From assembly GCF_018977255.1 (NCBI RefSeq), contig NW_024704742.1, positions 66,838,001 through 66,902,000 on the forward strand: DNA of 64,000 bases, in the 5' to 3' direction. This stretch comes from Callorhinchus milii (lineage: Eukaryota). Made by a program: the position numbers and the translations under genes. Under the pieces are notes generated by a model. That model ran no database searches. It saw nothing but the letters and a program-made list of their open reading frames with translations, and had not been told where the DNA came from. Positions 1 through 64,000 of this stretch are shown one piece after another; position 1 is the first letter of the stretch; each line of letters opens with the position of its first letter.

Positions 1-2059
1 GTTTGTCTGTTCAGGAGGATGTAACAGATCCCATGATACTATTGAAAAAGAGAAGGCAGTTTGTTCCAGTGTCCTGGCCGCCAATGCTTCAGTTAGAATT
101 CATCATTCACTTCATAGATATTTGTAGAACATGGTGTGTGAAAATTGGCTGCCGTGTTTGCCTACAAAAACATAGTCGCTACACTTTAGCGAAAACTGAC
201 GCACTTTAAGATATTTGTATAAGGTGTTCTATCAAAGGCAAGGATTGTTATTTTATTATTTTTACAATGCTTTCTTCAATGTGCTACTATATCAGGAAAT
301 TCCCTCAGATTTACCGAGAAAGAGTCTACTTTGCAATAGAGCAAGGGACAGTAATGATCTTTGCATTGACCAACACACAAAATACCTCCACTATTTTCTA
401 ACTATTGAAGAGTGCATGGATCTTTAATGCCTTGTTTACACTGCACTTTCAAGGAGAATAAATCAGGTAATTGCACAATACAAAGTCAGATTTTAATTTC
501 ATGATCCATGAGCAAACGTGTTGTAGCTTATTGAATCTGGTCAGAACCATCTTAAATATTAACTTCAGTCTCAGTTGATCACTGGTCTTCATATCCCAGG
601 ACAAAATTCTCAGATAATCCCAGAATTATCAGTGTCCTGGGACATCCTCCCGATGGGAAAAGTGTTATACAAATGTAATTTGTTGTTGTTGTTCAAGAAG
701 AGCATCAAACTCAACTGTTCTCAAGTATTAAACATTGCAAGTCCCACAATCAATTGCTCTTAGCCAGTTAAAATATCTTACTCCTAACTGACTTACTCCT
801 CTCCAAATCGCGGTGTCACCTGTGGGTGTGGTCGTTGCCAAAAGAGTACCCATGTTTAAAGAGTGTTCTCCGGGCAATCCCGTGCACATCATGCAGATTC
901 ATAAGGCTAAATAATAACAAATGTGTAGTTGTAGACAAAGATGTCAGCCAATTTGCTCACATCGTTGTCCTAGAAACAGTCTTCAAGACAATGACCAATT
1001 TTATTTGGGGGATTTTGGCCAGTACATGGGAAAAACTCCCTTCTGTTTTCAAATAGTGTCGTGGGATCTTTAAAGTCCCCGTGAACAGGCGGCGGGACCT
1101 CGGTTTAAAATCTCATATGAAGATCTGCACCTCTACCAATACAGTGCTTCCTCAATATTTTGAGCTCCAAGTCCCCTAACGTAATAATAATATAAATTAG
1201 AATATAAATAATGATCCTTGCACTTCGTATAGCGCCTTATGTCGGAAAGACGTCTCAAAGTGCTTTACAGAATTACTGTGAAATGGAGTGATTATGTATT
1301 TGTGGGGCTCCAAACCTTATGCCTCAGATGCAAGAGTACAACCAACTGAGCCAGGCTGACACCTCATTTCAGCTCGTAGCCAAGTATACAATAGAACCAA
1401 AGTCTCGAGACTCTGTGGAATATAGTTTGACTGACTGGTTTACAGGCACACTTGCCGGTGATCATGCAGTGGTGACAACCACTAACCTTATTAGGAATCA
1501 CTTTGCAGCTTTTTAAAGACAGAGCAGTCTTTATTGATATCTCACTAGGTGCACTGACATCTCATTTATCCTACTGAAGTAAGAGGAGAGACTCTCACCT
1601 ATAAAAAAAATTGGCTGCTTTCAGAGGCTATTCAGAAACTATTAATAGGTGATTAGAAGAGTTTTCTACAAGATAAAGCGACACTGAGTCACCTTAGATT
1701 TTTGGCACACGTTGCAGAAGAGAAACAAAATGTAAGTAACAGTTTATACGGCAAATGAATCAGTTTGTTCTCAACAGGAATCTGGTGGCCCAACAATGAA
1801 TGAGACAAGAGGGAACTGTACAAATAGCAATAATAATTTGCATTTATATAGCTACCTTCTCGCAGGATAGTATCTGAGCACTGTATAACGCACTTAATGT
1901 TAAAACACAAATTGGTCCTAGTGGAGATTGATATATCAATCATACCAAATTGCCAAATAATCATAGATATGTAAGATGAGGTCCCTCCTGCTACCTTTGT
2001 GATGCCTACATGCAATACCCATCCCCAGTCTAACTGTTTAGCTGTCTTAAAGCATAACA

Positions 2060-2725
2060 ATAATAAAAATAATAATAGTTGCATTTGTTCCATTGCCTTA
2101 TCACATCGTTGAGACGTCTCAAAGTGCTTCACAGAATCCATTGCAAAGTGGCTTGACTATATTTTGTGGGCCAAAACATAGCAACTAATTGTGCACAGCA
2201 GTGTTCCACAAGCAGTTGTGATCAATTTTTTTTAAGGGTTTATTATCCATCAATTGACTGACAACTAAGTTCCTACTTATTGCTAGGTATTGCTAGAGTC
2301 CTGTAGCTCAGTGGTTAGAGCACTCGCTTTGCAAGTGAGAGACCTGAGTTCAATTCCAGGCAGCGCGAAACCTTGGGCAAGTTTCCTTACTCCACACAGA
2401 GCCTAATAATAATCCCTCCAAAAACCAAAAACAATAATAAATTGGTCATTTTCAATCCACGATTGTTTGTGGGACATTGCTGTGCGTAATTGGCTGCCGC
2501 GTTCGCCCACAAATATAAGTCAATTCACTTTACAGTGTGTTCTGTGAAGCGCTTTGGGACGTCCTCCCGACGTGAAAAGCGCTATATCAAATGCAAGGAT
2601 TATTATTATTAAACAGAGGCGTGTGGAGTAAGGAAACTTGCCTAAGGTTTCACCCTGCCCGGGAATCAAACCCGGATCCTCTTGCTTCTGAGGCGAGCAC
2701 GTTAATCACTACGCTACGGAACTTC
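2060..2725 (-). mobile_element. Older SINE copy of the same family, split by the 2296-2610 insertion
   Basis: Segments 2060-2290 and 2611-2725 join into one minus-strand copy collinear with 42520-42865. Confidence 0.8.
2296..2610 (+). mobile_element. Full-length young tRNA-derived SINE (tRNA head, Deu-like body, L2-type tail, (TTA)n)
   Basis: A box TAGCTCAGTGG and B box GTTCAATTCC; body gggacattgctgtgcgtaattggctgccgcgttcgccc; tail gcgctatatcaaatgcaaggattattatt; near-identical to other copies in the window. Confidence 0.92.
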
Positions 2726-2952
2726 ACTGTAATAATTAAAGCACTCTGGGACGCTACCCTGGGTGAGGGGCGCTATATAGATGCAAGCAGTTGTTGTTAT
2801 TAGTAACATTCAGAATTAGACCGCAATGCAGAATTAAATGGCAAAGCAAAAGAGATAGACTTCTGTTTTTTTTGAAAGAGAGGAGCAGCCTTACTTCAGA
2901 AATATATAAAATTAAACACAATGCCCCCTCTCCACCACCGCCACAAACATAC

Positions 2953-3130
2953 CTGTACATCTCATCCAGCTTCTTCTTTAAGATCTTTAATGTTGCCGCT
3001 GCACATGTTGGATCTAAGTCCTCATCTTTCCTTCTTGGTGGACGTGGCTGTGAACACGATGATTGAGGCCTTGCAGATGCTTTGGCTGCCCTGGCTGTCT
3101 GTTCATCCTTTTGTACCCAAGGCTCCAGTC
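2953..3130 (-). CDS. UVSSA: UVSSA internal exon (GLEPWVQKDEQTARAAK...RRKDEDLDPTCAAATLKILKKKLDEMY); gene continues off the left end
   Basis: tatacag| acceptor and AG|gtatgt donor; 178 nt, phase 1/2, consistent with the preceding exon. DPTCAAA matches UVSSA DPTSAAA. Confidence 0.9.
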
Positions 3131-6100
3131 CTGTATAAGAGTTACAGAAATGTTTTTAAATACTGATCGGGCAAAAGTCAAACTATACCTAAATACCACA
3201 GTAACAAGCATTCATTGAATTGTATTTACTAGATTTCAAAACCTGGCTAATATTATTAAATAGCTTCCATTTTATTTCAATCATCTTTGTTTGACTTCAT
3301 TTTGGTAATATACTCTCATGGCCAATTTTTTCATTATCTGATACTAAATTCCAAATCAATGCACTGGAGCGATAAGTGATTGAATTTCAAGACTGTGCAA
3401 ATTTGGTCATTCACTCTGACTGTTTGCGGGACATTGTTGTGCGCAATTGGCCACTGCACTTCACCCACAAAATATAGTGAATCCACTTTGCAACACATTC
3501 TCTAAAGCATTTTGAGACTACTCAACGACATGATAAGGCACTATATCAATTGCAAGGTTTATGTCGCCCACAAAATATAGTCACTACACTTACACTATAT
3601 TCTGTGATGTGCTTTGAGACATCTCTAAGACATGATAAGGTGCTATATCAAATGCAAGGATTATTATCATGAAGACCATCGTCTCAAACTTAAAACCAAT
3701 TTGGTAACCTGACTTTCCTCTGGTTTTATGTTTAAGAACCAGAAGAGGCAATTTAGCCCATCAAGCTTTAAGATCATTCTTTTTAAAGAACGTTTTTTCA
3801 AACTAAGCCTGAATTTAATAACTTTCCAAAATTGTGCATGATTGTAAGTTTGAAGTCAAATGGTCCTAGACAATAAAGAATTTCAGGTCTCAGGACATAA
3901 CCTCATCACCCCTCAGTTGAATAAAATTAAAATTGGTCATCCACTTCATGGCTTTTTCTGGGACATTGTAATGCGCAAATTGACTGCTGCGTTCGCCAAC
4001 ACATACAGTCACTAAACTTATATCATATGAAGTGTTTTGAGACATCCTCCTTAAATTCAGGCAATCTTAAATTTAAAGACCAGTCTTTAATGCAAGGGTT
4101 AATATCAAAAGTCAGTTACAATGACACTTACTGGCTTGGCTCACATGTGAAGAATGTCCACTTATATGATATACCAGTGTCACTGTTGCCTGTAGATCTG
4201 TACCCAACAGATAAATCAACACCTCGGGATGGGGTGAGGGGGGAGGGGGGTAATTGAAAGGGGGGGGGGGCATTAAATAAATTACCTGGCTTAGAACTGG
4301 GTTAGATCAAAAAAATGTCAGGCAATTCTACAGCAGCAAAGGGTTGTTAATCACAATCATCCCTACGAGTGGACACAAAGCAAACTGCTATTAACAGATC
4401 TAACGGAATAAAGTACCCAAGATTTTTTTAAATAAAAAGTGTAAACTCTTTTCCGCTTTTCACTAACAGAATGAGTTTGATCCGCATTGTTGCAATGGTG
4501 ACCTTCGTCCAAATAAAAAAAACTATTAAATACCAAAATCTTTCAGGAAATTGCTCAAAGTGTCATCTATTTGCCTGAAGCAATAACACAGATAGAGTTA
4601 AAAAGATTAATCAATAGTAGGAAATGGCAAGGCTGGGCCTGTGGCTGAAAGCTAGGCCATTGAATGCTGACATTATTGATTTTAGCAAGTTCACCAGGCC
4701 TTGTAATTAAAATGTAAATTTGAGAAAGAGATTATGTCCTGACAGAAATCTTGGGATTAGGGGGAAGATAAAAGGCCTCAGTGGTGCAGAGAGAGCGAGG
4801 GAAGATTTCCTCAGCTGTGTGGCTTTACCCGTACTTTAACAACATTGGATCTGCTCTGAAGTTTAATTGGTAAATTGTTGAGTCTGATAATAGAAACTGC
4901 TGATAGAAGTAGGAACCATGGAAAGCTCCAGCAGTCTTGAATGCTTTTTAACTCTTAACCCTTAACTCATAGAGAGTTAAGCTTGTTCATCACAAAGAAA
5001 AGTACTTGGAGCAAAGTTTCTAATTTGTTGGGTGCAAAGGGTCGCCAGTTGGATTTTGAAGGATTTAGGACAAATAAGGTTTCAACATCAAATGGCTTCA
5101 AACAATCATTTTAATTTTTAAGCACCTTTTGTTCAATACCTGCTACCAGCCTTAGCTTTTTAATATCAGTGCATCCATGAAACAGGAAGAAAATTGAGTA
5201 AAGCCCTGTAGAGAGCAATATCTTAACTTTGCAACTGGAACTTTATAAAGTTATTTATATGGTTTTTTTTTAATTCTAAAGAATAGGTATTCTATAAAAT
5301 GTGTTTGTTATTTATGTTAATTGAGAGCTAAAATTACATCTTACCCTGAGGCATCAAAATGAGATTTTGTTGACATTACAATAATACTTTTTATTTTACA
5401 AAATAATAATCGTTACATTTAATCACGTCATTGAAGCTTCTCAAAGCGCTTCACAGAATATATTGTAAAGTGTATGTTAAGGGTGAAACACAAAAAAAAA
5501 CTTTTTCAAATAATAATAATTTGTGACAGTCATTTTCAATAGTGTTATTCTGGAAATGTGACAATTTGTGTTCTAGGATAAAGGCCAGTTGGTATAAAGA
5601 CTGTTTCTGTTAACTTTCCCTGTATTACCAGATTAGCATCATCACTGCTGCATAGACAGAAAAAACAGAAAAACAATTATATGGATGGTATTTATGCAGA
5701 ATTAATGACCTTGCATTTTTATAGTGCTGTATCATGTTGAAATGTCTTACGGTAATTATTGCAAAGTGTAGTGACTGTGGATCTGCAGGCTAACGTGGCA
5801 GTCAATTTGCGCACAGCAGCAGCCACAATGTAATTGATTAGTTTTGTCTGGGGCCTGTTGACTCGGACACTGGGAGAAACTCTACTCTTTTTGAATAGTG
5901 CCACGGGAACTTTAACATCCGCCTGAACAGATAGACAGAACCACAGATGTTTTATCTGAAGGCCTGCCTAGACAATGAGTTCTAATTCCCAACGGGCTTG
6001 AACCCACAAGCTTCTGACTCAGTTCCAAGAGTGCTACCAACTGAGACAGATGAGAGAAGAGCCAGGTCTTTCTGCTATGAGCCAAGAGAAAGAAAACAGG

Positions 6101-6193
6101 AGCTTGGTTCCTCTCTAGGATAAAAGCTAATATTGAGGTTTTGACTTTATTTAATTGAAAAAAGCAAAATATTATTCCACTTTAACTTACATT

Positions 6194-6503
6194 TAATAAT
6201 AATCCTTGCATTTGTTATAGCGCTTTTCACGTCGGGAGGACGTCCCAAAGCGCTTCACAGAATATACTGTAAAGTGAATTGACTGTATATTTGTGGGCGA
6301 ACGCGGCAGCCAATTGCGCACAGCAATGTCCCACAAACAGTCATAGATTGAAAATGACCAATTTATTATTGTTTTTGGAGGGATTATTATTAGGCTCTGT
6401 GTGGAGTAAGGAAACTTGCCCAAGGTTTCGCCCTCTGCCTGGAATTGAACTCAGGTCTCTCACTTGCAAAGCGAGTGCTCTAACCACTGAGCTACAGGAC
6501 TCC
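6194..6503 (-). mobile_element. Full-length young tRNA-derived SINE
   Basis: Reverse complement is nearly identical to 2296-2610. Confidence 0.92.
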
Positions 6504-9500
6504 GATTTATCAAAGCTCAAATAATATTAAAACAAACTTTGTTTTAAAAAGATACCTAGGACATTCTAACTATTATGAACTTTGGTTATCCTATGATGAG
6601 AGATTTCAAAATTATTGCGGTGGCAAATTAACATTCACAAAAATAGGCACAGGAAGCAATTGATTTAAAGCATCAACATTTTTTACAATAAACAGACTTG
6701 CATTTGATATAACATTTTATCAAGTTGAAAAGTCTCAAACTGCTTCACACATGGGGTTACTTTGAAGTGTATAATGATGGTTGTTATGTAGGCAAAACAC
6801 AGTAGCTGAAGTTCATCCATAAATAGCAATGAAATGATTGATCAGTTACAGTAATTAAGGTGTCAGCCTCCGTGTCAGAAGATTGTGGGTTCAAGTCCCC
6901 CCGTCAGGACTTTGAATTCACATAGTGTAGGCTCATGCTCCAGCATCGGGCGGGCGGGGTGTGGTTGCATTGTTGAAAGTGCTGTCCTTCAGACAAGATG
7001 TTAAACTGAGGTCCTGTCTGTCTGTTCAGGTGGATTTTAAAGATCTCATGGCACTATTTATGAAGAGAAAGGAGTTTCTCCCCATGTCCTGGCCAACAGT
7101 AGCCCATCTAAAACTTATCATTCACTTCATGGCTGCTTGTCCAACACTGCTATGCATAAATTGGCTGTCACATGTGCCTACAAAATATATCCAACAACAA
7201 CAAAATTACATTTGTCATTTTCACGTCGGGAGGACGTGCCACGCTGTCACAAGACCTTACAGTAATCCTGTAGGGTACTTCAAGAGGTGCTTCTGATGAA
7301 AAAGGGCCTCTATTAAATGCAAGACTTATTATTATTGTATAACCTTGGCTATGTGATTGAATTTGAATGAGAGTGGAATATTGGCCAGGAATCTGGAAGA
7401 GATAATTACTCTTCTTCGAAACATTACCAGGGGATTTTTAATATTCACCTGAACTACCAAAACAGGCTGATGTCTAAGTCTCACCTAAGGGGCAGTACTT
7501 CCACCAAAGCAAAACTTCCCGAGTAGGTGTCAGCCTACCTCAGCTGGCAGCACTCTTACCTGAGTAGGTTAAGAAGCGGGGACTCCGGGTAATTTTTAAG
7601 TACATCACACGAGCTTGAGGAAAACTATGAATGGGTCAAGAATGAGTTGGAGCGATGGTGTTTCGGAATTCTTGCTGGCTCCCAAGATAATTATAACAAT
7701 AAGCTAATAATAATCCTTACATTTGATATTGTGCCTTTCTTGTCTCAGAAAACTTGACTACAGTGACTGTGTATTTCGTAGGTGAACAAAGTAGCACATC
7801 AGCGATGATCAATTTATATAGGGGTTCATTCAACAGGACACCAGGAGAAACTCCCTCTCTTTTCGAATAGGGCCATGGGATATTTAATGTCCAGCTAAAC
7901 AGGCAGATGGACCTTGGTCCGAAAGGCAACACCTCCAACAATGCAACTTACCATCAGCACTGCATTGGAATGTCAATTTAGCGTACGTAAGCTCAAAGTC
8001 CCGATACAGGTCTTGAACCCACTGACTGACTCAGAGGCGAGAGTGCTTTCAACTTAGCTGGTTGACACACATCTTATCACATCAGCACATATTACAGTAT
8101 TGAAAAAGGCCATTTGGCCACAACTAGTCCACATGAACTTCCAGCCCTCCTAAAAAGTCTCACAGCGCTTTACAGGATTTTACTGTGAAATGCAGTGACT
8201 GTATTTTATCAGACTGGAGTTGTTTGAGGTTATTCTATTTTACATTAAACAAATATGTTGCAATATTTCTTATATTGTGGAAGGGTAAAAAAAATTATGA
8301 TTTCTGTTATATGAAAAACAGAAAAAAAATCAAAATCATGACTCAAAATGGTTACATTTCAGTCATTTAGTGTTTCTAAGAGTTCACATTCAGGATAATT
8401 TAATTTGAATTGACTCAACTTCTAATACTGCACTTCCAGTTACCACAGGGGACAGGGCTGTCCTGTATACATATAATGTATAAAAAGATCTGCTTACTGT
8501 TATTCCCAAAATCAAATCTGCCAAAATATGAATTTAAATTAAAAGCATGATTGCAAATTTGGCGAGGATAGGAGGTGAGATAGCTATTTTACATTGAACA
8601 AATACAATGACTCAGTTACCTTAGGATAGCCCTAATGTTACTCTATTCAGACTGCGGATAGAGGAAACGAACATTTACATTTGCTTATTTGTTCCCAAAC
8701 ACTGATGAACTGCACTTCTGTCCTATACAACCAATCCTTCCAGTTTCATATAAAAGGAGACAGGAGTCAATGCAGAATACACCCAGCAAGTTGACAGACA
8801 ATTGCCACTTTCCCCCAAACAGAGAATAAGTCCACCACAACATAAAGGTGAGATAAAACAAAGAAAGTTTACAGGGTAGAAGGTAGCCATTCAGCCAACG
8901 GTGCTTGTGCTGGTGTTGTCTCACTGTGTGAGCCATCTATGCTAATCTCTTTGCCCCTTCCTTTTCTAATACCCTTTTTTGATTATTTCCTATCAAGTTT
9001 TTATCCAATTATCGAAAAGACCTTCAATCATCCAAAACAACTTCTGATGCGATCTTGTAAATGTGAAATATGCAGAGATGTCTGTATCTCAGGACACTGG
9101 GCTCATTTAAAAAATAGCTTCTTACTGTAATGAGAGGTCAATAGGGTGGAAAGGATGAGATAATATGGGCTGAAAGGTCTTCTTCAGCCAAACCTCTTCT
9201 GTGATGTTATATCCTTTTCAGTAAGCATGCACACGGAACACAGAATTGAAAGACGAGACTGACAGGAATTGCAATGCAAGTTCGATACAAGATTTTCAAC
9301 AGATCATAGAGATTTGACTGGAGGAGCTTCCTGCGCATAGTGACCCAATGTGCAGGAACTGACATCAGAGGAGCCGTAGAAGTTGGCCATTTTTTTGGTG
9401 CAGCAAGCAACTAACACCAGTGGTGTGTGTACCACGTCCGCAGTAACCACAGTGACACAGCACTGTAAGTGAAGCACACTACATGGGGGCAGGATTGGCC

Positions 9501-9845
9501 TGTGCATACATATAAATGGGTTAGATGTAAGGTGTAGATTAGGTATAAACCAGATGTAAAAGAGGACAGGGATAGTAGAGCATTAAACCAACAAATTCAA
9601 GAAAAACAAACTCAGGGGTGGGTGGGGTGGGGGGGGAGAACGGGGGGAAACAGATTCACGACTGAAAAGATGAGAGCTGTTTGTCTACAACAAATGCATG
9701 TTCAAATAACAATGTGGTAACGTACTCAGTGGTCAGTGGGGTGGGGGGGATTAAGCATACAGCTGATCATCTTATTGCTTAATAAGGTAGGTTTATTTAT
9801 TTTGCTCTGGCAGAGGGTGCTGAGCCAGCAGCTGTGCAAACTCAC

Positions 9846-9954
9846 CGTACTCCTCCCGAAGGTGATCCGGTATGCGCGGCTCGTAACCTTCCTTTTCCGG
9901 GACTTCAACAAAATCATCGTCATCATCGTCCTCATCCTCATCGTTTGCTTTCAT
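9846..9954 (-). CDS. UVSSA: UVSSA internal exon ([37 protein letters not shown])
   Basis: cgacag| acceptor and G|gtgagt donor; 109 nt, phase 0/1; contains the UVSSA motif [20 protein letters not shown]. Confidence 0.95.
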
Positions 9955-12900
9955 CTGTCGAAGCAAATCAAAAGGAAACCTGTCACTATCGCTGACCTGT
10001 GAAACATCCTAATTATACTCTTCTGAAATGACAGGAGCACTTAACTTTCTCAGTGAGTAAATGACAGCAATCAATCAAGTCTGAATAACAATGAGCTGCG
10101 GACCTGAAAATTATTTTTGTATAGAATCTACCCAGGAATTTATGAAAGGTGAAGCACAACCCAAGGTTTAGGGTATTATGGCTTTCAACTAGCACACTGC
10201 ACATCAAGCACTAAACAGAATTTATGTGTTTTAATTTTCTGAAAGGAACATTAGAAGGGGTCTTGGTGCTACAATGCATAACATATAGAGCACCTTTTTT
10301 TTCTTTAAGACACAAAGGATTATTTCAACATACTGCAACATTTCACAGTTTCTCGCTACTCAAGGAAAAATCAGCCTCTGAAAATTTCAGGAATTTTCCT
10401 AAAGACTTGGTTTAAGTTTCCTCTAGTTATTGTAAAACTTGAAAAACGTGGTTGATACAGGCGACATTTAAAAACAAAATCTTTTAATGATAGATTTTCC
10501 TAATTAATTAATCATTTTATATTCAATTGCTTCATGGCTTCCAGAAATCCAGTCACTACTGCTTATCACACACACACTCATGCACCCCCACCTCCCATTC
10601 ACCCCCCTCCCCTCCACCCATATACACACACACACATTTCAAGAATAACAAAGAAAGAAAATGTGTCAAGGAACACATTCTTTTCTCTAGTTTGCCCAAA
10701 TTTAGCATTATTGGCCAGAAAATAATAAATAATAATTCTTGCATTCGATATAGCATCTAAATATCTCAAACCGCTTCAGGATTTAGTGTAAAGTATAGCG
10801 ACTGCGTATATCTAGACACAATATTTCTATAACTCAAAATACAGAAAGTGTGCTTGCATTTTATTCCTGAAAAAGAGAAGCAGAAAAAAACAAATATGTG
10901 AATTTGGGGAGCGTCAATATATCCCAATGAGAAAAAAACACTGAAAATTTTGCATGCTAATTTGTGCACAAAGTCAGATAAAAGCGGCATTTTATCTCAT
11001 TTGTGATTGAATGATATTCTAATATCAGTGTTATTAGTGGGGAAAAAGCACCAAAAAGTGCGACTGGGAAGGCGATCGGCTCTAAAATTATGGGTGAGAA
11101 GAGAAAGAAAAGAGAATTACTCATCATTGTTCTATCAGAGTCAATTGAGCTAAGGACTGAAGGCTTAAAAAAAATCTGCCTTCCTCCACATTTTTGTTTA
11201 GTTTACAATTTAATAGAATCATAAGATAAATTCTCCATGGTCTAATTAATTTGGGAGGCAATCTCAATTACTTCCCACCCAGGAAATCAGTTTTGTTCTG
11301 TCTTAAATAAGTGTCTGTTATACTCTTAAAAAATGATGTTGTAAGGCCCCCTTAGACAAGTGAACTCTAAACTTCATTTGTCATTCCGCAAGCTTGATGG
11401 CTATGCATTTAAAAACCCATTCTATCTTATAAACTAAAAATTAAATGTACTCAGCTGTGATAGTCGTCATTGCATCTGCTATTTATATGCTAATACCCTT
11501 TCTGGAAGGTCCTGCAAATTATTGCACTCCGGCAAGTCAGGTGAATCTGTCCCCAAGCCACTAACTGTACAATAAAAAAGTGCACAATATTTTAAAAGGT
11601 TATTGCAAAGATTTTTTAAACTAGAATGAATCAACATTGTTGTTCCAATCAAGTGTGATTTCAGCTTACGGTTCAATGTGATCGAGCGGTCGCTGATTGT
11701 CAAATCATTAGCCAACAACGAACAAAAAGTATGTGGATGCATCAGAACACACTGGGGACTGTGCTGACAAGGCAAACCTGATTGATAAAAGGCATCTTGG
11801 TGCACTAATATTCAGATAAGTTTAACAATTTTAATAATAATCCTTCAATAATATTTATAATAATAATAATCCACTACATCATTTGATACCTTTCGGTTCA
11901 GGAGGATGTCTCACGGTGTTTCACAGGATTTACTGTACAGTAGTGACTGGATTTTTGTGGGTGAGCACAGCAGCAAATTTGCACACGGCAATGTCCCACA
12001 AGAGGACAATGTAGTGAATGAGCAAATTTTATCTGTTATTATTTATTCAGCTTTTACTGTTTTGGATTAGTTTCACTGTATCCTTTGTTCTTACATTTTT
12101 GGGCATTTTGGGGCACTGTCTGCCTCTCTTTGCATATCAAGAATAAAACATTCAGAGATAAGATAAAACTGAGCTCAGGGTGTTTACAACAGTCTCCTTT
12201 GACCACCACTTTATCCTTATTCACAATACAATGCACATATACACGTCTTATTGATAACCAGTGTTAACAGCCCAAGATTTATTTTGACTGGAAGTTTTTA
12301 TTTAAAATAAAGCTTTAAATTGATTTTCAAACGTTTTCAAAATGTTGAACATGCTGTTGTCAATGGAAAGCAAAAATCAGTACTGGAGCAACCAGTGGAC
12401 ATTCTGAAATCAGTCTACTTTCGTACAAAGATCACATTTTTATGGTGGCTTATGACATCGAAAATACTTCAAAGGTAATTACTGTCAAGTGTTGTGGCTA
12501 TTTCTGTAGACAATAATTATAATAATCCTTGCATAATTATAATAGCACCTTATCAAATTCTGTGCTGTAAATTTTAAATATTATGAATATAACATTTTGG
12601 AAATCCACTGGGATAGTGTGAAATTAGTTATAGTTTAGAAAAGTCGATGTGGACGATCTCCAATTGAACTCATGGCTAAGAGGTCAGAAATTCCATCCCA
12701 TCTTAATCATTTGATCTTAAAATTTAGGATGGTGCAGAATCGTGGAAAATTCTTAAATAGTCTTAATTTAGAATCTTGAAAATCTAGCTTCCAAATTAAG
12801 ACTGAATTTAAGACCTTCTTGGCAACCTTGAACATCAAGACAAAATGGTTTGACAGACTAAGAGTCGGTGGAATTTCAGGTCTCAGGCCGGAAATTCCCA

Positions 12901-13961
12901 TTTGGGTACGGTATATGAAATAGCTCAATCAGGGCTCCCTGATTTACCCTCAGCTTTTGAGAAGCATCAGACCTCAGCTCAACCCTTCCCACAGTCAAGG
13001 TTTTGATGATGGAGAATTTACCAGTGAATGGAATCGCGAGAATGATCACCGAGCTTATTGTACAGCTACAGCAATGAATCCCGAGTGATTGTCTATCTCT
13101 ACATCCTAAACCGGAGTCAAGANTTTTTTCCTGCTTACGCTCCATTCCCCTCATTTTGTCATCAGAAAGCTGAGCCTTTGACCATCACCTCCCGAATACT
13201 CATCCAAAAATCTCTTAAGTCTTTCTACAGCACCTCTACCAGTTTTCAAAAATCTCCTAAAGAAAAATACTCTCTCTTCCATCACACCTTTGGCCACCTC
13301 TAAGTTCCTTCCATTTATATCCAGCACCACTCCCATTGTTAAACACTCCAAAATGTTCTTTTATTTGAATGCGGCTCTATATTTGTATGTTGTTCTCCAC
13401 TTAAGCACTATTCAAAGTGTCGAATCTTCAATGTACTGGTACAGTGGTACACTAAAGTGGCATGGAGAGTGGAATCTAGTGGATCATACCTGCGGCTGTG
13501 CCTCAGCAAGTAACCAACTTCAGCGGGGGAACCTTTCCATAGCTGATTACAGAGCAGCATTGGATCTGAAAACCAATCGCCTCCCTGACCCTCGGTTACA
13601 TTATACCTTGGAGAATGGAGCCCGGAGAAGGGTAAGAGTATTTTTTTAAAAAAAAGTGGGAAATTTTAAAATAAAATACTTGCAATAGATTTTGCATTTA
13701 AGTGGCTTGAAGGCTCAGACCATAACTACATTTACAATTCCATACTTTTACAGCATTGAAACATGCCATTTGGCCTAACCAGTCTGTGCCAGTGCATAAT
13801 ATATTCTGAGAAAATAATATCTCGGGATTGAAATTAATATCTCGGGATACAGTACATAGTTTGGGACACGACATGTCAAGCGACTGCCAGGATGGTGGAA
13901 GGCGAATTAGATGGACCTTGGTCTTTTTTCGCCTAGCAAATGTTCTTATGTTCTCACTCAT

Positions 13962-14260
13962 GGAGTCCTGTAGCTCAGTGGTTAGAGAACTTGCCTTGCA
14001 AGCGAGATACCTGGATTCAATTCCAGGCAGGGTGAAACCTTGGGCAAGTTTCCTTACTCCACACGCCTAGAATCCCTCCAAAACAAAAAACATGGTCATT
14101 TTCAACGAAAGACTGTTTGTGGGACAATTGGCTGCCACGTTTTGCCCACAAATATACAGTGAATTCACTTTACAGTATATTCTGTGAAGCGCTTTGAGAC
14201 GTCTAGAAAACATGAAAAAGCGCTATATCAAATGCAAGGATTATTATTATTATTATTATT
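13962..14260 (+). mobile_element. Full-length tRNA-derived SINE, directly after a CR1-like 3' tail (~13860-13955)
   Basis: ggagtcctgtagctcagtggttagag head and (TTA)n tail. Confidence 0.88.
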
Positions 14261-15843
14261 AGCAGGGCCAATAGAAAATTGCGGGGGGTTGATTGGTGCT
14301 ATTGAGATCTATTTTACTGCCAACCTACAAATTTTCACTTTATTGATAAAGACTAAACATGAAGAAAGAACACATATTAGATTGTTAGAAAGAAAAAAAT
14401 TATTAGTGCTTTCTTTAACAAAAAGTGGGTGGCCACTCAGGAGTGGGGAGGGGTGGGGGAGAAACACTTCTACCCTGGCAAACACCAACATTTCTCACCA
14501 AACTCACCAGAGTCACCACCTCTTGCCACCACTGTACAATATATTCTGTGAAGCACTTTGAGACATCTCAACAACGTGATAAGACGCTTTATCAAATACA
14601 AGGATTATGTGCTTTGAGACATCCTCAATGTGAAAGGTGTGTGTATATATATATGTATAAAATGGTTGTTGTACCTTCTAACCTATATAGGGGTACCTCC
14701 AGCCCACCAGTTCACATTGCATGAAGGGTCCGGCCTTAACCGTAACCTACCTTTCTCCTTCAGAAGTTTATTGACCTGCTGCACATTGCAAAACAGTTTG
14801 GGCTCAACAAAAAACACAGCACTAAATCTTGCAGGAAATATTTCTTGCCAGTTCTCCTCTAGATGGCTGCATCTTGCCCTGACACACAACACAAACTCCC
14901 CCTAGTGGAGGACCTTGGGCTCTCATTTCACCAGAGTTGCAAGAATTATTTTTTTCCCCCCTCATTTTTCACTGCAAACACAGAACTAAGATATTCCATA
15001 GCATTCAATCTGTCAAACTGAACTAACACTTGCAGTGAGGAGGAACTGAGTTGTTAGTCAATAGGCGGATCGCTTCCCGGGGGCAATAATCGCTCAAAAA
15101 AAAGTGGTCACTCAATTTACGACTGTTTGTGGGATACTGCTGCGTGCAATTGGCTGCTACACTTTGCCCACAAATACAAACTCAACTTGCTTTACAATAA
15201 TATTCTATACAATATGAAGCACAAAATTAAAATTTAAGACAGAGTTGTGGAAACTCCTTAAAACTCTGCCCAAGTGTGAAGTTAGAAGTCTTTCTTTTAA
15301 AAAAAACAAGTAAACAACTTTCAATTAAAGACCATAATTTAACAATTTGTTAACAACAACTTGCATTTATATGGCACCTTTCACAGTTCAGCATCTCACA
15401 GTGCTTATACTTGCATAATAATCCTTGCATTTGATACAACACCATTCATGTCGGGAAGACTCCTCAAAACACTTCACAGGAGTTCCTGCAAAGTGCAGTG
15501 ACTGTGGATTTTATTAACAATTCCGTCAAATCTTACATTTTAAGAGGAAAAAGTCTTACAGAATAAAGTAGGTGGAATTTAGGCCTCAGATCCCAGCAAA
15601 ACCACGCAGCAGTCACTGACATAATGAGAAATACCAATAATATTTTCAATGTAAACTTTAGTGGAAAGTGCACATTAATCTCAACAATCCATAATTGTCT
15701 GCGGTGCAATCTTGTGGATGCATTTAATAAGTCGATTTAAAAAAAGTTTTAAAACTTTCCAGGAATCTTTTCAAGCAAGTTATTTGCTTCACTCTGCTTA
15801 AACATGCAGAAGCAATCCAACTCATGGATGTAGAGTTACTCAC

Positions 15844-15972
15844 CACTTTTCTATTCCTATTCTTGTAACTGATGTTCATCTCCTCGTGCTTCTTCACTGC
15901 TGTCTCCATTGCATTTTTTAAATCAATAGCTTGCTTCAAGCGAACATCGTGAACACCAGCCTTGGTGAATAT
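15844..15972 (-). CDS. UVSSA: UVSSA internal exon ([43 protein letters not shown])
   Basis: ttttgcatcag| acceptor and GTG|gtgagt donor; 129 nt, phase 0/0; resembles human UVSSA segment RFTRVG...LKRAIDLK (from recall). Confidence 0.9.
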
Positions 15973-17244
15973 CTGATGCAAAATTAAGAATTAATAATAA
16001 TATTATCCTTGCATTTGATAAAGCACCTCAAAAGTCGTCAAGACGTCAAACATGCTTCATAGGATATACTGTAAAGTGGGTTGACTGGGTATTTTATAGA
16101 CGAATATGCCAGCAAATCTGCGTACAGCAATATGCTACAGACAGCCAAAGAAGTAAATTACAAATTTTATATGAGAGATTGTTGACTAAGCAACCGGGAG
16201 AAACTCCCTTCTCAAATAGTGCCATGGGATCTTTATAGGGACGCAGAGCCTGGGGTTAAATACTCATCTAAAGAACAGCACTCCCAACAATGGAGCCCAC
16301 ACCCAGCACCGCATTGGAATGTCAGCCTTGTCTATTTGAGCTCAAAGTTCAACACAGGACTTAAAACTCTGACTCCGAGGCGGGAATGCTTCCGACTAAG
16401 CCTGGATGACGTCCAAGTCTTCTGAAAGCTCTATTTTAATAACAAGTAAATACAATGCGATCCGGAAATTAATTACTGAAATTAGAATTTGTTATAAAAA
16501 AATCACGATTACTAAGTGATGACGACAAACTTTGAAGTCCTGACTATAAAGTCCTTCTACATTCCATCTCAGTGTATATCTGCTTTTACACAATAGGAGA
16601 AGCATTAACTGTAGCAAAGCCACACATTTATACAGAACTATATAATGGACTGATGCTTCCACTGTACTTGAAAATGGTGAATAGACACAGTCTCAAAGGC
16701 TAAACCCGTCTTCTGTTGTAGTGAATGGAGAGGAGCTATCCTTTACTGTGGTTCAATCAGCTCTTTTGGAGAAATATTTATCTGGGAGTAAAATACAATC
16801 TGCAGTCCCCAGAGAAAGGTCACTCTCAAATATACACGTCAGCATTAAGACATGTGCATCTTGTGTGTACTTTGTCTATTTTAAAAGCACCTAACCTGTT
16901 AATAACCATATCAGTCATTATTTGCATACTATTTTGCAATTTCTTTTCAATTCCTGACTTGGGTACTTGCCTGTCCTTGATCTCAATAAAGATGGATGTG
17001 AAGTTTTTAATAATTTCAAAACAATAATTTCATTGTTCCCCCAACCCCAGCTGCCGATGATTATGTTTAAGTGGATCCGTACTTTATTTCGTCCTCTCTT
17101 TACTCCCTATATTTGAAAATTTATCCAAGATGTTAGCACTTTTACTTTGAGTTTCTCATGTCTGTTTTTTTTTAAATCTGTTCTTTTTTGTAGCCTGCTT
17201 TGGTTTTCAATAACAACTGCATGATACTATCCTGTAGTAAGTGT

Positions 17245-17530
17245 GGAGTTCTGTAGCGTGTTGGTTAAAGAACTCGCCTCACAAGCCAGAGGACCCAGGT
17301 TTGATCCTCAGCAGGGAGAAACCTTAGGCAAGTTTCCTTACTCCACATGCCTTTATTTACTCAGCAGTAAGTAGGAACCCAGTTGTTAGTCAATTCAGGT
17401 AATAATCCCTTCAAAAAAAAAATAAAAAAAAAAATGTGGTCACTCACTCCATGGGGGATACTGCTGTGTGCAATTGGCTACCGGTTTCACAATGACTTGA
17501 TATAAATGCAAGGATTATTAATATTACTAT
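17245..17530 (+). mobile_element. Older-subfamily SINE with internal deletion
   Basis: Degenerate tRNA head, ccttaggcaagtttccttactccacatgcc segment and SINE tail. Confidence 0.8.
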
Positions 17531-18710
17531 TAAATCCACAAGCACAGTAAGCCCTATATAAACACCACAGCATTTGGTGATCAAGTCAAAACACAAATCA
17601 GATATGGAACTGACATTTTATAATTCTGAAACTGGAAGCAATAATAATACTTAATTTACAATCTTACAAGGAAGCCACTTCAAAGTATACTGGATTCTTT
17701 AGGGACAACCCTGTATCCTTTTAAGTTTTAGCAAAATATAATCAGGGCTAATAGATCTATACACACAAATAAAATATTGAATTTACTCCACAAAACTCTA
17801 TATTAATAGGCCAAATAAACAAGATTGTTGGTTAGGGGACTTGACAAAACAGATTACCATAAAACTAAAAGTTATTAAGTGACATGAAAAATAAACAGAA
17901 CTAACTACTGGTGGGAGTCACAAATCCTCTGATTTGGGGCCATATGGCAAGTTCTTTGAAATTCAATATTGAAAGTACCCTTTTCAGTTTGCGTCAACCT
18001 TCTCCATGTAGATCCCCAAAACTTAATATTATACAACTCGATTCTGATCATGAGGGCTGATCACTAAATGATGACGGAAGCTGATCAATCCAGTAGTCAA
18101 TTCATTTTAAATCTTGATTCTAAATAGGAGCACTCATGGAAGGGGAAGAAAACACCAGGCTGCTCATAGAAGAACCTTGCACTTTACCTCTGAAAACCTG
18201 AGGACTCACTCTAACCCAAATGTTCACTGGGGAGGTAGCATAAACTCATCATTAAAGAAGAAAGCTATTTACCATTGTTTCTGCAATAGAAAATAGATAT
18301 TTATTTGCATCAAAATGAAAAAAATCCATTGCCATTGTAATAAAGTTTATTAAACCTGAAAATCTATTTTAAAAATGTGGTATGAAAACAAAACATCTTC
18401 GAGACGTCTTAAAGCACTTCACAGAATATACTGTAAAGTGAATTGACTGTATTTTTGTGGGTGAAACGCAGCAGCCAATTGCGTGCAGCAGTGGATTGAG
18501 TGACCAAATTATTAACTTTTTTTTATAAATTGGTCTACAATAGGCCAGTATACACAATTAAATCAGTGTTAACAGATGTTTTCTGTCACTAGAGGCCTCT
18601 ACAAAAGTTCAAATAAATATTCTGGATAAGACGCTACATACTTTTAAAAAATTTACCACAGAGAAACTTCCATCTCTTTTTGAAAGGTGCTATGAGATGG
18701 TTAACCTCGA

Positions 18711-18740
18711 NNNNNNNNNNNNNNNNNNNNNNNNNNNNNN
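18711..18740. other. Assembly gap (30 N); true size unknown. A single N also occurs at 13123
   Basis: Run of n characters. Confidence 1.
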
Positions 18741-18869
18741 TCCTATTCTCCCGTGGATGCTTTATACGAGCCTACCCTAGCACTGTGTAGCTTCGGTAGG
18801 GTGCGATTTAGAAACAATCCAGGAAGGGACTATTTTTTGAACAGAAGGAAAATATGTTTGTTTACTTAC

Positions 18870-18963
18870 CAAAGTATCTATCCTTTAGTCTTCCAAACCC
18901 AATATTAAGCAGTTTCCTAAAGAACTCAAGTAATAAAATCATCTGGACTCCAAGTTCTCATGG
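18870..18963 (-). other. Candidate 94-nt non-coding (5' UTR-type) exon on the minus strand
   Basis: cctcctacag| acceptor and TTG|gtaagt consensus donor in unique sequence; all three frames contain stops. Confidence 0.3.
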
Positions 18964-21538
18964 CTGTAGGAGGATTTGGGTCACACACCAAAAAAAAAAA
19001 GGTTGATTTTAGCACGGGAGCTCCACATCAACCTTCTGCAGATATGCCCAAGCCCCCAGCTTTATACTGGTGCTCAATTATCCGTGCGAGCTGGTGCTCA
19101 ATTATCACAAAAGTTAAAACCAGCCCTTGTTAGCTCCCTTAACATAGGTTGATCATCAATGACCATAAAAGGTAGTGACAGGGTTTATCCTCCTATCATA
19201 CTGTCATTTATTGGGCTATTTTCATACAGATAATCTTCCAGTGCGTTTTAATGCGTTTTCCATTTATTAAGATCAGACAAATGTGTCTATAGTTGACAGA
19301 TGTAACGTTTACAACTCTGAATAAAACATCCACATTTACTTGTTTCCAGTCTATTGGTTGAAATTCTGGTGGACAAGTATTGAAATAATTATTGTCATTT
19401 AGTTTTTGTTTTCCCGCCCAAATCAGTTACATTCACATCGTCCGTAGAACCATCTAGCAATCGGTAATTGGTGCAGCCGATCACAGCCTGGCAAGCTCAA
19501 ACCCATTCAAAACAATTACTTGCATTTATATAATAGCCTTCATGCAGGATAGCACCTTGGAGTGTTTTGGAGAAAGGTTTGCATAGTTAGTAGCCCAATC
19601 GAGGGAAGAGGGGAAATGACTGTAGATATGATCGAAGAGAAGGGTCTTTAAGGTAGTTAGGGAAGTCAACAATGTCAACAATTTCAAAGTGCTGTTTTTG
19701 ATGAGATGAGCTGACGTTGACTGTAAAGCAGGTAAGCTGATCTCGACCCAAAGACAATTTTCTTAAAAATGGCTTGCACAAACACTTGTCAGCTATAAAT
19801 CAGCATTGATCTTTACTGGTGAACCAGGGTGAGGATCGGGAATAGGAGCAGTTCGGGAGGCGATAGGGGCAAGGGTGTCGAGTGTGGTGGAGAGGGTGCT
19901 GTGGAGGAGATAAATGCAGAGGATGGTTGGTGCAGGAGGTGAGCTGGAGTGAGGAGTTCAGAGGACTCCAGGGCATCGAGAGGGATTGCGGGGAGATCTT
20001 CTTCCAGGGTGGTAGGAGATGGTGGTACGTTTGGAGGCAGTGGGAGAGGGATATAGGAGTTGAGGGAGATGAAATAGTGGTTCGGGCCCAATCTCAGGTG
20101 AAGAAGGTGACCAAAGGCGCAGTCAAAAAGAAAGGTCTTCAGCTGAGACCTGAAAATAGGAAGAGAGGTGGCGAGAATAATAATAGGAGATGAGAACAAT
20201 TCATTCCATCAAGTGAACCATGGCATAAAAATTATGTATCTGACATAACTATTTGATTGTGCTTTAATTGCTTTAATCAAAATTGGTCATTCACCACCTG
20301 GCTCTTTGTCAGACATGGTTTGTGCACATATTGGCTGCTGAGTTTGCCTACAAATACGCAGTCACTGCACTTAATTACTGTAAAACACTTTTTCTACAAT
20401 TTGACATTATACATGTTAAATCAAACGCAGGGATTATTTTTATTATTATTGGTGCTCACCATTACATCCTCAACATTTCGAGACATGCTTTATGTGAAAG
20501 GCATTATACCTTTCACAGGATGCTATAATGCAATGTATACTGTCTACTTTTTCATTGAAAGGTGCGTGCCAGCTCAGGAGGTATTTCTGTTTTTAGGTGA
20601 GAACAGGCTTCGATAGTAGCGGGATCTGGGCATCATTTTGGGATCTTTTCCATTGCCTCAACATAAGCCTTAACCATTTCATGATAGATGTCTTCCAACG
20701 ACCAAAAATTTGGAGATTCAATTGGGAATAAAGTATGTTAATCCTAACTAATAGATAATATTAATCCTTACAAATGGTCTAGCAACTTTAATGTCGGGAG
20801 GACATCCCAAAGCGCTTTGCAGAATATACTGTAAAGTCACTGTTTTGTAGGAGACAATTTTACGCAAAGCAATGTCCCAGACAACCATAGAGTGAATAAA
20901 GTAGATGTTCTTTTAATGAGTGGGTGTCTTTGTATGAAGAATCAAAGAAAAATAGAAATATGGAGAGAATGTGATTTTCAGTGTCGTAATTAGAAGGGTG
21001 ATTATTATTACATTGGCAGATATTCTGCTCCTGGAAATATCCCAGTGGATTAGCTCATTAGGTAAACTCCCCCTCTTCCCTGCCCTGATTTTGTGAAAAT
21101 GTTGGACCCAAAACTGCTTGCTGTTGTGTTTTAAACTAGCTATCCCACGTAGATTAGCTATTTTTCCCATGCCAGTCTTTGGGATCTTGCTGCTGTAAAT
21201 GACGGACATGTTTGCTTGTGAAAAAAACAGTCACTACGCTTGACAGCAATTACCTGTGAAGTGCTTTCAGACGTTTCATGATTGAATATAATTTACATTT
21301 ATGAAGGATGTTTTGATGTGATAAGGCACTCATTTTGGTAACAAAAATTGCAATGCAATTGCAAAATGACTTGAAAATACATTTGAATAGGGACTTGAAG
21401 GGTTATTACAAAGTGCCTACCAAAAATAAACAGGAATTTACAATGATATTTTAAGGATGCCAACAGTAAGTAGACTTTTGTTACCAAGTAATCTCGGGGC
21501 CCAATTTCAAGTTAATGCTTCATTCCATTTCTTTGTAG

Positions 21539-22206
21539 GTGACACTGGATCAAATTGCAGCTGCAATAGAAATGCCTGCGCTATTTTCTACAACAGTTCC
21601 CATTATATGTACCCGTTCAACATTGAGTTCCACGTCTTTGCATCTGCCATGTTTTACGTTATGTGGAAGAACTTTGGGGCGTTCCCTGGAAGAGCACAGA
21701 GCTCTGAAGGTTACCTTTAGGACCTACAGTCTAATGGCAGGTCCAGTTCTGGGAGCTGCAGTGTTGGCAGCCACAATAATAATAATAATAATCCTTGCAT
21801 TTGATATAGCGCTTTTCACGTCGGGAGGACGTCCCAAAGCGCTTCACAGAACACACTGTAAAGTGAATTGACTGTATAGGGGATTCTCATTGGTGTACAG
21901 CTCACAGTGGGACATTCAACAGCTATGCTTTATCTATACGGTATCACGGTGCTTTGGCTTAATGTCTGCAGCAGCTGCAGCCGGTCTGGTCAATTATAGA
22001 GTTGACAAAACATCTCTGGATTATTGCAAAAACCCCACCAGGAAGCTGATGGCAATCTGCTGGTGCGCACAGCAATGTGCTCTTGGTTTATGTCCTGGTG
22101 TTCCATCGTGGCTGCTGTTTGTGGGGAAACACAGTCCCCTCACACGAGGCTGAACTTGTCATTATCTGTCCTGGTCATCACTGAGAAATACCTACAGCAT
22201 CTGTTC
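21539..22206 (+). pseudogene. Otopetrin-1-like (proton channel) large exon, disabled by at least 3 frameshifts, a SINE insertion and 3' truncation
   Basis: Begins at a ctttgtag| acceptor. Frame-hopping translation gives NCSCNRNACAIFYNSSHYMYPFNIEFHVFASAMFYVMWKNFG / RSLEEHRALKVTFRTYSLMAGPVLGAAVLAATI / [SINE] / ...AMLYLYGITVLWL / MSAAAAAGLVNYRVDKTSLDYCKNPTRKL / DGNLLVRTAMCSWFMSWCSIVAAVCGETQSPHTRLNLSLSVLVITEKYLQHLF. This is collinear with OTOP1 motifs YLYPFNIEY, LYVLWKNIG, KNPARKLD and EKYIQNLF. Confidence 0.92.
21775..21878 (-). mobile_element. 5'-truncated young SINE inserted in the otopetrin-like exon
   Basis: By eye it matches the tail of the copy at 43312-43533 base for base, and it interrupts the coding homology. 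Confidence 0.93.
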
Positions 22207-22623
22207 ACACGTCGATCAAAATCCCAGGCGGGGGCGGGGCGGGGGCGGGGGCGAGAGTGGGGGCATTTGCTGCGCTGAATCTTCCGATTGGTCAGAATGT
22301 ACATCGATCAATATTGAGGGCGGCGCATGGGCGGGACGAAGAGCCTATTGTCTTATTGTCCCGTGGCTCCACGCGGCCCGGGGGTGGGAGGGGGGAGTTG
22401 AAGGGTGGAACTTCCGCTCTACTAAGCAGGTTGGGTTGGTCAGTGTATACGTCTATCAGCAGTGCGCGCGGGTGATTGGCTGTTTGGGAGAGCGAGGGGG
22501 AGGGGGCGAGGATGACGGCAGCTTCACGTCAGGTGTGTTGTGCTGCGCTCTCCCCCGTGACGTCAGGCTGACCAGCAAAACGAAGGGGGAAAGCGGAGCC
22601 ACAGCAGAGGAAATCATTACTTT

Positions 22624-23095
22624 TATATACATATTATATATATATATACACACACACACACGAAACTCTGGCCCCGTAAACTTTCTGTTAAATTAACTCG
22701 TTTCTTTCTCCGCGCCCGGGGGGGAGGAGGAAGAGGAGGAAGAAGAAGAAGATGAACTGTCGTCTCGCGCTCCACTCGGTTTTCGTATTTTTTAAAAAAA
22801 AGTCGGTTTGACTTCGACGAAGTTGATTGACGAACGGGGACAAACTTTTTGCCTTTGAATAAACCCCATCCGATTCCCCTCCTCTCTGACACACACACAC
22901 ACACACACATTCTCCCTTTCTCTCTCATTTTTTTTCACTAACACTCCCTCTCCTCTCTCTCTCTCTCTCTCACACACCCCCTTTTTTTCTCTGATTTTCT
23001 CTCACGCTTTTTTTCTCACTCTCGCAAACATCCTCTTCCTCTCTCCCTCTCTCTCTCTCCCTCCGTCTCTGTCTGTCTTGTCTGTCTGTCGCCCT
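22624..23095. repeat. Microsatellite cluster: (TA)n(CA)n ~22624-22661, (GGA/GAA)n ~22722-22752, (CA)n ~22888-22909, (CT)n ~22950-22970 and ~23035-23060
   Basis: Directly visible simple repeats between the promoter core and the MAEA ATG. Confidence 0.9.
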
Positions 23096-23149
23096 CACGT
23101 CCGGTCTGGTCTACCCATGTTGCCTCGGAGTATTGATAGTTGAGATAAG

Positions 23150-23217
23150 ATGGCGGTGCAGGAGTCCGCTGCTCAGCTCTCGATGGCGTTAAAGGTGCAG
23201 GAATACCCACTCTGAAG
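23150..23217 (+). CDS. MAEA: MAEA coding exon 1 (MAVQESAAQLSMALKVQEYP[T]LK); 68 nt as written, one C short of an open frame
   Basis: Manual translation from ATG 23150 gives the MAEA N-terminus. Donor is AAG|gtacgg at 23217/23218. The sequence reads TAC CC ACT CTG AAG where TAC CCN ACT CTG AAG is needed. Confidence 0.95.
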
Positions 23218-24506
23218 GTACGGCTGTTGGTGAACCCCGAGGCCGCCGCGCCTGTCCGTGTCCCCCCCTCCCCCCCCCCACCCCCCACCCCCATCCTCGG
23301 CTGCTTCACCCATTTTCTGAGCAGAAAGAAGGGCTGCTATTTTTGAGTGAAAACACGACCTTTTTTAGTCGCTGACTGAGGGGAGGGGGGAAAAAAAAAA
23401 GAGGCCGTTTCAACCTCTTTTGCAGCTATTTTTCCGAGGCAAATCGTTTGTGTCACCGCCCCCACCCAGTGCCGAATTCAAGGTGAAACCAAACCGCGCG
23501 GTGGTTGGTTTTCTCTCTTTTATGTAAAACGGTAATCGATGTATTCTGTGTGTGGCTGTTCGGGAGGGGGAGGATGGCGAGAATGCCACGGTGCTGCTTG
23601 CGATTAATGTTCAATACAAAATGTCACATTCACTTGTCAGGTTTTTTTTTCCCCCCTTTGTGAGGTTCGGCAAACTGAGAGCAACTGTGGTCCTTGTGAG
23701 CGACCCGGAAATTGTAAACAAAAATGTTCAGACTGTCATTATACTGAGAAGAAGCTCAAAAGAACATTGGGGGAGGAGAGAAAGTAGGGGAATGGGAAGA
23801 CAGTAACAGGCTTCAGTGGGGCAGCTGCGATGGGCAGAATGGCCTCTTTTTGTGTTGTCAACTTTCTATGATTCGTGTAAAGTTGGGACCCATTACAGAA
23901 GTATAAAACCAAATGAGAGTATCTTATTTCGTAAACACTACTATTTAATGTTCTGCTATTTTATGCTGCGGCCTACACTGCAATGGGAGTCAGATTCCTA
24001 TTAAATTAATTGGTTTGTCTAAACAAAGCAGCAATGTTTCGGGTTTGTATTCTCCTCTCCCCCTCCCCTGAGGTGGTTTGTGATTAAATAGTACAGTAAT
24101 GTGTTAGAAAAGGTTGACTTTTAAAATCTATTCTCCTCTGCAACATGCTTATGGGTTATTTTAGTCTGAATCAAATATTGACAAGTTGCTATATGATGCT
24201 TTTTCTTGCAGCCTGGCTGGACATTCACTGTTGTAAATAAACTGTTGGATTAGAACATTTTAGTTACATCATTGATGAGTCAGTGTTTTTCTGGAAATTG
24301 TTGACATTTCAGAAAGTCAGCCTTTCTCTTCCCAAACAAATAGTCAGTGATTTATTTTCCTATGTGAAAATACAAAAACATTCTTTCATTTAAAGATTCA
24401 GTTTTTCAGTGAGAGAACCATTTTTAACCAAAGAAATATGAATCCAAATAATATCATTGATTGTTTCAGCATTTTGCAACCAAACAATTTTAACCTTTGT
24501 TTGTAG

Positions 24507-24689
24507 GTACCTTATGAAACTTTGAACAAGCGCTTTCGAGCCGCTCAGAAAAATATTGACCGAGAAACAAGTCATGTGACCATGGTAGTTGCAGAACTAG
24601 AGAAAACCTTGAGCAACTGCCCAGCTGTGGATTCTGTAGTGACCTTGCTGGATGGAGTGGTGGAGAAACTCAGCGCCTTAAAGAGAAAG
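24507..24689 (+). CDS. MAEA: MAEA coding exon 2 ([61 protein letters not shown])
   Basis: ttgtag| acceptor and AAG|gtacaa donor; 183 nt, phase 0/0; peptide recognisable as MAEA. Confidence 0.97.
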
Positions 24690-25219
24690 GTACAATACAT
24701 GTTCTATGTTATGGTTCGTAACAAACATCAAATGACCCTGGAACAATCTGTTTCACAATATTGTCAGTCTTAATTTATAATATTAAATGCTTTGTAATGT
24801 AAGTACTGCATGTTAACTTTTTAAAAATACTTTTGCTTATCTTTGTTTTGTTTTAGTTTGTTTCACTGATTATTATTCACCAAATCTGCCATTAGTTACT
24901 TGTTGTAGACAGTAAATATATCCGGGTTCACTTTGAGGTAATCTTCATATCACAATAACTGGAAAACTATTCACTGGTGAGAGCAGTTACTAGTGCCTGC
25001 CTTTCCGATTCCTTTGAGATGCACACTCCTTGGTGGGACGCATCCTGCTCACCTAACCCTGGAGAGTATCTGCACAGGTTGGCGAGAGTCAAAGCTTTGG
25101 GACTGCAGAATGTGTGTTTGCTGACTGGCAAACGTTGTGCTACTTGTCCTGCTGGGACAATCGTATCTTCTTGGGCTTTGACTTGAAAATCTCAAGTAGC
25201 AGAGACAACCTAATTAATT

Positions 25220-25683
25220 TAATAAAACTTGCTCAAGTCTTATCTTTATAAATCGTATTATCGCCTGTCGTATGCACCAGAGTCCCATTCAGTTTCCTAC
25301 CTAAGATTTTTTTGCACGAATTGTATTTTATAAAGCAAATTGTCTCCTAATTCGTAATGCTACCAGTTGCATTGAATCGCGGGAAATAGTCTGACATGTG
25401 GACGCATGCGCACTTACCACTGCATGGAAGTATGCATGCACAGTGGAGATTTCACCCACAAAATATACAGTCAATTCACTTTGCAGTATATTCTGTGAAG
25501 CACTTTGAGACGTCTCGAAGACGTGATAAAGCGCTTTATCAAATGTTGTAATTATATAATAGATTAATGATTAAATTGGATTTTATATGACTTATATGAC
25601 AAGTTTGCTTGTAATTCATACTTTGTGCAAGTCATATTAAATGTTATACTCCCGACTGATTAAGACTTCTGTGAGTTTCACTA
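25220..25683 (+). mobile_element. Non-autonomous DNA transposon (MITE) copy 1, with a SINE tail inserted at ~25452-25558
   Basis: Imperfect terminal inverted repeats (taataaaacttgctcaagtcttatc ... gattaagacttctgtgagtttcacta); collinear with 33821-34369. Confidence 0.65.
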
Positions 25684-28600
25684 AATTGTTATGTTCTGTG
25701 AATTTTTTAATCGTTTCAGTTGAAGCAATGCTTGTTATGCCATTCTTTGGAATAAAGCCTTTTGATGCAGCTTCCTTATGCTGCAAGGCTCAGTAATGCT
25801 TCCAAGTAAATGCACCCAAAAATGACACCAGTACTTTCTTTTTACAATAATGCTAGTCCGACCCCATTATAATGTGACTTGTTATAGTGTGGGTAGTGGA
25901 CCAGAGGTGGTATGCTTTCACTCCTAACAGGCATGTGCACGAATCTTGCCAGTTACCGTCAAAAGTCATATCAATAGTGACCTGATGACTCGGAAGTGGG
26001 ATCTGAATCCTTTTTTTTATTTCAATTGTAATGCACGGTTCAATTTTATGGACCCAAAACACCACGTTGTAATACCAGTGTATTTGTTGGTAATCCTTTT
26101 TAAACATGCTTGCCTGCAAATACACAGTTACTCCATTTCACAGTAAATCCTGTGAAGCGCTTTGGGATGTTCTTATCACGTGACAAGGTACTATATCAAA
26201 TGCAAGGATTATTATTATTATGTTGGATGAGATTATCCATGTGATAAATGTACTTACTATGGTGGGTGAATGTGAACTATTCTGCCCTGGATAGTAAATT
26301 TAGAGCTTGGTGGTGTGTACCTAAAATGGGAAAATGCTAAGCACATACTATCCAATCATTCAGTGCCAGAAATTATATCAATGGCAAACTGATGACTCGG
26401 ATTTATCAACTAGCAGGGAATAAAACTCATTCCCAGATCAAGTTTAGTGCATTCCCAGATGAGTAGAGAGTTGTCCCCAGGACATTCGTATCCTGAATTT
26501 GTGCAGAATTAAAAGGTTAATGTTAATCAGAATCTAATTATTAGATCAAGCGGTTTGAAAAAGATCCTGATTCTGTGACTCACCTGAAACATAAACTTTG
26601 TTTTAAATAAAAACAATGAAATGCACAGGTCCTTATTATGATTGCATTTTTTAATTGATTTGTGATTATTATGATTGTGCAATTTGTTCCACTTGAGTGC
26701 TCCAAGACCCTAAGCGAGTCGAGGGTGTTAAGTAAATGGAAATTGTTAGTGTTATCGTTGCTATACGTAGTAGAGTGCTAAATGCAATGGATTACAGATG
26801 CAGTCTAATCATTTTTTACAAAATTCTGATATTTGTATATTAACAAGCATTAAATTGCCTGTTCTGAAGAAATACAAACTTTTTGTACCTAAAATAGATA
26901 TTTTCTAAACAGGTACACCTTAATCCATAGGCTGACAGCAGCGTCAGGGAATGCCATTTTCCAAAACTTCATCCTGCAAGCTATAACATTAAAATTGTTG
27001 CCTTACAAGAGTACCTTCATTACTGTAATATTAATCATACACACTTAAAACATTATTTTTGTAACTTAAACATTTATTTCTGATCAGTCTGACTTCCTTC
27101 TATCCTTTTCATGCTTCATAGATATGACCAGGTTAACATTAATATATCTCATCCATGGTATTGACAACTTGAGTGCACTAAATGGGCTAACCTGTCCACT
27201 GGATTCTAAAGATTAATTCATTGTTGTATGCTTCAGCTATTTTGAATATTTCCTGTATTTTTTTCTGTCAGATTGGAATTTTGGTGAAACAAGTACTGTC
27301 AGTTTAGGTGGTGGTAATGGCAGTTTTTGCATTGGCCACTCATTAATCACAATTTTGATCCACATAGATTTTTTGTTCTGTCTGTTTCAAAATGCAACCC
27401 GTGAGTGATAGTGCACCAAAGTATCATTCCTCATTTTTTTTGTGTATGTTTGTGTTTATTTCTTTGCAACGTAAATCATTTCTTAGGCAAATATACAACA
27501 TCTTCTGACCTGGCATTAGTATTTTGTAATATCCTCTTTACTCTTAGTTTCTTATATCTCCCTGGTTGGAAATTACCAGCCTTCAGCAGGCAGAAATCAT
27601 TTTGTAATCATCAAACAATATTCTTGGATCGCTCTAGCACAATTGGGGGGGTGGGGTAATAAAATACAAATGTTACCTTTTTAAAAAAAAACATCTTTCT
27701 GTACAACAGGAATTCTGATGAAATATTAGTCATTTAGCTCACTCTGTAAAAAATCACTTAGTAAGTATGTTATTGTTCATAATTGGCTTGAAGTTGAAGA
27801 ACTACATGACAATTTAATGTCAAAATTAAATTCTGCTTTGACCAAAAAAGTATTAGATTCCTTCCACCAGTGGGGAGCCAGTAATAAGAGGAGACAAATT
27901 TAAGATAACCACAGAGCCTAGTCAATAGGAGGTCAGAAAAATAAACCTTTGGATAGAGAGTTGGTTAGAATTTGGAAATCTACCACAAATTGTAGTTAAG
28001 GCAAGAATTCATCAATATTTTAAATCGGAAATGAGATATTGAAAAAGAAGAATATTAAAGGATGTGGATAGGGAGCAGGAGAATGGGATCAGAGTCAATA
28101 GTAAAGTGACAGAAAATTTGCCAACGGTGCAGGAAGCTGCTAACTCGTGCATTGTTCTTGTTTGATTTGCATATGTGATGAACTTCTCTCCCTTGTGGTG
28201 CAAGCTACAGTAAAACTGCATCTAATTTGCAGCTTTGTGAAAATATTAATACTGCCTTTCGTGTCAGGAGGACGTCTATGAAGCATTGGGCCCTACTGTC
28301 TTGTATTGGTATTGTAGGTATTCCAACTATGTTTTGGGGGAAAACCTGTTCACAGGACTCAGAAGGAAAATTCCTCTGCTTATATAAATTCAGTGTTGCC
28401 AGCTGGATATTTCAGCAGCACAGCTGCACTTAGTTTAGGTTATTGGACAGATTATTCATCTTGCGAATAAATCATTGAACTTTTTTTTAAAACAGACTTG
28501 AATTTGCCTTTTCCTGTGTAGAGTTAACTTATCTCAGCTGTGGCAGCAAGTAGCAATGGTTCGACTGGCCACAACGCCCTTCGACTTTCCACTCCTGATT

Positions 28601-28738
28601 GCTATCTCGTGACTCCTGCAGGAAGATGTGCAGTGTGGACAGGATCATTGTCAAGACTCACACATTTGCAAATAGCTGCCTGAACTTCAAAGTATCAATA
28701 TAGAGACTTTCAGATTACAAATTAGAGTGATTTCCTGT

Positions 28739-29098
28739 GGAGTGCTGTTCCGTAGTGGTTAGAACACTTGCCTTGTAAGCGAGTAGACCCAAGTTCGATT
28801 CCTTGGCTGGATAAAACCTTAGGCTAGTTTTCTTACTCCACACATGTCTGTTAACCTAGCAGTAAGCAGGAACACGGTTGTTAATCGATTGGCGGATCGC
28901 TTTCTGTGGATGATAATCCCTTTAAAAAGAAATGTGGTCACTCAACCCACGACTGTTTGTGGGACACAGGCTGCTGCGTTTTAACCACCAAATATACATT
29001 CAATTCATGTTACGGTATATTCGGTGAAGGCTTTTGAGATGTCTTGATAATGTGATAAGGCGCAATATCAAATGGAAGGATCATTATTACTATTATTA
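28739..29098 (+). mobile_element. Full-length older-subfamily SINE
   Basis: tRNA-like head, extra internal segment (tgtctgttaacctagcagtaagcagg...) and tail. Confidence 0.82.
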
Positions 29099-29269
29099 AT
29101 AACTTGGTTGCAGGAAAAGATGGAGGGGAAATAAGGAATTACAGTTACTTAACTAGCTAGCTAATTAGATGGTTAGGTAGCCTCTTCCCCTAAAAAAAAA
29201 TCCTCTATTTAAATGTATCTTGTACTACAGCACATTAAACTTCACTTAACTGCTGTATAAAGTTGATCA

Positions 29270-29755
29270 TCTAAAACTCTGCAGCCCGTGTCCTCCTGCA
29301 CCAGACTCCGTGATCCTATTACCCCCATCCTCGCTTGACTCCACTGGCTTCCCATCACACAAAGGCTACAGTTCAAGATCCTGCTCCTCACCTTGAAAGC
29401 CCTCCATGGCCTCGCTCCCCTCCAAATCTGCGACCTACTAAATCCCTGCCCACTTTCTCCACTCAGGGGCTCCTGCTTCACACCCCTGCTTCGCCTGCCC
29501 TATCATTGGCAGGCTTTCTGCCACTCTGCCCCCACCCTCTGGAACTCCATCCTGTAGTCACTCCGCCTCGACCCTTCCCTTGCCTCCTTCAAGACCCGTC
29601 TGAAGACCCTCCTCTTCAACCATGCCTTCCTTCACCCTCTGCCTTCCACCCTCCCTGATCCGGACCCCCAGCTCGGGTCCGAAATACTGATAGTCCAGCA
29701 ACTTGGGACGTCCTCCTGACACGAAAGGCACTATGCAAATGTAATTTTGTTGTTG
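29270..29755 (+). mobile_element. L2-clade LINE 3' fragment. Further decayed L2 3' ends at ~13120-13390(+), ~19815-20175(-), ~46375-46510(-), ~48005-48350(-)
   Basis: ctccactggcttcccatc (LHWLPI), ctctggaactcc (LWNS), ttcaagacccgtctgaagacc (FKTRLKT) and an L2-type tail. Confidence 0.85.
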
Positions 29756-32700
29756 TAAAGTTATTTGTATCTATGAGAGTTTGCATCGTGAAACCTTTTA
29801 AGATGTTCCTTTTATGAATAATGGTCTGAAAGTGAGTTTAGGAAATGTTTTGTTCCTGCATTTATATTACTGTAAAGTTAGTATTTTATTTGAAAATATA
29901 ACAAATGCAAAATCAAACTTTGCTAAATGATAAAACACAAACAAGTTTTTTTGGTCTGACACAGTTTATACTGCACCTTTTATGAGAAGAAAATGGCAGC
30001 AAATCCCTGAAAGAAAACAGTTTTAAAAATAACTTGGAACCAAGACATGCCTTTCACAGTGATTTAGGCTGGAATCCAGTTGTCAACTGTGAAGGGGCGT
30101 GTGTTTGTCCAAGGCATCGATTCACACCAGCATGGTGTAAATCAATTCAGGTCTACTCAATAAAGCTTTTAGGCTGCTCAAGAACTTTTAAGGACAGTTT
30201 TCAATGTTACAGAATCAGTCACTCAACCAGCTCTTCAACAGTTTTTAAAAACTACTCGCAGTGGTTAGAGGAGCACTATGCATGCAAATCGGCTTCCACT
30301 ACCCTTTCAGGCAATGCATTTCAGAAACTTGCTGTGTGAAAAAAATTCTTCTCACTTCCCCTTGGGTTCTTTTAACAAGTATTTGGGAAATATGGGAAAT
30401 ATATATTCATCTTTCTTCACTGAATCACTTTCAGCTTCAGTCTCACCAACAGTCACCAGGTGAATGAACAATTTTACCCAGAGCATTATTGATTAACCCC
30501 CCCACCCCAGGCAAAAATACCTCTAAATAATATAATAGGATCTTTGCATCCACCTGTGGACAGACGACTGGGATGTTGCCATCTCCAACAATGTCCTCCA
30601 GGTGTGATAAGTACTATATAATATATATTTTTGTATCACATTATACAGTACATTTTCTAATGAACCATAGTAAATCCTTGCAATCCTTCCATAATTTTGA
30701 AACATCTCTGCCAAGTGTTTCACAGGGAATTATTGTAAAGTGTCGTGATTGTATTTGTAGGTGAATTTGGCAGCAGATTTGCACACAGTAATGTCTCACA
30801 AACAGCCCTGAGTGAAGGACCAATTTTATCTAGAGGACTGTTGGTCAAGAGTTTAGAGAAACTCAGAATCCATAACTGGGTACAATTTTGAATTCAGCAG
30901 CTGTGCATTTCTGTAGTAGGTTTATAGAAAGAGAAATGCCACATTTCCGAGTGCTAACTTTGGTCTGAATTATATAGTGATGTTCTAACCTTTAATGACC
31001 CTAACAAGTAACTGAAAGTGTTTGGCTTTAGCTTTGACAAATTATTTTTATTTGAAGTGTTTTTATTTTGAAATCTTATGAAGCCTGTAAATAGGATTTG
31101 TACAAAGTAAAATTGCTGTGTTTTTTTCAAAATGAGACCTTAAACAAAGGCATTGCTTATACTTGGCGACAAGCTAATTTCAGCAATTTATTGTTTTGCC
31201 CACAAAATATACAGTCAATTCACTTTACAGTATATTCTGTGAAGCTCTTTGAGATGTCTTAATGATGTGATAAAGCACTGTATCAAATGCATGGATTATT
31301 ATTGCTTCCCTGCTGCATTAAAACTGGTGCTTTTCCTTTGATTGAATTAACAAAATGAAAACTGAGTGAATATGTTATTCAGATAAGTTCTTGCTCTAAT
31401 ACTTCACCAGTTTGCATTTGATATTTAAAGCAGAACTTTGTGATACAGACATGCTGGGAAAAGTTCTGCATTTAAAAATATTTAAAATGCATTGTCTGTT
31501 TAAACATAATATTGGTTTACATTCAGACAAATAATCTAAAAAGGTGATCCTCAGGGTGATCTATCTTTGCATTATCCAGTCAAAGCAGATGAAATTGCAG
31601 TTGGGCACACTGTAATCTGCAGGAGGTGACTGTTAATCACCCTCTTTGGGATTGGTTTTTATAAAAACAAAATTAGTTCTTTAGAAGGAAGAAAAATATT
31701 TGACAACAGACTTGGATGATAAAGCTATCAATACTCTGTTGTGTGATTATGGGGAATATACAAGTTGGGTTGTAATTTGCAACCATATAGCTATGTCTTT
31801 GCTTTGAATTGCTAGGTTGGATATTTAACTGAGAAATATGAAATTAGTGGTGAGGTATGTATGTCAGAATAAGAAAAATTCTTATTCTGTATACATGTGC
31901 TTTCTGTAAGGATTACTTCTGATCCTTTTATTCAAAAAAACACTTTATTACATTTTCACTGAGTTTTTTCCACAGTTGAGATTCTTGCTACGGTCATCTG
32001 CATATACTTATCTGTTAAAAAGACCTACCCTCTTTATGCATGAGTATCATATACACCTCCTCCTCCACATGTACATGCTTTTGAAATTGTTTAATGATGG
32101 GTGGGATGGAGGAAGCTGAGATTTGGCTACAAAATTCTGGCACAATAACCAAGCCATCTTGCAGTAAACCTTTTAAATATGTCTAGGGTGTGTTTTTCAC
32201 GTGAATACTCTAAAAAGCACTTGTATTTGCTATTCTGGACGAATCCTTTAGATTCTCCATGGCTGATTTTGCAGTTCTTTGCCTGTACTTCCCAGATGTC
32301 TGCCTGCTTAGAGATAAATGTCTACCCGTTCCATACAACTTCCATTCATTGTCCTCTCCCTCTCTCCTTTCACCTCCCGACCATGAGACCTATCTCCTTG
32401 ACAGTACTTTTGGCTATCCTCCCCATCCCTCCCCCACCACCACCAGCTTGGGCTCACAGTCAGTTGTGTTAAGCATTTTGAGATGTCGTTTTGACGTGAA
32501 AAGTGCTTTATATATAAATTATTTTGTTCTGAAGATCATCTTACTGAATATAATATATGGTGGGCAGCTGAAATTTTTGCTCAGGTTTGGCTTAAGAGCA
32601 GTCCCCTTTTTCTGTTATATGCTCAAAATGGCTTTCCGCAAATTGGCTTTTAACTTTTTAAAACAGCTAACTTCTATTGTATAAACAAAGGTATAACTTT

Positions 32701-33820
32701 GAACTGGTACCCACGGGTACTAACATGGTATGGAGAAAAGGTGAAATGATTTTGTTAGTGTAAAACATGCACTGAAAATGGATCAATGAGCATTCAATAC
32801 ATAAATTATGAGGAGTAATGCCTGCATTCTCATTACATATGATCTATGTATCTTCAATTTATAATTTGTGTAATATAGTACTTTAGAAAATTCTCATACA
32901 ATTTGATTTTCAGAGTACCCAAAAAAGCTTTTGTGTTAATTATATTTGCAGTTTAAGGATTAACATTTAAATTAATTGACTGTTTCTCGGATTCTTTCTT
33001 GGAATGTTCGGGAAGTCTCCTCTCTCTTGGAAGTGCCAATTAATTATAATTATAACAATAATTATAATGTTAATGAAATGTCATTAACATTCTAATTATT
33101 AGAATGTTACTTTAAGAATTAAATGTCAGATAAAATAAACATTTACAGAGGATTGAAGCAGCGCGTTTAATTCTTGGAGTGAAGGATTCAGTGTGTTTCT
33201 GCAGCGCCAAGTGATACAGTGATGTATCACTTTAGGTTGCGTCATTGTTGGGACAGGGAAATATTTTTTTATTGCACAGGCACTGAAGTAAGAAAACAGA
33301 TATGAATGATTTGGAAGAAGTTGAAAGTTAATTGGAAGGTTAATTTCAATAGGAAGTTTTTTTTAATAAAAACACTTTTTTCTACCTTGCTCGATATGTT
33401 TTAAATTTTACTTTATTTTCCCTCCCTGCGACTTTGGCCTTTACAGGCACAAGATGATGTTGACAACTAGCCTACTTCATAAGTTATTACGACTCTATAG
33501 GGATTTGTGTATTTCTGCATATTTTATTAAGATTTGATACATAGGTTGTAGAATCAGAATCATTTACTGATTATTTAAGCACAACCTGCCCTTTAACAAA
33601 TACTTTTTGAGTGGTCACAATTGAGTGGTCCATATATTTTCAAGTGTTCATTTCAACAACAACTTGCATTTATATAGTGCCCTTCATGCAGAGTCGTTTT
33701 GGAGTGTATAATTAGTGTTAATTTGTGAATTAACACTAATTCACTAGATTGAAGCAATTGACTACAATTTGTCAGATAAACTGGTCTATAGTTATCTGGC
33801 TAATCTATATGAAGTTTATA

Positions 33821-34369
33821 CAGTAACATTTGCATAAGTTTTATACTTATAAATAATCTAATCGTCTTAAGTCGTACATGCACCTGAGTCCATTCAGTTT
33901 CCTATCAAATCCATTTAGATTTCTTTGCACTAGTCTTATTAATCATATCCTAATTTGTAAACCTGCTCCCCTATCCTCCATTTCACCCGCACTTACTGGC
34001 TGCATTGAATAGAGGCTAGTGACATCCTGACTGGTTGCAGCACTTAGCGACTGGCTGCATTGAATTGCAGGAAACATAGTCTTGATCTGTCGACGCATAT
34101 GCAGAAGAACTTAAATTCCCGCGATGCCAATGCTTGCCGATAAGTGCGCATACGGCAATGGATCAAATCGCATTGAATCGCGGGAAATGTAATCTTGACT
34201 AGTCCACGCATGTGCACTTACTGGCTGCATTGAATTACATATGGCAATGTAGATTATTGATTAAATGGGATCTTATATGACTTGCACAAGTTTACGTGCA
34301 ACTCGAACTTTATGTAAATCATATTAAATGTCATGTTCCTGCCAGATATGATGTGTGTGAGTTTTATTA
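33821..34369 (+). mobile_element. MITE copy 2 (Tc1/mariner-pogo-like ends)
   Basis: TA|cagtaacatttgcataagtt ... gtgtgtgagttttatta|ta; internal repeats of actggctgcattgaat; shares blocks with copy 1. Confidence 0.65.
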
Positions 34370-34714
34370 TATGCTGGAGGTTTTTTTATTCGAATCCACA
34401 ACAGAACTTTAGCTGACATTCCAGCGAGTGCTATATTTTTGGAGTCGCTGTCTGAGAGACGAGGAGCTAAACCCTAGTTATTCAAAGAATACAATACAAA
34501 TAAAGAGGAAACTCCCCCAGTCTTGCCCATCATTTAAGGACTGTTTAGTCTGTTTTTTATCTGCAAAAAAATGGAGTTTTGGGGCCTGTTTGTTTTGTCA
34601 AGCATGGAAATCTTGAAACTATTTTGCTAATTTTTGCAGCAAGTACAATTAAAATGTTAGTCAGCACAGTATTAAACATACAGAATGTAGTTTCCAAATT
34701 GAGCAAAAGAAAAT

Positions 34715-35750
34715 ATAATACAACAACAAGATTGCAATTATAGAACGCCTTTCACGTCGGGAGGACACCCCAAGGCGCTGGACAGTTGGGTCGGGACCCG
34801 AGCAGGGGGGAAATGGTCAGGGTGAGGGAAGGGAGGGAGCGAGGAGGGGGAAATGGTCAGGGTGAGGGAAGGGAGGGAGCGAGGAGGGGGAAATGGTCAG
34901 GGTGAGGGAAGGGAGGGAGCGAGGAGGGGGTAGAGAGTCAAGAGGGGAGCTGAAGGCTCGGTTGAAGAGAAACGTCTTGAGACCGGCTTTGAAGGAGGAA
35001 AGGGAGGAAGCGGCGAAGGCACTGGGGGATGGAGTTCCAGAGCCTCGGGGCTGAGAGGCTGAAGGCCCGACCACCGATGGTAGGGCGGTTGGGGCGGGAG
35101 ATGTGGAGCAGATCGGAGCCAGAGGAACGGAGGGTACGGGCAGGTAGGTAGGGGGATAGTAGGTCGGAGAGGTAGGAGGGAGCGAGGCCGTGAATGGCCG
35201 TGTAGGTGAGGATGAGGATCTTGAATTCGATCCTCTGGGGGATGGGGAGCCAGTGGAGGCGAGCGAGGGTGGGAGTGATGTGGTTGTGAAGCCTGGTGCG
35301 GGACAGTACATGAGCTGCAGAGTTCTGAATGACCTACAGCTTGTGGAGGGAGGTGCCGGCAAGGCCGATGAGGAGAGAGTTCCTGTAGTCCCGGGGGGGA
35401 TGGGAATGAGGGAGGAGAGGTTGGCTCCCCGGGTCTGTGTCCGGGGTGGCTGGCGAGTATGGTGGGGAATGGGGCAGTGGCTGCTGGACAGCCAACGCCG
35501 AGTGCCACGATGAGCCCGGCGGAGGATTCCTGGGCTGGAACAGAGGGAGGTTGTGGGAGGGTTAAGTGGTTATAGAAGGCGAGGGGACGGAGAGAGAGAG
35601 GAGGACAGAGAGGGAGAGATGCAGAGGGGGGAGGGTTTGGGGGGAGATAGGAGGGGGGAGGGAGAGAGGGGATGAGGGGACTCGGGTCAGAGAAGCAGCC
35701 ATAGTGCGCACGCGGGGACCAGGAGCGAGCGGTCAGGTGGGTTAGCAATG
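34715..35750 (-). mobile_element. L2-clade LINE derivative: 3' end (34715-35391) fused to a different C/T-rich segment (35392-35750)
   Basis: 34715-35391 is highly similar to 52124-52727, and the similarity stops abruptly at gtagtcc. Confidence 0.88.
34811..34930. repeat. Three perfect tandem copies of a 40-bp unit (aaatggtcagggtgagggaagggagggagcgaggaggggg) in the LINE 3' UTR
   Basis: Directly visible; the sibling LINE at ~52224-52268 has one unit. Confidence 0.95.
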
Positions 35751-35887
35751 TTTTGTTACCAAATGTATTTGAACAACATTCTGTATGATTCTAATATTTC
35801 TGAGCATAAATGAATTGGATTAATTGTCATATTACTGCAACCTGTTTAGTTTACAGATGCAAAAATAGTCTTGTTTTTCTCTTGCAG

Positions 35888-36091
35888 GCAGTTGAGTCGA
35901 TACAAGCTGAAGATGAGAGCGCAAAATTGTGTAAACGTAGAATTGAACACTTGAAAGAACACAGCAGTGACCAAGCAGCAGCAGTTAATATGTGGAAGAA
36001 AAAACGCATGGACCGTATGATGGTGGAACACTTGCTGCGATGTGGCTACTATAACACTGCGGTTAAACTGACTAAACAGAGTGGAATTGAG
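35888..36091 (+). CDS. MAEA: MAEA coding exon 3 ([25 protein letters not shown]...[29 protein letters not shown]; LisH region)
   Basis: ttgcag| acceptor and GAG|gtgagc donor; 204 nt, phase 0/0; lies within ORF 35810..36106. Confidence 0.97.
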
Positions 36092-36174
36092 GTGAGCTCA
36101 ACCTGAAAGCAAGCACTGCTTTTTGTAGATTTTCAATTTTTATTTGAAAATAGAAGGGACATTTATTCCCTTCT

Positions 36175-36472
36175 AAAGGTGAGATGTTGGGCAAGTTTCC
36201 TTACTCCACACACCTCTGTTTACCTAGCAGTAAGTAGGAAAGCAGTTGTTAGTCAATTGGCAGATCGCTTTTCTGGGTGTAATAATTCCTTCAAAAAAAA
36301 AATAATTTGGTCTCAATCCATGACTGTTTGTGGGACACTGCTGTGCACAATTGGCTGCTATGTTTCTCCCTCAAAATATACCGTCAGTGCACTTTACAGT
36401 ATATTCTGTGAAGAGTTTTGAGATGTCTAGAAGATGTGATAAGGCGCTATATCAAATGCAAGGATTATTATT
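36175..36472 (+). mobile_element. Older-subfamily SINE, 5'-truncated
   Basis: Collinear with 28739-29098 from ttgggcaagtttccttactcc to the tail. Confidence 0.82.
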
Positions 36473-36846
36473 CAGTTCATGTACCTTATTTGATATTATG
36501 TACCTCAGAATTTTCTGTGCTGCAGTTGTGTTTATATTGAACCAAGTGGGTCCCACAGCGAGTCTGAAGATAAGAACTAAGCTATATTATTGTATGATAG
36601 TCATTGTATTTCATTAATTGTATTCACTGCATAATTCTGACTGTCAATTTAGGATTTCCTCTGCAGCACACATTCTCATCTCTAGCCTTGTATTGCTGCC
36701 CCATTTATACTTCAGTATTGGTTTGACAGAGGCACTGGTTTTAAGACAACATGTCTGAGGTATATTGATAGCTGCAAATCTTGCTGTCGGGTTATAACAC
36801 TTGTGTGTTGTACACATGCATACCAGATTCTCAAACTAAAAATAGC

Positions 36847-37540
36847 CAACAACAACTTGCACTTATATAGCGCCCTCCACGCAGGGTAGGGTCTCAGAGC
36901 GCTTAACAGTGGCAGAACCTGACTCTGAGCCTGGGTCGGTGGGGGAGCTGACCATAAGCATGGTCGAAAAGGAAGGTTAGGAAGGTTTTCAGATGGGACT
37001 TGAAAAAGGGGAGAGGGGGCAAGCCCTAATGTGGGGGAGGAAGGACAGCTGGGGGTCGAACCAGACGCCGAGATTGCACATAGGTTTGGTGAGTCTGAGA
37101 GAGATCCCGGGGAGGTTGAGAAGTTTATATCTGCAGGAGTGAAGACGTTGATGGGAGCCAAAGAGTATGGCTTCCGTCTTGTCCACATTCAGCTGCAGAA
37201 AGTTTACACTCATCCAGGCCCTGATGTCTGCCAGACAAGCTGATAGAACATCGGTGGACCTGGAGTTGGTACTGGAGGAGGCAAAGTAGATTTGTGTGTC
37301 ATCTGCATACATGTGGAAGCTTACCCTGTGTCTGGATGACATCGCCAAGAGGGAGCATATAGATGAGGAAAAGATGAGGGACAAGGATGGAGCCCTGGGG
37401 TACCCCACAGGTGACCAGGCGGGGGCGGGAGGAGAAACCATTTGCCGAGATGAAGTGGAGGCTATTGGTTAAGTAGGACATGAACCATGCAATTGCCTTC
37501 CCACTAAGGTGGATGAGGGAGGAGAGGCCGTGGTGGAGGT
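36847..37540 (-). mobile_element. L2-clade LINE fragment with internal deletion (RT core YADDTQ joined to the 3' tail)
   Basis: ORFs 36989..37441 (FHMYADDTQIYF) and 37299..37481 (CGVPQGSILVPHLFLIYMLPLG); aacaacaac tail at 36847. Confidence 0.9.
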
Positions 37541-38326
37541 CTTTATAAATGAATCCACCTTTGAAGGAGGCATCTTATGATGGAGTTGCCCAATAGTTTA
37601 CATCATTATGCATTATTACACATTTTTAAAGCAAATTTGGTCATCAGAATGGGTTTTAGCTCCTATCCTATATCATTTTGAAAGTTTGAGATAACATGAA
37701 ACATATTGAATCCATTTCAGCCTGTATTGGGAAATAGCCTGATGCTGATAGTCTGCTTGATCAGGCACTATTTTCTGTCCAGCTAACACTATGGTCTAGA
37801 TTTTGTTCCAAATGTCAATTGCGATTTGAACTGTGTTAGTTAATATCTTTCCCAATAAAAATATATGATTTAGATTGAGATGGGATAATCCCCTGAATAT
37901 GCTTTGAAACACAAGTTCCATATCTAAGGAATTCAATCTAAGAAATTAATCTGAACAATGAAGGCCTTAAACTGATCAAAGTTGAAAGGATTTTGAATTT
38001 GCTGTCACTGAGCATTTTCATTGAATAAATTTGCCATGATCCACAAAAACCTTACACGAAACAGGAACAATTTCTTCCAAATTTGGACAGCTTTGTTAAT
38101 GTCAGCATTAAATAAGATATCTAGTCTGTTTTGAAAAGTGTATATTTTTTAAAAAATTTATAACGTGGGTATGAATAAAATACTGTGAACTGGAAATGTT
38201 TTCATTTCATTCTACTTTGATCAGTTTGCAGCTTTCATACTTTAGATTAATATCTTAGATTGAATTCCTTGGTTATGAAATTTAACATGCTTGAAATCAT
38301 ATTCATAGGATTATCCTGTCTATATT

Positions 38327-38690
38327 TAGTCAGAAGGTTGTGGGTTCAGGCCCCACGTTGGCACTTGAACTCATATAGTATGAGTTGACACTCCAATGCA
38401 GTGCTGGAGCAGATGCATTGTCGGAGGTGCTGTCCTTTGAATGAGACATAAAACTGTGGTCCCGTCTGCCTGTTCAGGTGGACGTTAAAGATCCCCCGGC
38501 ACTATTTGAAAATAGAACAGAGTTTCTCCCAGTGTCCTGACTGACAACCTCCCAAATAAAATTGGTGATTAGTTTCATGGCTCTTTAGGGGACACTGGTC
38601 TGCAGCGTTCGGAGACAAATACACTAAATTCAATGAAGCTCTTTGGGGCATCCTCCTGATGAGAAAGGCGCTATATACAAAATTATTATT
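38327..38690 (+). mobile_element. Ancient DeuSINE-like element (SacSINE1/AmnSINE1-type central domain). Related copies at ~1-255(+), ~930-1150(-), ~5700-6045(-), ~6860-7335(+), ~7710-8065(-), ~16000-16410(-), ~50655-51040(-), ~59190-59610(-)
   Basis: The shared core gcattgtcggaggtgctgtccttt...gtctgcctgttcaggtggacgttaaagatccc..ggcactattt recurs across the window. Family assignment is from recall of the Deu domain, not from a search. Confidence 0.75.
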
Positions 38691-39029
38691 ACGTGTGGCT
38701 AACTGGATCGAGTTACATGAACAAAAAATTCCAGACTGCATAACACAATTATAGAGTGCTTAACTGACAGGATATATACGTGGATTAGGCAGTTGAGTTG
38801 GGAAATGTGAACACTAAGGTTAGCCAGCATTTCAATATTAGAGAGTATGGCCTGATTTCTCCCCCCCCCCCCCCCCGCCCAGCGTGCGATGAGAAAAAAA
38901 TTCAGTTACTATTTTGAAATAAATATCTTTAGTCACATATTTAGTGAACATTTCTGGAGTCAAATCACAGGGCCAACTTTTGAGATGAGTTGTTTCCCCC
39001 TCCCCTGTTTCTCTTGTTTTTGTAGGGTA

Positions 39030-39368
39030 ACGCTCGCTTTGCAAGTGAGAGGACCCGGGTTCGATTCCCAGACAGGTGAAACATTAAGCAAGTTTTTTTT
39101 GTTATTCCACAAACCTCTGTTTACCTAACAATAAGTAGGAACCTGGTTGTTATTCGATTGGCAGATCGCTTTCTGGGATAATCACTTAAATTTAAAAAAA
39201 ATAATAATTTGGTCACTCAATCCACGACTGTTTGTGGGTGCAATTGGCTGCCGCATTTCGCCCACAAAATATACAGTCAATTCACTTCACAGTATATTCT
39301 GTGAGGCACTTTGAGACATCTTGAAGATATGATGAAGTGCTATAGCAAATCCAAGGATTATTCTTATT
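39030..39368 (+). mobile_element. Older-subfamily SINE
   Basis: B box GGTTCGATTCCC, body and tail as in other copies. Confidence 0.82.
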
Positions 39369-40444
39369 CAAATGTATGAAATATTTTCAGAGAAGCATAG
39401 GAATATATACAACTGGAAGAAACTCAAGTAAAGTACCAAATAAATCCTATAATATCTTTCATACCCAACAATCTTATTTTAGTCAACTAACTATCTAATT
39501 CAGTATTTAATTTTCTGACACATTTTGCTTCTGTTCCTTCCCTGGAAAATCTATTCCTCATACTCTGCAAAGTTATTTAAGATGAATTCTCCTTGTTGTA
39601 GAGTTTGTAGCAGGTTAAAGTATATGAGGATTGAGTCTATCTCCACCCTTAAGGATTGTGAATTCTTCCAATAGGATCTCTCCTGAACTTTTCCTTTTCC
39701 AGATTGAAGATAGTCAGCTTCAATAGACCCTTCTTGTAACTTACCTTGCCTAATTCCAACTGTCAATCTAGCTTCCCCTTTAGTTGACACTTTTGAAGAT
39801 GTGTTAAAGTGCTCTATCAAATGCAAGGATTATTATTATTGCTGTAACTTGAATTTTTCTTTTTGCACCACAGCAGTCAGAACTGAACACCGTGCTCTCA
39901 GTGGGGCAGAGAGTACTCTGTAGAGCTCTGTAACACTTTCTTTCACTTCTGCTGTATCCCTAGATCTTAGTTCATGCTATAATGCTTCCTTACACTATGC
40001 TAATGGTTTCATTGATTTATCAAAGATTTCATAGTTCCAGTTGAAATTCTACGTACTATAACACAGAAAACGTCAAATCATCCCATTGTGCTTGTAGGTA
40101 TGAAATTATCTGTTCAACTGTTCAGCTTGGCTCGATTAGTAGCTCTCTTGCTTCTGATTCAGAAGATTTGGGTTTCAAGTCCCACATTGAGACGTGCAGT
40201 TGATAGTCTAGGCTTGCACTCCAATGGGGATGTAAAATAGTTTAAAAATTTGATAGGGATAACAAATTGTGAACAAAATATTCTACCCAGGTATAAATCA
40301 TGTTTTATTTTTTTGTCAGCTGGATGGATGTCTGAACACATACTGAAATGCATAATCCATGCTTAGGAGTATCCCACCTGTACAAGTTCCCACGTATTGA
40401 GATGGAATGTGTGCACTCACCCTTGAATGATGCATACTGGTTAT

Positions 40445-40830
40445 CTAATTCCAGAGAGTATTAGGCACAAACTGACAAGAACTAAGGCTTGGCGACCCCA
40501 GAGTGCGCGTTGGGGTAACTGCTGCAGTTTAACCAGCCTAAACCGCAATGCTTGCCATTGAGAGCACTGTCTACCAAGCTTTCCTACTGCTTGTCTAGCT
40601 AGGAGCACTCTACCCTTTAGGGCTTTGGCTTGCAGGGTTAACCGGAGCTGAGTGGGAAGACTATCCCCAAGACTGGTGTAACCTCCAAGTTGTGCCGATA
40701 GTTAAGCTGAGTGGTCTGTCATCAGCAATGCCCTGGAGCACTGCAGACCTGCCTACCAGGACCACTCCAGGGTTGACTTAATTTTGGCATTCGCCAAGGA
40801 TGTTATCTCGGAGCCCGTTCAGCTCCAAGG
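40445..40830 (+). repeat. Diverged duplicated segment, copy A (paralogous to 49751-50150)
   Basis: Shared blocks ctaattccagagagtattaggc, cccagagtg, cattgagagcactgtct, agggttaac.ggagctga.tg.gaagact, tggtctgt and tgccctgg occur in the same order and spacing. Confidence 0.85.
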
Positions 40831-42519
40831 AGACCCGACTTTACTACGCCTGCCCCTCCTCCGCCCGGGAGGATGTTTTGAACCTGTCATTCCCTGAAAG
40901 AGTGACTGGATACCCATACCTGAAAAACATTGAATTGAAACATTTTGTTGAGAAAATGTAGTTTCTTTTTGTTTTAAAAAATGCATTAATTGCACCTTAT
41001 TTTGCCCCCTCTCTGTAGTCAAGATACTAATGGTGCATAATTTAACTTTGGAAAATGCTGTGGTTTGTCAAGGGCATCCTGCAAATAACATGTATTTTCT
41101 TATCAAATAACCTGATGTCCCACATCAAACAATAAAATGGCATTGAAGCCTCACAGTAATTTAACATATGCATACAGTCCACTGTTCAGATATATTGAGC
41201 ATCAACCTCATTGGTATTCTTTTCCTGTAAACATAATGCCTGTTTGCAAAGCACCTGTTTCTCCAGTTATGAGGAAGTGACAGCCGTGACTTCCAGTGGA
41301 AATCTTGTGCTTGTATACCCAGTAGTCAAGAGTTGAAACATCTGTTTCTGGTTGAATGCATCCAAATGTTTTTGTTAGAAGAACAAAGTAGTATAGCGAG
41401 CTGACATCTTGGTCCAAACTGATATTTGCATTGTGTGAGGGATTCATCGGAAAAGAGCTTTGAATTTTTCGCACAGATCAGTGCCAGGATATTTTTGTAG
41501 GGTTTCACTTGTCTGCCATAAACCAATTCTTAAAAAATATACTCAGCACCATTATCGGGACATACACTAGAAGTCCATTTTATAGTATATTAATTCCTCC
41601 GTGCCTATGTAAGACAGTCAAAATAAAGCAAAATAACGTTGGTGTTCTAAAATGGTTAATACGTAAAATGAGTCCACAAGTTCGTTTCCAGGTGGGTCAA
41701 CAAGTAATACAATAGATTTGCTGATGGAGTGAAATCCATGCAGTTGGCATTCTTTGCTTTCAAATACTTTAGTACTTTAGGTCCCATACCTCTGGAATTG
41801 AGAACGATTGCATCCAATGCATAAAAGAACAAAAACTTTCAGTTTGACATCTACCCTCAGAGAGGAGAACTGACCTCTACGTACTTCTGAGAACAGCACT
41901 GGAAAATATTACGGAAATGGTTAGAGTAATTTAATGCGACTAACGCGGCTGTAAGAACTTATGTGCAATGTATATGTTGCACTTTAATTGAGATTGATAG
42001 CTATAATACACCACATCACCAACAAGGTTTAAATTAGCAAACTCCAGAGGTCAAACACAATGTTTTTTTCCCATCTCTACTTATTTTCTATTTATGAAGT
42101 GTGACAGTTTTAAAGCTGGGTTAGTTGACTAAATTTCAAGCATTTATATGTAAAACATTGTATTATAACCTTTCAGAGAAGAGAAAACAATAAATTCAAT
42201 ACAGGCATAATGAACTGCTGTCAGCACAGATCCCAAGTGTGATGATTATGAATGACATTCAAAATTGCATAAGGCAACAACCAAGGACTCTTTAAGAATT
42301 TATTTTGTCTAATGTGTGACCAAATAACACTGACTGAAAGCCTGAGTGTGACCATGTCTTTTCATTTGGGTTATTTGTTAATCACAATTTTGAGGTGATA
42401 AATTGTTTTATTAGAGAGGAGTCAGACTTGGAAAATTTCTTGGAAAAGAAGCTCATTGCTAATCACTTATTAAGCTATAATGATCTATCTCACTTTGATT
42501 CTGTTTTGACCTTGATTTT

Positions 42520-42865
42520 ATAATAATATTTGATACAGCATCTTATCACGTCATTGAGATGTCTCCAAGCGCTTCACAGTATACACTGTAAAGTGGGTAT
42601 ATTGTGGGTGAAATACGGCAGCCAGTTGCACATAGCAGTGTCCCACAAACAGCTGTGGATTGAGTGACTAAATTATTTTTTTTGGGAGGGATTATTACTA
42701 CCCAGAAAGCAATCTGCCAATTCAACCAGGTTCCCACTTACTACTGCTTGGTAAACAGAAGCATGTGGAGTAAGGAAACTTGCCTAAAGTTTTGCCCTGC
42801 CTGGGAATTGAACCTGAATCCTCTCGCGTGTGAAGCAAGTGCTCTAACCAATATGCTTTAGGACT
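42520..42865 (-). mobile_element. Older-subfamily SINE
   Basis: Reverse complement is collinear with 28739-29098. Confidence 0.82.
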
Positions 42866-43311
42866 GTACTTAGATAATTGCTGCTTGTATTTTTTAAAAT
42901 ATTGGTCCCTGATTTATAGTTTTGGTAAACAAAACACAAACACAAAATACTGTAGATGCTGAAAATTTTAAAACAAAAGAAGTCCCTGGGAACACTCAGC
43001 AGGTCAGGCAGCATCAATGAAGAAAGGAAAACGAGTCAAAGTTTCGGATCCACGACCACTGAAATAATCACCTACGATTACATCTTGAGAATGTACTACT
43101 ATATATCAAAGGTGTTATTGTGAACTTGCATAGATTACTCAAGAAGCTACACTTTTGTAGGCAGCCACTTCGCACACAGCAATGTCCCATAAACAACCTT
43201 GAAGTGAATGATCAATTCTGCTTGGTAGATTTTTGATCAGGTTACTGGGAGAAACTCCATTCTATTTTCGAATAATCCATTGGGATCTTAACATTTTGAA
43301 CAGAGAGGTTC

Positions 43312-43533
43312 AATAATAATAATAATAATCCTTGCATTTGATATAGCGCTTTTCACGTCGGGAGGACGTCCCAAAGCGCTTCACAGAACACACTGTAAAG
43401 TGAATTGACTGTATATTTGTGGGCGAACGCGGCAGCCAATTGCGCACAGCAATGTCCCACAAACAGTCGTAGATTGAAAATGACCAATTTTTTTTATTAT
43501 TGTTTTTTGGTTTTTTTGGAGGGATTATTATTA
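43312..43533 (-). mobile_element. Young SINE, 5'-truncated (similar copies at 51263-51483 and, older, 59993-60182)
   Basis: Near-identical to the 3' two-thirds of 6194-6503. Confidence 0.9.
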
Positions 43534-46261
43534 TCTTGTTGATACTCGTCAACAAGGTGATGTCTCACCACTGTAATCATAGACAGACTGCAGACATGGT
43601 TGGGAATATCTCACTTGAAGGGTGGCTCCACTTGGCCATTGCAGCATTCCTTCAGGACTGTCTTGGAATGTCAACCTAGACCAGTGGTGGCCAGTCATTT
43701 TGGTTGGACAACAAAATAAATTTTCTTGATTGAATATTTCTTGATTTATATCATAAATATAGAAATATTCAATCAAGACAAATACGCAAACACACTACCA
43801 ATTGAGCACAGATTTACTTAGACTAGTGCGAATGTTCAGGGCGCAGCTTCTTGATGGAATGGGCTGTAGTTTGGCCATGACTGCCCTCGATTATCAGTCT
43901 CAGAATCTGGGAAAACCGAGGAGACCAAGACACAATTACCTTCACTGACTACTTCTCACTGAAGAGTTTGAAGATTTGAGGGGGCAGTGGAATGTTGCAT
44001 TTTATTTTAGTATAGCATTGTAAAAAAAATCAAGACACGATTCCTTTTTGTGCACTTTTAAATCTGAGTAACTATAACAATTGCACATTAAATGTATAGT
44101 TCTGTAAAAATGTTTCTTCACAAAAAAAATAGAATTTTTACTTGACAATGTGGTTAAGCAATGCAGTAGATTTTCTGCAGTGAAACTAGACTGGCATAAC
44201 TCAGCTCAGTTGTTTTAAGGATCTCTACCTGTTTCTATGGATACTGGAGCTGCTTCAATGTGAAGTTATGTCAGAGCTGGAGAAGCTCCTCACTCTCTTT
44301 TGTACTGACATGCTATTGGTTTTGAATCAGTAGTTGCAAGGACTGTCAAACCCTGTGTGGGTTTATCAGCACACTGTGCAGTAATCATAGCTGTGTGTGC
44401 TGTTAATAGCCTGGGTTTCATGTGAAAGCATTTGCTGGATGACCTAATCCTTATTGTGTAAGAATATCCAGTTAATTTACTGAAGTTCTGTATTAAATAC
44501 CAAAGGAAGCTTGTTGTTTTGCATACTAAACTATAATTGATTTTCTTCTGGCAGGACTAGAGTTCTGCAGAGGGTTCATGCAGATAAACCAACTGATTTT
44601 GATTCTGAAATAGTACCTTGAATTCACAATGTACATAAGCATAGTACAATTTTGGGGGGGCAGGTGGAGCTGAGGAACTAGTTATAGTTGAGTTAAGGGA
44701 TGTTGAATGTCACATCTTTTAGAAAATATATTGATCCATTATATGGTAAACTAGGAATTCAGATCTGCAGCAGTTGAATAAGCCAAATAAAATCAGTTTA
44801 CATTTAGAAAATAGATGATTGTTTGGTAAATATCCAGTGCATAGTTGTTTGGAGGAATATTTGAGTAGCTTTGTTTACCAATTAATTATAATCTGTTAGA
44901 AGTAAAACCATCAGTTGAATGAGATTCCTAATAAAATGTTGCTACAAGATGAAAGCTTTTTGGCCTTTTCACCATCCATGCTGTTTTGATGCAACTTTGC
45001 ATTGGTCCCTTTTATCTCTTCGACAAGAATAAAGATAATTTCTAACATAATACATATTTCGGTTGCATCTTAAAATTCTACATAGTTAAGAAATATTTCA
45101 GTCAATATGAAAATGGTGCTCATTACAAATTACTGCTATGAGAGATCATTAACACCTAAATTTTAAATCTGTCTGTTAAGAGGTTAAACGATTATTCATC
45201 CAAGCATTGTTTTGATTATATTTCAGTAATTAGAATGTCAAGAACATGGAGCTAATTTCTAGCAAGTTCATAGTTTTTCCATATGAAACCTTTGAACATA
45301 TCCCATTATATTTTACAGACATGGCTTCCTTTCAGTTAGTGTTAAACACACATATAATCTGGTCTATCCTATTGTCGTATATATTATGTAACCATCATAA
45401 ATTACATGACATCAAAATGTTAACTAAATTGCTGAAAATGTGAAAGCCCTCAAGAGCATCTCTGCTGTAATCAAGATGCAAGTACAGTTTTCCATCTTAA
45501 ATTGAAGCATGTAATTATCATTGTGGAGTGCAATCTTTTTGAAGAGCTTTGCATAATAACTGCCCATCTGACAAAGCTGACCTTCACAGGTATGACCACT
45601 TTCTGTCATTGCCCTGGTAAACCATGTTGAATGGATTTATTCCCAGTAACAAACTGTGTCCAATTGCTTAGAATTGGTATTTTGCAATTGACCTAAGTGG
45701 TTGATTCCATAGCATCTGTTCATATAACATTTTTATTATTGGTAACTCGACATTCTAGAGAATAAGTGAGTGGTTGCTGAAGGCTTGGTGGACATTAATA
45801 GAGAGTGGAGGGAAAGAGGAGTTTGGAACTTGACAGCTTTCCTGACAAGAAAATCTGCGAAGGCAAAGTGGGATACATCATGTTTGATCCACCATTGAGT
45901 AACTAATTGGTGCTCAACAGATCATCATTTGGTAAAATTAAACATTGGCAACAGTGAAAGAGGAAACTGTCCCCTGCAGCCCCTACGTTATTTCAACAAT
46001 AAAATCAATGTACTATACTTGTAAATAGTGCATAAAATAATTAAAATTGTGGACTAATGAAACAGCAACTTTAGCTTTCTTTACTTTAGATTTTAGTTCA
46101 TCAAATCACAATCTTGAAAAATTACTTTAAGTTTGTATGGTTTAAATTTGATTTTTCACACATCTGCAACGCATGCCTGTATTGTTTTGATCCAGCTTTG
46201 TCACTCCATTTCGGTGAATTGAAATGGACAAAGCATCATCACCGTATCATCAAGCGTATAT

Positions 46262-46730
46262 TGGAATGTAGGAACAGGAGTGGGTCATTCAGTCCCTTGA
46301 GCCTATTCCACCATTCTTAGATCATTGCTGTTCTGCACTTCAACTCCAATTACCCGCCTTTGCCCCATATTAGCAACAACAACAGATTACATTTGTATAG
46401 CATCTTTTCCATCAGGAGGACTCCCAAGGTGCTGGACATTCAGGAATTTGGACCTGAGCAGGGTTTGGGATCAGGAGGGGTGGAGGTTATGGCTAGGAGA
46501 GTGGCCCTTGATATGCTTACCTAACAAAAAAAACTATCCACCTCAGTCTTGAAAATGTGAATTGATCCAGCATCCACAGCCTTTAGGGGAGAGAGTTCCA
46601 GATTTCCACTACCCTTTGTGTGAAAAAGTGCTTTCTGATTTCAATCCTAAATGACCTAGCTCTAATTTTAAGATGATGCCATCTTGTTCTGGATTCCCCC
46701 ACCAGAGGAAATAGTTTATCTGTAGTGACA
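46262..46730 (-). mobile_element. CR1-clade LINE 3' fragment, interrupted by an L2 tail. Other CR1-like remnants at ~23740-23880(+), ~27850-28110(+), ~30270-30370(-), ~48430-48720(-)
   Basis: ORF 46583..46783 (KLFPLVGESRTRWHHLKIRARSFRIEIRKHFFTQRVVEIWNSLP) is a typical CR1 ORF2 C-terminus. Confidence 0.85.
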
Positions 46731-49700
46731 TGAAATGTCTCCTGTGAGTCTAAATGGAAATAGAAGTTTTGGGGTAATATCAAAATAGAGATGTAATCAA
46801 ATCAATACAATACAATTTACATTTATGCAGTGTTTTTCAGGTCAGGAGGATGTGTTCTAAATAGTCTAATTTTGATAGGTTTGTGTGTGCATGCAGTTTG
46901 TGGATTGCGGCAAAAGTTTATAAAAAATTCCTTGCTTCTGAATTTTCAGATTCTGTCCTACAGCAATATGATATTGAAGTCATTTACCTAGTTATTGTGG
47001 TCTAAAGGGTTAAAATATGATTTGTCTAACCTGTTTATACCTAGGTTAGTTCCAGTTGTACAGGCAATGGGAAACTCGCGTGACAACTTTCACAATGTTT
47101 TTTGCTGATTAAGTTCCAGTAACATATAAATACAAGTTGTAGAAACCTTGTATTTTCAGTTTATTCAGTGAAATACTCTCCTTGAAGGCAATTTGCTCTT
47201 TAATGCAGTAATCTTATTTATTGAGAGACCTTTGGGATTATAGATGATACTTGTACTTAGCAATTATGAACAGAAACCAATAAGGTTTCAAAATGTAGCT
47301 TGGTGGTATAACTGAAAATAAATTTTAGCTTCTCATCATGTGCCAGCTTGTTTGTTTAGAACATATGCATTCTCAAATTCAAATGATCCAAGTCTGCAAT
47401 GTTGTCTACTGAATTGAATGTGTTTGTCATTGCACGTAAGATGTCCAAGGTGTTATCCTATATCATTTACTTAAATCTAAGTTGTTGAATTCATTTTTAA
47501 ATTGTGGTTCCCAACTATTTTTGACTATTCCCCAATTCCTAGGCAACCCAATTAGCACCAGCAGGTAAAAATATATGGTATTGGTACTGACTCAAAGCAC
47601 TAGTGAATCTCATGGCAGTGGGTGGAGCAGTCTAATTTACCAAACTGCATTACTGTGGAACTCAGGGCTGCCATTGTCATAAAGCTGTTGTGTTTCTCTG
47701 TTTTGGTCATATTGTTCATCACGTTGGGAACTTGAATATGGATGAGTTACTGGATGGGATCATACTGTTCCAAGTTCAATGAAGAAAAAAGATTTTGACA
47801 TGTATTCTTTGCTCCTGACCAAGGTCAAGAACACATCCTACATATCTTAATAGCACACAAGAAAGGCACTACATTGCAGTAGCCCAAAAACCAAGGTGGT
47901 GCAGTTAAAAACCACCACTGTCATTCCTCAGATCAAGTAAACTCCTTCTCAGGTCTGCACGACGCTTTGTGAACCCCACATATCACTGTATTGCATTAAA
48001 TCCTATAAACAACAACAAATTACACTTGTATAGCATCTTCATGTCGGAAAGATGTCCCAGGCTGCTGGACAGTCATAGTTTTTGGACCCAAGATGGGAGT
48101 TGGGGTCAGGAGGGGTGGAGGGCAGGAGGGGTGGGGGTGGGTGGCCGAAGGCACGGTCGAAGAGGAAGGTCTTTAGACAGGACTTGAAGGAGGCAAGAGA
48201 GGGAGTGAGGTGGAGGGATTGTGGGATAGAGATCCACAGTGTGGAGACAGAGATGTTGAATGCCTGACTATGAATGGTGGGATGGGAGGTGCGGGGGACC
48301 TGAAGCAAGCCCCTCCGCTGAGTGGAGGGAACTGACAGGCTGATATGGGGATTTTGAGACATCCTCCCAACTTGAAATGTACTATATTAAATGCAAAAAT
48401 GATTTGCAATAATATAGCACCTTGTTTTATAAACTGAGTATAAGGAGGACAGAAGCAGGAGGAGGCCATTTAATCCATAAAGTTTTTCCACCAGTTTCTT
48501 CAGTTTATTCGATTTTTGGAAGATATTTTAATCCCAATGCTGTTCCCTTTTGCTTTAATTTCTTATTTATCTACTACCCAAGTATCTGTCCATCTCTCTT
48601 TTAAACATAATCATTGATTCCACCTCTAAAACTTTTCAGAACATTATTTTAAATAACTTGATTAAATCACTCCTTAACCTCCTCGGCTCAAAGGGCTATA
48701 TTCTCTCGTCATTGCTAAACTTCTTCAGCCATGTATTTGTCCAGTGAACCGATCATTGCCAATGTGTTGATATAATAAGAAAAATAATTGTTAGTATGAG
48801 GAGAGGATATCTATTAAAGGAGAGCTTTAATATGTGACTTATTTATAGTTAAACTGTAATTAAGCATGAGAATCGGGGCAGCTTTATAAACCGATTTCAT
48901 ATTTCTAGTTTTATTGTGGGCTTGTTCTCGGTTTTTGCGATTTAACAGTTTAGAAATATAAAATTTGATCTTGGGAGCAAATATGTTTTTTTTCACATTT
49001 TCCTGCCGTTTCTTCCAAAAAACTTGTTCACGGTCCTGACATGAGGTTTGAACCCACAACCTTCTGACTGAGTCAAGTGACACCTATTGGCTGACCCACT
49101 ATTCCATGGATGGAATCTTGGTCAAAACCTTTCATCATGTATTTCTGTGGGTTGTGCAGTCAAAAACTTTACTAAGCACAGCAAGTTGCATCGATCTTGT
49201 TTGTATTGAAACTTTTGTCATCAACTTTCCACAGGTTTGGTATCCTGGCATTTATCCATTTCCAGTGGCAGCTTTGGCACTAATTATTCAGATTTGGACA
49301 TTTGCCATAGCCTTTTACAGCCTTTTAATGGAAACCACAGAGTCGGAATGCAGATGCATGTTTGTAAGGTTCAACTCAGGATACCAGCAACTGGAAGACC
49401 TGATTTCTTGGTATCTTCCCATATTTCATCCTGTTTCTTTAGAATATTCTATTTTTTTAAAAAAACACACACAACCTAAGCTGTTTCTGTTGGAGTCGAA
49501 CACAGTTATTGAATAAGTATCTGTGTTTGTGAATACCGGAATTAAGGCCACACCCAACTTGGAAGATTTATTACTGTTTCAATACTCGGGTATGTGATCT
49601 GCTGGTAGATTAATAGAAGTGTTAGGAGATTGTTTAGGAATCATTTTAGTGGGGACAATAAAAGGCATCACTGTGACAAATTGTGTGCCAACAATGTGCT

Positions 49701-49750
49701 TATAGGTTTGCTGATGATTGCTGGCCTTGGAAGGGTTGTACTTTGCTTAG

Positions 49751-50150
49751 CTAATTCCAGAGAGTATTAGGCCCAGGTTGGTGAGGGTCAAGACTTGGGG
49801 CCCCCAGAGTGTTTGTTGCGATATTGCTGGAGCTCAACCATCCAAAACCATATAACGTGTCATTGAGAGCACTGTCTGGTAAGCTTCCCAATGCTTGTCC
49901 AGTTTCGACCACATTACCCATAGGACTTTGGTTTATAAAAGGGTTAACAGGAGCTGAATGTGAAGACTCCCTGCTCTCATTAAATAGTCTGCCTCTCCAA
50001 GACCTACAGATGAACCAAGCTGTCTGGTCTGTGATCACTGCCCTGGTACTATGGACAAGCCTGGTTTAGGTGACAGACTATCAAGAATGTTGGAAGATTG
50101 CCAGCTCAGCACCAAGGAGACATCATTTACCTTTGACCACCTTCTCTCCC
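49751..50150 (+). repeat. Diverged duplicated segment, copy B (paralogous to 40445-40830)
   Basis: Same ordered blocks as copy A. Confidence 0.85.
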
Positions 50151-52123
50151 TAGAAGGACACATAAGGATTGAGCATAGATTAAACATCCATGATTTATAA
50201 TAATAATAATAATAATACATTTGATATAGTGCCTTTCATGTCAGGAGGACAACTTGAAACAATGCATAGGATATTCTGTGAAGTGTAATGACTATTTTGT
50301 TAGCAATTGTGGCAGCCAATTTGCCTACAGCAATGTTCCACAAACAATGTTTGGGGTCAGAGCACTATTTCTGAGCTATGGAGTTTAAATATTGCTGTTT
50401 ATGTCTATGCTTCCATCAGATGCAAAGATTTATGTGGAAATTTCCATCACAGAGGTCCATTCGGCCCCTAGTGTCAATGTTCAGAATTTAACTGTTAACT
50501 GACAAATAGGGAATAACTCTTCAATCGATATATCCAGAATAAGGACATACAATAATCTGAAAATAAGAACTGAATGGTTTAACTTGTAAGAATGTGGATT
50601 GTATCAGACATGAACAAATGATGATGCAGATATTTGGGAAAATAATTTTAAAGAGTAATAATAAACCTTACATTTGGTATAGAGCCTTTCATGTCAGGAG
50701 GACGTCTCAAAGAGCACTTCACAGGATATATTGTAAAGTGTAGTGACTGTATTTGTAGGTGAATGCGGCAGCCAATTTTGGCATTGGAATGTCCAACAAG
50801 CAGCCATAAAGTGAATGACCAATTTTATTTGGGAATTATTTGCCAGGACAATGGGAGAAACTCCTCTTTTCGAATAGTACCATGGAATCTATAATATCCA
50901 CCTGGACAGGCCTCAGTTTAACGAAGGACAGCACCTCCAGCAATGCTGCACACTGCATTGGAGTGTCAGTCCAGGCTATGTGGGTTGAACCCACAATCTT
51001 CTTCTGACTGAGAGGCAGAGTGCTACGGATTGAGCCAGGCAGATACATGAGTGAAACATTCAAAGCACAGGAGGCAATTTAACCCATTGTATTTGTGTTG
51101 GTGAAAACCCATTGAAGGTTTGGGCTTTCGTCCCATTTTCCAACACTGCCTCCATAAAATCTATTAAAGAACATTTTTTATGCATATCTGTTCCATACAC
51201 ATGCGAGAGGGTACTTACGTCATACTCAACTGGGGCTGTGTGGAATAAATTCTATGCATCTTAATAATAATCCTTGCATTTGATATAGCGCTTTTCATGT
51301 CGGGAGGACATCCCAAAGCGCTTCACAGAACACACTGTAAAGTGAATTGACTGTATATTTGTGGGCGAACGCGGCAGCCAATTGCGCACAGCAATGTCTC
51401 ACAAACAGTCATGGGTTGAAAATGACCAATTTATTATTGTTTTGTTTTTGAAGGGATTATTATTAGGCGTGTGGAGTAAGGAATCTTTTGCAATACTACA
51501 CTGGATTTACCTTGCAGTGATGACAGTGTCTGGATTCGCTGTCTGTGTGTGATTTTGCAGTCTTCAGCAGTTTCATTAGTGTCGATATGACTCCTGAGAG
51601 TTAGTTTAAGCACCGATATTTATTTCTGATGATGGTCTTGCTCATGTTTTGTGGGTGAGTCCAAAGTAAAATCTTGAGGATTTTTGTATACTTTAACCTG
51701 TATTACAAGTTGCTGTTTTGAGTCATTTGCCTTACGATCTGGGCCAGTTGTTTAAACAATATGTGCCAGTTATCTATTGATGGCTTTTCATTAATTCATA
51801 GCATTTGATGTGACTTTCATGTAGAATCATCTCAAAGTGTTTTACAGATAATTGCTATCAAATTACGCCCAGAAAATTGATGGTCAATTCATTTTACAGT
51901 GTATTCTGTGAAGCTCTTTGAGACGTCTCAACGACGTGATGAAGCGCAATATCAAATGGAAGTATTATTATGAGCTTGCCCAGGATACAACTGATACAGG
52001 AGATGATATCAGCTGAGGAGTTCCAACTAGATGCTTGCTTTCCTTCTCTCTCCCCCTCCCACTTCCCGAGTTGAACTGGTACAGAACTAGCTCTACCTTC
52101 TTTGTATTGTGATTACTAAGTAC

Positions 52124-53603
52124 AACAACAACAACAACAAGATTCCATTTATAGAGCGCCTTTCACGGCGGGAGGACGTCCCAAGGCGCTGTACAGTTGG
52201 GTCAGGACCCGAGCATTGGGGGGAAATGGTCAGGGTGAGGGGAGGGAAGGGAGGGAGCGAGGAGGGGGAGAGAGTCGAGAGGGGAGCTGAAGGCTCGGTC
52301 AAAGAGAAAGGTTTTGAGACCGGCCTTGAAGGAGGAAAGGGAGGAAGCGGCGAAGGCACTGGGGGATGGAGTTCCAGAGCCTCGGGGCTGAGAGGCTGAA
52401 GGCCCGACCACCAATGGTAGGGCGGTTGGGGCGGGGGATGTGGAGCAGACCGGAGCCAGAGGAACGGAGGGTACGGGCAGGTATGTAGGGGGATAGTAGG
52501 TCAGAGAGGTAGGAGGGAGTGAGGCCGTGAATGGCCTTGTAGGTGAGGATGAGGATCTTGAATTCGATCCTCTGGGGGATGGGGAGCCAGTGGAGGCGAG
52601 CGAGGGTGGGAGTGATGTGGTCCCGAAGCCTGGTGCGGGACAGTACACGAGCTGCAGAGTTCTGAATGACCTGCAGTGTGGAGGGAGGTGGCGGGAAGGC
52701 CGGCGAGGAGAGAGTTCCCATAGTCCAGCCTTGAGGTGACAAAGGCGTGGACCAGGGTTTCAGCCGCGTGAGGGGTGAGGTAATGCCGTAGTCTGGCGAT
52801 ATTCCGGAGGTGATGGAAGGCGGTGCCAGTTGTGGTGCGGATGTGAGGGAGAAAGGACAGCTCAGGGTCGAACAGAACCCCGAGGTTCCTGACTGGCTTT
52901 GAGAGGTGGAGAGTGCAGCCTTGGATGCTGATGCTGTCAGCGCCTGAGGTGCGGAGGCGCTGACGTGAGCCAATCAGGAGGGCCTCAGTTTTTCGCACGT
53001 TGAGCTGAAGAAAGTTGTCTCTCGTCCAGGACTCGATGTTGGACAGGCAGCTGTCAGGACATCGGTGGTCGTGGAGTTGAGGGTAGAGGAGGAAAGGTAG
53101 AGTTGGGTGTCATCCGCATACATGTGGAAGTTAACTCCATGTCTGCGGATGATGTTACCTCAGGGGGAGCATATAGAGGGTGAAGAGGAGGGGACCGAGG
53201 ACAGAGCCCTGAGGGACACCGCACGAGACAGTACGGGGGCCGGAGGAAAAAACGTTTGTGGAGACAAAGTGAAGACGGTGGGAGAGGTACGACCTAAACC
53301 ACTCAGGGACAGTGCCTTGAAGGTTTAGGTGGGAGGACAAGCGGTGGAGGAGGATAGTGTGGTCGACCGTATCGAATGCTGCCGATAGGTCGAGGAGGAC
53401 GAGGAGACAGAGGGAGCCCTGGTCACAGATGGTCAGGATATCATTGGTGACCTTGACCAGGGCAGTTTCTGTGCTATGGGCAGCACGGAAACCCGACTGA
53501 AGGGGTTCGAATAGTGCATGGTTGGAGAGGAAAGAGCGCAGCTGAGAGGCGACAACTCGTTCCAGGACCTTGGACAGGAAGAGGAGGTTGGAGATGGGCC
53601 TCC
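52124..53603 (-). mobile_element. 5'-truncated L2-clade LINE: reverse transcriptase to 3' end, frameshifted
   Basis: ORF fragments [44 protein letters not shown] and [13 protein letters not shown], plus HMYADDTQLY on manual reading; (TTG)n tail; possible 6-bp TSD aagtac at 52118-52123 and 53604-53609. Confidence 0.95.
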
Positions 53604-56600
53604 AAGTACTCAAGTAGTGGTATAATGGATCTCTCCAGAAAAAACATTAAATATAAATATTTTCTTATCCATGAAATAGATTCTCTCAGTGGGTCAGATT
53701 ATAAGATGATTCACAGACTTGTATTATTTTATATTCTGTAGTTTTTAAAGTGGCTCACAACATGCCATTCCGTTTCTTCTCCCTTGTGTTTAATAACAGT
53801 TTACGTAAGTGGTAGGTACATTGAGGAATTGTAGATATTTCAAATCATCATATTTCCTCTTCCAATGAACCATTTGTCAATTTGGGATCTGTACGCTAAT
53901 ATAATCAGAATCTGTCAAAGTAACTGTCATACAGTGGAATGAATTGTAGTGGAAGTGTGATATATAATGTTGAAAAGAAAAATCACTATCAGATTGATTT
54001 CTGTAGAGTGATTTTTTTCTAAAATGCTCTTGTTATTCCTCCATTAATATAGAACTTCAGAAATGTGACTCAGAAAACGTCCCTAATCTAATTACAGTAT
54101 GCTCTTTGTAATTGCTTTGTACTAAAGCATAGATCATCTTTCTGAAGGCGCTCATGTGCTTAATGCTGTTCCGCTGTGGATCAATGATGAAAATTTTCAT
54201 ATAGGCATTGCAGGAATTTAACTGCGCAAAATTAAGTTTTATTCCCTAAACTGGAAGAATATGGTCAATTGAAATTAAAGCTATATTTCATAGTAATTGA
54301 TTTGAGTTCAAATGTAAATGTTTAATCTTTCTAAAAATGGTAAGAAAAGTATTAGTTTGGTATGGAAGTTTCTAAACGATGGTCACAATGTGATTTTTAT
54401 GCTAATTTAAACATTCTGAGATCTGAATCAATTATCTGTTTACAGCAGCGTGAATAGTAGATTTCCCTGAAGATATTTCTGCACCATAGAGTAGAAGGTT
54501 CCGCAGTGGCATATTTGCACAGTGCTGAATGCGTCACAAGGGACGATCGGTCAGTGCAAATCAGCTTCCTCACAATATTAAAAAAAACTGGCATTTAAAA
54601 TTGTAGGTTGTATAACCACTACTTTAAAAAATCTATTTGACACTGTTGAAATGTGATTGCGTTTTGGATTCAGTGATGGCTAAGGTCGTCTATACAGATA
54701 CATGGCATTCCTCGTGAACTACAGGCCCGTAAATCAGTTAAGTGCTTACCCGAGGCAAATGGAATCCCATGTTAGACTTCTGAACATTATTTTGTTGCTC
54801 AAGTGGGTCAGATAATGCTTAAGGTCTCAATACAGCTCCAATATACTGGACTCATATGCTACTAAAGGAAATTATTTACTTATTTTAATATCGCCCACAA
54901 AATGTAGTCAGTTCACTTTACAACATATTCTGTGAAGCGCTTTGACACTTCTCGAAGACGTGATAAGGCACATTATCAAATGCAAGGATTATTTATTTCA
55001 TTGTTAAAACATCATAGGCTTTTGAATATTTAATTTTGTTCATGTATAGCAAGTGAATGAAATAAAACATGGAAGGTTAAAAATGTTCACTTTTTTTTAC
55101 TATAATCATGAAAATGACATGCACTGGTAGAATTTCCACTTGGTCTAGATTTACTCTATTAATGTAGCATGTTAAAGCTTCGAGAATTTGGCAAATTCTT
55201 AAATGTAGCTTTAAGTTTGAAGCTGATTTTCTATAAGTTCTTTTAAGATCTACAGAAAACAGATTTGAAAGTTAAGACTGAATTCTGAAATGTGCCAAAC
55301 TCTGGATGGTCTAAAATATAATACAGTATAAATTTGTATAGCGCTTTTTACTTTGGGGGGGGGATGTCTGGCACATAAAATGCAACATAAACAGAGGTGT
55401 GATCTATGAGCATAAATGCTATATTCAAAATCTCTCCCACAAATCTTTCAATTCTTACATGTGCTCTGTGAATAAAAGTAATATTAGGATGTTCTCCCGA
55501 CTTGAAAGGTGCTATAGAAATGTAAATTTAGATTGGAATATGAAGTCGTAGGGCTCTGACTACAATTTCATACTTCATCTTCTTTTTGCAATTCTAGAGT
55601 CTGAATTTTTGAACTTTCACGAATGAAAATGCTAAATCTTTTTCCCCGTTTGTTTCCTCCCACTGACCAAACAAATTCTTGCTGTGACTTTTCTCCCTCC
55701 CGTGATGTGCTTTTTCTATACTATAAACCTCACCCGAGTACCACAAGATGATGCCAGCTCAACCAGTATGCGTGAAGAGGGCTGATAAGAGTCCTGCTGA
55801 ACCACTTGCAAACTGGCAGACTGGTGTCAGAGCATTTCCAAATGCTCAGTGATGTGCATCAAGTGTGTTAAAATTTGTGACTGGGACTCGGGGTTAAGTT
55901 TTCTCACCTGCAGTTGTAGAAATAGTTTGCCACGACCAGCAATATAAATACAGCTGGTTCAGGATTATTTTTTAATGTGGTTCAATGAAAACTAGATATT
56001 GCAGTTGAATTATTCTGGAACTTAACTACAATTATTATGAGCAGTTACTTACAATGCTGCTTCAGAAATGTAATTGTGTCAAGCAAATGTTATTTAAGGT
56101 ACAGTACAATTGTACATTACACCATAAATTAATCAACTGTATTGGTGTTGTTGGTAGTGTCTTCGATTCAGTGATCACAGACAGTGATATTATATCAAGT
56201 GTTGAATATTTTCAACTGAAGTGTTTTCTGGACAGTAGTATATTGTACCAATGGAAGTGAAGAGCAACTGAGCAAAGACCAATGTTTTTGGCCCTTTTGT
56301 TTGTCCTCTAAACTGACCTCTGATAAATTGTAACGTTCTTAGCATTATTTAGCTGTGCCAGCGCCCTCTCGTGGAAATAATAAAGTACAACAATACACAA
56401 AAAATGCCAAATTGTAATAACTGGTTTGCACCCATGTAACCTCATTATCCAAAGCTTGCTTATAAATTGAGAGACTGAATTAACGCCATGGGGTTTGTGA
56501 TGAAATGTAATCCAGTCCAGCACTCTGTTAGGATCTTATAACGAAAAATTGTTTGGGGAATAGGAGAGAAGTAGAAATTTCTCTTGGTGTTGCTAGGATA

Positions 56601-58195
56601 CACTCAAAATGTAAATCTGCTTCACGGATTAGCTTTGAAAAGGCTGAAGAGGCTTTTTCTGGTTGGTCTGAAGTTCTGAAATTAAACTTTGCATTTACTG
56701 ATATCCAAATTTGAATCATAAAAGAAAATGTTTTATCTTTTTGTTTTTTTTATTAATGGCTTCATTCACAGCCTGTAAGACCCGAAAATTGTGCAATTTG
56801 CGGTTCATGAATAGACCTTTGATTCTTCGAACAATAGAGAACATTTTCACATTCCCATTTTTTTGGATGGTCAAGTGCAACTTGACTGCTTCTCCAGATC
56901 AGTTGTAATTAAGGCTCCTACATTTGAAATTGCCAGTCTTTTTTCAGATTTCCACTTGCAATATTTTCTGATTTTATTGCTTGAATTTTACATAAATCCT
57001 TAATTTCAAAGCAAGTTTCCAGTGGCATTTATAACCAATCTCGCTTAGAATTCTAGTTTTGACTCATAAATACTGAACTTTGTAAAATGTTATAGGTATC
57101 TGTCAGATATTCCCATAAATAAGCAAAGGTAGTTTAGGAATTGAAGATTCACGCAGATTATATGACCAGCGGATCAGTGTCATTTATTGTACAGTATGAA
57201 TAATCTTTTACTCTCTAGTATACAATTTTCAACAATCGAATTTTTTTTCAGTAGTTCTCTGCTAATGTTTGGAGCAAATATTACAATAAGTGGATTAAAC
57301 AATTAACATTTATACTTTTTTAAAGTTAGCATTTCTTAGAGAGTTTCCATTTAATCTGAATTTGGTGTGATTTTTAAAAAAATGGTACATGACATAATTG
57401 ATCATTCACTTCTTAGCTTAGCTGTTTGTGGAAAGCTGTGCACAAATTGGCTCCCATGTTTGCCCACACAACCCACAGTCACTGCAATTCCAACATAGGC
57501 TTGATGGGCCCATGGCTTGATTCTATGAGTTCTTAGAAATCTGAGCTTGTATAAAAGGAGCAAAAGAATGGGTTTGGGGTGTGATTAAGCAGGAATTCTT
57601 GACCAGCCAAAGGAATGCAGAGATGTTGACCAAAGTAATCAATTATGCATGTTGTAGATTTTTTATCACACAGTTCTAATATCTTAGTTAAACATCCTGT
57701 TGTATCACCTTCACTTGCTTCATGTTTTACCTTTGGCCTGGACTGAAATATTAATTAGAGCATAAATCTCAACACCTACATTGTGAATTCATTGATAGCA
57801 GTTTTTTTTTCCTGACAATATAATGGTTCACAGAGCTTTTAGACTTATTCTAAGTAATGACATTTAGATTGTAATGTACTGGTCGGTTGTAAATAAAGTA
57901 AATAGCATTACATTTCACAATCAAACATTTCATCTAAATTAAATGTGAAGTTATTATGTCTGATATGGATTAATTTCACATTTGAAATTTTAAGGTGCTT
58001 TTGCCAGTGACCACACATTCACAACTAGTAATTTTGAGCAGTGGATAATGCTTTACATTTTGGTGAAAGGGGAGAGATCAAAAGGGACTGAGCTCATTTT
58101 AAAATTGTTCATAACTCAAGCTGGGATAAAAAATGTTGTATACCTTACAACTGGGCCAAACTGTTTATTATGTTCTGTTTTTTCCCCCCATCTAG

Positions 58196-58318
58196 GATCT
58201 TGTGAACATTGACATGTTTCTTACAGCAAAGGAGGTTGAGGAGTCGCTGGAAAGGCAAGAGACTGCCACTTGTCTGGCCTGGTGCCATGACAACAAGTCA
58301 AGGCTGAGAAAAATGAAG
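58196..58318 (+). CDS. MAEA: MAEA coding exon 4 ([45 protein letters not shown] region)
   Basis: Polypyrimidine tract plus tctag| acceptor and AAG|gtatgt donor; 123 nt, phase 0/0; manual translation. Confidence 0.97.
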
Positions 58319-60445
58319 GTATGTTGGGTTTATCAACCAAGATGGTTTTGAGTAGCCCACAATAAACCACATCTTGTAAGTTTTTGGATGATTTACATGG
58401 TAGATTAGATGTAACTGATTACCTCAAAGCAATATTTTATTAGAAAAGTATTACAACCCTTCAGCTTTATAACAAGATCAAAAAGTAACTTTTGTTCGAA
58501 TATGAAGCAGTCCAGGAAGCTACCCTGCGTGAAGGGCCCTATATAAATGCATGTTGTTGTAGAAAACAGTTCAGTGCCTCTTTGATCCGGGGAAGGGGTA
58601 GAGGTAGAGCTCCCATTTCAGGAGTTGCCTTGGTGCTGAGTTCCTGATACAGCATAGGTCTTCATTACAGAATGCAATACATATATTGTTTGTTAGGTGG
58701 GAGTCCAACCACAGGGAGGTACAGACAGACTAGGATTCTATTAATGGGCTAGTGAACATTTTTGTTGGCTATGTTTTTGTAGGTTTTCAGTTAACACACT
58801 GCATAGGTTACAGTAAAGTGAATTTTGGCAAATGCATGACACTGCCGCTTCTCTGGGATAAGGGAGGAACCACATTCAGTGTTTTTTGTTTCCGACTCAT
58901 CTTTACCTTCCCACTCACTTCAGTTCCGATCCCTAGCTCGGATGTGAAAGACACAATATATATGCAAATTTGAATCGTATTGTACTCAAAATTAACTAAT
59001 TCCTCAGTACCATCAGTGAGCAAATTGCACTCAAATATGGTTGGACCCTATTATAAGACACCAGCTTGGATCCATAAACGCACACCATTTTTTGTCGGTC
59101 CCCATTATAACTGGTCTTGTTATACAAATGGCCATTGATCAGCACTCCTGGGTCATCAGATCATTATTGGCATTATTTCCTGTGCATGAATAATAATTCT
59201 TGTATTTGATTTATCGCCTTATCATGTCAGGAGAACGACTGAAATTACTTCACAGGAATTACTGTTAAGTGGAGTGACTGGAATTTGTAGGCAAACACAA
59301 CAGCACAATTGCGCGCAGCAATGTCTCACAAACAGCGATGAAATGAAAGCCAATTTTTTGGGGGGGATTGTTGGCCATTGTTGGGAGAAACTCCTCTCTT
59401 CGAATTGTGCCAGGAGAACTTAAAACATCCACCTGAACAGGCAGACGGGGTCTCGGTTTTATGTCTTGTCCAAAGGACAGCATCTCCGACAATGATACAC
59501 CCCCCACCACTGCATTGGGAGTGTCAGCATAGTCTACGTTCAAGTCTCGACGTGGAATTTGAACCCACAACCTTCTGACTCTGAGGCGAGAGTTCTACCA
59601 CTGAACCAAATGGGAACACAAACTGAGAGCTCAAGTGCATGTTGCTTTTAAAGGCAAGATATTTTTGTTAATGTAACCTCCCTATTGCAAATATATTTCT
59701 TTAGCTAAAATTCTATGTCTTATTTGGTCCAATTTAAATAAATAGATTTGAAAATATTTTTACAGTAATGCATGAGCGAATTGCTGATGTTTTTAAGTGA
59801 AATCCTATACGTAACCGTACAGTTTTGAAACTGCTTTCATATTCCTTTGTTTTGCCAACAAAATAATCAATTCACTTTACAATATATACTGTCAAGTGCT
59901 TTGAGACGTTCCAATGTCGTGATTAGACGTTATATCAAATGAAAGGATTATTATTATTCTAGTTGCTCAAACTGTGACTGTCCTTTGTTGAAATAATAAT
60001 AATCCTTGCATTTGATTTAGCGCCTTATCATGTCTTAGAGATGTCTCAAAGCGCTTCACAGAATATACTGTGAAGTGAATTAACTGTATATTTTGTGGGT
60101 GGGACACAACAACCAATAGCACACAGCAGTGTCCCACAAACAGTTGTGGATTGAATGACCATATTTTTTTTAAGGGATTATTTCAAGAATAATTACATTT
60201 GTTAAAATCGTTAAAATAGCCAATGAATGAACTAGTATAGTCTCACTTACAGCTAATGCTGAATAGTACAAGTTGGCAGTTTCTGAATCTGAAGATTTTA
60301 CAATTTAATCCCAAATATTTTGCATTTCATCATATGATGAATGTTTGTTACATGTGTCAGCTTCTGTCAGCACTCGCCTCAGTGCAGTTTGATGTAACAG
60401 ATTACAGCATGACCTGTTATTGAACCATTTCTTTTGCTTTTGCAG

Positions 60446-60522
60446 AGCTGTCTGGAGTTCAGCCTGAGGATTCAGGAGTTTATTGAACTTATCCGACAGA
60501 ACAAGAGGCTGGAAGCTGTCAG
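60446..60522 (+). CDS. MAEA: MAEA coding exon 5 ([26 protein letters not shown]); gene continues past the window end
   Basis: ttttgcag| acceptor and AG|gtacag donor; 77 nt, phase 0/2; manual translation. Confidence 0.97.
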
Positions 60523-61699
60523 GTACAGGACATAAGACTTCTCCCCCCAGCTTGGAAATTTAGAAATAGTTGGTTGAAGTTGATTTATTTGTTTCCTCCC
60601 TCTCATAATCTATTATATCCTCGCTCATTCCAGTTAACCCACAATACACAAGTACTGTAATATTATCTGGTAGGTCAACAGTGTTCAACATGAGCAGTGC
60701 TCTGGTGCTCTTGTATTATCTGTGTTCAAACTTAACACTGCTCTGGTGCTGAATGTAACTGGCATAGCATCAGTGACTTATTATAGCTAGACATGTTATA
60801 GTCCAGTGGAGCAGTTAAACAAGGGAGAGAAGCCTACAATTTGGCAGCACTGTCATGTGAAATGTACATGTTCAGGATTTTGTGCTTGTATTTCTGTAAA
60901 AGAGACATCAATCGATGGATTTTTGGATGGTTGTTAATCAGTTTATGAATCCACTATAATCCCATCAAATAGAGTCCCACTTCCCTGCCCTTTCTGTGTA
61001 CCCTTTTATATTTTTATTTTCAAATATTTATCCAATTCTTGTCAAAGCTATTATGGACAAAAATGTGCTTCTCATTGCTGTGGAAATTGAAGGAAGCAGG
61101 AATTAGATTTTCTGCTTGTTGTTGAATTCAATACATTTCTCTGAATAAATTATCCATTTCCTAGTAGATAATGGATTTTATTATATTGTTCCTTTTGAAA
61201 TATAAAGTAGTGCTTGGGTTAGACAGCACTATATGTAGTTTACTGGGTTAGCCAATCACTTAATGAACTGTAACCCAATTACTGCATCACTCCTATAATC
61301 TAATTTGCTATGTAAAGCCTGGATTCTCTAGTAAAAATTTAAATTATTCCTGTATACTTTTCTATAGTTCAATAAATCCTAATTACAGCTCAAAGGATAT
61401 CTCTCTGATTAAATTCAAAACAATACTACAACAGTTTTCCTCCAGAGCGTACAGAATAGACAGGGAGATAGTGAGATTGGTAGTACTGAATTTGCATCTT
61501 TGAAGTGACTTGGAAGAACGTTGTGGACAAAATTATTCTGTCGTTTTGCCTCCAGTCATCTTGATAACTACATTCTCCTTGGAAAACATTTGTGTAAAGT
61601 GGCGGAGAGAAAGAATATTAAATGGAAGGTGCTCTTAAAGTATTTTCCTTTCTCTCTACAAGGTTTCTGTGGCAAGCTCCATGTTTCAACCTTGGAACA

Positions 61700-62060
61700 T
61701 GAGGAGTCAGGGTGACCCTTGATGGTGTAGAGGACAGATCGTGCTGGACAGTTGCTCATCAATCTCAATCCGAGGTCATGTTGAATTTGCTTGTCTCAGT
61801 GAGGGCTGCATTGGGAGGCTAAATTGGCCATGGCTTTCCCAGATTTGCAGAGAGGAAAACACCCAGGGTTCTTGCTCCTGGCTCCTCTACTGTTTGTGCA
61901 CATGTGTGGCAGCCAGCTGGGGAGCAGTTATGCTTGGCTACACTCACTGCTAGAGTTTACACAGGAACAGTGGCCACTTGGGTGAGGCTCCAGAGAGAAA
62001 CCTTACCTATAGACCACACCCAGGAAAAAGGAGGTCAGACCAGGAGCTAGAGGGAGAATG
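61700..62060 (+). mobile_element. Ancient SINE-like repeat (possibly AmnSINE2-type); related fragments at ~4120-4205 and ~28520-28685
   Basis: acactcactgctagagtttacacaggaacagtggccacttgggtgagg resembles acacttactggcttggctcacatgtgaagaatgtccactt at ~4124. Family name is from recall only. Confidence 0.45.
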
Positions 62061-62162
62061 GGGAGAAATTTTGACACTTGACCCTCTTTCCAGGCTCCTA
62101 AGATTACTTGAACCAGTTAGTACAGCCACTGTCTTTTAGAAGAGTGGAGAAATCGTTCTTTT

Positions 62163-62935
62163 ACAACAAAAACAACTTTATATAGCGCCCTCCACGCCAG
62201 ACGGCGTCTTGAGCGCTTCACAGTAACGGATCCCGGGCCGAGCCAGGGGGAGGGGTCGGAAGGTGACCAAAGGCGCGGTCGAAAAGAAAGGTCTTCAGCA
62301 GGGACCTGAAAATAGGAAGAGAGGGGGTGAGGTCAAGGGAGTGAGGAAGGGAATTCCAGAACCTCGGGACATAGTGGCTGAAGGCATGGCCGCCGAGGCT
62401 GGAGCGGAGGAGTCGGGGGATGAGGAGGAGGCCAGACCCGGAGGAACGAAGGCAACAGGTACTGTTTTGAGGAGAGAGGAGGTCGAAGAGGTAGGGGGGT
62501 GCAGAGGAGTGGAGAGATTTGAATACAAGGGTATTGAATCTTGATCTTGACGGATCTTGAAGTCGATCCTCTCGGGGATAGGCAGCCATTGCAGTCTGGC
62601 GAGGACTGGGGTGATCTGGGAGCGAAGTTTGGTGCGGGTGAGAATGCAGGCGGCAGAGTTTCGAATGATCTGGATTTTATGGATAGGAGACCGGCAAGGA
62701 GGGCGTTGGAATGGTCCAGCCGAGCGATGACGAAGGCATGGACTAGGGTTTCAGCGGCTTTTGGAGAGAGGTATTGGCCGAGACGGGCGATGCGTCGGAG
62801 GTGGAAGAAGGCGGTTCTGGTGAGGGACCGGATGTGGGTGAGGAAGGATAATTGGGGGTCGAACCTGATGCCTAGGTTGCGTACGGGTTCGGAGTTTTAT
62901 GGGGATGTCGGGTAGGTGGAGGAGGTGAGAGCCAT
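62163..62935 (-). mobile_element. L2-clade LINE 3' fragment (another subfamily)
   Basis: ORF 62218..62589 (LRSSGSGLLLIPR...GGHAFSHYVPRFWNSLP...FRSLLKTFLF) and tail. Confidence 0.9.
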
Positions 62936-63604
62936 GAGATTCTTTGTGTGGAACTGCCTTTCTTCCGATCAGAGCATCTTCTGACAAGTTTACCAAGACC
63001 GTATGGATTCACCATATAGTGAATTAGTGCAATTTATTACCTGCTGTCGGGTACATCTACTATTTCAACAACTGTTGATGATTTGGAATTTTTACTAATT
63101 TTCCAGTGAGTATCAAAACATTAGTTCTTTGCCTCCAATTATTTTTTTCATGAACCATGTGTTTTACTGGAAGGAAACTACCACAGCAGTGTTTCAGTGC
63201 AATGCAGGAGAATGAATTTGTGTGCCTGCAATTCACTGCAGGGCTGGTTCCCATCTTAGTCACATTGCAATGGAGAAGTAATGAGCATGTGGAATTTGCT
63301 TCACCACAGAATGGAAGAATTAGATGGCATGCCTCCCAGGCTGTAGTCTCTCTCTTGCACCTGTTCACAGACTGATTTAAGCAGAGGTCTGGGAATGAGT
63401 TGACGCCTACCTGTATTCTTGGCAAGGCACCAACAGAAAGATGAGGGTAAATGGGATGATTGGGCTGGCAGGCAGAAGTGTGTAAACATGTTTACTTTTT
63501 TGTTTGCTCCACTATAAATAATGCGTTGAATATTACATTATTGGAAACTTTAAATGTTGGCGAGCTCGGTAAGCTGCATTTCCTGATCTGCAAGATTGTC
63601 ATAT

Positions 63605-63930
63605 TTATAGTGGTCAGAGCACTCGCCTCACAAGCGAGAGACCTGGGTTTGATTCCCGGGAAGACAAAATGTTGGCCAAGTTTGCTTACTCCTCATGCGT
63701 CTGTTTACCTAGCAGTAAGTAGGAACACGGTTGTTAGTTGATTGATGGATTGTTTTTCTGGGGTTAATAATTCCTTCAAAAAATAATAATAAATTGTTTA
63801 CTTCAATCCATGACTATTTGTGGGACACTGCTGTGTGCGATTGGCTGCTGTGTTTAACCCACAAAATATACAGTCAATTCACTTTACAGTACATTCTGTG
63901 AAGCCCTTTGAGATGTCTCAAAGAAGTGAG
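63605..63930 (+). mobile_element. Older-subfamily SINE
   Basis: tagtggtcagagcactcgcctcacaagcgagagacctgggtttgattcc head and the family body. Confidence 0.82.
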
Positions 63931-64000
63931 CTTGTATCGACTCAACTGCCTGCAAGAGAAAAACAAGACTATTTTTGCATCTGTAAACTAAACAGGTTGC

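Follow-up and report, generated by a model that had tools for sequence, protein, structure and literature searches.

The 64-kb window analysed here, which comes from the genome of Callorhinchus milii (elephant shark), contains, on its plus strand, a remnant of an otopetrin exon at 21539..22206 and, directly downstream, the CpG-island promoter and first coding exon of MAEA at 22227..23217. The MAEA segment was delimited by a CpG scan, by a motif scan yielding consensus matches only and by matches to MAEA exons, and these last bear out an earlier sequence-only reading that had named MAEA as the downstream gene. GC boxes occupy 22231-22248 (matches at 22231, 22236 and 22242), CCAAT-type matches lie at 22287 and 22475 and CRE-type matches at 22513-22565, and the first coding exon has its ATG at 23150 and its donor at 23218. 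Two similar motifs (TCGATCAA then GGCGG) are present in the promoter at 22212-22231 and 22305-22324, the first of which begins a few bases past the point where the remnant breaks off. In two probable RNA runs, contig cover was seen in bins from 22488-22591 onward and none in 21968-22487, a distribution that is neutral as to expression.

Upstream of the remnant, Pfam searches of 133 of the 139 non-repeat ORFs of at least 40 aa in the first 21 kb (1-21500) detected no gene; the six omitted ORFs overlap N, and short exons escape such a search. Among the 133 ORFs, the sole hit was a minus-strand match to Connexin at 9414-9596 (E 7.5e-4, 19.8 vs 31.3 bits), which was sub-threshold and was taken as chance. 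An assembly gap of 30 N occupies 18711-18740, 2.8 kb 5' of the remnant; one isolated N stands at 13123.

Several observations concern MAEA itself. Exon 1 in the window is without one C at 23205 that was found in 4/4 runs, so that its coding part measures 68 nt where 69 are needed; this missing C is an assembly slip, and it is probably the reason why the NCBI model P0275 starts at a Met in exon 2 and is truncated. The window also reproduces intron-derived quirks of the C. milii MAEA models: it contains the letters with which P0275 reads through at its end and, at 59386-59514, a block that P0277 takes from an intron. These matches point to C. milii as the source of the window; the sequence-only reading had correctly presumed a chondrichthyan, the species being a holocephalan. 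On the minus strand, MAEA introns hold two repeat remnants at 34886-35391 and 52219-52726 that are about 94% alike over 511 nt, and by eye the ORFs in them resemble the ends of LINE reverse transcriptases. At the very end of the window, the minus strand of 63929-64000 repeats the MAEA intron 2/exon 3 junction (35837-35908 on the plus strand) in inverted orientation, with 100% identity over 72 nt. This copy is cut by a SINE at one side and leaves the window at the other; it is either an artefact of assembly or another partial duplicate, a very young one.

Identity of the remnant and its annotated parent

The otopetrin identity of the remnant was established by profile, structure and protein searches. 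Its first piece (21541-21717) matches the Pfam family Otopetrin (PF03189) with an E value of 2.7e-8 and 33.6 bits, exceeding the cut-off of 27.8, and has Otopetrin1 6nf4 as its top match in the PDB (E 5.4e-14); searched singly in Pfam, the other six of the seven pieces of the remnant gave no otopetrin match. In a large protein collection, the sole match of the query 21541-21717 was C. milii OTOP1, with 93% identity. When C. milii OTOP1 was in turn compared with the window by tblastn, a single collinear match was obtained at 21535-22206 (E 5e-52), which covers the 5' portion of the large exon of OTOP1 and residues ~236-430 of the protein P0121 (195/614 aa). Thus, the collinear match across frame changes that had been recognized from the letters stands, and the peptide does have a significant otopetrin relative. 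No other OTOP1 exon was found in the 64-kb window by tblastn with P0001 as the query, a search that did not extend to the alternative first exon of P0121; the remaining matches all had E >= 0.014, and the best of them was dismissed as proline-rich noise. A full otopetrin comprises 12 transmembrane segments (PMC3038909, available text), and the remnant, with its 195 residues, a stop at 21718 and no further exons in the window, does not encode a functional channel.

We then compared the read-through peptide of the remnant, written with X at the frameshifts, with other otopetrins over 181 residues. It is identical to C. milii OTOP1 (XP_007895535.1 / P0121; A0A4W3JE50 / P0001) at 166/181 residues (91.7%) across residues 236-430, to the OTOP1 proteins of 10 sharks and rays at 107-120/181 (59-66%) and to six OTOP2/3-like proteins at 59-75/181 (33-42%). 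In a tree of the remnant and 26 selected reference proteins, among which C. milii OTOP2 and OTOP3 were not included, the remnant groups with OTOP1 and not with OTOP2 or OTOP3, and C. milii OTOP1 is its sister with a support of 0.999. The two differ in integrity: the parent model is an open frame of 614 aa, whereas the frame of the remnant is broken after 44 codons, and the remnant alters three residues that are invariant in 19 other OTOP1 proteins (P239S, W411R and N428H). The sequence-only reading had offered a duplicated OTOP1 fragment and a lost otopetrin paralogue as alternatives; the identity values and the tree position uphold the former, while the latter is not supported, in view of an annotated full-length OTOP1 and the lack of other host-gene exons in the window.

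C. milii OTOP1 is represented by four full-length annotated models, including XP_007895535.1. For OTOP1 and MAEA alike, the contig given has a length of 139,202,109 nt, and the remnant is probably on the chromosome of its parent, as judged from the equal size of the listed contigs only. The two genes are listed on equal-sized contigs also in Cetorhinus, Latimeria, Rhinatrema, Microcaecilia and Ambystoma. The usual neighbours of Otop1 are Tmem128 and Drd5, as found in 20/25 vertebrates, and the word 'shark' is absent from the available text of the paper that describes them (PMC3038909). An otolith record for C. milii is cited in the accessible part of PMC6937729; this record fits a working OTOP1 and is no test of it.

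Lesions, SINE insertion and breakpoints

Lesions were mapped by a frameshift-aware alignment to C. milii OTOP1 and compared with assembled contigs from other samples; 17 of the 24 listed runs (five studies, one species label) contain part of the stretch, and the contigs of four runs were aligned. The first lesion on the plus strand is a +1 frameshift at 21673..21676, after which the OTOP1 frame meets its first stop at 21718. It is followed at 21892..21921 by a +1/-1 pair (21892, 21908) and an in-frame deletion of seven codons (21 nt) at ~21921, none of which was seen in the contigs of other samples, and at 21957..22047 by a +1 at ~21957-61 and a -1 at 22046-47. A further +1/-1 pair at 22075/22080 is probable from the codons, where the alignment scored two substitutions. 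The sequence-only reading had listed two +1 shifts and one -1 shift, all of which were recovered by the alignment, and had omitted the pair at 21892/21908, the seven-codon deletion and the probable pair at 22075/22080. Confirmation in other samples was obtained for part of this list: the first frameshift and the truncation junction recur in their contigs, but the -1 at 22047 does not. Over 21988-22164, neither X1 nor X2 yielded a contig of the window's type, and at 22047 the one contig aligned in each of them contains the G that the window is without. The -1 at 22047 may be an assembly slip, and because the assembly drops a base in MAEA exon 1 (23205), some of the other listed frameshifts are possibly errors as well. 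The single-base indels lie mostly in short base runs.

The first frameshift is present in X1 record 5 and X2 record 14, both of which cross it with 0 gaps; both carry, in addition, a G>A change at 21666 that creates a TGA, and a second X1 contig is without that change. A frame-intact version was recovered from X5, a probable RNA run (type guessed): over 21555-21763, its record 22 has 208 letters on 209, with eight substitutions and one gap. The annotated parent differs from the remnant at six residues within this interval, and record 22 is read as the parent because it fits that annotation.

The SINE insertion noted in the sequence-only reading was recovered as a 101-nt insert in the alignment at 21779..21879. 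It is a 5'-truncated SINE in antisense orientation (minus strand), comprising the 3' ~100 nt and an (ATT)n tail, with ATA at both flanks. The insert is the 3' terminal part of an abundant element and matches 43311-43415 with 100% identity over 105 nt; further matches of 97-100% lie at 2514-2611, 6194-6289 and 51262-51357, and a complete copy of the repeat at ~2296-2611 has, by eye, a tRNA-like head. The near-identical copies in the window indicate recent activity, and the inserted SINE would accordingly belong to a young subfamily. It resembles the C. milii families CmiSINE (SINE2-1_CM / SINE2-1B_CM) and SacSINE1-CM in abundance, tRNA-like head and microsatellite tail (PMC5499810, in the portion available); CmiSINE and SacSINE1-CM have their 3' ~160 bp in common, which is all that the insertion holds, and the assignment to a family is tentative.

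The remnant is preceded by a pyrimidine tract and a TAG at 21536-21538, and the splice acceptor had thus been correctly described as intact. Contigs ~90-98% alike tile 20369-21538 in X1, X2 and X5; among them, X5 record 17 spans 20369-20781 with 23 substitutions and 21 gap letters. The stretch 20369..21538 (plus strand), which ends in the acceptor, was probably co-duplicated as the 3' part of an OTOP1 intron, and the left breakpoint may lie further upstream than 20369. On the right, homology to OTOP1 stops in the middle of the exon at ~22205-06 without a splice donor, and after a breakpoint at 22205..22210 (plus strand) the MAEA promoter follows; the abrupt end shortly before the GC boxes is therefore as first described, the distance from the remnant to the first box at 22231 being ~25 nt. 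The junction of OTOP1 and MAEA promoter is real, because X2 record 15 bridges 22168-22619 with one substitution, its OTOP1 side being 39 letters long and its promoter side more than 400. Disabling lesions thus exist in living animals, the first frameshift in X1 and X2 and the truncation junction in X2.

Between 20369 and 22205, several contig types were found per place, and the contig depth summed upstream (~28-130) may be a sign that more than two copies exist, although depth is not copy number. X1 record 6 departs from the window at 22205 and continues for 159 letters on other sequence. It shows only 10 substitutions, and the eight that are listed include just 3/8 of those needed for the annotated OTOP1 protein; because these are too few of the required changes, record 6 is not simply the parent, but represents either a mosaic contig or a sibling copy in decay. 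Together with the two contig types that carry the first frameshift, it hints that a further decayed OTOP1 copy possibly exists elsewhere, alleles being the alternative explanation. Contig joints at repeats were also considered and were rejected, as they run from repeat to repeat with short sides.

Constraint, age and origin of the copy

With 91.7% identity to C. milii OTOP1 and its place beside that protein in the tree, the copy is younger than the separation from the shark and ray lineage; it arose within the holocephalan lineage from OTOP1 itself and is no ancient paralogue. In an IQ-TREE analysis of the OTOP1 rows, the branch of the remnant measured 0.083 and that of the parent ~0. Of its 15 residue changes, three fall at columns that are invariant in 19 other OTOP1 proteins, vs 1/55 in the parent lineage (Fisher p=0.029, with small numbers); as invariant columns make up 36/181, 3/15 is the share expected of changes blind to constraint. 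This pattern points to relaxed selection on the remnant. Two of the 15 differences, T307A and S308A, match the majority state of sharks and rays, implying that the parent also changed after copying or that the copy reverted. For dating, we used the divergence of eight changes over 208 nt, mostly on the copy, and of 23 over 404 nt upstream. At the rate of 1.0-1.1e-3 per site per My given in the available part of PMC5499810, the copy would be roughly 25-40 My old; an alternative rate that the same paper discarded is ~6x slower.

Taken together, our data make it very probable that the remnant is an unprocessed, partial duplicate of the single C. milii OTOP1 gene, the parent having been retained. 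The acceptor stands where protein homology starts, related contigs reach upstream to at least 20369 over a putative intron, and an intact parent is represented by four full-length models and by the frame-intact X5 contig over 21555-21763. We propose that a DNA-level event copied at least ~1.8 kb, made up of terminal intron sequence and the initial 570 nt of the large OTOP1 exon, and that the copy was inserted directly upstream of the MAEA GC boxes, by a route that may have been break repair or template switching. The copy would have been dead on arrival, because it came without promoter, upstream exons, donor and 3' end, and it would then have gathered substitutions, small indels, the 21-nt deletion and a young SINE without constraint. 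It would thus be inactive as a channel gene, the parent remaining, and sibling copies of it are possible.

Other origins can be weighed against this duplication. The least probable, close to negligible, is a processed, retroposed OTOP1 fragment: the remnant is a single coding block and L2-type retroposition machinery has been active in the C. milii genome (PMC5499810, available part), but protein homology halts exactly at the AG acceptor with intron-like sequence 5' and no join to the previous exon, the 3' side is truncated without poly(A) at 22206, and related contigs run upstream of the acceptor. The sequence-only reading had already argued from the acceptor against a processed pseudogene, and the absence of an exon-exon join and of poly(A) supports this. 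Hardly more credible is an ancient otopetrin paralogue that was kept beside MAEA in other cartilaginous fishes and lost in chimaeras as a unitary pseudogene. The equal-sized contigs of OTOP1 and MAEA in several jawed vertebrates and the two Otop1 genes of Xenopus (PMC3038909, text available) would suit such a history; however, the tree places the remnant beside C. milii OTOP1 (0.999), its identity to elasmobranch OTOP1 is only 59-66%, the 15 chondrichthyan entries among 120 listed of 397 matches amount to one per species, and the window has no other exons and a mid-exon end at a sharp junction. A unitary pseudogene is further at odds with the data because a full-length C. milii OTOP1 is annotated, and the lineage-specific loss of a sensory channel that had been suggested is not supported, given this gene and the frame-intact version in a probable RNA run.

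Error-rich reads of the true OTOP1 that were mis-joined to the MAEA promoter would explain the remnant as an assembly artefact, and the proven one-base slip at 23205, several other spots with extra letters at nearly full depth, the position of the single-base indels and the 30-N gap at 18711-18740 all lend themselves to this view. The artefact is nevertheless largely refuted by the contig that bridges the junction; moreover, X1 and X2 show the first frameshift with 0 gaps and with a nonsense variant of their own, and read errors do not typically produce a 21-nt deletion, a SINE or 15 amino-acid changes. We regard an artefact as very improbable. A slightly larger, still small probability is given to co-option of the fragment, either as an upstream regulatory part of MAEA or as a template for antisense RNA pairing with OTOP1 mRNA (~96% alike). 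Divergent transcription from CpG-island promoters is common, and the fragment lies ~25 nt from the GC boxes of such a promoter. Human PsiOTOP1, a duplicate of OTOP1, has ESTs (PMC3038909, as far as available). Co-option is opposed by a substitution pattern that looks unconstrained and by the young SINE and the sample-to-sample variants within the fragment. An equally slight chance attaches to a reading in which chimaeras possess a few related OTOP1 duplicons and the one beside the MAEA promoter is read backwards by divergent transcription; if this were true, the antisense RNA would be ~96% complementary to OTOP1 mRNA, and a housekeeping promoter would control an otolith and taste channel.

The value of recognizing the remnant as a partial OTOP1 duplicate lies mainly in annotation. 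It spares a false claim of sensory-channel loss in a reference cartilaginous fish, and it draws attention to a near-identical sequence by which read mapping or primers for OTOP1 can be misled. In addition, markers among Callorhinchus species could be drawn from the junction, the SINE and shared lesions. We found no publication on the MAEA-side OTOP1 copy in the main texts of open-licence papers.

The copy also provides an independent parallel to human PsiOTOP1, its nearest precedent (Hurle et al. 2011, PMC3038909). Like that pseudogene, it is a segmental, unprocessed OTOP1 duplicate that is ~96% like an intact parent and carries stops and indels. The human pseudogene, however, is pericentromeric, located on chromosome 2, another chromosome than that of its parent, within a ~60-kb duplicon that includes PsiTMEM128, and it has a promoter with ESTs (PMC3038909). 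In contrast, the elephant-shark copy arose independently, is much smaller, contains part of one exon, has no promoter of its own, is probably on the chromosome of its parent and adjoins MAEA.
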